From: Sphagnum compactum
Taxonomy: Eukaryota
Length of the DNA: 64,000 nt
Direction of reading: 5' to 3'
Assembly: GCA_965153455.1 (NCBI GenBank)
Contig: OZ234493.1
Span: 33,718,213-33,782,212, forward strand
Below, in pieces: positions 1 through 64,000 of this stretch; positions within the stretch are counted from its first letter, which is position 1, and the number at the start of each line of letters is the position of its first letter. Under the pieces are notes generated by a model. That model saw only the letters and a program-made list of their open reading frames with translations, was not told the origin of the DNA and ran no database searches. The position numbers and the translations under genes were made by a program.

Positions 1-2063
1 TAACCCTAAGCATTTCTAATAAACTTGAGGCATTTTAAACCCACAAAAGGCATATATTTGATTAGTCTATTAAATTTTGATCAATTTGCACATTGTCAAT
101 TGAGTTTCAAACACCTTAATGTACTTGATGAATGCCATGTACTTAATGATACCCTATTTCCATATGTGGATTATCATGCTTGTTGATTTTATTATTAGTG
201 TAAGGAAGTTTAACCTATGTTTGGTTGATTGGTACAACTTTAATCATTAGGTACTTCATCAAGTAATCCCTATCTTGTGGGTTTTTTAAGGAATATAGGG
301 ATGAAAAGGCTAGCATTGAGGTTGGGAGAGTTGAATTTGAAATGGCATGGCTATTAAACCCTATAAGTGCCCAACCTATGATATTTCTGTCACATTTGAA
401 GGAAATTGATGTGATGGCTAAGTGGGTGAAGGATGTCATTCAAACCCATCAAGGTGTTAGTACTTCCCTTATAGACACAAATCTTTTAATGCTTTCAACC
501 CTTCCAAGTTTCACTACATTAAGTTACAAAAAAATGAAGGCATACGAGAACCACTTTAGAGTGGGTGATGAACAAACTAATCTATTAGTTACATATGACT
601 TTGGTGTTGCATCTATTTTCCAATAATCACCAGGCAATGAGGATAATATGCTTGGTCAAATCCAATATGTTGGGACCTTGAACCAGATTTTGCAACTAGA
701 TTATGGTCCCATGTCTTCATGAATTATGTTATTTAGTGTAACTGGGTGAAGAATGGGACTGACAACAAAGGCAACCCCACTTATAAACGAGATGAAGCAG
801 GTTTTCTACTTACAATTTTCTATCATTTGCTGCATGAATTTAATGAACCCTTTGTTTTCCTTTCACAAGTTCAACAAGAGTTTTTTTGGAATGAGCCAAA
901 GATACCTTGGTGGAAAGTTGTACTTGGGAGGGAGCCTAGAAGTCAATGGGTTGTTGTACACACGTATGATGACTGCATTGAGATGGGCTAGAAGCTCTAA
1001 TAGACTTTCCAAATTTTAAAAAGTAGTAAGACATTGGTAGGTGCAATAGAATTGAATAGAGAAGACACTCTCTTGGTTGCTTAGGCCCTACATAGAAGCT
1101 TGGGGGTGGACAATGTGACATGATTTAAAATCTAGACATTTGTAAAAATCATTCTAGATTTTTTTATTACATTATTCATTTTAATTGTCATATTTGGACA
1201 ATTCAATTTAGATTGTAATGAAATTTCTTTGTTGCAACTATGTGGATATTGTAGCCTTTTTTGTGGTTTGTAGTTTTGTTATGTAAGTTTCCAATATTTA
1301 GTATTTAAATTAAACCTCTTATCTACAATGTATTTTCTTTTGTTTCTAGATCTTTTTGAAACATGAGTTTTTAAGTCCTAATTAATCAAAACCTTATTAT
1401 AATTAAGGCTTGTGATTGTTTGTAGCAATCCATGGCTAGTTGTCCACTTAGTGGATAATTATGTGGTAGCTAGGACACAAATATATGGTCAAACATATGT
1501 CATTGTCAAACCTTCCAAATGATAAGAAATATTTAATGGACTCATGTCAAGTAGCTAATCTTTATCCATGGTTTTGCCTATGCAAAAAACACCCATAATC
1601 AATAATAGCATGGTTCAAGAACCATGAATTGTAGTAAATAAAACTGATCGATAAATCTATTTAATTAATAATAATTCATTTTAAAAAGTAATGTGTTCTA
1701 GGTGGTTTAACATGGTTCTTTGTATATATGGCTGAGTATACTATTATAGTTGTAAAAACAAAGATAATAGTTACAAAAACAACTATGATATCATCCATGT
1801 ATGGATGTAATCAATATTGAATGACATAGGACTCCTTTCCATCTACATTTTCAACTAAAACCTGGGCAGTCGTAACCTATAGTCACATATAGGACTACCC
1901 ATTAGTTTTAACCCACTTGTAGTTGCACATGCAATTATACTAACTTGCAACTCCATAGACATGTAGGATTGCAATATTTGTTGTCACAAAATCAGTTTAT
2001 TTACACAATAGTTGCATAGCAGTCACAAACTTTTGGTTGAAATGGACAGGATTTCTTCTTGTG
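1..2063 (+). mobile_element. Degraded CACTA/En-Spm DNA transposon, 3' part (transposase C-terminal, DUF4216-like remnant at about 342-990)
   Basis: Broken ORFs 342-626 and 746-991 read AYENHFRV...YDFGVASIF and YKRDEAGFL...EPFVFLSQVQQEFFWNEPKIPWWKVVL, the pattern of CACTA transposase C-termini. TAGTTGCA/GTTGCAACTA subterminal repeats occur at 1231, 1920 and 2009. A degenerate TTTCTT..GTG end lies near 2063. Confidence 0.7.
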
Positions 2064-2187
2064 ATCGAAAAAATAATCTAGTGGAGTATCCATTTCCGGT
2101 ATCTCCCCTGCTGGAATTTCCTCTCCTTCTAACTAACGATATAATTGACTAGAGAAAGTTGTAGGGGTTTTAATACCTTTTGACATA

Positions 2188-3400
2188 TTAAGATTCAACT
2201 CTAGGGGAAGCCTTGCACCGAAAGTCTGTGCAAGTTAAATTGAACTTGGATTGTGTGTTTTCCCTTTCTTCTTTGAGCTTGATGCTTCTAGGGATCGATT
2301 TGTCAGAGTTCATTTTCTCGATGATGGTATCTGATTCTTGGGATGCAGTTGCCCCAAGTTCCATAACCACAAAGCTAGGAGAAGAGTTGGTGGCATTTTC
2401 GAGTTCAATCACTGTGAGATTTTTGATTGGTTGTTTGTCCCATCGAATTATTCAACATTGTCCATCTCCTCATCCAGAGCAATTAGTGCACACCAAGAAG
2501 GCATTCTCGAAACCCTAGTGGCTCGTGTGGCCCAAGTTTCTGGTGGAGACCTGGTAACACCTTCATCCTCCTCTTCGGAATTTTTTAGTATGAATGTTAG
2601 GTCTACTATAGACCAATTTTAAAGTAGGATGTTTATTACTTGAAAAACATGAATTTGGTGTTGTCTCTATTCACCCTAGGTTTTGTCAATGCAGACAAAT
2701 TTCGGAACCTACTATATAGGTTGTTGAACACCATAGTAACCTAGTTCACCTAAACTCCCTACTCAGCCAAAACCATCAAAGTCAATAATTGTTTGGCTAC
2801 ATAGGTAAGTTTATTACCCTTTAGCTAGATCACATGAGTTAAAGCCAAATAACTTGGCTACATACATCCCCTTGAAAAGAAAAACCTTCCATCCATCCTG
2901 ATTTAATAAGGTGTTTGATGGAACGATTTTCTGGTAGATGGTAACCTCCCTCTCTTTCTCTTTTTCCTTCTCCTTTTCCTTGGCCGATTTGGTTGGTATT
3001 TTGGTAATATCAGATTGGGGTAAATAGAACATCTCTACCATTGTCTTTTTGGTGATGAACACCAAAACGCCATGGACAACCCATTCAATGATGTATGGGT
3101 TGAAGGGAGTGATGACTTGCGCGAACTTTTTCATCAATGGTTGAATCGGATTAAATTGAATGCTAAGCAAACTGAAAATTCCAATGTGCTTCATCCACTC
3201 CACATCCTTTTCGGTGATCCATTGCTAGAACTTGTCCATTTCTGAAAAAATAATCTTTCATTTATCAAAAAAAATAACTACCATTTTTTTTTATTTTATC
3301 CTTTCATTATGATTTCAATGCAAGCTGTTAGCCTCCCGGTTCTAAATCTAAACTCTACTTCCTCTTCATCCTTTTTGCCATCTCCTTGCTGATGCTTCCT
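2188..3400 (-). mobile_element. Probable decayed transposon accessory ORF
   Basis: ORF 2814-3203 contains VHGVLVFITKKTMVEMFYLP, resembling the 'G..v.it...i...f.LP' motif of plant transposon-associated proteins. The neighbouring pieces are frameshifted and acidic/low-complexity. Confidence 0.3.
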
Positions 3401-6400
3401 CCTTTCATGGTAAAACAAAATTGATGTAGATTTTGGCAGGAATAATAATGTGCAAAAAAAAAAGACGAGACTGGATGAATAATTTTTTTTTAATATTGAA
3501 CGAGTCCTCAAGAGGTACCCTAAACCTGGTGTTGGTTGATAGAACCAATTCATGGATGAACCCTTTTTGTCCTTCCTAAATCAATCTAAGACTTTGTCTT
3601 TTAATAAATAAAAAAAGTTCAAGGACTCATAATGAATGTCTAAAAAAAATATTTGGCCCAAGATTCTTACCACAAACACTTTGCTTGTACTAACGTATAT
3701 AAATTGTATGAATGTGACAAAAACCAAGTGCCCTATTATAATGCAAAATAATTTTAAAAGTGAAATTTTTGGAAATTTTGGGTTGTTGATAGAACATGGC
3801 CCACATTGGATAAATTTTAAAATTCTTACTCTCATAAGTGAAAACAATAGATATTCTAGATGCTTATATAAAATTTGGAACAAAATTATTTCATTTGACA
3901 TGAAAAGAAAAAGGAAAATTTAAAATAGGTCATAGGAAAAGTGAAAAAAAGGTGAATTTGAGTCTTTAGAAATGAGTCCTTAATGTACCTAAAGAGGTAT
4001 GGGTGTATGCACTTTGTGGCTAATTTTTGGCGGATGTTCCACTTTTTAAAAGTCCATATGGTAGTGTTAAAATGATAGTATATTTTGATGTCATTAATTT
4101 CGTGGGGAATTACATGGTGGTTAATGAAATAAAATGACCATATGAATAATAACCATTTTAAATAATTATTTAATTTACATGTTAAAATCCACCCAAAAAT
4201 GATTATGATATGGACTTATGAAAATATTGTTCATTTTAATATGGAAAAATCATGTTTGTTACAAGTTATCTATGTAGTTGTAATCTAGTTCTATCAAACA
4301 TTTTCTAGTTGCAATTTGGTTCTACTAGACACCTTCTAGTTGTGATGAACATAGTTTTTTATAGTGTTTTAGGCCATTCAAAAGTCCATAACTTTTTTGG
4401 GTTAAAATTTTTCTAGCAATTGTTTTGCACATATGTCTTTTTGTTTTAACACATCATATATTAAGTCCATATAATATGTCTCAAATAAAATTTATACACA
4501 AAACTGCATGTATATAAAGGCAGAAATAGTAAATTAATCCATATTTTTCAACTTCAAAAGTTCATTACTATTTGGTGTATATATGTTGCAATTTTTTTTA
4601 TAGGTGTCTTTTTCTTCAAGTTGAAAATTTAAATCTAATCACAAATTTGGAAAATCATTATTTTTACAACATGTTAATAACATAAAAATGCAAACCATTC
4701 TGCAAAAAATTAGATTGTGATACAAAAAGTGAGCCAACATACCTTGCAACCACTTGTACCCCAATCATGTTTTGGAAACATTAATTAAATAAAATAATGA
4801 TATTGAAAAATACATATGCAAAAATTTCATTATAAAATCATCTAATTAAATATATAATGTGTGATATGCGAAAAAACGGGTGTTTGTACATTTTGTGTAA
4901 AAATTTATATCATTGCATGAGGTGATGATGGAATGGTAAAGGCCTTGGGTTGTGCCGAGGGGTGGTTTTAAACCCCATTTTGGACATGTTGTGTTTGTGA
5001 CATCATGACAATAAGAGTCGAACCAAAAAAAAAAAAAAAACCTTGTTTTCTAACAATGTAATTGTGAGTCTAATACAACTTTCAATTTATCCATAGTTCA
5101 ATTTGGAAAAAAAAACTTATTAAAAATTATTTATTCAATAGTATATTAGTAAAATTTTAATTAAATTAATATTGCCACATCAATTAGTAGTTTTAATCAT
5201 CTTAGTCACTTTAGACAATAAAAAAAGTAGTTAATATTTTAGCATAAATGATTAGTTTGATCTAATTGAAAACAACTTTGTCCCTTATTTTTTTGATGAA
5301 AATTTTAATAATAAAAACCAATATGAAAATACACAGTTGTAATAATGTACTTAAGGGGTTAGCCAGGGATTTCTTAAGTTAAGGGATACCCATAGCATTA
5401 GGAACTGCAAGCAAGTGTCTAATGACTCTGCACCATATGACACCTTCAAACTTCAGGACACATGTTTTTGAACAGCTAAAAGTAGGAATTGTTTGACATA
5501 GGACTCTGTGTGAGGATCCATGTAGGACAGGGTTCTGAAGTTACCCAGAATTAATGGACTCACAGTTCACATCGACACCTGGTGGAAAATCCTCGAAATG
5601 TGGGACCAAATGAAAACTACGTGCACTGTACAAATATCCCTAGCCAGCTCTCCCTTAGAGGCAGGCAGTTCCACAACTAAAAATGAGATACTTTTGGGTT
5701 CTTGCTGGGACCCCGTGCCTGCGCGTGCCCCTAACAAATTAGCGGGAAAAAATATAGCTGAACTCATATTTATGTTCCACCAATTCCACGTCCGCGTGCA
5801 CGTTTTCATCCCAAATCAACGAGCACTGGGAGCACTGAGCAAGTTCACCTGCGAGCAGTTCACGTGTGCATGTTGTGGGCTGCTGTTGGTGTATTGGTCA
5901 AATCATGACCATTTTGGAAGAGAGTTCCAGTGTTTTCTTTTGCCTGGCACAAATTTTGTCTTTTTCATAGAAAAAAAACAGGGAAAGTTTTTAGATTTGC
6001 CGTTTCCCTTTCTAGTTTAAAAAATGGTTAATGTCTGTTTTTTGGAGAAGAATGGAAAAAAGAATTAGACATCCAATTTTTTTAAACAAAATCCTGTCTA
6101 CAACTGTATATAAATAATTACATGCAACAATTGATTTTTTCTCAGATAAGTGCCAAAACAGGGATGCCATGCAGTGTACGTGTACATCAGCATTATTGAT
6201 ATAAACTTAGGGAGTGCCCTTAACTAGCAACAAAGCAGTAGAAGTTAGTTTGATACCAGAATTCGGTTCCTGATTAAAGGCTGGCGGTGTCAAATCTGGC
6301 GATTCTGATGAAGTCATGCGCCCAAAGCCAGTACTGTTGGTGTCGGTAAGGAAACGAATTTAATAAAGAATGCACTTACGAGGGTAGTCACTGTTGGAGG

Positions 6401-8320
6401 AAGCCAGCCAGCCAGCCACGCGTGAAACCAGCGGCTGTTATCACAAATGATTGATTATCTAGAAATTATGCCCCTAATGAATCTCTGCGAATTTACCTCT
6501 AGATTGACCATTGCCGACAAATGTACTGAGAGAGAATCCTTTAGTAGTATGATCTACTTCATAATTAGAGGATACGTGTACGCCGCCGTAGTTGATCATA
6601 ATTAGCTCCGTGTACGGCGCCAATCGTTGATTGGCGGCAGTAATGGAGCTGTCCATTTCTCATCTCGTATCCGCTCGCTTTTGAACTCCTTATTAGAGGA
6701 CTTTATCACGAGACCACATTTGGACGTAATCCACTGCATCTCGTAAGTAAAACTTGCGTTTTCAATAAAACTTTTTCAAATCTCTTAAGAAAAGTATTTT
6801 AAAAATGTTCTTGAACCCCTTCGATTTTATAAATTACACAGCCCTCTGCAAATATATATGCTCCTCCAAAACTATTTGCGCTCATCATGCATAGTGTCAA
6901 CCGCAACAATACAGCTAGTTCATATTTTCGCGATGACGGAGTTGAGTATCGAATAAATGACCATATAATCAGTTTTTGCCTTTTCGAATCACATGTATAA
7001 ACTTAAAGGTAAACAACTTGCCAACTGTCTGAAAATCAGCTATCAGCTGTCTGGAGTAATCACCAATTTGTGCGTAGTTAACTTTTTCTTAGTGAACTAT
7101 GAAGTGATCATTTTAGTAGTCCACTAAAAGTTGCTTTTTTAAGATCATCAGTCCACTGCCAAATTTGTTGATGATTGCAGCGCTCACGTTGGTCGTACGT
7201 GCCCTTATAAATCTACAGCTAAGACATGCAGCTAAGGCATGCAGGAAATGAACGTCGCTCCTGGCTTTTGAACAGTAGTACGTACACTAAGTCTATCGTC
7301 TTCCTCTGGAACGTCAGCAACACTAGTTGACACTCTAATCTTTACTTTCATTAACTAGTGTCTAATTCATCGCTCTTCTAGATCTCACATGACAAAAGTC
7401 CAGGAGCAATGAAATGTGTGTACTTCATCTTTTTAGATCTCATTTGATAAGAGTCCAAGTGCAACGAAATCAGGCCGTAACTGTGCAATTCCTTGAAGCG
7501 GTAAATTTTCCGTGATAAAATCTGCTTCGTAATTTCCGCACAAGAACAATATCTTGTAAAGAAGTTGTATATCAAGTCAGAGACATCTACACATCCTACG
7601 CTAGTCATAAAACATGCTCTTAGCTGTTGCCAAGAGTTATACAGATTAATAGAAGCACTTTTTATTCCTGAATACCATCTAGTGTGCATTACAAAATTTT
7701 AGCAAGCTAGTGCAACGCAACCACATTAATCCAGAATAAACCTTATTATGATCCATCTTAGCGTCTTCCTATAAACGAGTTTCATGACCATGTATCAGGC
7801 CAATCCGCTTACAATGAACGTCTTAGGCTGATACTGACATCAAAATGGTTCAGCCTATATGGTGAACTAGCATATATCATTCGCGCTAATTGAACTACTT
7901 CAAAGCCGGCTGTGAAGATTATGTGTATAAGAGTTTTTCAAAATCCATCATCTCGCTAAATTCGAGAGAAGCTGCAGTATTGATCAGCTGTCTTGGAAAC
8001 ACAGCTGATTATAGGACACGTGCTGCGATTGTCAGGAGTTTTTTTTTTCTTGGTTCCGGAATGTTCTCAATCTATCTTCGGAGAGAATCTTTGAATGTGG
8101 CGATCTGTCATCCTAGTCTGAAACAATAGAAACTGTAGCTGATTCAGAATGGAAACAGATTGACCCACTAGAGCAGGAATAGAACTTGGAACTGAGCAAT
8201 ACTTTGAAGGTGCAGTCCGATCCTGCAGTTGCACCCTGCAGTATGTGAGACATTTTGAAATTGTTGTCAGTTATGTCAACCAGGATTTTCTTGTCGGCAC
8301 CATGACGAGCTGCTCAGGGT

Positions 8321-11300
8321 CTAATCCTTCGGACGAAGGTATGGACGAAACGCACTGGAGACTCGACCTCCAATGAACACACCACCAGGAGCTTGGTCAA
8401 CGCGTGCAGTTGCTGCCGGGTTAATTGGCAGTTCATCAGCAACTGGTGCAGCAGCAATTTTTCGAGCAGCAACAATTACTGGACGAGAGGGGAGCACTGG
8501 GTCATCGGCCTGGTCATACGATGGCAGGATTATGGGCGCTGGATTGAAAAGTACACAGTCCGGAGTCGGCTCCACATCCTGCAAGTCGACTTCCTGCTGC
8601 TCCCAGCTCATGGTTACTGGGGTTTCATGTTGGTCATCACCATCATTAGCTCCTGGGAGCTGGACATACTGATCAGTTGCAGTACCTCCCGGAGCTGATG
8701 CAACCTCTGTGTTGTTGGTGCCAGTCTCCAACATAGTGGCATCGTCCTGAATGCATTAACCAAACAATCACCTTTCTAGAACCTCTCCTGGACTTACATA
8801 GGATTCAATTGCAAACTGAACCCACAATGTAAGCCTGCCAGAAAGCCATCAGTCCTCTTGGGATCATACATTGTCTTGAAGAAATTGCTTTACATGGACC
8901 AAGGAGCATCCCTTTGAAGTTTGGAGGCTAAAAGAGAATGACATAAAGCATGAATTTACCACATGCTGTAATGTCTGCTCATTTTCTGCCGCAGCAGTGG
9001 CTCCTGCTGGAACGACGTCCTTCTTCTTGCGAGGAGTATAGGGCTTTCTGGGGCGTTTAGCGGCAGCTCCTTCAGCGGTGGCCTTCTTCTTGCGAGGAGT
9101 ATATGGCTTCTTGGGGGCCTTCTGTTTGCCCCGTCTCCTGGTCACGGGTTTCTGAGCGGAAGGTACTGGAAGTCCAGCATCTGGAACATACCAAGACAAA
9201 GACAAATCTTTCTGATACTGTCTTTTGATGGGGAATTAGGGAAAGTTTAAAGGACTGTAGCTGCTATACTTAACCGAAGAATCATAGCTGTATCAGTGGT
9301 CGACGGTGTTGGAGGTCAGTCAGGCTGCAGAGAATTGGTGGATCATATATGTGGTGGAAGGCACTTACCAATGGCAGCTTGCTGTGCAGTGGTTGGCAGA
9401 GATCGTACAACAGATGTGTCTTTGATCAATCGAGCCATGTCCTTGTTGTTTTCTTGCACAGCTTTGTCGTAGACGGCTCTGCAATCAACCATCACTTAGG
9501 GCAACAATCAGTGATCTACATGTATGCAATTTCTCTTGGATAATTCTAGGCTTATGTGTAAGTGTTTTTGATTGTTGTTCCTATCTCTCTGCAGTTTTAA
9601 ACGCAGGCTTGCAGAATTCATACAGGCTGCAACGATCACAGCACGTGATAAGAAGGTCGAGAAGAGGACCCGAAGCAGCTAGGGGTTCGATGAGAACAAA
9701 GATGATAAGAAAGGAAAAACAGAACTTGATTGATCAAGTTGTATGTAAAGAGCTGCAGGAACTCATGCATGATTTCGGTACCTGGCTGCTTCTTCCTCGG
9801 TGTTGTATGAGCCCAAGAGTTCACCCACCGGACTGCCGAAACAAACATTAAGATCAGCAACAAGAAGTAGTTCGAGTCAATGCCTATCATATTCAGTTTG
9901 TTAGGAAGTACTTGTGGTCATGAGTTTGATCTTCTCTCCATCAGAGGCAGCTAGGTCACAGAGATTCAACAGTTCTAAGTTTCTGGCATGCAACCTAGAG
10001 TTATTCCAGACACAACTATATGTTTGTTTCTTCGACTAGTCATGCGTTCAGTTGCACAAGATTGATCACCATTGCACAATGCAGATTGCAGCTGTCTACT
10101 AACAAGAGTTCACGACATTCATGACCATCCACAGCAATGTCGATGGGGGAGATAAGGTGTGTGTAGCATATGGTGAAAGATAGATTCATTGATGCATATT
10201 GCATGGCATGTGTGTACCTCCTCCTCTTCCAGTTCTCCCTGTAGGTAGCCTCGAATTTCCCACCTTTGATCTTCCTCACACAAGGGTATGTGGAGACAGC
10301 ACCAGGTCCCTTGCTGTCTCGGCGAAGGAAAAGAGCCATTTGGTCCTTGGTGAGTAGCTTCAGCTGCACAATACAAATCCCACGCAATGAATGAATGAAT
10401 TCAATCTGTGCTTTGCAGATGGATCCCTCCATACAACATCATGTCATTCATGTTGTAGCTTAGATGTCACATCCCATGATCCAACAACATGCGTATAAGC
10501 CAGTACTGAAATATCAAAGGATCGAGACTTCTAGCTAGGACCCTGCAAGCAGGATAGAGAGATATCAAGGAAGAAATCTCATGAAGAACATCAGAAACTG
10601 CCAGCTGCAAGCTTTCTGTGGTACCAAACCTGCATTGCAGCTTACCCTTCTGACATCATCTTGGTATTGTTGAGAAGGCTTGAAGTTGATCCGATCCTGG
10701 AACCCCTCGCCTCTCAGTACAAGGGCTGCTTTGTCGTAAGCCCTGGAATAAAATATTACAACACCACAGATGATCCATGAGCTGTGCTGTGCTGCAATAT
10801 AATAAGTTTGCAATGCTAGCAACTTCTTCAACATTCTTAGTGTTGTTCTGTATGGTGAAGCAGGGCAATTCACAATCCAGCAGCTGCAGCTGGTTACTAC
10901 TGCATGAAGGACTGCTGTTTGAATGTATGGAAAAGTAGCTAGCTCAAGAAGCAAAATAACACTCCAACGGTTAGGTTTCGAAGATAGATCTCGATTATCT
11001 AGATCTGTTGTACCTTGCAGCTTCTTCCTTAGTGGATGATGCACCTGCATCCAAGATCAACAAGCAAATGCAAACAGAATCAGATGGACACATAATGAGG
11101 AGCAGCAAAATGACATCGTCTACCATCAAAAGAGCAGCAGCAGCTCGTAATGCGAGCTTCCTGATCGATCTTGGCATGAAGTAAGAGCAACTTACCGAGA
11201 TAGAGTTGTCTATGCGGCTCGACATCATCAGCCCTGCACAGCATGCCACCGAAAAACATACATGTCGCATCATGACACGGCTTACAGTAGAAGATCCAGA

Positions 11301-12849
11301 CCTTGTCGCATGAAACAAATGTGAAGGGCAGAGAGGACCAGCAGGAGCTCGGAGGTACTTACCAGATGTGGGCTTCCCATCGACCAGTGCGTCGGTAATG
11401 CGTTATACCCAGAAACTCAGAGCTCTTGGAAGGTGGTCCACGACGATATGAAGCTCTTTGCTTTTTTCTCGCGGGTGGAGCTGATGCAGGGTCGTCGACA
11501 ACATCCGTCGTGATGCCAGCAGCAGCAGCTGAGGGTACTACTACTGTAGGATCATGATCAGCGACCTCTGGATTGCACGGAACAGAGTTGCAGGGATCAG
11601 TCACAGCTCCTGCAGCTTTGGACTTTCTATGCTTCCTCTTCTTCTTCTCAACAGCGGCAACAGGATGCTGGACATCTGCAACGGTCGTTGCAGCTGCTGC
11701 TGCATCGTGAGATGGAGCCGTGGTGATTGCAGCTGCTGCATCAATGACGACCTTGGACTTTCGCTTCGCGCGCGTCTTCTTCTCAGCGGGAACAGACTGC
11801 TGCAGGACTGCTGCAACAGTGGTTGAAGCTGCTGCTGGTGATTCAACCTCTGCAGCTTGCGCGTCAACGACGTCGTCGTTGGCGGGGGTATCACTTTCAC
11901 TGCCATGGTCATGCAACTGCAGCTGCTGAAAAAAGGCAGCTACACTACCGTCGTGACCACCATCGCTCCCTTCTTCCACGACACTCGACAGGGGGGGCTC
12001 ATGATGAGCGACATCTTCAATATCCTGGCGACCTCCATCCCCCGTCCCTAGCACCATCGACAGCTGGTCAGGGTACTCACGATTGTAGCTGCGGACTCGA
12101 CCGCCATCATCGTGGACAGGCATCATCGATCTCTTTTGGAAACATTCTTCGCACATGCATAAACACATCCCCTCCTGAGCACAAATCTCACACATGCATC
12201 TTCTTGGAGCGTGGACATGATCAGCGTCTTCCAGTGCTGTGGTACCCATATGGACGTCGCTACCTTCGTCGTCATCGTCACTGTTTGTCACGTCGGCTGA
12301 CTGCATCGCATCTACGTCGTCAGTAACACATTCGCTGGCGTTCACGCTTTCCGAAGATGGCTGCTGGACAGTCTCATAAGAGATCATGATGCCATCTTCG
12401 GAAGCAGCAACGCCTGCTGGCTGCCCATGATAATGAGGGACTGGAAAGGCGAAGCCGGGGTTCTTGGGACTCCAACCATATGCTGGCCATGATGCTACCT
12501 CGGACATCATGATGTCTGTCTGGAACGGAGCTGGAGCACTGGCATTCTCATGAGTTGCAGCTGCAGGATGTTCTTGCAGCTGAATTCCTCGCAGATCCAA
12601 TGTCGAGCCAGGCGAGGAGCCGAAAGCGCTTCGAAAGCGTTCAACAGTCTCAACATAGACGGGTATCTGCCCGAAGTAGAGCAAAGCCGGCACTACGTAG
12701 ACTGGGACGGTCGTCCACTCATCAGCTTGATCAGGGGCTGCAGCAGCTGCAGAGGCTGCCTGCTGCTGCACCCGACTCTGGTCCTCGACCACTCGGTCTT
12801 GCTGCATCCCACTGTCGACTTTCGGAACCATGTTGAGATCTAAGTTCAT
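8321..12849 (-). CDS. AP2-like: Divergent double-AP2-domain transcription factor (euAP2/APETALA2-like), about 868 aa, 9 coding exons
   Basis: Exons on the minus strand: 12849-11363, 11233-11196, 11044-11014, 10742-10646, 10363-10218, 9832-9782, 9478-9369, 9180-8960, 8746-8321. All introns are GT-AG with consistent phases, total 2607 nt. N-terminal MNLDLN (EAR-like). R1 reads [62 protein letters not shown]...INF. Linker is LTKDQMALFLRRDSKG. R2 reads STYPCVRKIKGGKFEATY...LLGSYNTEEEAARAVYDKAV. Intron positions match the classic euAP2 micro-exon layout. Confidence 0.88.
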
Positions 12850-13519
12850 CCTGCAAGGCAACAAAGTCCGGGTGCAGCTTCGTGATATCACCAAAACAAT
12901 TGTTCCCACACTGCACACGACTTCTATAGAATTCCAGAACTACTCCATGCGATCTCGAAGGAAAGAACAAGACACATACCTGTACGAGGATCAAGGCAAC
13001 GAAGACGATCTGAAAACAAACAGAAACTCTAGAGCTTTTCAAGAGGTTGTTGCAACGAAAAGCTGTAAGTGTAAGCCACCTCCAACAACCCTGCACACAA
13101 ACAGACAGAAGAGAGTTGATCACTGCACATGTAGTGCGATGTCTGACAAATTACAGAACTGCATCATGCAGTAGGAGGAAAGTTCTTCAAACATCGGCCT
13201 CCTGCAGTTGTTCTCCCAAAAACTTGAGACCTGTGCTAAGAGCAATATTGCAAACGATCTATATATATGTGTGTGAACCCAGTTACTTACCTCTGAGTCC
13301 ACGCAGGGGGATCGGCTACAACCCCTGCAAACGCAAGACACTCCGTGTAGATACTACAGTAATCGGAAAATGATGCAGCAGCAAGAGGAGGGAAAGCTTT
13401 ACTACTCCGTTTGAAAAACTATCTTTGAAACCAAAAAAACAGTAGTAGTACTCATATCACCATGAAGAGCTTGAACTGCACCTCAGAGTCTCAAAGAAAA
13501 TGCGGCCAAGAAACGACAG

Positions 13520-13620
13520 ATCGCGAGAAGAGCGAGAACGAGAGAGAGAGAGACGGGGGGGGGGCGGGGGGGGGAAGAGAGCGAGAGAGAACGAGAGCGC
13601 GAGAGCGAGGAAAGACACAG
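13520..13620 (-). promoter_or_regulatory. CT/GA-rich 5' leader or proximal promoter of the AP2-like gene
   Basis: GA-rich tract with a G-run on the + strand, so CT-rich on the coding strand. It lies upstream of a minus-strand donor (GTAAGT at 13290) and an acceptor directly before the ATG at 12849, implying an intron-containing 5' UTR. Confidence 0.5.
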
Positions 13621-13793
13621 AATGACCGAACTTTGGCAGCGAGCGAGGTAGGGAGGACACCCGGGACTTCTTCGTGTCGGGCTTGTCTTTCTCTTTTTCT
13701 TCGGGTCGATGGACTTGGGAACCGTTGGTTCTCAGTCAACGAAGGTATTCAACCGGTCAGCGCACTGGCTACATTCCCAGTTGAAGTCCACAA

Positions 13794-14192
13794 CAATGTT
13801 GGGCCGGTACCCTCTTTGGCCGGTACTAAGAAGTGCTGGTCCAAAGAAGTGCTGGTCCAGTAACTGAACTGGAACTAGGTCTGATTTTTGGAACTGGAAC
13901 AGTTCATTGGAACCTGATTTTATTTCTTAAAGAACCAGATATGGAACTGCATTTCAGGGTTTTATTTAGGTGGGGAGCAGGAACTAGAACCAAGAATTTT
14001 GAAAAAAAACAGTTTTTTTAAAGGAAGTGACTAGAAGGTAGGGTTAATCAGCTGTTCTGGTCTGGGTTAGTAAAACTGGGTCTAATTTTCAAAATGGAAA
14101 CAAGTCAGCTTCCTAGTTCCATTTATGTGTGGAACTGGAACTGGAACTGGAACTGGAGTTCCTTCATAAAAGTAAAGAACCACCCAACACTG
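13794..14192. mobile_element. hAT-type MITE, 399 bp, with 8-bp TSD GTCCACAA
   Basis: Ends are CAATGTTGGG...CCCAACACTG. An exact GTCCACAA repeat flanks it at 13786-13793 and 14193-14200. It has an internal (GGAACT)n array. Confidence 0.88.
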
Positions 14193-15490
14193 GTCCACAA
14201 CTGCAGTGCAAAGTAAATATGGGCAATTTTGGGACAAACACAAACGGTTAGAAACTTAGAACCAGAAGTGAATAGAAAACAAACTTTACATTTGGTTCTC
14301 TCTTCACCTTGTGTGCATAATATGGTGATTATGTACTAGAAACAGGCCACTAACAGTAGATTCTACCAGGTATGCCCTCGTGGGTAGAGCTCCTTGTAGG
14401 GTGCACCTGGTAGAATCCACCATTGAAGGCCCATTCTCTACACGCGCTAAAAGCCAGGGAATACTTTCAGACATCAAGGGAACAATGGCTAAATTATCCA
14501 GTGGTAAAACATTGTCAATTTGGGCATCCTAAGTCGGTTGCAAGTGGAGCCTGAATAGAACCTCCCTTGCTTGCAACAAGATGGGTGGAGATGAGGAGCT
14601 AATAGGGGGTTTAGGGAACTTTAGGCCACAAAGTTGATAGGAGCCTGAGTAGTCAGGTTTGTAGAGATTGAACTGATTATGATGTTTTTGAGTCTGCAAT
14701 CCAATGCATGTTAAAGATTTTATTGAGAGTTTATTAATAGCCCCAATTGCAATACCTTAAAATTGGGTGGGATGTTGACCAGTGGGCATGATGCTCAATT
14801 CATTTTCAATGATGTTGTTTGGTTGTTTTTGCCAAGCATTTTTGGCTTCTCTTTTTAATCGTGGAATTTGCAATGGGACATTCACTCAATTGGCAAGGTT
14901 CAGTTTTGCTTTGCAATAATTTGATTTTTCTTAGTCCCTGTTTAATTACACTTGGTCTTAGAGGTTCCTTTTTGTGTTCATATATATGACCCCTACCATG
15001 ACAAGAAGTAATTCATCCAGATCTAAGATGATCTTTTGTGTACTCATCAAAATTGAGCTTGATTTTGCAATTAAACCGATGTTACAAGTTTTTCAAATAA
15101 TTGTTGATTGTTGGGTTTTGCAAATTTGTTAACACAAATATCCAAGATGAAATGTTTCTTGGCATCTCAAATGCCCTCACAAGTTTGATTTTTGTGCATC
15201 AAATTATAATGCAAAAAACAACTTATGCCCAAACTGAAGTTCAAATATGTATTAGGTTTGGTCAATTTGTCCTTTGTTGTTTGGACAAAGCAAACAAAAA
15301 TAAATTTTCAAATGCATTTGAATATTTAAGAATATAACAATGTCAAGTAACAACTTTTTGACACCAAATTAGTAGCATCATAATAATATGTTGAGATTCC
15401 GTTATATCTTGTTACTTGGCATTCCAATATATTTCTTCTTGCAAACATGTGATTTTGGCGAGTAGCAAAGCCTTACTAGACTCTTTACAG

Positions 15491-18008
15491 GAAAGACCCC
15501 GAGAAGGGGAGGGAGGCAACAGCCCCATCAAACATTAAAGAAATCCAAGAAATACAAGGGGGCCAAGAAGCACCACATGATGGTGACGCAATCAACCCCA
15601 AAGATGCCTAAGTGACACCATTCCGCCCTAAAGGCTTGATCAATCCTAGCTTGAATACTAGGGTCTTGGGTGGACCGAAGGGAATTAATGGCCTTCCAAG
15701 TGGCCATTCCAACCTCAACGGTAGCTACCTAGGCTTGCTGAAGGATTTTCCTACAGGAATACTGGTTATCAAAATGCTTCCGGCATCTCTCCGTCCAAAG
15801 GAAGTAGAGGATAAAACTGTGAAGGATGTCAAGCAGTTGTCTGATGTAAGAGAAGCCTCCTACATGGTACCCTTGGACCCCGGGGGGGGGTCATCTTCTC
15901 TCTCGAAGACAGCTTCACCCAACATGATGAATGCTCAGGAGAGAGTGATGTCATTGGGCGCTCCCCATTTTTGCCAGATGTGATAGAAGGCCTCCCAAGC
16001 CCATTTGGCGAGGGGACACTCGAAAAGACAGTGTTGAGGGGATTCAGGGGCCTCCTCTATGCAAACCTTGCACGTGGGGAAGATCCCCATGCATTGTAGC
16101 CATGTGCCAACCGGGAGGCCCCGGTTTAAAGTGAGCCATATGAGAGTGCCGACCTTCCGGGGTTGGGCGTTATGCCAGATTCTGGCCATAACTTGCGTGA
16201 CGGTGGAGTTCTGCAGGTTTAACCTTTGAATGAAGGAGCAAATGTTTGCGCTCTGGGTGGGTTTCCTTGCATTTCAGTAACCCCGCTTTGCGAAATAGCC
16301 AAAAAAAGGAGAATCACCCATTTGGGAGGAGGCTTGCCAATGCCACTTTCCCGGGTCCCAGGGAAGCCCATCAATGAAACCATATTCGAAAATCCAGAGT
16401 AGGGGGAGCTTAGTGAGTGATGGGAGCTCCCTGGCAACTTTATACGGGGCTCCGTGTCTTTCTTGGCAAAGGACCCTGATTGGGTGATAACCTTCAGGGG
16501 AGAGGGTTATCACCTGGGAGTTTACATTGTATACCCATTCTAGAGTGGTGTTATTTCCGGAGTTTCTTTTGCTGATTCAGTCCCCTGCCTAAAAGCGGTT
16601 AGTGTAAGTTGTAGGATTCTATGGGATACTCGCTATGATGATTTCTCCGTTGTTCCTATTGGTGGCGTGGTAGGTCATCCGGAGGGCTTGGAGGCTTTTC
16701 CATGCCCTGCCCTCCTGGTCCCAAAGATCTTTGATTCGGGTGCAGCCAGAATTGGCAATGGCGCGTCCTTCATTGCGACCACTGACTCCCAGAGGGTGAC
16801 CAGTCATGTTGAAGATGAGAGGGTTGCTGAAAATGGGCTGTCTGAGAAGCTCTGCATGGGATGCGGGTTCGGACTTTGCTAGACCAACTCTTACGTTGAG
16901 CCAAGAGCCAAGGATGCTCTTCCAAAACGAGCATTTCAATTTTTTGAGCTTGGGGGCGACAAAGAGCCAATTTATATCCGAGATGCTTGGCCCTTTGCCG
17001 TGCACCGGGAGATGGACTTGATCTGCTTGGTGCCTTAAAATCTCTTTCTAGGGTTCTCCTCTGGGGCAAGTCCTCTCACCATAAGTTTGGCAAGAAGTGC
17101 TTCGAATTGTGCCTTGGGGTCTATTATCCCTAGGCCGCCGCTAGACAAGGGAAGTGTAAGAGAATCCCATTTGACCTTAGCCCGTGTGTTGGAAGCCTTT
17201 CCCCCCCAAATGAAGTTTCATACCACTCCTCTGATCTAGTTGCACATCCTCGGATTGGGGTTCCAACAAGCTGCCAGGTACCACATTAAGGAAAGCAATA
17301 TTTGGCTGGCAACCAGAATTTTGCCGTTGAGAGAGAGGTTGCACTTGCCCCAGGCGATCATCTTCCCTTTTAGGGTGAGCATGAATTTTTCAAAATTGGC
17401 CTCAGTGGGTAGTCGGAAGCCTATTTGGATGCTTAAGTATCGAACCCCTTGTCCCTCGGGGATCCATCTTAGCCCAATTTCTTGTCCCCATTCCCATTCC
17501 TTTTTTTCCTTGCTGGCCCATATGGCCGTGGATTTTCCCCAATTGACTTTTGCCCCAAGGCAAGACAGAATAGTTCGAGGACCACCCGAGCTTTGCTCAA
17601 GTTACTCAAGGAGCCCTTAAGGTAAAGTGCGATGTCATCCACGAAAGTTTGATGCTAGACGCATTCCCCTTTGGGAAGGTGCATCCCTTCTATTTTGTGC
17701 TTTGGGTTGTCCAGCATATGGCCCAGAACATCCATAGCAAGAATGAAAAGGTATGGAGCTAGTGGACAGCCTTGTTTGACTGACCTGGCAAGTCTGAAGT
17801 CCTCTCCAAGTTCCCCGTTTACTTTGATTAATGAGGACGTGAGCCAGTAAAGGGATGAGATCCATTGAATCCAAGTGGGGCAGAAACCCAGTTTGGACAA
17901 GGTTGGGAAGAGGAAGCCCCATTCAATCCTGTCAAATGCTTTTTCAAAATCGAAGAGTAGGAGGACAAGGTCCTGGCCGCTCTCTGGTGCCTAGACCAGA
18001 GCCTCCTA
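15491..18008 (-). mobile_element. 5'-truncated, frameshifted L1-type LINE retrotransposon (ORF2 reverse transcriptase 3' part plus zf-RVT region)
   Basis: Pieces read LLLDFEKAFDRIEW, RSVKQGCPLAPYLFILAMDVL, GGLGIIDP, CSFWKSILGSW and IWLTLNRGLPVG...CKVCIEEAPESPQHCLFECPLAKWAW. Stops and frameshifts are present. It is GC-richer than the flanks. An 11-bp direct repeat ACTCTTTACAG occurs at 15480-15490 and 18009-18019. Confidence 0.9.
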
Positions 18009-21000
18009 ACTCTTTACAGAGAACAATGTCAAGTGACCAAGTTATCATAACATTATTGTTGTCCACATGGTTCAACTTTGTTTCACAACTGCGCAATACT
18101 AGATGGGGCACTTTTTATCATTTAATAAGTGGATAGCCATATTACAAATTACAAGTGTGAGAAAATATGTTATTTTAAATTATATTTCTGAAATTTTAAG
18201 GTAATATATAAATGATAAATTCATAATGTTTGGCAAGTTAATAGGCTTGTATTTTGTGTACCTATTTCATAATGTATGATCATTTTGCCTTTTTATTTTA
18301 TGTATGAAATTGTAATTTTAGTTGAAATTCCATGTTCTTGTACATTTTATTAAGCATTCAAAACCAACTAGATTTGTGGACTCTTCAATTATAATTCTTT
18401 TTAAAGTAAATGACCAAATATTGCAGTACAAAATGGGTGGGCGCGTTGAAAGGACCTTGAATGGTTGCCTTTTATGATGAAAGGAAATCTTATTGGCAAG
18501 GATAGTGTGTGATTTGAATCATGTTTCTTTTCAAGCACTCACCCTATATCTTGTGTTTTCACCCACAAAGTAATTCAAATTCTATTTTCATTTAATCATG
18601 AAAATTTGCTAGGAATCAAAACAAATATATTTGAAAACTTTTTCCTATCCCATGGTAATATATATTATCCTTTGAAAGTGTGCAATTGTCATGGCATTGA
18701 TCCCATTATAACTATAAATTATTAATATGAAATTTCGAGGTGGATATACATATCAACTTTTACAAGGAAGAAATGAACCTGAAGACATTCAAATAGGACT
18801 GACTTAAATGAATATTTTAGGCTTGAGAAGAATGAAGCTTGATGCAAAGAGACATTCAACCTGGATTTTTCTGCAGAGGAAGTTTTGGGTGAAGTGCATG
18901 GAATTCTTTAATTTATTTCATTGTAGCGGCTTGACAAATGCATCCTTTGTTCTTTAATGATGAGTACTTACATTGAAATGTGCAACTTAAAAGAATGGAG
19001 AAGCCTTTCAATGCAAGGAATAATCATAAAGAGAGGTTCATAAAGAGAGGACTCTTTTAGATTGCTTAACAACATAAGAAACGCATTGAAAATTCTCTCT
19101 ACATAGAAAACATTTGGTGTGTTGCTTATTTGCTACATTTGGAGTGTGGATTTGACGATGTAATTTGTCTCTTGATGGCTTCAAAATGTTACAAATTTTG
19201 ACAGACAAAGATCAACATCCAACTAATGAATTTGGTTTGAGCGTCATTCATTCATACACACATACCCACTTTGGACTTTCATGAATCAAAGATGAGCCAA
19301 AATGCTATGGTTAGTTTTACAACCAATGGTTACATATTGAAACATCTTTGCTTCCTTTCTCTATATTAGGCAAAACATCGACATACCCAAAGTGGCTATC
19401 TGCTCAAAGAAAACTCCTAAACTTTTAGTTTTGCATAGATTTCAGCGATTGGAGGATGGTTTAGATCATTTGGCAAAAGTGTTTGCACCTCATTAACTCA
19501 TAAAGAACAATAGAATTTATCTAGTATAATTAGAGGGCATCCTACCCTCAGTTAAATGTTTCCCTCAAAAGGGGGATGGCACCTTGTCTATAAGGTTCCC
19601 CAAAATGGGAAACCTTACAAAGCAGAAGGTTCATCCTCTCGTATCCTACTTGATTTGTCTTTCCGTGCTAAAATTATCTTTTCAACAAATTTCGAAACAT
19701 ATAGGCTATTGAACAAAATATGATCATGTAGCACTCAAATGAATCACTGCCGCCTGGTTTGAAAGAAAAGAAATCCTTTAGGTCAGGTAAGGGCCTCAAA
19801 TACGGCCATTCAAAGAATACAGGTCCCACAATGAGCTCCCACCTGACCTGGGGGCCCTCAAACCCAGAATAGCCCTGTTCTCCATCCTTATCCTACACAT
19901 CTATATCAATGCAAAGAAAGCCCATAGGGTTTTATTTGAATGTGCTTCAAGAAATAAAATTGAAATTCTATAAGAAGACTCTACTTAGCCAATATTTGCA
20001 TTATGTTTTCATTACAACACGTTGGAAGTTGGCATCCTTGCTTTCCAGAAAAATAAAAATAAAATTTAACCTTTTGGATGTGGGTTTTTAGAGAACATAA
20101 AAAACAATATTTCTAGCCAAAAAAGGAAAACTTGCAAACTTCAAGGCAACTGTGGACTTCCAGAAAGACTCCAAATCATAAATACAAACTTGGGTTGTGA
20201 TTCCTAGATCTATGCAGGCCGCCAGAGTTGGTCTTCCTACTTTTGAAAGGCCAACTTTGGTGGCCTGGATGACCCACATGACCCTCTTACCACTTGATTT
20301 ATTAACTTCCCACATGGGTTCAATGTCAATTTTTAGGAGAAATTTAGCAATTTATGGAGTTAACATGAAAACCTCATTAATTCTTACCGACCTCCAAACT
20401 TGCAAGCATTTTGGAGAATGGTAGAATCCCCATCCACTTCAAAAATGAAGAAAAAACTCATGGCTAGCCAAGTTTTTATCCCATGGACTCTAGTTCAAAA
20501 GACCCATGATTAACCAACTTTTTATCCCATTTACTCTTGTTTTGGTTGATATTAAACTTAAACATTTGGGCCCATTCAAATATAACCAATCTAACCATGT
20601 TCCAAATACAGGTTTCAACTTTGAACCTATCTCAGATCAGTTGTGCAGCAACTAGACACCAAGATATTAGTTACTAAACTATCCCCTTTGCAACCCTTGG
20701 GCCTTACATTGTTCATTTCTGAAGTTTCTTCCCCTGATTTTATGCAAGTTCCACACAGTCCACATCTATGACAGTCTATAACATGGATCGTGACAATTAA
20801 CATTGTTCATGGCTAGGAATACCCTCTTGTAACTCAAACACAGGCTTCTTCTTCACCCCAAATGTAAAGTATTCCAAGGTTGTATGTTGTACTTAAAAGA
20901 CCTCCTCGCATGGAAGACACATTTGTCAAATGACCTTCTGCTGCTTGGCTGCAAACCTTTGGCCATCTGGTTTAAACCCCTCTTGTAACTTAAACTGGGA

Positions 21001-21659
21001 AAGGCCTGCTTGCTCAAGTGCACCTTCCCTAATTTTGGGCCTGTATGCTCAGGCTATTGTCATGGGGGCCCTTCCCCTCTATGCAACAACCCAGGGACAT
21101 TCTCCTTTGTTACTACTTTAAGTCACTTTTGCAAGGCAAAATCTCCAATGCAGATGGTACAATGTTACATGGTTAATATGGAAGCCCTCAACACATCTGG
21201 TGGAGGTTTTCCCCTAATGTAGTAGTGGTTTTTCATCAGTACAATTGAATACAGGTTTTGTCCCCATTACTAAAACTCTCAAGTACAATGTAGTGCATTG
21301 AAGGCACACTTCAAAATCATAACACGGTGGTGAATTATTAATTGCTTCCTAATAAAAGTTGATAATGGGATGTGCATCAAAGAGAGCTTGGGTATTACGT
21401 TTCCAGTTTGCACCCATCTGCCCTAACGATGGCAACTCTCACTTTGGCCTACAAATGTGTCCAAATAGCTACTCTGGGTCAGGTTGGGATGTTGGGACAT
21501 GTATTGTGTGGTTAATTGAAATTTTTAAAGAACCATGGTTACATACAAGATTCAATGGCTCAAATTTCCTGAGTCACAGTTAATTGAATCCTAAGATGCA
21601 CCCTCATAACCGTCAGGGTCCATTCCTGTTTCAAATAACCGCCCAACACCGGTTAAGAC

Positions 21660-22317
21660 CAGTGTTGTCCGGTTATATTTTAGAAAATCCGGATATACAT
21701 TTGGATAGTGGCCGACCGAATATGTATATATACATATTCGTTCGGATTTCCCGCTCAGTTTGATATCCGGCCCTATACACAATCGTCAGATGCTTGGCAC
21801 TTCAGTTTCACTATGCATAACTTTATCCAAACTGGTGCATCCAGATAGAATAGATATCCTTCGAGATCATATTTTGACAATCCGGATATGCATTAGGTTT
21901 AAGAATTATTTCATTTAGGGTTTACATCATGTAGGGTTTAGGTGTTAAGAATTAGGGCTTGCAAAAGCCGGAGCACAATCAAGTGTTTTGTGCTTTGTGC
22001 TTTGCAATAGATCACTGCTTTCTTTGAGTGCATAGTACGAGCACACAACACACACACATCGATTCTAGGTTTTTTTGTAGGTAATAAATCAGAAAATTGA
22101 TATGCATAACCTTTGTGCATATTTGTAATTTTGTGAAAATTGAAAATCAGCATATTCATAACTGGCAAAAAATTTATAAATAAAATAATATGTAACCAGA
22201 TGGTGTAGTAGATGTCAGATTTTTTTGAAATACATATCTTTCTTCTTTTAAAAAATGAAAATACACTCTATTGGTATCCACAGGTTAGGCCTAAAATGTG
22301 ATACCCGGACAACACTG
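21660..22317. mobile_element. hAT-type MITE, 658 bp, with perfect 13-bp TIR
   Basis: TIR CAGTGTTGTCCGG...CCGGACAACACTG. Flanks GTTAAGAC and GTTAGGAC form an 8-bp TSD with 1 mismatch. Internal CCGGATAT subterminal repeats are present. Confidence 0.88.
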
Positions 22318-25300
22318 GTTAGGACAAGTGTGTTAGACCAGTGTTGTTGTCCAGGTCTAGTTTTTAAAGAGAACTTCAAGTCCTGGTTCCTACTTAACTG
22401 CAACCTTCTTTTGGAACCCAAAAGAAACCTACATGCCTAGGAAAAAAACAATTTGACATACAGAAACATAACCAGTGTTTTTCAACAAATTTTGTGATCT
22501 TTTCAACCAAAAAATTGGGAAATTACTTGATTTTTTTTGCTTGTGAAATTTCAACTTCTTTTCCTATTTCAGACCCCAGAAAAAGGTTCCATTTATTTGA
22601 CATCAATTTTTTCCTTTAAGAAAACCTAACCATAACCAATTAGAAAAAGGTTTGGAGGCCGATCCTGGTTTCAACAGAAAATCAATTGTAGTTCCAGTTT
22701 CCAATATGAGGCCAGTTCCAATCTGCTTTCACTTTCTTCACAATTTAGAACTTGTGGTCCCCATAACCATAAACTAACTAAACTAACCCCATAACAACTA
22801 AAGGTGCATTCACACCTCATGTTAAGTCAGTGATAAGTGAAAATCTAGGTGGCATCTTAGGTGGCACCCAATGTTAAATGGGTGATTACTTAATATTAAG
22901 TGAATGTTAACTTAACATGAAATAGGTTTAGGTTCTAAATGACTAGCTTGGTGTTAGGGGACGGAATACTAAAGTCCTTAACACCAAGTGTGAATGCATC
23001 TTAACACTAATTATTACCCAATGCACTCATATTGTAGTGTATTACGTGTGAATGATATGATTCTACTTTAGTACTGCACTACACATTTATTCAACTCGGT
23101 ACAACTCAGAATTTTGAAAATGGTTCCCAATCCTCTTTATTAGCACTCTATTTGGCTTTCAATTAGCAGAGTATTTGTGTTCAATATTTTACAATCATTA
23201 CAACTAGTGACTTTTTCCTGACTGAGTTTGTAAAATTTTTTGGGGAAAATTCTGGATTAATGTTTTTTTCTAGTGTAAACTAGACTAATTTTACTATTAT
23301 TTTTTATTAAAAAATTCGCCAATTTTTTGGAAAAAATATCAAAAAATATCCTGATTATGACATAACCCAATATATATTGAAATTTGGTTGGGAAAGATTT
23401 TTGTATTTTTTTTCTATTGAGCTAACAGGATTTTGTGTTTTGCTTTGCTGAGTCATGAAGATGACGTTCTAAGTGGAAAGCACCTTAAACCCATTGTCAC
23501 TCTAGGCCACAATTTCATCACAAATGTACTAGAGAATGGCTTCTCACATTGTGCCAATCCTGAAGTCAGCCTGTCCATCTCCACGAATCCAAAAGGGTGC
23601 ACCTTGAAGAGGTCCAGTCTGAGGTGAAGTGGCAAAATTAGCAGGGCGTCTCAATTCTATACAACTTTCTTTTAACTGGTAAAATTTCATCAAAAATCCA
23701 AATTAAAATTTTAAAAATTCAAAAAAAAAAGGTGAATTTGGAGGTTTTTCCATCACCAGAAGTGACCCAACCAAAAAGAAAAGGAAAAATTGCCAGATTC
23801 CTATATTTGGTTTTCATTGTCTAGTCGAAAATATAAAAAGATGATTAAAGATTTGTAATTTATTTCCAATTTAAAACCAGATGTGGCTAAATCTTCGTAT
23901 AGATGATCACCACTTTTTTCTACATCTTCCCATGGATGATTAGGGACCAACAAAAATTCCCAAAAAAACACTGGCAATGGTCCAGCCTGCCCAGTGCAAA
24001 AGAAAACCTCTACAATGACAAACTCGGAGACAAAGGATTTTACAGTACAAGAGAATGGGACCTCAGGCCTTCATTGTGAAGGGCTCATCTGCCCTTCAAC
24101 TGCCCCAGGCTGCTCTGGAAACTACCTTTCACACTGAAAAACAGACCATGAAAGAGCCCTTCACGATTGAAAGACTTCAGAAAGAAACAAAAAAGCATGA
24201 TCTTGTACTGACAAAGTATGAAAGGCCCATGAATCATACACATCTTCTAAGCCCTTTCTGCTTAAAAATTGGGTACATATGAAAAGCTACATATCTTTTT
24301 AAAAGCAAACATATGTATGTTTCACTTATCAAAAATGCTTAGCACATTTTGCATATCTTCAAGGACTCTCTCTCTCTCTCTCTCTCTTGTTTTTCATATT
24401 TTTCCATACACTGTAAATTTGCACCTAGTCCAGCATTGTCGGTGCAGGCTTGGCAAGTGGATTGTGCATTAGAACATCGAGTATAGAGAGTCTCAAAGAA
24501 CATTTCCTGGTATAATTCTTATCACATTTTGAGTATTGAAACCCCTCTCACATGATATGATACTCAACTCAACAAAGGAATAGATAAGAATGCTTGGCAT
24601 AATCGCATGATATGGAAAATCTAGTGTTGATCTAGTATCAACTACTTTTGAATATACCAGCCCGGTCCTAATACACAATGTACATTTTTTTAAATTTTCA
24701 TACCACCTTCGTCCTGGGATCGAATCCTTTTTAATGCTTTCATACCAGCCTCTTGATATTGGGTCCAAGATTGTTTTTCGGTTGGTATGAGGCAAGTATA
24801 CACCTGGTATTGAAATTCATATAAAAGTGGTATTAAGTAAGGCTGGCCTCATCCCTTAGCAGGGTGATGATGGTATAAGATTGATATTGCCTCATTTAAG
24901 ACATGGTAGGGTCCTTGAGCCACTGTTGATACCAGGCACAGGCCCTGAACCCTAAACCTAACAAATCAACATTAGTGAAAACCACCATCACTTTTCATAC
25001 ATATGGAATGACTACAAATTACTCCCTAGGCTTCAACCATAAGAAAATTCTCACAATTTAGAGCCAAAGTATTAACAAATTGGTGTGCATTTCTACAACA
25101 TGAAGGTTGGTGCATTAACAATCATAAAGGCAATGGTTTTCAAATTTGGTGATGCAAAATGCATAGGGTAAAGCCTGGGGTAGCATACTTTACCAAGCAT
25201 AAAGGCCTGGTCTGATTTCTGTTCTTTTTTTCTTGTGATACTCAATGGGTATTTACACAAAGAAAAAAACGGAAAATTCAAGGACAATTTTAGAAAAAAC

Positions 25301-27599
25301 AGAATGCCAAGTGAGCATTCCAATTTTTTTGAAACTTTTTGCCTTTCACTAGAAGGCCTATATGCCATTGAGGGGCATAGAAGGATTCAAATTGAGGCTT
25401 GCTCACCTTATCATGCATTCTACCTCCTAGTGAGCCACAAGGAACCGTGAGGATAATATAAGGCTAATCACTAACTAAGTTGTCAGGTGTTATTATTTAA
25501 TTGTAGTATTAAGTCTAGCTTAATTAGGTCTAATCCTAATTAGTTAGGCTAATCTAGTTTAGTAGTTAATTTAGCTATGGACTAATTCCAATGTTGACAG
25601 GTTAGAGTTTTTTTGCATTTGGGATATAATCCTTTGTTGTGTGATCTCAAATCACTTTTGGTGACTTGAAGTTTTAAAACACTTTTTTTTTTGCTTTTCA
25701 TTTTTTTTTTGTTTTCATAGTTTCCTTTTGTAAATCTTGTGTGATTTCATTTTTTTTTGTGTTTTGGACTTGGATTCTTACATTTTGTTGTTTGCATGTG
25801 AGTTCTTTTGATTTGGGTTGATGTGCCATTTTGGGTATCATGTTGTTATTTTGTTTAGGTGTGTGGACAGCGATAAGTGTAAACGTCAATATGGTAGCAC
25901 ACAATAGAACCTTAGGGAGGAATTAAGTGACAAAATGCATTCGAAGGGTGTTTTTCCTTGCTAAAGGACTATAGTTGCACTCTATGTCTTTCCAAGTGCA
26001 AAAACAACATTAAAATATACAATTGGCACTTGACAAGAAAATGAAATAACTTGCACTATAAAAAACCTTCTAATAGGCAGAAAAGGCAAGTAAAATCCAT
26101 TTCAGTCCTTATGATGCACAGTAGGTGATCAAACATAGACTCCTTGACCCATGAATAACCAAATGGTAGTCCAAATTAAAAAACTAACAGTAACATAGAG
26201 AATTTTTTTATCATTATCTTGGGTTCAACCCAAAGCAAAGTATGTGTTAACACAATATTTTTTGTTGTAGCTTTCTACCTTGAAAATATTATCTCAAAGG
26301 TCTTGACAATTTTATGATGATCTAAAAATCAGAAAACTCCCTAATCTTGACTCCCAAAAATGTTCTCTGATTTTTGTAATGTAATTGGAAGCCATGTTAA
26401 CTAGCAATTTTTTCCTCCATTGTTTGGGTCACATTGCAAAAAATAGAACACCCATTCAAGTGAACATTCCATTTTTTGAAACACACACCCTCCCCCCTCC
26501 CTTTTATTTTGGTCCCGTGATAACCACCCATCCCACTATGTATCACACAAAAAAAACAAAAATTTGGAGCAAGTCTTTACATTTGATAAAGCTATGGATG
26601 ATGGACTTTATTTTTATCTAAATTGAACATTGAGCTTCACCTCTCATGGGGCCTTATTATGGTAAAGCTTGCAACCTAGGCTTTAACCTACACAAACATT
26701 GTTAATCCCAAATTGACTCAACAAGCACCAACACCCACCAACACAACCATGTAGGACGATGATGTGCGAATGATGTGTTGCCATGAAAAACACTTTGTCA
26801 TTGTGTCCTTGTCCCATAACTAATCAATATGTCTCAACAATTCACATGTAAATATTTACCTAGTAACCAACAACAAGTGCCTTACCTCCTTGTATAGTAA
26901 GCATTTATACTCATTACTTATTTATTTACGATACTTAGTACTTATCCACTTACATAGGTAGTTAACTAGGTGGTGTGAGTTAGAAATACAAGGGTTTCAA
27001 GGATAGATCACCAAGGTGGAATTGTAGCCTCATAAGGGTCCATGCTTACAAGAGTTAATTTTGAATTATGCCTTTACTATCATATAAGTAGATTGCACAA
27101 TTAATTCTCACACATTGTTCACACACAAAAATATAAGAAATTTACCTATGCACTTAACAATTGATCTTTATGTGGGCTACACACATTAGAGAGTTCATCA
27201 TATGCACCTAAAAGTTTGCTTTATAATAATCGTTCACCAAAAACACATACGTTTATTATTGTGAACATTTTCATAATTCAAATGACACATTAGTTTATTT
27301 GTGACATAGGTTCACTACACAAAATATTTATCCCAAGATTTAACACAAAATAACAACATGAGATTATGAAAGGGAGAATATGAAATCAAAGCTCCACCTA
27401 GAACCCTTAATATATTTGAGAAATGAATTTTATCCCCATTCATCTACATCTATTACAAATTCCCATTCATCATCTACAAATCATTAATATTATGCCACAT
27501 GTTATCCTTTTAAAACTATCATCCTTATTATGAACAAGTCATTCAATTATTTGGAATCTGTTTTTTTTAGAATTTTTATTGTTATGTTGGAAACATCCA

Positions 27600-28840
27600 C
27601 ATATAACCTATCAAAATTAAGGCACTTGAAAACAAAACCTTAAATTTTTCAAGCGTTTCAATTGACTTCCCCTCCTCCACAAGTTGCATTCCCAATTTGA
27701 GAAATTTCATGAGATGGCATGTTTGGGTTGCATAACAATTTACGTACGTTTAATAGTAACCCACTTGCTTCAAAAATGTTCACAATTTATTTTTTGTCTT
27801 AAGAAAAGGAAAAAAATTCACCTTTTCAATCTTGGTGAGATTAATGCAAATGTCATCCTTTAAAATAATATGTCCAAGAAAAATTTCATGAGAATCCAAA
27901 ATGACATTTTTTCAAGGTTAAAGAAGCATTTGCCATCATTAATCAATTGAAAACTCTTTTAAAATTGTGAAGATGAGTCATTTTGCTCCCATGCACACAA
28001 AATTCATCCAAAAACATTTGAACAAATAGCCCAATGTAAGGTTTCAAACATTTGTTCATGAACCTTTGGAAGGTTCCAAGGGCATTATACAACCCAAATG
28101 ACATCACCAAATATGCAAACACACCCTATGGAATGATGAAGGTCATCTTCAAGATGTCTTCCTTTGCAAGCTTAATTTGGTTGTAGCCACTATAACCATC
28201 CCCAAAACTATACAACTCATAATTGCCAAAAACACTTGAACATATCACCCAATGTAAGGTTCCAAAACATTGTTCATGGACCTTTGGAAGGTTGCAAGGG
28301 CATTACACAACCCAAATGGCATCACCCTATATGCAAACATACCCCATGGAGCGGTGAAGGTCATCTTCAAAATGTCTTCCTTCACAACCTTAATTTGGTT
28401 GTAACTAATATCTAGCCATCCCCAAAACTCGTGGTTGCCAATTTCATCCAAGATGTTGCCAATGAACAAAAGAAAAGAGTAAATTTTTTTAATGTAATCA
28501 CTTAGTTTTTAATAATTGACACATACACAAAGCTTCCTCTTCTTCTTCATTTGTGATGGGTGACACCCATTTCAAATTCTCCACCAACACAATGAATTGT
28601 GTCTCCAAAAGTTTATTCAACGCCGATTGTTTGGGCATAATTGGGATTCATTTTTCAAATCTTTGTCGTAAGGGTTTTGTATTTAAAAGTAATTTAGTCT
28701 TGTGTTCCTCCAAAATCACTTTCTTAAAATCCTTGTAATTTGTGGTAAAAAGGTGATGGTAGTTATGAAATAAGCCTTGGATGGCACTCATCTCCTTGAA
28801 ATTCAATTGAAAAATATTCTCCAATTTTGTTACAACCAAA
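27600..28840 (-). mobile_element. Decayed Ty3/gypsy reverse transcriptase fragment with an internal tandem duplication
   Basis: Pieces read SYNQIKVVKEDILKMTFTAPWGMFAYRVMPFGLCNALATFQR, followed by FVQMFLDEFCV (degenerate YxDD). An upstream piece reads EHKTKLLLNTKPLRQR. Many stops. Confidence 0.82.
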
Positions 28841-30181
28841 TTGGATAATGATGGTGATGAATGTTATAGGTTACAAAAATGAAAATTATACTAAACACAA
28901 AAAAATTCCCAAAATAATTTTTAAATTAAAGTAATTTAACCAAGAGAAACATAATTCAAATGGGCAACCAACTTGGAAATCAAATGATTAAAACATGCGC
29001 ATTTCATCTTTGAAAGGAATCAATAACTACAAAACAAAAAAAAAAAGTTCAATCACATCAACTTTGGTTGAGATTAGTTCATTATTTCTTAATGACTTTT
29101 TTTCAAAAAAATTTAACTACTTAAACAATTTATGAATAACCATTGTACAATAGTTTGACATTAATACTACATGCACTTATTATGCAACACAATTTTATCT
29201 TTGGTTTTTGTGGAGTTACTAACTAATTATGTCCCAAATCCTTTGAACTTAAATCTTATATTGACCTACATAGAATAGAATGTTTGATTTAAGTTCAGAA
29301 GCTAAATGATTGCAAATATCCAAAAGAAAATATCCCAACAAATGCAAGGGACTAATGATCTTCAAAACTTAACCTCATGGATGAACTATTCTATTGATTT
29401 ATCAAGTCATAAAGTTATTGTCAATTGATCATCTTCACAAACAATGACAATTGCTTTTGATATTGCAATCATTAAAATGAACTCTCCAACATGGTTGGTG
29501 GTCGTCATGTATGTTGATTGTGGGTTCAACACTTGTGTTTACTCCAAATGCATATTCATCCACTCATGTTTGGAAAAGATGAAATGCAAATAGTGTTGGC
29601 TAGTAAGTAAGTCATGGTAAGAAAAACAAAACATAAATAGGTATCGCCATTCTTTGATCATAGTGTGCTTTTAAGGTCCACAACATGACAATGTTCGATC
29701 ATTTTATCATTCTTCCAGTACCATATCATCCACAAGACCACCTAAATTTCCACCTTAACTCATTGGCAAACAAATTACAACATCAATTTGTTGGTAGATG
29801 AAAGGTCTCCTAACAAATGGTTCAATGACTTGGGCATCTAGCCATAGATCTTGAATCAACCTCCTCATGAATGAAGGTTGAGCCTTGATTTATTGAACCA
29901 TCCATGATTTATTGAGCCATCCCTTTACGCAAGGACTCTGTTTTCATTTGGGTCTACACGACCTTAATATTGTAATTAACTTGGACATTAAGGTGAGAAA
30001 TAGGCAATTTTCAAACATGTCTATGTAAAATACCTAATAACATAATGACCTAGCTAGAACTAGTGCATCGTTTTGGCCAAAACATGATTGGGATTATTTC
30101 TTTGTTTATTACCCATGAGACTGTAAAGAAAAGTTCCACAACAAACTTTGAAGGTAACAGGACAATGAATGTGGTCATAAC

Positions 30182-32644
30182 TAATGTTGGTCTAGTATCA
30201 GAAAAATGCCGAATATAAACTCGGATATGCATTAAGGTATAGAAGAACCTACTAGTAGGTCATCAACTTACCAATAAAAAGGTTGAAAACCTAGTTATTG
30301 GTTCTCGGTGAAATTGATGCATTAGGGTTAATTGAACATGTGGGTTTAAGGCTTTGCAAAACCTAGGTGATACCAAGGCCCAGCCATTTGCATGGATCTC
30401 TAGTAACAAGAAACTAGTATCAATTAGGTTAAAGATACATGTTTATGAGTGCTTCCTTTGGCAATGGTGGCATAGATTTAATGCATCTAGGAGGGTGCGA
30501 ATGAGCTCAAATGAGTCAAAATTGATGTCAAAATGTTAACTTTTTGCAATTCTTGTTACATTTGTTTATGTGGTGCCATTTTAATGGCATATGAATCATG
30601 GAAAAAGACCATGGAAGTTTATGTGCTTCTTGCCATTGGCTAATGTGCAACTGTGACAACAACATTTGACCTATGGATGTCAAGGTTAGGGTATGACACA
30701 TTTACCTTGGTAATTAATTTCATTAATTAGAGTTAGGTTCCTTGTCACATAATTGTTGGGCTTTTTGAAACACCCAATACTTCTGGTGGAGCTCTTGCAA
30801 AGCAAATGAAGATTTTATTGGTTGAGTTCAACTTGACAAGTAGGGTCATCGCATATGTCAAGGATGAAGGAGCCAATTTAAATTCCCTCACAACTACATT
30901 CACTTCTATTGTGTCATGTGAGCCTCTACAGTTGTTTTACCTATTTGTTGGCTTTTGTTTTGGTCATGTTATGTCAAAGGCATGTTAGTATGCCATGAAT
31001 GAAGCTAAGGTGGGTGTGGGCATGAAAGAAATCAACTTGAAAGATGCGTAAATTGCTTTCCAAAAAACAATTATTTGGATTAAAAAGTTTGGGAAGGGTA
31101 GACATGAATGGGAGAAGGCTTGTCATGAGGTTGGCTTGTGGCATAGAAAACTCAACACCCCCATGAAGATTTGTTTTGCTTCCAAGGTGATTTTATTCCG
31201 AGAGACCTTGGAATATGCAAATGCTATCAACATATGCTACATTCAGAGAGTTCATCTATGCAAGCTAGGGTTCCCAACATGCTCACATGGGCAATTGCTC
31301 GAGCAGTAATTGAAACCCTAAACTAGTTATTTGTCAATGTTTGTTGAATCAAAGTAAAGGGTATTAATTACTATCAAATGTGTTGTTTACTATTTTTGCA
31401 ATCATGGGGACAATGAGGATGGAATATGACCATCAAACTATTGTTGTTCCTCCATTTCAATGTGGTGAATTTGATCAAAAGATTGAGATTTTGTATGGTA
31501 GAATGGCTGTAAAAGTCATTAATGTGTTACATCCTTTTCTAAGTTTTGCAAAGTCCTCACAGGAAAAAGCCCACAACATTGTTGCTTTGATGTTGGATCC
31601 ACGCTTCAAAGGCATAGATTGCATCATGGATTACATTGGCAAGGATTAAACTGCCATATTAGTGCAACAATATGATGAGTTGATTGTGATGCCCTTGTTG
31701 AAAGCTGTGATGGGATTTTTGAATCTAGATCAAACTGCAGGCTCAATTCTTCCATCACCCAAGCTACTCCAACTTCAACTAGGTTGTTTAGATTAGCAAG
31801 TTCAACACAAGAGGCAACTAAAGGCCTTCCCAAAGTTAAGCTATATTTGTTTCGTAGGTTCAATGTGGAGAATGTGGATGGCCTTGATCCTTTGATCTAG
31901 TAGTTTGTTAATGAATCCAAATTCCCAAATGTTGGTTTTTTGGCACAATAGATTTTAAGCATCCCAAGTTCACAAATTGGGACTAAACGAATCTTCTTCA
32001 TTGCAAGTGTGCTCACTAGTTTGCAATGGTGTCATCTTAGGGTTGAAAATCTTGGCAAACTTGTCATGATTTACAAAAATTGGCTTGTTGATGCACAAGT
32101 CGATTGCAAGCTAGTTGTCAGAGATAGACCAGGAGAGTTTTTTGTGGCAAAGGACATGTTACTAGAAGAAAATGAGGAGCTACTTGAGAAGGTAAGCTAT
32201 CTTGAAAAGATAAAATCATGTGTTTGAAGATGTTAGATGGGTTGCTTATGCATTTTATGCTCATATACATTGCTGATTACAGCTTTTTGAATATATTGTT
32301 GCACAAGTTTTACATGCGCATGATATTGCTTGACTCTTGAATCATTGAATGCTTGTTTTCCTACTTGTTTGTGATTCTTCCTCTAGTTGGAAACATACAC
32401 ATTAACAATGAAAAATCCTAAATTTAACACTAATACCTGAGTTGTTATTTTGCCAAGTTCAACACTCACATACCCAATGGATACTGATGCTGCCAATTTT
32501 CAACCAGCAAGCTATTGATACCACACTGGTACCAAAAAACTTATTTTAAAAAAAAATCAAAACCCTACCCAAATTTTAAAATATAAAAAAATTGATACCA
32601 AGAACTTCCTGGTATCTACAAAACCTAATACCAGAACAACACTG
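30182..32644 (+). mobile_element. Internally deleted hAT transposon with pseudogenised transposase (about 30560-32227), TSD GTCATAAC
   Basis: Exact GTCATAAC at 30174-30181 and 32645-32652. Ends are TAATGTTGGTCTAGTAT...ATACCAGAACAACACTG. Transposase motifs TTFDLWMS, AYVKDEGANL and ALMLDPRFK are present, with a C-terminal dimerisation-domain remnant. Many premature stops. Confidence 0.9.
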
Positions 32645-33666
32645 GTCATAACCTTATGAGTGTTGCTCACAATGTGTCAGAGAGTTTATCACCTTCATCA
32701 TGAATAGCAGTGCTGAGTTGCCATGCAAGCTTATCCCAGAACATGAGAACTAACTACTACAGCCTTTGTCAAGCTAAGGGTAGTTGGCCCAGAAGAAGGG
32801 CAAAGATGCATAATCTCTTCAGCAACTAGACTGTCACCCTGGGACATGGGTATCCCCATTTTGTGTACAGTCTTTCAATTTGTGACAAAAAGCATAGTAG
32901 CCCCATGGAGCTGCAAAACCCAACACAAAGTTTCCATCCATAGGATAGGAACATATTGCAAGTATTTTGAGTATTCACAATCATTTTGTTGTGACATCGA
33001 TACTTTATCAAAGATTACTATGAAGCAGTTTACAATCAACAATCTGAACAAGTTAAAACCGCTCTCACTTGAAGGATAATTTGTTCCTTTTGAACACTTC
33101 CGTCATCTGGACAAGTTACTACTTCCCAAGCAGTCCATTACTGTGTCTTCTACAAAAGGGACCATTTCAACAGAATGGGTGAGTTTGGCTGGGGATCTTG
33201 TAGCAAACACAGTAGTCACTTTGAAATGAAAACCATGGGTTTAACTCTCTTGCATAGAGAGTTGGTCAAGATCAACACAAGATTGACCTTTGTCACTGAG
33301 AGAAAAACTCCATCAAACCTGAGAGGAGTGTGAAACACACTCACTTTCTATAGAGGATGCGTCAAGGTTTCTGTGGTAAGCATTGTCTGCAGAAATCTGT
33401 GGATTGTGGCTAGCTCATTACACAAACATCCTTGGCAAGCAGAGCTGTGCAGCAGAAAAAGTACCATAGGTGCGGAAGTTCACTCTCATATTACATGTCT
33501 GTTCAGTCACCCAAAATACTCGAATGTGTCAAGCTGATGCACAAGTACAGATTCTGAAGTACCTTACATACTTTTGGTCAATCGGGTTGATGGGCTGCTA
33601 CAGATTATTCATGACAATGTCATTGTTAGTGTCCTCTTTTCGGTGCCTTGTGAAAATCCTCCCATT

Positions 33667-36600
33667 CTACTTTGCATTTCTTGCCTTCTGATCCTCAAGG
33701 ATCTGTAACTTTCGCTGGGCTTCCAAGAATGCATCTTCCTTGCCTTGCTCCTTCAGTTCACTAACAATGTGTCTTGCGCATGCAATTGCCTCCTCATACC
33801 TGTTTCAAACCATTTCATCATCACCAATATAGATCATCAACACAGCTTTTGATTTCTGAGTAACATGACCCAAAGTAGCACACCAAAGGAGAGATGGAAT
33901 GGGCATACCTCCCCAGTTTGGAATACACACTAACAAGGCTTTCATAGCTGCCGAGGGTGTCAGAGTGACTTGGGCCATATGCCTTACTCAGTATTTCCTT
34001 TGCTTCCTCAAGGATTTTCAATGCCTCCACTGGATGACCAAGCTCCAAATGAGCTACACCTAGATGGTTGAGCACCAACCCAAGAGAGAAGTGATTGTCT
34101 CCAAAGCTCTGCCTCAGTTTTTCGACAGCATCTTCCAAGTGAGGGAGGGCTGCTTCTAGTTGGCCATTGTTGATTAGAAGCAGACCAACTTGAGCTTGAG
34201 TACCTGCAGCTGCATTTTTCTGCTCAGGAATTTCTGCAAAGACAGTGAGTGCCCGCTTCAGGAGACCTATGGCTTCCTCAGGCTGGTTCATTTGTTCATA
34301 TATTGCAGAAAGTTCTGTGAAAGCTTCTGCAACAGCAAGTGCATGAGGGTCTTTTGCTGCCAACCCCTTGCTTCTGTTGTTCACAATGTCCATGGCCATG
34401 CTGCAATTGCAAGAATCACAACTTTAAGTCTGCAAATCTTCAATTGAAAGTGCAATTGTATGAAATTTTTGTTGTACTTGAACCATCTCAAATGATGTGA
34501 AATACTTTCTCACCTGCAGTAAGATCTTGCTTGCTCCATTTTACCTAGTCCTGCGTAAGCCTTTGCAAGGTTGACTGTAGCCAGTGACCGCATTGGACTG
34601 TCTTCAGCCATCTGAGACAAAGCACTCTGGAGGGATGCAATTGCATCATCGAATTTGCCAAGTGTGATCTGGGTATCTGCTGTTGAGATCTCCACAAAAA
34701 CAGTCTCAGATCCAATATTCCTCTCTTTGAGAATCTTCCTCACCAACAACTGTTCCTCAAGGGCTTTCTCATGATCTTCTAGTCCACTGTAAATGACAGA
34801 GAGAAGACGCCTATCAATAGCTTCCTCTATTGAACCTTCACCATGGATCTTGAGGTGACTCTCCAGAGCCTTTTTCGCCAAAGTCTTTGCATCATCAAAA
34901 CGCATTACCTGGGTGAACGCTTCACCCACCTGTGAATGCAAACAAGTGAAGATCCTTAGATGAAATGAATTTGATTCAGCAGAGGAGCTACCAATGATAA
35001 ACAGATTTGGGAGACTCTATTATTCCACAAATTTTTCAGACTGCACAATGTAAGGTGTACACTGAGGAATCTTGTATCTTACAATGTACATCCTGTTCTG
35101 ACCCATTCAGATACTTCTTGTCCAAGATTTGTACAATGTATTGATTATCAGGTTCTTACCTGCCGATAGCTGGAGGCCAAGTGAGAATGACCAGGCTCCA
35201 AGAAAGTCTCTTGCACAGAAAGTCCTTTGGAATAGTGATGCAGCGACTCATCATGCTTTCCCAGAGCAGCAAAGGTGTCACCCAGCAAGAAGTGAACTGC
35301 AAACATTACAGGACCATACTCTGGACCCTCATGTTTCTGAATGATACGGAGTGCATGCTTCAGGTTGACCAAACTAACATCATGATGACCCAGTTTATTG
35401 TGCGCTGAAGCAATTAGGTGGTAGCACATTGCTGTCTCCAGAGGATCACTTATAGAACTCGTTTTTAAAACCTGCAGGGCCTGCTGTCCATATCTAAGAA
35501 CTTTATCCGGGCTTTCGCCAATAGAGTCATACTCTTGACCAAGTCTTAAAGCAACACTGGCTATTCGAGGGTCTTGTGGGTGAGCATCAGCTTGCAAGCG
35601 CCGCAACATCTCTTCAAGCTTCATGACACTCATTGACTCCCCTGCATTGTTCAAACATGTTTATACATGTTGCAAGTATGACGATTGGGCCTCATTCAAC
35701 ACATAATATCTCTGCCTCATAGGAGACAAACAAGCAATGAAGTGGGTCCATTGAAGTTAAGTTCATCAGATGCCACTTTCGAGCAAGGATTCACATTTGG
35801 CGGGTTGCACTAAAGCATGCCAGACACATGTGACCTTTAGCTTGTGGCAATCAGAATGCAAATGATCAGAAGAGAGATTTCACAAGGCTTTCAGAATGTG
35901 ATCACCTTTAGTTTGCTGGGCTTCTTGAATCCGCTTGTTGAGTTCTTCCCACAGTGCTCCATCAAGAGCTTTCTCTTTTTCCGTCTCTTCATCATCTGCT
36001 ATAAATTCATCTGCACAAGTCACTCATTCAAATCCATATTCCAAAACGTCCCAATCCATTCTGACACTGACATGTCCAGAAATGAGGCTCATTCTGGCAA
36101 GGATTTTGATGACAGCAAATCAACTGTTTCCAGAGCTAAAATCAGAAAGAATATCACACAAACCACTGAAAGCACATAGTAGCCTTCTTACCTTGAGCTT
36201 CAATCGCCACACTGTCATGATCAAGTGACTGATCCTTTTGTGAAGTTTGGGTCACATCTACAGTTGGTTCCTTTCCTCCACCACTTTCCAAGTGTTGTAG
36301 AGGTTGTTCCAGCGAGGATGTTCTGCTGGGTGCAGCTTCAGGCTCACCAAGTATCTGGGCACTGTAATGTCTCTGCCACAATTCATTTCCAATTCTCAAT
36401 GAACCCCAAGTGCAGCAGCTGCTTGTATGGTGTGTGAGCCCCCAGTTTCTAGTTCCACATGGATCAACATGTCCATTGCAAACATAGGCAGTAACTTTTT
36501 TTCTGACACCAACAGCCATTCTCGTACTCAAAGTGATTTTTCGCTGACTTTCATCCCTGGTGGAAAACATCACAGACCATGATGATGCCATTTGATTTCC

Positions 36601-37511
36601 AACAATTGTTTCTGCAAGCTTTTCTTCATGAACAACAATCTTGCCATGACCAAAACATGAACAAGTGGAAAGAGCATCGAGATCATGCTTAGTTTGTCCA
36701 TAAATTCCTCCTGAACAAAATGCTCGATTCAATGACAATACTGTGTCATCGCATATGCCTGATAAACCAACACAATCCAATTCTCAGAACCTTCACACAG
36801 ACCAGATGATCAGAAATGATGTGAAACCTCTCTGTCTGTGAAATGACAATACTGTGTCATCACATATGCCTGATAACCAATACAATCCAATTCTCAGAAC
36901 CTTCAAGCAGACCAGAAGATCAGATCTCTCGATCCTACTTGATCAGATCTCCACATTCCATAGCCCAGTGCTAGTACTACAAAAGTTAGAAAAAACAGAG
37001 CTGCCACTATATTATAGCCTATTGTAAGAGATTCATTTCCACAATAGACGATTGACAAAACTCCAGAACCCTAGAACACACTTGGTGCAGGTTTTCCATT
37101 CATGAAAATCTGTAAGTGGAGCTTTCGAGCACTGGCACTTGAGATTGGAAAAATTACAAGATAAAAAATTGCAGCTCTCATCTTATATACTGAAGTCAGT
37201 CCATCTCCAAAGCCAACTGCATGCATGACTTGACTGCCTTTTGAGACCCACAAACATTTTATCTCCTGTGACTTCTCAGAAGCCTTTTTCCAATGTAGAT
37301 CAGGAAAATAAAATAGAATGACCAAGGAGAAAAAGATCACATTTGATTGCAGAGGGAGATCAGAATTATCTGTAGTGCCTCTGCTCGTTAGCAGATTTTC
37401 TCGCTTGCACACAAAATATGAGTGGGAGTACAGTGAAAGTAATTTACCGAGAGAGATCCATCTACAGCCGCTGATGAGAAGAGAAGAAGCCCTTCTCCCA
37501 GGGCCCGACAT
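33667..37511 (-). CDS. Tetratricopeptide-repeat protein (kinesin-light-chain-like TPRs), about 736 aa, probable organellar transit peptide
   Basis: Exons on the minus strand: 37511-37448, 36710-36192, 36010-35906, 35641-35160, 34929-34514, 34400-33909, 33799-33667. All GT-AG with consistent phases, total 2211 nt. TPR-like units include LLGDTFAALGKHDESLHHYSKGLSVQETFLEPGHSHLA and VLNHLGVAHLELGHPVEALKILEEAKEILSKAYGPSHSDT. The N-terminus MSGPGRRASSLLISGCRWISL is Arg/Ser-rich and acid-free. The first two exons are less certain. Confidence 0.82.
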
Positions 37512-37768
37512 TATTGCTCCAACTCTTTATCCGATGCTGCTGTTGCTGGCCTGCAAACAAATGCAACACCCACAAAAATACAATACAAGACGAAGAAGAA
37601 TCCCTCGCCCTAGAGCTTGTGACTGGTTCTCGCATCTGCAAGTGATACAAAAATCAAATGTAACCTGAGAACAAGACCATCCGCAATAGCAAACACCATA
37701 GAAAAACCTCTGTGTGTGTGCGCTCACAAGAGAAGAAGAACGAAGACCTTCTCAGGCATAAACCTCAC

Positions 37769-37792
37769 TAAAACCCTAAACCCTAACCCTAA
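37769..37792. promoter_or_regulatory. Telo-box (AAACCCTAA) cluster in the divergent promoter between the TPR and P4H genes
   Basis: TAAAACCCTAAACCCTAACCCTAA lies between two head-to-head start codons (37511 minus, 38187 plus). Confidence 0.65.
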
Positions 37793-38186
37793 CTGTTCTC
37801 GTAGGACCAATTTTCGTCTCTCTCCCCTTTCTGTCCAGCAAGAATTCGAACGAGATTCTGGAGAATTTGGCGGTTGGTTTATCTGACTCTGGATCTTGAA
37901 ACAGGCTGCACAACCAGAAAAACTGTAACTGGATTCTTTGGATCACAAACAGTCCCAGTAACGCTGAAACAGGAATAGTAAAACCAGAAAAACTGTTCCG
38001 CCAACTACCCATATACCCTTTCTGACAATCTGATCCTTCAAGGAGTTCTTCATCTTGTCTGTGAGTTGAGGGACCACCCAAGTTGGTTTTTGGTCTCTAG
38101 ACGTTTTTATGCTCAAATTTAGGAAGCAATCAATGTGGTTTTCACTCGTGAATCGAGGAATCAGGGTTTTTTGCCATCTTCGAGAA

Positions 38187-41100
38187 ATGCAGGTCACCAG
38201 ACGAGGCTGTTCTAAGTATGTTTTTGTGCTCCTCGTGTTCCTGACCGTCACCATGATGGCTGCTGGTAAGCTTTGAATGCCTGCCAGAAAAATGACCCAC
38301 TACATTGTTGAAACCAGACTTGTTACGAGCATTTTGTGTTCCTGTGAGAGTTTGCAGAAAATCAAAGGCTGAGATGATGATCAGGACATGGGTACATGCA
38401 GGAGCTTTACAATTGATTTTTCTGTTCAAATGCCTTGAATACACCACTGGTATGTATATTCATGCTTACAATGGTAGCAAAACATCAGAGATTGTCAAAA
38501 AAAGATGCAGTCTGAAAAGTCAAGAACTCCAGACTTTGTGTCAAGCCTGATATCCACTCATATCCTCAGTTTCTTACAAGGATTGTGACAGCAGGTGTAA
38601 TCTTTCCTTCTACATCTGTGTGCACTGGTGTGTGTCAGCATACAGTTTCTGGAACAATGACCAAGATGGCAGCATACTCCGAATTGGACTGGTATGTTTG
38701 ATCTAGCATTGCACAACACCAATCACAGATGTACCTCAAATCAATGATCAAACTGTAGTCTTGGTTTGAAGATTTGTAGAGAATTGTGACTAGATGCATC
38801 AAGAGCATATATTTTTATACAGGAATTAAATCCTAGATATAAGTTTATCGTGGTTGCAGGTCAAACAAGAAGTGATCAGTTGGGCACCAAGGATTATGCT
38901 CTTGCACAACTTCCTTAGTGCACAGGTGTGCCCATACCTGTCCCACTTGCTTTGCAAGTATTTTCTCTGTGCATTTTTAATTGGACTGCATCTCAGTTAC
39001 CTCTGTTGTTGGGTGTCTTGTCCATCCTTTGTTTCTACTGCATTATCAATTCAGCTCTGTCGCTTCCTTTGCAAGTCTTCTCTTTACTTCTATACCTCGC
39101 TGGGCAAGGGACATTAATGTTGGAAATTATTGGACCCTGATTGTAGAGGACCACCAGTCTGCAATGTTTCTATATGTACAAGCATATCAAACCCTAACTT
39201 GTGTGATCTTTGTTTTAGGTTGAATCACTTTCATTTGGATCTTCACTGAATGCGCCACATGCCCCAAGGACTGCTTAGGCAATAGACTCTCAGTTTCAAG
39301 ATGTCTAGTGAAACATGAATTGGCAAACTGCAGGAGTGCAATCATCTAATAAGTGTTGCAAGATCCAATCTTGTCAAATCAGAAGTGGTGGATGCTCAGA
39401 CAGGCATGGTATGTTTTCTGTTTCCCTTTCAATAATAGATCACAATAGCACATTCCTTGGGTCATGGAATAGATAATAACACTTCAGAATTTTTCTGGAT
39501 CAATTTCTTGATCACATATTCAAGCAGAAAAATTGGGCCTGGGCTTGGATTCAAACTGACTTCAAGTCTATGTTGATGGTGGGATGTCATGTGTAGAGCA
39601 CAGAAAGCAAGGTACGCACTAGCACAGGCATGTCCATTGACCAGAGCAATGGAGAGCATCCACTCATCCAAGTGTGCAACTCTTACTACCAATCTAAGCT
39701 TGTCAAAAGCTGCATGTTAGAATCTTCTTAACAACTACAACACACTGTTATCTCAGGATGTTCTAAACAGAGCCTTATTCTCTCACCAGTGGCATGCTCT
39801 TGTAAGGGCCACAACCCATCTTTGTTGCAGGCTATAGAGAAACGTATAGCCATGTACTCAATGATCCCGATGGAAAATGGAGAGCGTCTTCAAGTTTTAC
39901 GGTACCCAGTGATTCCTTTAAAGAGGATGATCACTGATGCTTCACCATGAACAGCACATCTTTCAAATAGCATGTGATGGAACAGATTCTATGTGATAAA
40001 ACAAGATGTCTGGAGATGCTAACAACTATAGCTTTCATGATGGGATAGGTATGAACCAGACCAGTATTACAAACCACATCATGACTATTTCACAGATGAG
40101 GTAAGACTGCCTTGGACCATAGCCTCTACCAAGTTCTGTCTGAAACTGAGGGATAAATAGAGCTCGACTGTCTGCTGTGATACTTTCAATTGTGGTTTAG
40201 ACTCTATTTGGTGCTGAGAATCATACCAATTTACTTGTCTGTCCTAGAGTTATTATCTCAGATTGCTTAGAGAAACTAATTCATGTCCAGAGTCCAGACA
40301 CAGCATCATCTCAGTCTAGTGCATTTTTAAGTACAAAGCCCTCAGTGAGCCAGCATGACAAATCTCGCCAGGGAAGGAATACACAAATTCCTAATACCCA
40401 AGGAGATTGGCAGCCAGTATTGAACTTTCTTATTGCACAAGGTTTGGTGTATTAGTGCTGACTTTCTTTGCTTGCAATTTGAAGATCTGTGATGGCTACA
40501 CTACAGTTGCATACCTTTTAGGAAGGGAAGTTGATCACACTTCTTGTACAAGAGGAAAGGAGGGTCACACTAATGACTTCATTTGGACAATTGGAGGGAA
40601 TGGTCCATTTATTTTCCATTCATCAAGATGCATCTTGTTTGAGGTTTACGGTCAGAAAACACAACCCAACAAATGAACATTGTGTGCGGTCCAGTTCAAC
40701 TTCAAAAGTGGAGGCCAACGAGTGGCTACAATGCTCATGTATCTGAGCTATAGGGTTGAGGGTGGTGAAACCTACTTCCCATGGGTGGGTGCCACTCTCT
40801 CCCCCTTGCAAACTTTTGCCACATATCAAAGAGTGGCAAGGGAAGGCATTCTGAGTCACCTTCAAGTGATGGTGAGAATGTACTTCTTTCCATGGTTTTT
40901 GATGCTTGCTGATTCTGCTTGGAAGTTTTTCAAAGACGTAACATGTTGGTATTGCAGTCTGGACCAGGTGAGTGTAGCTGTGGTGGTGTAATGAGGAAGG
41001 GTCAATGTGTAAAGCCCAAGCAGGGTGATGCCCTCCTTTTTTGGAACACTGTATGTCTTTCTATCCTCCCTGTCTCTCTTGCTAGAAGTTGGAGCTGCTT

Positions 41101-41772
41101 AGTTTGCGCATATTACTTGAGCAATACTTGGAACTCCATCAAGCAAACTTAATTTTCAAAACAAGAAATTGAGTCACTGAACAGCTCTTTAAGATTCTAG
41201 CTTGGGGAATGCGTGAGAGATTCACACAAAATGGTATGCCTATTATCAACATCAGACTGGACATTCGACTTACAGCAAGATGTAGCAGCAGACCAATGCA
41301 GAGACAAGAAAGTCTCAAGCTGAACCAGAATTCTAATAATCATTTTTTACAGTTTTATCTGAAGTCCATCAGATCCTCTTGTGGGATTGTCAGGGATTCC
41401 ATTAAGAGCGCTGATCCTGGTTTTCAAAGTGCCTTCTAAGATTGCATCTAAAAGGAATTCAACTTTTGATATGAAGTATTGCATTCTCTACAATGGTACT
41501 ATGTAGTTCTTGACATGAGCAATTCATTAGGTGAATTTCCTCAAGGTGCAATCCAGAAGGGCCCTAAAAGGCTTTCAAGGGGTAATCAGGATTTTGTCAA
41601 AAGCTTGTTTTTGAAAAGATGCTAAAGACCAAAATGTGTTGATTGGTTGGATGTTTTGCAGAGGTCAGATGGTTCAACAGATCACAACACCTTGCATGGA
41701 GGGTGCAAAGTGCTTGCAGGAGAGAAGTGGTTGGCAACCAAATGGATGCGGCAAGATGTATTCAATGATTGA
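38187..41772 (+). CDS. P4H1: Prolyl 4-hydroxylase (2-oxoglutarate/Fe(II) dioxygenase), P4H1-like, about 270 aa, type II membrane anchor
   Basis: Exons: 38187-38265, 38402-38449, 38639-38691, 38860-38925, 39334-39408, 39597-39671, 39831-39901, 40049-40100, 40695-40784, 40958-41050, 41662-41772 (813 nt). Motifs include EVISWAPRIMLLHNFLS, VRTSTG, ENGERLQVLRYEPDQYYKPHHDYF (HxD), GGQRVATMLMYL, EGGETYFP, KPKQGDALLFW and LHGGCKVLAGEKWLATKWMR. Confidence 0.93.
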
Positions 41773-42078
41773 GGGCAATCATTTAGATAGATGGCAAAGC
41801 CCAACTGAGCTTGACTGAAGGTAATGGCAATCAGCTGTGACCATTCCAAAGCTATTGAAGCAAGAAACCCATTCAAACTAAGTAGTACATAAGCAACTAA
41901 TACAAAAGAATTTTTGCATTGAAGTTTTTCATTTGTGAATTTAATATTGTAATAATGTGAAGCATTTTTTTATCATATCAACAATTTGATTCGTAAAACA
42001 AGAGGTCATAATGATTGTGTGATAAGTACATTTTTTATTTAACTAGTTGGAAGTCATACGATACATTGCACAAAAAAT

Positions 42079-42718
42079 TGTGAATGAATAACACAAGAAT
42101 TAAGAACAAGAACACTAGATGCGCAAGATAAACATGAAAACGAATATTTATTATGCAAACATGAACACGAAAAGAACATAACAAAGCTATGGTGCAAAAT
42201 CATGTTTAAGATTAGTTTCAAGCAAACTAAAGGAAATGAGAGGTCCTACTTTTATTTATACCCCTTTGGGGACGTAATTCAAGGAAACTTTCAAAGAGAT
42301 TTCTATGTGTGCATTGAGTAAAAAAAATTTTTGAGAACCTTCCTAATTAAGAGTCAACTATGAATTAATTGAAAGTTAACCTGGACTTAACTAGGAGTCA
42401 ACTGAAAGTTAACTTGGACTTAACTAGGAGTCAACTGAAAGTTAACTATGATTTAACTAAGAGTTAATTAAATCTTTACTAGGAGTTAATTAAGAGTTAA
42501 CTTTGAATTATTGGGACTTAAGTCAAAGTTGATGAAGAGTTAATTGGGAATTAACTTGGATTTAACTAAAATTTAACTAAGATTTAATAAAATTAAACTA
42601 AGAATCAACCGGAAATGAACTAAAATTTAATTAAAAGTAAACTAAAAACTAAATTAAAAATTTTGTACATGGATGAACATTCAAATGAATGAACTCCATG
42701 GCATTGGTGTCCGTGACA
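42079..42718 (-). repeat. 3' LTR of the chromovirus, with an internal array of about 33-bp repeats
   Basis: Starts TG at 42718 directly after the PPT. A plausible TCACA end lies at about 42079 (uncertain). GAAAGTTAACYTGGACTTAACTAGGAGTCAACT is repeated at 42371-42436, with degenerate copies to about 42650. Confidence 0.7.
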
Positions 42719-45700
42719 TCACCTCCTCTTTTAGTGACAAATTCCACAAGGAGCAGACTTGGGTTTGTTTGGATATCATCGATGAAATTCATGCACCTTC
42801 TCCGTAACATTCAATAGGTTCTGATTAATTCCCAAATGTGTTCGTTCACAATTTACCCATGCCAATGAACAAGATATTGGAGTTGATGATTAGAGATCCT
42901 TGAATCTAAAATGTCTTCCACTTCATATTCTTGTTCATCATCAATTTCAATAGGTGGAGGGGGATCATGGATTCTTCCTAGAATGGTAGATGCATTGTAA
43001 GGTTCCAACAAGGAAACATGAAACATAAAATGGATTCTCATAGAACCTGGAAGCTTGAATTGGAAAGCCATGGTATTGATTTGTTTCACAATGAAGAATG
43101 GACCTAGCCTCTCATCATTCAACTTCTTGAATGAACTTGTTGTCTTGATATGTTGTTATTGAAGTCAAACCTAGTCCCTGACCTTGAAACTAAGTTTTTT
43201 TTTCGATGTTCATCAACATTTTCCTTATACCGCCTTTGTGCTTCTTCAAGGTTAAATACAAGTTGAGTTTGAACATTCGCTAACCACATGGCTTGATCCT
43301 GAGCTGTTGGATTCACGACTTTGTGCACATCTTGAATGTCAAACTTGAATGCAAACCATGATTTGCAAAGAAATGTGTTTGTTGGGTTAATGAATGCATT
43401 GTGTTGTTGTAAGTAAACTCTATCATGGCCAACAATTCTGACCAATTATTTTGATGATAATTGGTTTTACACCATACATATTGTTCCAAGACTTAATTGA
43501 CCCGTTCTATTTGCCCATTCATCTAGGGGTGGAAAGCTGATGATAACTTCATTTTCACACCTGAAAGCTCAAAGAATCACTTTTAGAACTTGGATGCAAA
43601 CTGAGGCCCACGATCAAAAATGATATCTTCATGAAGACCATGATACCAAAAAATGATTAAGGTTATTCCTTCGCTAGTAATTATTTTGGTATACAAAATG
43701 AAATGAACCATCTTTGTCAAATGGTCCACCACCACCAAGAGCAATTATAAAAACTTAGAGGTGGAAAGTTTGTGATGAAATCCATGGAAATTGAGACCAT
43801 GGGGATGCAGGGATTAGCAATGGTTGAAAGAAACCATGAAGGCAATGACAAAAATTCTTTGCTCGAGTATAAACATCGCAAGATTCGACAAATTCCTTCA
43901 CATACATCTAAAGCTATGGCCATAAATAATCTCAAAACACTAACTCCATGGTCTTGTTGAATCCAAAATGGCTTGTAGCCAAAGCATCGTGCCTAGCCTA
44001 GAGAATTTGAAGTCACATAAGGCCATTAGGAACATACTAAAAAACATCATGATAAAGTAGACCATTTGAAACTCGAATTTAACATGATCACTAGAAAAAT
44101 CATGGAGTTGATGATGACTTTTTAATTGACCTTGGATGTCAATAATAAAAGGGTCCTTCAAATCTTTTGACAAAGAAAGGTTGTGTCATTAAAAATTACC
44201 AATAACACTTAAAGTCGAAGATGTTCAGGCTTGTTGTTCGTAGGCTTCATCTCCTTCTTTAGGTGCAATGTACAGGCAACGAAACAACACATCAGGTTTC
44301 CCTTATTGGCACCTAGGGTGATACATGATGACAAATTAAAATCGAGATAAGGACAATGCCCATCAAGTTTTGTGTTGATTCAAAACATGAATTTTCCTGA
44401 AATATTATAAGTTCTTGTGGTCTAAATACACAGTGATTTCATGTTGAACTTTTTCAAGCAAATGACACCACTCTTCAAAGGCATCCACGATGGCTAGAAG
44501 TTTTTTATCATGAATTTCGTAATTGATATCCACATGAGAAAGCTTACAAGAACAAAAGTCGACATGATGAAAAAAGTTATCTTCTTTAAGTTGTGAAAAT
44601 ACGGTGCCTATTACAAAGTTGGAACTGTCCATCTCCAAAACAAAAGGTTTGGAAAAGTTTGCATGAATAAGAAATGGGGTAGTTGTGAAAAAAGCCTTCA
44701 AATATTGGAAGGCATTTTCAACTTCAATTCCCCAAGAAAAAGGTTGATCTTTCCTAATCAACTGAATTAAAGGGGCCACTATTGAAGAATAGTGGGTGAT
44801 GAAACGTCAATAAAAGTTGGCAAATCCAAGAAAACATTAAACATCCCGAACAAAAGTTGGAATAGTCCAATCAACAATGGTTTGAACTTTACAAGGATCC
44901 ATGTGAATGTCATCTCCAAAGATAACATAATCCAAGAATTCCACTTCAGACTAATCGAATTCACACTTCTCCAATTTGGTGTAAAGTCTAACCTCCCAAA
45001 GCTTCTCCAAAACTAGACATACATGGCACTCATGGTCCTCCATGTTCTTTGAAAAAATGATAATGTCATCAATGTAACAAACCACAAAATCATCCAAGCA
45101 CTCACAAAGGACATTGTTCATCAAATGTTTGAAAATAGTAGGTGCATTAGTAAGACCAAATGGCATCATAACATACTCAAAATGGTCATAACGGGTTCTA
45201 AATGTTGTTTTCCATTCATCGCCTTCTTAAATGCACACCAAGTTGTATGCTCCATGTAGATCAATCTTAATGTACACCTTGGCATGACTGAGTTGGTCCA
45301 ATAACTCTAAATTTAAGGGTAAAAGGTACTGATTTTTTATGGTGAATCAATTAGTCCACAATAATTGACACACATTTGCAAAGAACCATAGTATTTCTTT
45401 ATGACAAAGAGGATAGGGGCACCAATTAGAGACTTTGAATGTCAAATGAACCCGTTTCTGAGGTTCTCATCAAAATATTCATGAAATACTGCAAATTTGT
45501 TTTGCGACAAATTATAGATGGGTTCAAATGGAAGTTGCACTCCTTCCACAAGATCAATGGTATAGTCGTATGGTCAATGTTTGGGCAAGGTGTTTGCATT
45601 TCTCTTTTCAAACACATCTTTGAATTCTTAGTACTAAGAAGGAATTTCATGTGGACATGGCTCAACATCTAGTGAGGGAAAAGCATAAATAAAAAATGCA

Positions 45701-46330
45701 TCTCCTTTTGTGGCAACCTTCATGAAAGTTTTACTCCAACAAACAAAGGCTTGGGGCACCTAGGCCTTTTTGTACTATCTAGGTCTTCATTTTGCTTCAA
45801 ATTTTGCATGCTTTTAACAAGGGTTTCACATTCTAAGGTCGCATGCTATGGTGTTTCAAAGTGAAGACTCCTCATATGCCAATCCACTCGCAGATTATGT
45901 AGAACAAGCTAATACAATCTAATGATGATGAAATTTTAAAAGATGAAATGACATTGAAAACAACCTTGTTGGTGGGGGATTGATGGTAACATCTAACGAC
46001 TTGGTTTCATGTGTGATTGGTCATAATGAAAAGCTTTGACCATCAATGACTCGACCTCAACTGACACTAATGTGTTCTTTTCCATTAAAAGTCAACTTGT
46101 ATTATCACATTAGTTCTTTGTCCATAAGACATGTTAATGCGCCAAAGTAAAAAAATGTTTCGGCCTCCATTGTCACAAGCCTACTACATTTGATAATGAT
46201 TGGTATCAATAAACATGGTGATGGGTTTGAAAATAGGTTTGGACCATTCTCATTACATGGTGCATCAAGGTCCAGCCTTGTGGTCTCTATTGAGACTATA
46301 CATGCTCATTTTCCAATTCCTCTGGTTGTG
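42079..46330 (-). mobile_element. Decayed Ty3/gypsy chromovirus (Tf2/Tcn1-like): protease-RT-RNaseH-integrase-chromodomain plus 3' LTR; gag and 5' LTR not seen
   Basis: RT MPFGLTNAPTIF...VCYIDDIIIFSKN. RNaseH FVLEMDSSNFVIG...NYEIHDKKLLAIVDAFEEW. Integrase SISMDFITNFP. GPY/F module LGPFFIVKQIN...FHVSLLEPY. Chromodomain EYEVEDILDSR...LQYLVHWHG. A polypurine tract at 42719-42732 abuts TGTCACGG at 42718. Confidence 0.92.
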
Positions 46331-48289
46331 GATTATAATAGACAATATATAACACCTATTACATCTTAAACACATTGATCTTCAATGTTAGGCTCACTAT
46401 GGGCATTCAAATCATTCTACAGAAAGGTATATTCATATGAGCTTTCATTTTGGGATGAATTTAGTGCTTTTCTAAGACCTCCATTGTCTTGAATTTCTAG
46501 TTCATTTGGGCGTGTAAAATGTTCTTCTCTGAAACTATTAGAGCTTAGTCCACAAGGTTTGAAGGATTTGAAACCTAATTGTCACCTAGGAAAACATTTC
46601 ATGATGTACTTCATAAAATGTGTGACAAAAACAATAGATGCTATAATTTTTTTTCAACACACCATTTTTTGTTATTCTCCAACATTAAGAATAACTGTGC
46701 ACACTAAAATGTCATCGAATAATTTAGCATATAGTAAATTAGTGATGTAAAATGCCATTTGGTAAATTAGCATATTGTAAATCGATTATCATATTTTAAT
46801 TTTAAAATAAAAATTACCATTTGAATTGTTTAATTACCGGGTTCTTTTATTGTTTGAATTTAATTCACATGATTTTAATCTAATTGAAATTTGGAAGTTT
46901 TTTAAATTTTGTGCCTCTCTTTACCATTATACTTTTATTTTAAAATCATAAATTGTAATTAGTTTAAGGTGCATCAAATTTAACTTTAATCTAGCAATCA
47001 AAGCAAATTAGCTAACATAGTGATGGTTTTGTGCTAATGACATGTGGGAGGTACCACACGGAACCATGTTGTTGATAGACATGTCATACCCAATATTTGT
47101 CCTATGAAAGCAAAAACCAACTGCACCCGAGATGAAATAATATTTCTTGAAAAACCAGGTTTGTTCTCAACAAGTGCAATTGCATATCCATTCTCAAAGT
47201 TTATTTGGTGGGGAAAGTTTTGTTTTAGTAAATCGTTCGTTCAATGAGATGGTATGGACTATAACACGAAATGGTAAAACTATTAGATGGATAATGTTGT
47301 TTAAGATGTCTAAACCACATTATAATCGGTGGGAGTTTGGTCCTTTGATTGGTAAAGGTTTTGAATATTGTTCATTTAACATTCTGATTGGTAGATTATT
47401 GTGGAATATAATTGTTCTACAACTACCATTGTGTGTGCCAACAAGTTCACAATATCTCCCAAGTGAATGCCCTTTGGTTTTTTTTAGTAATTCAACACAT
47501 CGAAAGACCCAAAACTTGTGTCTGCTTCCTACCCATTCTTTCACCTTTGATGTGGAAATATTTTTCATCCACATGGACAAAATATTTCAACCATCAATAA
47601 AAATATTTTATCCAAATGGATGAAATGTTTTGTCCATTTGGCAAGGATATATGATCCATGTGGATAAAATATTTCGTCCATGTGGCAATAATATTCGTAA
47701 AATATTTTTTATTACTCAAGGAGTCATGTTCACAAACTCATGTGTTAATGATGTTGATTATCATTGCTTTAACACAATCAAATTCAACCAATGAACCTCC
47801 AAAAAAAATTTCACAAACCCACACGCTCTTTACATGCATTTAATTTCACCAGATTAATATTCAACCTTTGTTGATGTTAAAATTCAACAAACTTGCATCT
47901 TCTTGAATCCATTTATTAAATAATCATATATTATTCTTCAAACATGTTGTGTTTCTTTTTAGTATTTGTGTTCCTTTCTGTTTGATTTAATTGAACATGA
48001 ATGTGCACTTTAAGTAGGTACATAACTTGGATTGTTCAACCTTACAATTGGGTGCAGTCACACTAACAAGAGCCACATCAAACGTAACATTTACTTTATT
48101 TTTCACATTTAGAAATGGTAATTTAATTTGGTGTTAAAAATATAAGATATAAGGAAGTTTTTAAACAAAAATCCTTTGTGTGTGTGTGAAAACCATTATT
48201 TTTTAGGCTGAAAATATATATGAAATCTCACCCGAAAGAAAAACATTGTTTAGGAGGGTGGGAGACCATGGTTTTTTCAATTTTCTAAT

Positions 48290-49450
48290 TTTGAATTTTT
48301 TTTCCCCAAATTTGTGTTATACCCAAAGTGGCAATCATTTAGAAGAAAAATTAGCCAAATTAGGCTCTAGACCACATGTGAATTTTAAATAAAAAAGGGA
48401 TCCTTCTATATTTCTAGCGATTGAGAGGAATGTATTTTAAAAATTAGCAATTTGGAAATGTTTTCTCAAAATCTAGCAAATTTGGGCAAAATTTTTCATG
48501 AAAAATCTTTTGTATAGGTGGAAATTGTGGCGTTCCCCCCCCCCCCCCCCCCCCCTTTAAATTTGTGATATAGCCAAACTAGTGATATCCACAAGAAGAT
48601 TTAACCAAATTTGGCTATAAACCAAATATGAAAGTAAAAAAATTTAAGAACCCTTTTATATTTTGGCTACATGTTGGAACTTGCTGTAGAAATCTGACAA
48701 TTATATATGGCCAGTTTTTTATGTGTTGAAAGTTGAAATCATATTTTTCAGGTGAGGAAAAAAAGGTGAAATTCGTCCCAAAAAAAACAATGGTCGAGCT
48801 AATATTTTTCCTATCAAAATTTTGGTGTAATGGTCCTCTAAACTGGCTATCAAACCAGATATGAAGTAAAAAAATCTCTAACCAACCTTCTCTATTTATG
48901 GCTACACAATGAAATCCAAATATAATAAAAATCTGACAAATTTTTTTTTCTCACTTCTGGCGATTGAGACCCGCAGGATTTTATATATATATTGTTCCCT
49001 TTTTTTACTTCCAATTTCATGGTTTCAAGAAATTGGCAGTTTTTTTCCAAAATTTTAGCAATTGTTTTCGAATTGCCACAGTGCGAAAATCACCCCCCCC
49101 CCCCCCCCCCCCCCCCCCACATTTCATTTTGAATTTCGTTTTTTGGGGAAGTTTCGCCAGTAATAGAAATGCTGATATTGCAGACAGCGTTAATGAAATA
49201 ACACTGCAGTTTTCTTTAAAAAAATTTTGTGATGTAGCTGAAGTGGCAATCATCCTAAGATGATTTAGCCAGATCTGGCGATAAGAAAATATGTAGGTGA
49301 AAAAAAATCCTAGCTTCCTTGTATATATTTTTGGATACCTGCTGGAATTTAGGATAGAATCTGGCGAATTGTTTTTATTTTCAAAATTTGGCGACTAAAA
49401 AAATTAAAAAAACACTAAATTTTCGGCATTGTGAAAACATTTCGCCAAAA
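48290..49450 (+). repeat. Cluster of about four copies of an AT-rich interspersed repeat (TAGCCAAATTTGGCTA core) with poly-C tracts
   Basis: Related units start near 48320, 48570, 48840 and 49230 (GTGGCAATCAT..AAGA.GATTTAGCCAAATTTGGCTA..AACCA.ATATGAA). Reverse-orientation relatives occur at 23790-23945 and 53420-53535. Confidence 0.7.
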
Positions 49451-49755
49451 AAGAAAAGAAACCCTGGCCCACAGGGGGTGTGAAAATGGTGGCAGGAAGG
49501 AGGTCGGAGTGGGTCAGATCCGGAGCGTCGAACAAGAAGTGGATGAAGCGCTGTAATATGGACGGCTGAAGATGCGTTCGGATAATGAGGAGATCTCCGG
49601 GTACCAATGAGCGTCGCGTGGTTTGGTCCTCTTGCACCCGCGTGTGTGCCCGCTTCTCTATACTTTGTCTGCGCAGCGTCGAGTGTTCTTCCTGTTCGCT
49701 TGCTTGCTTGCTTGTGGCATTTGTGTCTGTTTGCGGTTGCGTTTGCGTTGTGATC

Positions 49756-50766
49756 ATGGCGAGCTCCGTTGCTGCAGGATGCAAGGTGACTGTCAGCTGC
49801 TTGGTACAACCGTCGCTGGAGAAGAGCCGCAGTGGTGCGGACTTGAGACCTGCGTCTGTGAACTCTGTTTTCGGTGTCCGGAATCATGGCGCTAGTAAAG
49901 TGTCGTGCTCGCTTGCTGACGACGTGCGCTCCTTGGTTACCAAAGCGTCTGTTGCTGGAAAAGCTGCGGCTGTTGCACTCGCGACAGCTGCGCTCGTTGC
50001 TTCCGCTGCACAAGCGGAAGGGACGCCTAAGAGATTGACGTTCGAGGAGATCAATTCGTTAACGTACAATGAAGTCAAGGGGTCGGGAACTGCTAACCAG
50101 TGTCCCGCACTGGCTAGTCCTGCTGTAGACGGATTCAAGTTCGCGGCGGGTAACTACCAGATCAAGAAGCTGTGCTTGGAGCCAACGAAGTTCCAAGTCA
50201 AGGCGGAGTCGGCATTCAAGTCCGGGGAAAAGGAGTTCCAGGACACGAAGCTCATGACACGCCTGACATACACTCTTGATGAGATTGAAGGACCGTTCAC
50301 CGTCGGATCTGATGGTTCTGTGAAGTTCAAGGAGGTTGACGGGATCGACTACGCCGCAACCACCGTGCAGCTTCCAGGAGGAGAGAGAGTTCCGTTTCTG
50401 TTCACCATCAAGGAGCTTGAGGCGACAGGCAAACCCGAAGCGTTCGGTGGGAAGTATCTGGTTCCTTCGTACAGAGGATCATCCTTCCTGGACCCCAAGG
50501 GCAGAGGTGGCTCCACTGGATATGACAACGCCGTGGCTTTGCCTGCAGGAGGTGCGGGAGACGAAGAGGAACTACTGAAGGAGAACCAGAAGAACACAGC
50601 AGCGTTAGAAGGCAACATAACCTTCAAGATAGTGCAGAGCAACCCTGAGACAGGCGAGATTGGAGGAGTGTTCAAAAGTTTGCAGCCTTCCGACACGGAC
50701 TTGGGGTCCAAAGCTCCTAAGGAAGTCTTGATTGAGGGCATTTTTTATGGCCAGCTTGATAAATAG
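49756..50766 (+). CDS. PSBO: Photosystem II oxygen-evolving enhancer protein 1 (33 kDa, PsbO), chloroplast precursor, 336 aa, single coding exon
   Basis: ATG at 49756 in ATCATGGCG context. Bipartite transit peptide ending in [11 protein letters not shown]. Conserved motifs include [80 protein letters not shown] and QPSDTDLG. Confidence 0.98.
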
Positions 50767-53669
50767 ATTACCTTCTTGTAATATCTCCTTGTCAATATCT
50801 TAATGTCAGAAGAAGTCCTCATTGCAGACAAAATGCCTCTCGATCGGTTCGGTGAAAACCCTCTGAGAATCCTTCTCACTTGTCTGTTGACTGTGCTGGA
50901 ACTTTTGTATGCTCGACAAACTAGACTTCTCCTCCCTCACATCGAATCTGCTCCTTACTGTATGAAATCTTTTTGAAGTGAAAGGGATTTGATTGTGTAT
51001 CTTACAAATATTGAATTTGGTGGAAACAGGTATCGCTAATGTAGATAGTCGTGAGCTTTTGTTTCTGTGATCTATAACTGTATGTTCTTCTGAAGATCCA
51101 CGGATTCCAGCAGTAGATGGAGGAGGGTATACATGTCATTCTGTCAGTGCAACATGCAAATAGTGGAGGACAAGTCCTGGTGGGTGGAAAATGGGCAAAG
51201 GATGTTGTAGGGTTCATGTCGAGGCATTAGGTCTTCTGAGCAGCATTTCCTTTGTTGTAGTTGACATTGTTAGGTTTTGATGTATGCAATTTCTTCTTGC
51301 CTAGGGAAGCGGTAGCTCCAATAAGGGTAAAGCTGTTCTTCTGTGATATTTGAAAGGCCAGCATCTATTTGCCTAGTGGAGTAACACCCAGATCAGGGAG
51401 AAGGGGCTTCATCGATCTCATCATCAGCTGTTGATACAAATTTGGTGCTCATTGATTGTGCCCACCCCCCCCTCTAAAATTGACAAAGTGCATTTTGTTC
51501 CAACTGTGCAATGATCTCCAATCTCTGGTTTGTTTGATCTTGCCACACCATTTTGAACTCCCTTACTGGCCTGCATCTCCAATTTGGAAAAAAGCTACTA
51601 TGCCAGAGACAGGAACTCAAGATAATAGGTTTTGTTGTTTGCCTCAAATCTTGAGCAGATTAGTACAACCACAGCCAGGAGCTGATGAAGCCACTGGGGG
51701 GAGTAATTGCAGCTGGTCACTGTGATGCTTGACAGAGGTGATGGTCTCATACTTTGTGAAATACACTCGTAGGGTTGTGACCCTGTTAATTCTTGTTCTG
51801 TTCACTTCAGTTTTGCTGGAAATGAAAGAGCGTTCACCTTTACATTGGAGTCTTGTCTCTGCAATCTCATACTTGTCTGCTAGAGGCAGGGCATGTATGT
51901 GGCCATTCATCTCCCTGCCTTCAAGCCTGCCTGGTCCGTTGCTTTCTTCTGATCTAATGGAAGTGCTCTTTATTTTTCAAACTTTGGAGGAGTGCCAGTT
52001 ATGGAGTAAGGGACAATGGAGGTATAGCCACATTGTCAAATTACATAGAGTTATGTGAACAACATGAAGTAGACCCACCAAAATGCTTCTTGGTATCCGT
52101 AAATTGTGTATGGGTGTCCAGACTTCATGTGCTTTGGCCACTAGGTTCTCTACAATAGATGGAAAGATGAACATGAGCATCTGAGCAATTCATTGCTTGG
52201 TTTGCAAATGAAACAGAAATTTGAAGGTGGAGATGTGGAGTGCAACAAGTCAATGTTTGCCCCATTCTCTTCAAGCTTTTGATAGGGCCGACTTACAGAC
52301 CCCACAAACTTGACAGGTTCTGCTTCGCTCCCTCAAATTAGCTGACATTTGTGAAAAGTAATTGCAATGCATTTTGTACCTGCCTGTGCATTGTCATTGC
52401 ACTACAAGTAATCAATCAATGTCTCCTGCCCTCCACAATTTTTCGAATCTTGTGTAGTATTATGGTTGCAAGCAACTGCATCACAGGCAGTCTGCATCAC
52501 CACTTTCTGTTGCAAATACACTTGTAATAACAGTGAGCAAACTGTGTCTGAACATGAATTTGACAAGCCTTGAATTTTCCACCCCATGCCTCAATGTCAT
52601 GGAATGGCCTTGCCATTGCCCATCATGTTGGGTGTATTGCTTGGCTCACCCCTAATGAGTTCACTTGGTGCCTTACCCAATGTAATGGGCAAGGGCTTGA
52701 CCATTTGATAGTATGTAAAAGGTAAGTGTGTACTTTTGCTATCCAACCTTTTATGAAAGGGAAGAGAGATTTTGTTAGTTTGGCATCCAGATGGCACTAC
52801 CCTACCTTGTCAGATTCAGCATAAATTAATTAGATCATATGAAGAGAAATTTCAGAAATTCCATGAGGATTTTTGATGAATTAAATAAAATTTTGTGATC
52901 CTTGTAGATGGATAATTTAAAAGTTTCAAATTGGAGCAATGAAAATGTGAATATTGGCTCATGTTATTGACATTTTACAACAAATGGTTCAAGTCATTTA
53001 GCAAGTTCACAATACAAGTTGCTTTGTTTCTTGCCTTGCACATGCAGAGGGTGTGAGTCACCACCCAACTATCGCTTACATTTCATTGAAGGAATTTTTG
53101 TAATGAAAGACTATTGAAAGCATAACTAAATCTAGTCCAACTTGAGGGTCATAGCTCCACTCTTGAATAATCTCAAGATATCTTATGAAAAGATAACGGA
53201 CATGAGATATGGATTCAAAATAAGAGGTGAAATAATTGAGAATCCTATGTGCTGAACCCTAAAAACTCTGAAGTACTGGAACGGCCTGGTAACCTAAAAA
53301 GTAGTTGATTTGGACACTTGGGCTGTTGAACCTTATCATCATCTCATGGTAGTTTACATTCCAAAACCATACAGCAATCCACTCCGCAATAAAGGTAGGG
53401 CTGTAAGAAACAGATGATCAGGTAGCCAAAATATACAAAGGATTCTTTAAACTTTTTTATCTTCATATCTGGTCTATAATCAAATTTGGCTAAATCTTCT
53501 TGTAGATGATCTCCAGCTTGACTACATCACAAAATTGGAAAGAAAAAAATTACACTGAAGACCTGTGTAAGTTTCATCTAAACCTTAAAATCACAATTTA
53601 AACCTTAAAATTGTTGTCATTGTTATGTGTGATCATTGTGCAAGATGTTCAATATTGAGAATGTAGGTC

Positions 53670-56600
53670 CAATGTTGTGGGAAGCACTCAAGTTTTTAGT
53701 TTTTAGCTTCAATTTGCGCTCAAAATTCACACTTATAGTGTTCAAGCAACCAACAATTTGTGTGTGTGTGTAGGTTTTTCTAGTTTGTGTTCATGTTGTG
53801 TTCTTGTTTGGGTTCAAGTTCTAGCCTAGGGTTTGACAACAATGACACAATAAGAGGTTTCCAAGAATTTGTGGGCATGGGTGTGGATGAAAGTTCATTA
53901 GGTTCATAGGGTTTTTAGTAATAGTAGGTTTGCAATAAGGTTTTTAGTAGCCACCTGCAACATTGGGTTTCCAATAGCTCTTCAAGTTTTTAGTCTCTAG
54001 TTAGATGTGGATGTGGGCTCATTAGGTTGGCAAGGTTTCTGTTGGTAACATGTTGCGGCCACCAACATCACTAGATGTGTGGGCTTACTAGGTTGTTGAC
54101 CATTGGGTTTTTAGATAAGGTTTCTATCTACTACTAAGGTTTCTAGTTTGTGTGCGTGTGGGAGGTTTCTAGGGTTTCCAAGTTGCAAGCCCCCCACCAT
54201 CCAAAAGACTTAGTTTTTCTAAATGGTGATGCACCTCATGCACAATTGTTGTTGTTGGTTCTTCATCAATTGGTAGATTCAGTACAACTAGACTTACTCT
54301 TGAGCCAAATCAACAACTTGTTGCATTATAACAACAAGCAAACTTTTGGGCTCCATGGGATTAAAAGTTTACTCCTTGGGCTTTTTTCAAACTTAATGAT
54401 GATGAGCATGTGTCAAACAGAATAAATTCCTCGTTGTATTTTGTGTCATTCGATTGTTTTGGGTGTTCATGTTTTGGGATCAAAAACTTGAAGTAGGAAA
54501 AGATTAATTTTTTATAAAATTGAGAATGAAATTTTAGTCATGAAAAAAGATTGCGAAGTTGAATATTTTGACATTTAAAAAATATATGTTAGTGAGATTG
54601 TAGGATGATGTTCTACTTAGACAAATGCCTTTGAAAAACAAAATTCCACGGTTCAAAATGTGGTAATTCCAAGATCCATTAAAAAAAATTCAGTAGTATT
54701 ACAACATATTAAAAAAAAAATTAAAAAAAAACTTTTATTGATGATCTTGTGTTAGTTGTTGTGAATGAGTTATTCTTTTTAAGCACAATTGAAAACATAT
54801 GGGTGAGGTGATTTGGCTTACAAAGGGACCTATGATTGATATTTCCATCATGTAAAACCTTAATTAAAGAGGTATGGCTTCGTATAATGAGGCACACATT
54901 TGAAAAAATTGTTTTGCCTTATGTCAATGCTATAGTTTTTGTCACAATAACATTTAACCTTTAGATGAGCAAAGGTGCACTTGATATTTTTTTTGTGATT
55001 AATTTTTTAACATTGGATTAGAAACCAAAACATGTCACAATTGGTCTATTTGAAACAAAAGACATTAATAGAATTAATTTTGTTAATCAATTGCAAGCTT
55101 CATTTGAGGAGTACAAGTTGATTAACAAAATTATTGCTATATGAAAGATGAGGGCACAAATTTGTTCATAATGACAAATGCTTTTAAACAAATTGTTAGT
55201 TTTGAAAAATTAGTGATATTGGCACCATTTGAAGGTGTTTGTTTTGGCCATGCCTTTTCTTAAGCTTGTCAATATGTCACTTCTAATGAAAAGGTAAGTT
55301 TAGGTCTAGAACTTGTGAACATCAAATTTGCACAATCTTTAATTCAAGCTTGTTTAACATGGCCACAAAAAATCAGGAAAAGGGAAGGGTAGAGTGGACA
55401 AAAGCTTGTTTGGTTACAGGTTGCGACCACAAAAGGTAAGCACATAGGTGAAGACAAGGTTTGCTTCGAAAGTGGCAATGTTCTAGTAGGCCTTTGAGTT
55501 TAGGGTTGCTATGCATGTTTGTTATGTTCAACATTGGCTTTACATGGCAATATTCTAATAACACAAATTGGGCCATTGCAAAAATCATTTGTTTCAACCC
55601 TAGTTCCAATTGGATCAATTTGTGTGTTGAATCAACATTGTGGTTATTGGTTGTTAATGCACTTGAAAATGCGATTAAAGTTTGTGTGAAATTAACTAAT
55701 GAAAGACTTGAACCAAAAAATTGGATGAACTTTATTCCACCATTTCAATTTGATGCAATTTTTTATTTATTAATAAGTAACATGTTTTGGAAGTCACTTG
55801 TGTTTTGCTCCATTTTTGGATTGTTTGCATCAATTTGATCCAAAAGAAGTTCATATGATGGTTGATTTTAATGCTTGATCCTAGATTCAAAGATCTTTTT
55901 ATTTTGAATAATTATGTGGGAATAGAAAAAACCACAATTGCAACAACAAGATATGATTTTGAAACTATAATTCCCCTTTTGTGTTCAATTTATCAAAAAC
56001 TTCATCTTTTTGCAAGACACCCATTGAATTCCGGCCTCCAAGAATGGCCATTGATTCAAGATGAAATTGTTATGAAACATATAAGTTTTTGGTTTTTGCA
56101 ATCACATGTATAGTTTTAATAAAACATATCTAAGTGAAATGTGTAATGTTAACAATTTGTCTTTGATTATATAGCTTGAACTAACATCTTTTGAAATTTT
56201 CAATTGGTTGTAGAATTTTGTGAAGATCCATTAAATTGGTGGAAAGTGCATGAGGTGCAGGTTTTTCTTGTTGGATATGTGGCTCATCAAATTTTAGGTA
56301 TTATGGGAAGCCAATGTGATGTATAATAGATTTTTTTAATTGTTGGGACTTTGACAAGGTTTCGTAGATGTCGACTTGGAACCCAAAATTTAAATAAACT
56401 TGTATTAATTTTCAAAAAATAATTAAATGATCCACACTTCAATTGTGAAGCATTTATAAGGGCTAAATCTCTTGATGACTTTGGGGATGTTAAAATAAAT
56501 TTCTTAGATCATATTGAAAAGGAATTTGAAGACCTATTAGATCATTATGTTACGCTTGTTGATATGGCAATTTTTGATTTTTAAATTTGCATTTATGTTT

Positions 56601-57045
56601 AGTAGGGCAAGTGGCATGTTGTCCAATTTGATCTCAATGGCCTCTCATTTTAACTATGTTTAAGAATAAAAAAATAACATTGTCATGCAATTTTATTATT
56701 GCAATTTGACATTGCATGTGTGCATTGTTTCACTAGATTCAGGCCTATGAAAGTTGTCTAAATAAATTCCAAAGTGTGAAAAAAAGATTTTGATTTTTCA
56801 TTAAATAAAATAAGATTATTATTTACCTTTTCTTTATTTTTTAAAACCCCAACCAAGGGTATATGATAGGGGGTACTCAAACCCTACCCATCTACTCAAA
56901 ATTATAAAATTTGTTTACTTGGACCCTACCTTAATGGGAAAAAAAAATCATGACATACCCTTACCCATTGGATAGATAATTGAAATTTTTATATTATACA
57001 CCCTTATCTTAAGATATATAAAAACAATATACCCACACAACACTG
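53670..57045 (+). mobile_element. Second decayed hAT transposon (transposase relic at about 54370-56560 with BED-finger remnant)
   Basis: PWAFF...RCILCH (BED-like), ITFNL*MS, MKDEGTNL, CFGHAFS, ILMLDPRFKDL and DPLNWWKVHE. The right end is CCCACACAACACTG at 57045. The left end CAATGTTGTGG at 53670 is tentative because no TSD match was found. Confidence 0.82.
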
Positions 57046-57175
57046 GTTCTTTCTCATTTAGGTGGTTCTTTCTCAGGTATCCGCTGGAAAAGACCATGGT
57101 AGACATCCAACCACCTGGCTAAAAGAACTGGCCAAGTCAGAAATCTAGTCCTGCATGAGAACCCATGTTAGGTTC

Positions 57176-57373
57176 TCAGGTTAGGGTTAGAGTTTAAACC
57201 CTTAAAAAACCCTAAACCCTAAACCAAATTTATATAAACCCCTGTCCTCCGTGACTTGAGGGTTTAGGGTTGTTGGGTTTAGGGTGTCAATTTATCTATC
57301 CAATGGGTAAGGGTATATCATATACCCTTACCCTTAGTGTTGAGGGTTTAGGGTTTTAGGGTTTAGGGTGTCA
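57176..57373. repeat. Short interstitial plant telomere-like repeats (TTTAGGG/CCCTAAA) in both orientations
   Basis: AAACCCTAAACCCTAAACC at about 57207-57225. GGGTTTAGGG units at 57260-57284 and 57344-57368. Confidence 0.75.
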
Positions 57374-59719
57374 GATTAAATCTATGACAATGTAGAAATG
57401 GGCATAATGGATTCAGTCTGTACAGTTCTGTGGAGTACCATTTGCACACTAGAAGAGAAAAGGTCAGGTCTGACACTAAAAATTGGGGGCAAATTTCAGT
57501 TTGGGCTGGGTACACTCTCTCTACATACAACTACTTCAGCTATTTTGGTTTAGGATAGGATTTAGGTTTTTTATGCCAATTTATTTTTGGTTTTCAAAAG
57601 GGTTAATCTCACTAATGGTTTGTGAGAAACAATACCAAAATTGGAAAAGAAAGTGAATAATACAATGATGGAAAAAAAGGGCACAAAAATGTGATCTCTT
57701 TTACTTGTTCACAACACATGATGTGCAAAATTATAAATGAACTAACTATTTGGAGGAGACAACTAAAAATCAATATTATTGAATAACATTTCATGGAAAA
57801 GAATTGAAAGGGGAAAAAATTGTATGAATTGGTGTATATGAAAAGCCATGAAGCATATGACAAACAAATGCTTAAAATCCTTGTGTTGCTTATTAAGTAA
57901 CAGATTTTTTGTGTTGTTAAGTAAGTTATTAGGAAATTTAGAGTTTGGAGAAAAAAAAATAGTTAGGCTTGAATTCACCCAATTTTGATCTTGTTATACA
58001 TAATACACCTTTTACCACTTATCACACCTTTACATATGTTCAGGCATAAGTTGTGTTTACATTATTTTTAGTTAGTTTGGTTGATAGACAAAAAATTGTA
58101 TGCAAGGCAAGGGACTTACAAAACTGAAAGTAGATTTCAAAATTGATGGAGATATGCCCTCCCAATTGTTTAGATCATTAGTGTATCCTTTGGATGGAAG
58201 GTGAATGCCCTAAGATCACGACTTTAAACTCTAGGTCATTTCTTAGCATGGAATCAAAGAGGAAGGCTTTGAACATATAATAAACAAAGCCTTGTAAATA
58301 ATTGAAAAATTTACCAAGTCCAACACCAATTAATATGAATCATAATAAGTACCCAAGCTTTTGTGAAAACTCAAGCCAAAATTGTTGATGAACAAAGTTA
58401 AGAATGAATATTCAACCCAAACAATAAGGTGGGCCAACATGCACCCAAAATATTGCCCCAAAGTTTGTCCCTTATCCTTTGTGGGATTGTATTATATATT
58501 TGAACTAAAGAAGGGAAGCACACACAAAGTACCTTATTGGTAGTAAAAGCTTCTATTTGGGGAGTAATAGATGTATTAGAATTTCTTTTGTAAAGGGTCA
58601 ACCAAAGTGGCCCATTACTAGCACCTCTAGATAGCATGAGTTGTAGAATTTCTAGAACTTGTGTGCTAGACTCATCCATGAGAAGTTCTAGATATTATAT
58701 TTTTTTTGCTTCATGAACTCTAAGATGTGTTGTAGAGTCTCATAATTTCTTTTAATGTCGGAGTAATTATGTGATGAGCTGCTTGTTCATGGATGTCATG
58801 GACACCATGTTGTAACTTTTTCATTCAAAACCTTCTAGATCATCCAATTAAGAGTAGGCCAAATTGATATATGGGAAATGAAAAAGGAAGAGGATACATC
58901 AAAAAAATCAACCTTAAAATTGACCCTATGAAATTGCATAGAATTACTACTGAAGGTGTTCCATTGTTATCATGAATCGGAACCATGTTAACAAGGTTAA
59001 TTTCAAGTGTGGTCCCTTCTCCTAGATTCCAACTAATAATGTACCACATTTGTTTTGGGTTTCCAAAAGCAATTGTAGTTACAATTTAAAATTCTTAGCC
59101 ATAACATTATCTCCTTTTGGAATTATCTTTCATTCAAGAATGTGCAAAAACACAATATGTGGGGAAGAACTAAGGAAAGATCAATAAAAATACCATTTGA
59201 TTTTTTGCATGTATGAATGAAAGGGATATGATAATAAAGACAAGAATACCCTGCCAAATCAGATGGGACAAATGTGGGAGGTTTGAGGTTATATATCATT
59301 GAGTAGTAAATTGATTGTTAAGGAAAATTATTTGTGAGTTACAACAAAACCCCCAACTAAAATGTTCTTTAAAAATATTAAAATTTTATAGAAGTCATTG
59401 TAAATTTATAATGAGAATGTCAAAAACACATTTGGAGAGAAATGGGGAGACTTTTTTTGCAAAAAACTTCATTGCAACTTTATAATGGGAAATTCATAAA
59501 CATAATTGCCACCCAATTTCTAACTTGTGCCCAAAAATATGCATGTGTACATTCTTATCTCATCTGCACTGACTTGATGCACCAACCAACCATGCACCTA
59601 AAAATAAGTTGCATTCATGAAACCATGCACCAACCCAAACACCCACAATATAGGTACACCCATTCATGCCCCTACCATTAGCCTAGGTTAGAAATGGCAA
59701 AGAAGGCAAAAAATATTTC

Positions 59720-60120
59720 CTTCAACCAATGAGGTGAGGCCCGGGGCCTCAAGTTTTTTTCTTTTGGGGGAGGGTAGGGGTGTTGGATTTTTGTTGTTCC
59801 CATGAAGTTCTCGCTTTGTTCCCATAAAGTTCCCAAATTGTTTGTCAACATGTTCATTAAGTTCTCAATGTGTTCCCCAACACAGTCACAAATAGCTCCT
59901 CACTTTATCCCATATCCTTTTACCCTTCAAGTTCTACTCTTGTAACCTATACATATAAGCAGCCCAAAGGAAAGGAGGACATTACAACATATCTATTTTG
60001 GGACTAGGATGATAAAGCTTGTTTTTTTGTTTTTGTTTTGTGATGGTCTAATCAAAGATGCCTACCATAAAAGAAAAAAAAAAATTGAACTTTGAGGGTC
60101 CCCATAACTAATTAACGTGA
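59720..60120 (+). repeat. Interspersed non-coding repeat (GTTCCC-rich), copy A
   Basis: GTTCCC iterations, then CTCACTTTATCCCATA...GATGGTCTAATCAAAGATGC...TTGAACTTTG...CCCCATAACTAATTAA. Matches the reverse complement of 61370-61780. Confidence 0.6.
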
Positions 60121-61369
60121 GTTGCAATAAGTTTAGATATCCACCAAACAAAACAAGAACAAACACATTCAGAATTCTCTTGACCATGTAAAAACTTGAA
60201 AGGAGGGAGAAAAAAAAAAGACAAAAATCGGCCAAAGCCATGGATTCTCTTGGTGACTGAAAATGTGAAAATAACACCAAAAATGAGTAAATTAAATGCC
60301 CAATTATAGTTATGATTATGGCCAAAATGAGCAAAAACAAAGCTCACTAATCAACAAACCAACTTCACCAAAAAAAAATGCTCAATTGCCCATAGCAAAT
60401 TAATTGGTAAGCAATTTGGTGGTTCAATAATAATTAGAATTAAAAAAAAAAAAAAGGGTGGTTCAGCATTTGGTTGCACACATGATACATATTTGGTAGT
60501 TGGGCACATAAGTGGTGCATCTTGGTGAATATATGAATATATGGTCAAAACACATATACCATGTCAATAAAAATGATGACCAAAAGTTGGGTAAAACAAC
60601 TAAATCGCCTCGCCTATACATGATAAAATCAATACCACATACATTTGATGCCTACTATTAGATGTTCAATAAAGGCTTCATGGAACATCAATAAAATACA
60701 AAAAATTGACTCTAGAGTGTAATCAATTTTGGCCACCGTTGATTGACATCTCAAAGTCATGTATTATGTCGGAATTTGAGATTAAAGTTTGTGCATAAAA
60801 TGTCATCAATGAGATTTCATCCATCCATTCATTGAAAATTCATGAATGATATCTCATCCATGAAATTTGGATGAACTTTTAATGCCAAAAAGAAATTGTG
60901 AATGCAATACATTTCAGGATTTAAATAGAATAATAGATGATATTTCTTGGATGAGCTTTGTTTCATCCTAAGATTTTATGTATGGACTTTTATTCCATTA
61001 ATATTGTCAATTCTGCATCATTTGTAAAAATTCTAACAATGATGATTCATTGGAGTTGGTTTAGGTAGGATAACTTTAGGCTCCATAAGTTATGTTCATC
61101 ACTAGGACAATTTCAAATTAAAATTTGTTTAATCCATTCCCAAATAAAAGGCATGAAAATGTGTCTTTTTGGATCAATGTTTTTAACACCATATTAATTA
61201 ATGAGTAGATTTTCAATATCTTCACCATGAATTTGCATCTCATTTTCTTCAATTGAATTTGAATTGAAGTCAATAATCAAAATCAAGGGAACATAGTGGG
61301 AACACATTGGGAACAAGAAAAAAATGGGAAAAAAATCTTTGCAACCTGAGGTACTTAAAAATCTGTTTC

Positions 61370-61813
61370 ATATTAAATTAGTTGGGGGTGCTTCACAAGT
61401 CCAACTTTTTTTTTTCCCCACAATGAGCCAATTTGATTGGCCCATTGCAAATAAAAGTTGAAATTATGGAGGCTCCCCAAAATAGAAGATTCTATGGAAA
61501 GATGAAGTGCCTCCCCCTTTGGCCCACCTATATAGGTGAGAAGGGGAGGACTTTGGGCAATACATATGGGATTAAAGCTAGGTGCTATTGGGAACACCCT
61601 TGGGGAATACATTAGGAACCTAGGAAACATATTGGGGAACCTGATGGGAACCCATTGGGAACTTGAAGGGACCATGGTGGGAACAAAGGAAAAATGAAAA
61701 ATAATCCTCCCCCCTTCACCCAAAACTTAAAAGGAAAAAAATCAAGGCACTTCCCATTCATTGGTTGCATGAAATTTCTATTTATTGCCTTGGGTGAACT
61801 AGCACCCACACTG
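61370..61813 (-). repeat. Interspersed non-coding repeat (GGGAAC-rich on +), copy B, inverted relative to copy A
   Basis: TTAAATTAGTTGGGG...AGTCCAAC...ATTTGATTGGCCCATT...TATGGGATTAAAG...(GGGAAC)n is the reverse complement of the copy A layout. Confidence 0.6.
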
Positions 61814-61836
61814 GTACTATGGCAAAAACTAAAAAC

Positions 61837-61985
61837 CAGTGTTGGGTGGGCTACCCAATTTTATTTTATTTTTTCGAAGAACTTAACCTCAAACTACGAA
61901 CTGAGATTTTGGTTTTTTAAAAAAATATCGAACTCAAAATGAAAATTAAACATTTTTCATCGAAGTTAAGAACCACCCAACATTG
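61837..61985. mobile_element. Miniature hAT-type MITE, 149 bp
   Basis: CAGTGTTGGGTGG...CCACCCAACATTG. The right end AAGAACCACCCAACAYTG is shared with the 13794-14192 element. The TSD is not convincing. Confidence 0.65.
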
Positions 61986-64000
61986 ATTAAAAAAAAACAC
62001 TATCAGAAAAGGAAAATTATGTTTGTTACAAATTTGTTGAATACAATTAAAAAATGTTCAATAAAATTAAATTACAACTAAATAAACAAGTTGTAATAGC
62101 CATGATTTTTTCATAGTGAAATTAAGAACTCCAAATCATGAGTATTTGATCAAACTAATTACTGGACTTTTTGCTTCGACTTAGGATAGTACTTATGTAA
62201 TTTATGAATTATGTTGTTTATAGCAGTGCTCATGACAGAAGGTAAAATTTATATTAGCTTTTCAATGATATGAGGAACTTTTCAATCCATTGGGTTTTGA
62301 TCCTTGCAATCGATCTCGGAAGATTCGGGAGAAGTTGTTGTACAAAGGAAAAATTTGAAGAAATGGACACAACACAAAACTAGAAAACAAAACATGAATT
62401 TGCAATTTGTGAACTCCATAACTCCAAATTCAAGGAAGTTACTACGTCTACTCTAGTTGATGATTAGAGAATGTCTCCAACAAAATACTCTCATTTTAGT
62501 TTAGCCAAATCTGATTAGCCTGGAACTAATGGTAGTGAGATTTAGAACCTAAAGTTTGGGAAATGTTAGGGAATCCAAACATAAATTTGAACCCTAAAGA
62601 AATTTTTAAACCTTAAATTGTGGTTATGGGGGGATGTTAGGTGAAGGATTGTGTAGATAGACCCTTTGAACCTCTAGGGTTGAAAGTGATGAGATAATAA
62701 ACACACACACACACACACAATATGAGAACTTAAGTGTTCACTATCTACCTACCAAATGTCCAATATAGAAAACATATCTTCTACCTCCACAATGTAATTA
62801 TAATCCCAATGTCCCACACACACACGCACATATGAAGGTGTGGGGAGATAGATGTACCTAAACAAAGAAGGAAAATGCACATGGACCTTTTTACAAGCAG
62901 AAACATTGCAAACAAACACTGAGAGCGACACACACACAAAAAATGTTTCTTGCAAGATTTGAAGCATGATTAAAAGATAGCTCTTGATTAGTTTTAGTTC
63001 AAACACCACACAACGACACTCGCGTTTCTAGCCATTAAAAATAACATGTTTTGCGAAATCTGAAGAATCTACTAATCACTTGTTCATGTGTATCATGTGT
63101 ATTCCATTCAAATGGAAGTAAGTAGCTTGTACCTCTTCAAAAGCTTGGGCTTAGCAAATATGCATGTTTGTGGTCTTGCAACAAACGTAGTAATATTATT
63201 TTGCGAGCAGATCATCAGGTCACACATTACCCTATCTTCTCCGGCCCAAGTGGAAGTAGAAGAAGATGGGGGCTCTATTTTGCTCCCTCCCCATTCTTAT
63301 GCAATAGGTAATTTCTTTGACCTGTGTTGGGTGGGTTCTTAGATTTAGTTATAAAATAACTACGGGTTTTTGAAAAGATTCAAAACATTGGCTGGTTTTC
63401 TAAAGGAACCAACCAAAAAAAAGAAAGAAAAATTGGTGGTTCAGGGTAAGTTCTCTCACCAGTTCTTTAAATTTTGTTTTTGAACACCACCCATTATGCT
63501 TGGATCAAGTGCTGCCATCATCCCCATCCCTACAAAAAGGAGAAGAAAAAAAAAACATTGCAAACATTCAAAGAATGTGGTAGCCAGCACTTTTGGCCTC
63601 TTGATGAGCCAGCAGCTTCTTGATGAGCCATTGATGCGTATCTCTGTCTCTGCAGATTCAGCTTTTGTTGTTGGGAGAGAGTCTTTGATTTGAATAATAG
63701 TCTTTTGGTTGACCTTTTGTTATTTTGAAAATAAAAGTGTTTGATTTTGCATGATTTCAGTTGACCTAAGTTTGTTATTGAGAAAAAAAACAGTGTTTGA
63801 TTTGCATAATAGTTTCAGATTTAGCTTCTGTTGTTCAGGAAAAAAGTGTTGGATTTGCATAATAATTTCAGTTGAGGTTCTTGTTGTTGTTGGGGGAAAA
63901 TAAAAGTGTTGGGATTTGCCATCCCTAATTTCAGTGCAAGCTTGTTTATTGTTGTTGTTTGTTTGCAAAGAAAGTTGGGGGAAATTTGTTTTTGCAAATT

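Follow-up and report, generated by a model that had tools for sequence, protein, structure and literature searches.

A tandem gene array in the moss Sphagnum compactum as a probable moss branch of the euAP2 lineage with a rewritten second AP2 repeat

To interpret an unusual AP2-type gene, we analyzed a 64,000-nucleotide stretch of Sphagnum compactum DNA (contig OZ234493.1, positions 33,718,213 to 33,782,212; hereafter the window, in which all gene coordinates are given). It belongs to a tandem array of five copies, all open (paralogs A–D and the focal copy E), and no euAP2-type locus was found elsewhere in this Sphagnum genome. We consider it reasonably likely that the array represents a moss branch of the euAP2 lineage, encoding EAR-motif repressors that would rely on their first AP2 repeat (R1) and on a refolded second repeat (R2), analogous to SMZ, SNZ and TOE2. 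Slightly less firmly, we favor the view that the array and the Physcomitrium patens gene PHYPA_027292 are bryophyte APETALA2 orthologs that published searches missed, in which an early conversion made R2 a conserved module that has a new helix and serves a new function.

Copy E is a real gene, encoded on the minus strand. Its nine coding exons form an 868-aa frame with zero internal stops, and all eight introns are GT-AG, in agreement with the open frame and canonical splice sites described by the first-pass annotation; the span given there (9369–11450) covers exons 2–7 and the last part of exon 1 and falls short of the whole coding region, which runs from 8321 to 12849. Coding exon 1 (1487 nt, 11363–12849) contains the EAR motif, a long low-complexity region, a Cys-rich patch, basic NLS-like runs and the first half of R1. 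It is followed by exon 2 (38 nt, 11196–11233), exon 3 (31 nt, 11014–11044), exon 4 (97 nt, 10646–10742), where R1 ends and the linker starts, exon 5 (146 nt, 10218–10363), with the linker and the first strands of the rewritten R2, exon 6 (51 nt, 9782–9832), with the third strand and helix start of R2, exon 7 (110 nt, 9369–9478), with the end of that helix and a predicted extra helix replacing the TNF segment, exon 8 (221 nt, 8960–9180), with a basic tail, and exon 9 (426 nt, 8321–8746), with the stop codon at its end. On the protein, R1 occupies aa 469–539 (exons 1–4, 10682–11445) and has a largely intact DNA-reading face, and the rewritten R2 with its new helix occupies aa 575–645 (exons 5–7, 9394–10294), as judged from profile score, AlphaFold model and dN/dS. 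Upstream of the ATG, an in-frame stop is present and a 30-nt 5′ UTR micro-exon is predicted at 12980–13009 on the same strand (intron 12979–12851 next to it), with AG and GT-ATGT sites kept in 5/5 paralogs; counting it, copy E would have at least 10 exons.

Conservation supports the junctions of copy E, as do the gene models available publicly for relatives (P0009, P0026 and others). The public model of copy E itself (P0001) is partial, with 700 aa and exons 2, 3, 6 and 9 skipped, and that of the S. jensenii ortholog (P0064) retains intron sequence. RNA-seq, which had been suggested for confirming the junctions, did not do so: in four RNA runs, mapped with an 88% likeness threshold, none of the predicted copy E introns had a joint, and no spliced read or contig was seen (runs X2 and X3 having identical tables). 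Contigs of runs X1–X3 cross exon–intron borders and hence represent DNA or unspliced RNA of relatives, and in the polyA run X10 four reads mapped among 11.9 million read (~12% of the run). These null results and irregular public models would fit a copy E that is silent or decaying, with paralogs A and D doing the work, a scenario that we judge very unlikely given the open frame, the intact splice sites, the distribution of differences from the S. jensenii ortholog (4/177 residues in R1–R2 against 31/468 and 15/223 outside) and the many peat-metagenome relatives in which exon 1 is open at 91–94% identity. We infer that expression may be restricted to a tissue such as gametangia or sporophyte.

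The euAP2-type architecture proposed for the gene was borne out by its introns. Exons 2–7 measure 38/31/97/146/51/110 nt compared to 26/31/88/146/45/104 nt in the vascular euAP2 locus L174; exons 3 and 5 are thus of euAP2 length, exons 2, 4 and 6 exceed it by four, three and two codons, and all size differences are multiples of three. Furthermore, the intron phases agree at 7/7 comparable positions, and the 3′ half also matches locus L172, an agreement in size and phase from which we conclude that the likeness is not due to chance. In L109, the euANT gene of this genome, the internal exons measure 82, 9, 89, 74 and 128 nt, and a single intron, after YL-G, is in common with copy E. Neither the 9-nt VYL micro-exon and ANT intron pattern nor the 10-aa ANT insertion in R1 is present in copy E, the four additional residues of Sphagnum sitting inside the euAP2 micro-exon. 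At the 1-aa ANT insertion, the divergence of R2 prevents a reliable alignment; exon 5 has the 146 nt of euAP2.

Queries with euAP2 exons 1 and 5 found no canonical euAP2 in this Sphagnum genome. With exon 1, the best four of six matches were this cluster (56–70%); with exon 5, the six matches comprised four intron-bounded exons (56–64%), of which L109 was read as euANT and the other three, which match similarly, were assigned to the ANT type, and two intronless genes. The basalANT-type gene of this genome, L081, is a separate intronless locus inside the ANT clade, and a SMOS1-like identity for copy E was rejected since L081 already fills that place.

In a tree of 40 proteins, which had been suggested as a check, the moss proteins fall on the euAP2 and Chlorokybus side of a branch supported at 96/95. 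This much of the proposed placement stands; the sister relation of moss and vascular euAP2 is weak (84/33, with long moss branches), although a grouping of the two is not rejected (p-AU 0.35). TOE2, SMZ and SNZ are not among the tree rows identified by name, paralog C was omitted because half of its R1 is missing, and P0162, which represents PHYPA_027292 in mis-spliced form, was excluded from tree and profiles. An origin in the ANT lineage or among the intronless divergent double-AP2 genes, with the four additional residues as a shortened ANT insertion, is hardly credible: AU tests give no firm rejection (borderline for moss with ANT, p-AU 0.05; none for moss with the intronless divergent pair, p-AU 0.20) and the loop after the R1 Trp in L082 and L083 is superficially alike, but the intron set is that of euAP2, the insertion is absent from the Physcomitrium model, and R1 scores 76–81 bits (76 in copy E) on an HMM of vascular euAP2 R1, compared to 66 for L081 and 31 for L083.

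The first-pass annotation had described both repeats as rewritten. The changes it listed are all present (FLGI, four residues added in the 38-nt micro-exon and ASST in R1; YPCV, GKFEAT, RAVYD and a missing TNF in R2), with the qualification that the residue read as inserted in RAVYD may be a Y-to-V substitution, as in Physcomitrium. The description does not hold for R1, which in copy E keeps euAP2 residues at 12/13 WRI1 DNA-contact positions and at 4/4 base-reading positions and has its sheet Arg/Trp residues intact, the YRG arginine being the sole loss, whereas R2 matches euAP2 at 2–3/11 contact positions, pointing to the altered DNA reading that had been suspected; conservation counts taken from our home-made euAP2 profiles are set partly by construction, because many positions are fixed in the pattern used to select their 77 members. 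Against the euAP2 R2 HMM, copy E scores 14.7 bits, compared to 106 for an algal R2. The suggested Pfam AP2 scan succeeded for R1 of spliced relatives (43.9 bits in the paralog D protein, 41.2 and 38.7) and failed for six single exons and for P0001, a model without the micro-exons. R2 lies under the Pfam threshold by sequence, its fold apparently kept in the model: in an AlphaFold prediction for a paralog-B relative, R2 consists of three strands and a helix, another predicted helix stands in place of the missing TNF segment, and the modeled double-AP2 layout of two tandem repeats and a linker aligns over both repeats with AtWRI1 (62–226; Z 12.8, rmsd 3.4, 149 residues). An ESM Atlas search returned generic AP2 clusters only.

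Both R2 positions needed for WRI1 binding (R183, Y192) are changed in copy E, as are both positions of the D105–R163 salt bridge that packs R2 on R1. Because R183A or Y192E abolishes DNA binding by WRI1 altogether, R1 alone may not bind DNA. R1 is also more worn in the other copies than in E: position R73 is Q in paralogs A and D, P in B and T in Physcomitrium, and paralog C has neither the R1 sheet nor the EAR motif, with its frame open here and in three other species. SMOS1-type proteins, in which the second repeat is imperfect, provide a model for an adaptor or corepressor with no DNA binding of its own, whose two repeats would be protein-contact surfaces and whose EAR motif would recruit a corepressor. 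The two changed WRI1 residues, the YRG arginine lost in Sphagnum and the persistence of paralog C would all suit such an adaptor, yet we regard it as quite unlikely: the base-reading positions of R1 are entirely euAP2-like in copy E, R1 has the lowest dN/dS of the regions compared, and euAP2-type R1 carries the Arg that, at WRI1 position 74, raises WRI1 affinity tenfold. Paralog C, moreover, has lost its EAR motif as well and is under weaker constraint.

Five further species of Sphagnum have counterparts of the copies in the array. The six internal exon sizes of E recur in paralogs A, B and D; in paralog C, exon 5 is 143 nt, exon 7 is 107 nt and intron 1 is lost. Over R1–linker–R2, the proposed comparison with paralogs yielded dN/dS of 0.24 for E vs A (Fisher p 2e-4) and 0.22 for E vs D (p 2e-5), far from a value near 1. 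R1 alone gave 0.15 and 0.20, the lowest region, and R2 alone 0.29 and 0.19; the faster-evolving N- and C-terminal regions gave 0.57–0.68, and paralog C vs E gave 0.51 over R1–R2. By these ratios, R1–linker–R2 is under purifying selection, at values comparable to the 0.21–0.29 reported for seed-plant AP2 genes. In the spirit of the first-pass annotation, copy E could be a fast-evolving paralog of recent origin, confined to Sphagnum, that has gained new specificity or interferes with a normal euAP2 as a dominant negative. Tandem expansion, the four-residue insertion and loss of the YRG arginine are indeed found in Sphagnum only, the isoleucine of FLGI is private to copy E (paralogs A, B and D, like the S. 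jensenii ortholog, have V), and the termini evolve quickly. Nevertheless, this reading is largely refuted and retains very little probability, as the R2 changes are common to Physcomitrium, both repeats are under purifying selection and few R1–R2 residues differ from S. jensenii; a dominant-negative role is unsupported because no canonical euAP2 was found here to antagonize.

The same rewritten R2 is present in an uncharacterized Physcomitrium patens protein (PHYPA_027292, XP_073386220.1), which by sequence comparison is the probable ortholog of the Sphagnum array. The two share 23 derived residues spread over R1, linker and R2; a Sphagnum-only R2 profile ranks the Physcomitrium protein as the top non-Sphagnum protein (23.6 vs 17.2 bits); the 40-protein tree joins them at 100/98; and placement of Physcomitrium apart from Sphagnum is rejected (p-AU 0.004). 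Breakpoints in one alternative model and in a related exon fit introns 1 and 4. It differs in that the R1 insertion is absent, YRGV is kept, the EAR motif is at the C-terminus instead of the start, and the termini are unrelated. No second Physcomitrium copy was seen among the search matches listed. Among the best 150 of 7650 profile matches (down to 115.6 bits, 10 identified by name), the clade members found were those of Sphagnum, the Physcomitrium protein and a single close relative of it, and none was recognized from liverworts, hornworts or other mosses; weaker orthologs may exist, because the listed matches end at 115.6 bits. A word search with the Physcomitrium domain returned three proteins among 451 candidates (464–1477 aa), and the clade was not recognized among the 80 of 444 loci retained from a metagenome scan. 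The AP2 literature searched gave no description of this clade, and six gene and protein identifiers gave zero papers.

Two published studies report mosses to be without a recognizable euAP2 homologue (PMC8136505, PMC5029118), and a third placed unnamed moss AP2 proteins in a clade of their own (PMC6676641). All vascular euAP2/TOE3 proteins in PMC8136505 have a conserved, DNA-reading R2; published searches probably missed the moss branch because its R2 was rewritten early in moss evolution and then kept; the Pfam AP2 score of the Physcomitrium protein, 21.5 bits against a cut-off of 33.3, would explain how the clade escaped detection. Alternatively, these genes could be an ancient euAP2 out-paralog that arose by duplication around the time of the first land plants or earlier and that mosses retained while vascular plants did not; the true euAP2 would then have disappeared from mosses, or might survive in other bryophytes. 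The order of moss, Chlorokybus P0306, alga P0100 and vascular euAP2 is weak (88/41, 84/33), Chlorokybus has a euAP2-like R1 with the second repeat absent, and Marchantia has genes named MpAP2L (known here by name), all of which would accommodate an out-paralog. We nonetheless consider it unlikely, since two reciprocal losses would be required and all comparable introns are as in vascular euAP2, whereas many alga-type double-AP2 loci of the metagenome scan are intronless across the domain.

The motifs outside the repeats are compatible with a euAP2-lineage repressor. As noted in the first reading, an N-terminal EAR motif is present; it is of the DLNxxP type (residues 4–9, 12823–12840, minus strand) and matches by sequence the motif with which euAP2 proteins start (PMC8136505). 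N-terminal DLNxxP occurs in E, A, B and D and in 7/8 public relatives checked, and is absent from C and its relative P0018. The second, LxLxL EAR motif behind R2, a seed-plant feature, was found in none of five models and is likewise absent from lycophytes (PMC8136505). With references taken from four fetched euAP2 loci, no miR172 site was found in the gene region or the five coding sequences (best match 7–9 mismatches/21); lycophyte euAP2 genes also have no such site (PMC8136505), and miR172 has been reported as not found in moss. Because the site is absent, we do not file copy E as euAP2 in the strict sense. In the tail, a putatively NLS-like basic stretch (9020–9139, minus strand) contains two T-P-R-K-K-K repeats in E, A and D, one complete and one shorter in C, and one in B. 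We presume, by likeness to SPKK/TPKK motifs, that this stretch possibly binds the minor groove.

As a smaller point, a piece of this regulatory gene has turned into a building block of chromosome ends. The segment at 9556–10107 (minus strand; end of intron 5, exon 6 and start of intron 6) gave rise to a captured fragment of 550 bp that belongs to a subtelomeric repeat block of 1.45 kb. The fragment occurs in at least 30 places on 13 contigs (76–81% identity), at least 25 of them within 170 kb of a contig end. Its copies group with copy E and not with the other four paralogs (SH-aLRT 100). The reverse derivation, of exon 6 from the repeat, was rejected because exon 6 has its homologue in euAP2 exon 6 and occurs in every paralog, with the repeats branching with E alone; a coding role for the fragments was likewise rejected, the donor GT being lost in 7/8 subtelomeric copies displayed and the flanking exons absent.

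Under the preferred reading of a moss euAP2 branch, R2 would have lost its base-reading residues and the R1-packing salt bridge before the Sphagnum/Physcomitrium split, kept its fold, acquired a helix where the TNF segment had been and remained under purifying selection ever since. The protein would be a nuclear repressor that reaches chromatin via the intact R1 sheet, with the basic tail or a partner helping, and DLNxxP would bring in a TOPLESS-type corepressor. R2 might serve as a packing or protein-contact module, much as in the one-typical-repeat repressors SMZ, SNZ and TOE2, and regulation would lie outside miR172 control. If this is true, the euAP2 lineage was never absent from mosses and the reported gap is a detection artefact, which bears on the sporangium-evolution argument of PMC8136505, resting partly on moss euAP2 absence. 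What a central regulator of flowers and seeds did ancestrally would become testable in a model moss, with knockout of the Physcomitrium gene as a test of the pre-vascular role of APETALA2, for example in sporangium development. Moss R2 would then be a natural case of an AP2 repeat retained beyond canonical base reading, and the Sphagnum array offers a graded series that includes one copy without R1 sheet and EAR motif.

Among known systems, the vascular euAP2 proteins (AP2, TOE1, TOE3 and homologues in Selaginella, Huperzia, Equisetum, Ceratopteris and Ginkgo) have the same intron positions and phases, an RRGP-type R1 lead-in, the same R1 base-reading residues, no 10-aa ANT insertion, an N-terminal DLNxxP and dN/dS near 0.2. 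The moss array departs from them in its rewritten R2 with a predicted helix for the TNF segment, the changed D105–R163 positions, the four R1 residues added in Sphagnum, the absent miR172 site and second LxLxL motif, a much longer N-terminus and the five-copy tandem arrangement. The basalANT proteins (the SMOS1 and At2g41710 clade, with PpSMOS1-like1 and 2) are likewise double-AP2 proteins with a degenerate repeat that occur in mosses (PMC6361745), but they carry the ANT-type 10-aa insertion, and the separate, intronless L081 is the representative in this genome. The closest solved structure is the AtWRI1–DNA complex (PDB 7WQ5), with which both repeats and the linker of the predicted model align; AtWRI1 differs in belonging to the ANT lineage and in needing for binding the two R2 residues that copy E has changed. 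Arabidopsis TOE2, SMZ and SNZ, as described in PMC5029118, are euAP2-lineage repressors that have a single typical repeat, their R2 being incomplete or divergent, but they are Brassicaceae-only and miR172-regulated, and TOE2 lost exon 6 outright. The moss genes, unlike TOE2, retain every exon, and the R2 sequence that they conserve is a different one. Given the species involved, the R2 changes of the two groups probably arose independently, and the TOE2/SMZ/SNZ clade would be a functional analogue only, with the moss gene lying outside it.

The gene on the minus strand at window positions 12849 to 8321 (copy E, hereafter the focal gene) is a real gene, and the first-pass annotation had observed it correctly: its nine coding exons give an open frame of 868 residues across eight introns, all GT-AG, just as had been proposed, and each of the listed substitutions is present in the sequence. 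Internal exons measure 38, 31, 97, 146, 51 and 110 nt, against 26, 31, 88, 146, 45 and 104 nt in L174, a vascular-plant euAP2 locus from a metagenome, with equal intron phase at 7/7 introns; L109, the euANT gene of the same genome, has exons of 82, 9, 89, 74 and 128 nt and one intron in common with the focal gene. Upstream lies a predicted, conserved non-coding exon of 30 nt. The junctions are placed by conservation and by identical junctions in public models of relatives; four RNA runs contained no joint at any predicted intron, and in the raw polyA run among them 4 of 11.9 million reads matched the gene. CAM6034338.1, the public model of the focal gene itself, is a partial one that leaves out exons 2, 3, 6 and 9. 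Exon 1 holds a Cys-rich patch (window 12200-12125) found in copies E and C, whereas A, B and D carry a deletion there; the Cys-rich patch ahead of R1 in the Physcomitrium protein is a different one. The window also carries a TPR-repeat gene (33824-35660, minus strand) and a gene for the photosystem II manganese-stabilising protein PsbO (49570-50763, plus strand).

To locate DNA contacts, the focal protein was mapped by alignment onto AtWRI1, an ANT-lineage AP2 protein with a solved DNA complex, using the accessible text of PMC9401623. Outside the ANT insertion, R1 has the euAP2 residue at 12/13 contact positions, with all four base-reading positions kept; the sole changed contact, R67 to Leu, concerns the backbone and helix packing, and WRI1 position 73 is more worn in the other copies than in the focal gene. 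R2 has the euAP2 residue at 2 of 11 contact positions (3 with the Tyr of RAVYD included), so that the earlier claim of altered sheet Arg and Trp residues stands for R2 and falls for R1. Among the R2 changes, R183 has become Thr, and Y192 has become Gly in one register and Glu in another; changing either residue abolishes DNA binding by WRI1 (PMC9401623). Neither Sphagnum nor Physcomitrium keeps either partner of the D105-R163 inter-repeat bridge. For a paralog-B relative, the AlphaFold model draws on no more than four moss sequences and is weak as a whole (mean pLDDT 51) because its termini are disordered. R2 still folds in it as three strands plus one helix (block pLDDT 64-88), with an extra helix in place of TNF, and the model aligns with WRI1 across both repeats.

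A DNA search of the genome located four further copies, paralogs A to D, within 115 kb (C1:33.616-33.694 Mb). Frames are open in all four (456-781 residues), and the six internal exon sizes are kept in A, B and D, while an in-frame deletion has removed the front of R1 and intron 1 from paralog C and is found again in three species. In paralog C (C1:33663907-33667509) the deletion also takes the NLS-like runs and the R1 sheet, and the EAR motif is lost; its frame has nevertheless stayed open, both in this genome and in three further Sphagnum species. Public annotation includes relatives of the copies from S. fallax, S. jensenii, S. troendelagicum, S. tenellum and S. balticum, and in several of these the accession numbers adjoin. 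Copies A and D sit in a 17-kb inverted duplication of 89-96% identity (C1:33607157-33624612 and 33685768-33703280).

In pairwise counts with our own Nei-Gojobori code, in which pairs are not independent, dN/dS over R1-linker-R2 between the focal gene and its paralogs was 0.24 for A (p 2e-4), 0.22 for D (p 2e-5), 0.34 for B and 0.51 for C; R2 alone gave 0.29 (p 0.06) against A and 0.19 (p 0.01) against D, and the termini 0.57-0.68 against both. Lower dS in the 3′ half of gene pairs hints at gene conversion among copies. The S. jensenii ortholog differs from the focal protein at 4/177 positions in R1-R2, 31/468 before R1 and 15/223 behind R2. The values for A and D and the near-identity with S. 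jensenii contradict the earlier description of a fast-evolving gene.

Outside Sphagnum, the domain region found its best match, at a score equal to that of Citrus AP2 proteins, in PHYPA_027292, an uncharacterised Physcomitrium patens protein that falls below the Pfam AP2 cut-off. It has in common with Sphagnum YLGAS in R1, QM-x-x-aromatic-LRR in the linker, YP-x-V, EA-x-YR, RAV and the new R2 tail; derived residues common to both number 9 in R1, 6 in the linker and 8 in R2. The rewriting of R2 therefore goes back beyond the divergence of Sphagnum and Physcomitrium, which is among the deepest in mosses, and the gene is very probably not the lineage-specific paralog first supposed: it is old and conserved, with R2 rewritten and not R1. 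A tree of 40 proteins, computed over 174 columns under LG+C20, joins Sphagnum and Physcomitrium with 100/98 support. On one side of a 96/95 branch lie this moss clade, vascular euAP2, one Chlorokybus protein and a single algal protein; ANT, the double-AP2 proteins of algae and two divergent genes of this genome that lack introns lie on the other. AU tests gave p 0.35 for moss with vascular euAP2, 0.20 for moss with the intronless pair, 0.05 for moss with ANT and 0.004 for separating Physcomitrium from Sphagnum; since branches are long and the bootstrap not fully settled, the clade is well supported and its exact sister weakly so. The Chlorokybus protein P0306 has a near-canonical euAP2 R1 (144 bits) and linker without a second repeat, which touches the question of whether R2 loss or the single-repeat state is ancient. 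The double-AP2 proteins encoded by intronless genes at C9:9.90 Mb and C17:2.48 Mb are strongly diverged and pair with each other on long branches (100/100), outside euAP2 and ANT; another intronless gene, at C4:13.88 Mb, is of basalANT type with an altered second repeat, by likeness probably a SMOS1-like member.

The focal protein is a double-AP2 protein, not ANT-type. The EAR-like motif noted at its N-terminus was confirmed as DLNxxP at residues 4-9, described in the accessible text of PMC8136505 as the euAP2 start motif. The euAP2 intron pattern, R1 and this first EAR motif are present, while intact R2 is missing, no miR172 site was found in the gene region and no second EAR motif in the protein; the gene therefore probably represents a moss branch of the euAP2 lineage, as a variant and not a strict euAP2, and we lean towards regarding it as the moss euAP2 ortholog. 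Three queries found no canonical euAP2 in this genome, whose assembly may be incomplete: whole Citrus AP2 (87/130 candidates scored), euAP2 exon 5 (8/8 scored) and euAP2 exon 1 (6/6 scored) together gave ANT-type, RAV, ERF and intronless genes, with the focal cluster as top match for exon 1. The accessible texts report no euAP2 homologue outside vascular plants, with Physcomitrella and other bryophytes searched (PMC8136505), and none in alga, moss or fern within another search (PMC5029118). Accessible portions of other papers name Marchantia MpAP2L genes (PMC6174852) and set moss AP2 proteins, given without names, in a clade of their own (PMC6676641); we found no description of this clade in the openly available literature, and subscription papers or phylogenetic supplements and figures may name it.

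Part of the gene (window 10107-9556) matches at least 30 places on 13 contigs at 76-81% (40 of 100 candidates scored), at least 25 of them less than 170 kb from a contig end. A 1.45-kb repeat block opens with this fragment, which makes up its first 580 bp; on C16 the fragment starts 10 bp from the telomere tract. In a tree, 24 aligned copies of the fragment and one from C20 group with the focal gene, apart from its four paralogs (SH-aLRT 100), and they carry intron sequence present only in the focal gene among the copies. Their 27 AT-to-GC changes against 9 in reverse, and 31-37 CpG against 14, suggest biased gene conversion. Exon 5 recurs at C1:14.19 Mb (89%), and four broken copies of exons 6-8 lie on the small chromosome C20 (2.30, 2.58 and 2.84 Mb), where frames resembling retrotransposons and further parts of the subtelomeric block adjoin them. 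At one subtelomeric locus (L059:3333-3878) an EXS-family, PHO1-like fragment (E 1.9e-8) lies ~0.9 kb from the AP2 fragment. Head-to-head subtelomeric arrays inside two chromosomes (C1:17.30-17.43 Mb; C9:1.32-1.61 Mb) look like end-to-end fusion sites or misjoins; the C9 loci hold telomere heptamer tracts, and C1 is ~2x the usual size.

Judged from sequence and model, the most economical mechanism would be an EAR repressor, in which R1 would anchor the protein on DNA, DLNxxP would repress, R2 may have been kept as a surface for packing or for a partner, and the basic T-P-R-K tail, by the precedent of SPKK-type motifs, could raise affinity. The main rival is an adaptor that does not bind DNA. 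The AT-rich site of Arabidopsis AP2 is bound in vitro by R2, which would speak against the moss protein sharing AP2's targets. TOE2, SMZ and SNZ are euAP2 proteins that repress with a single typical repeat (PMC5029118). These three may offer the closest working likeness of the focal protein.
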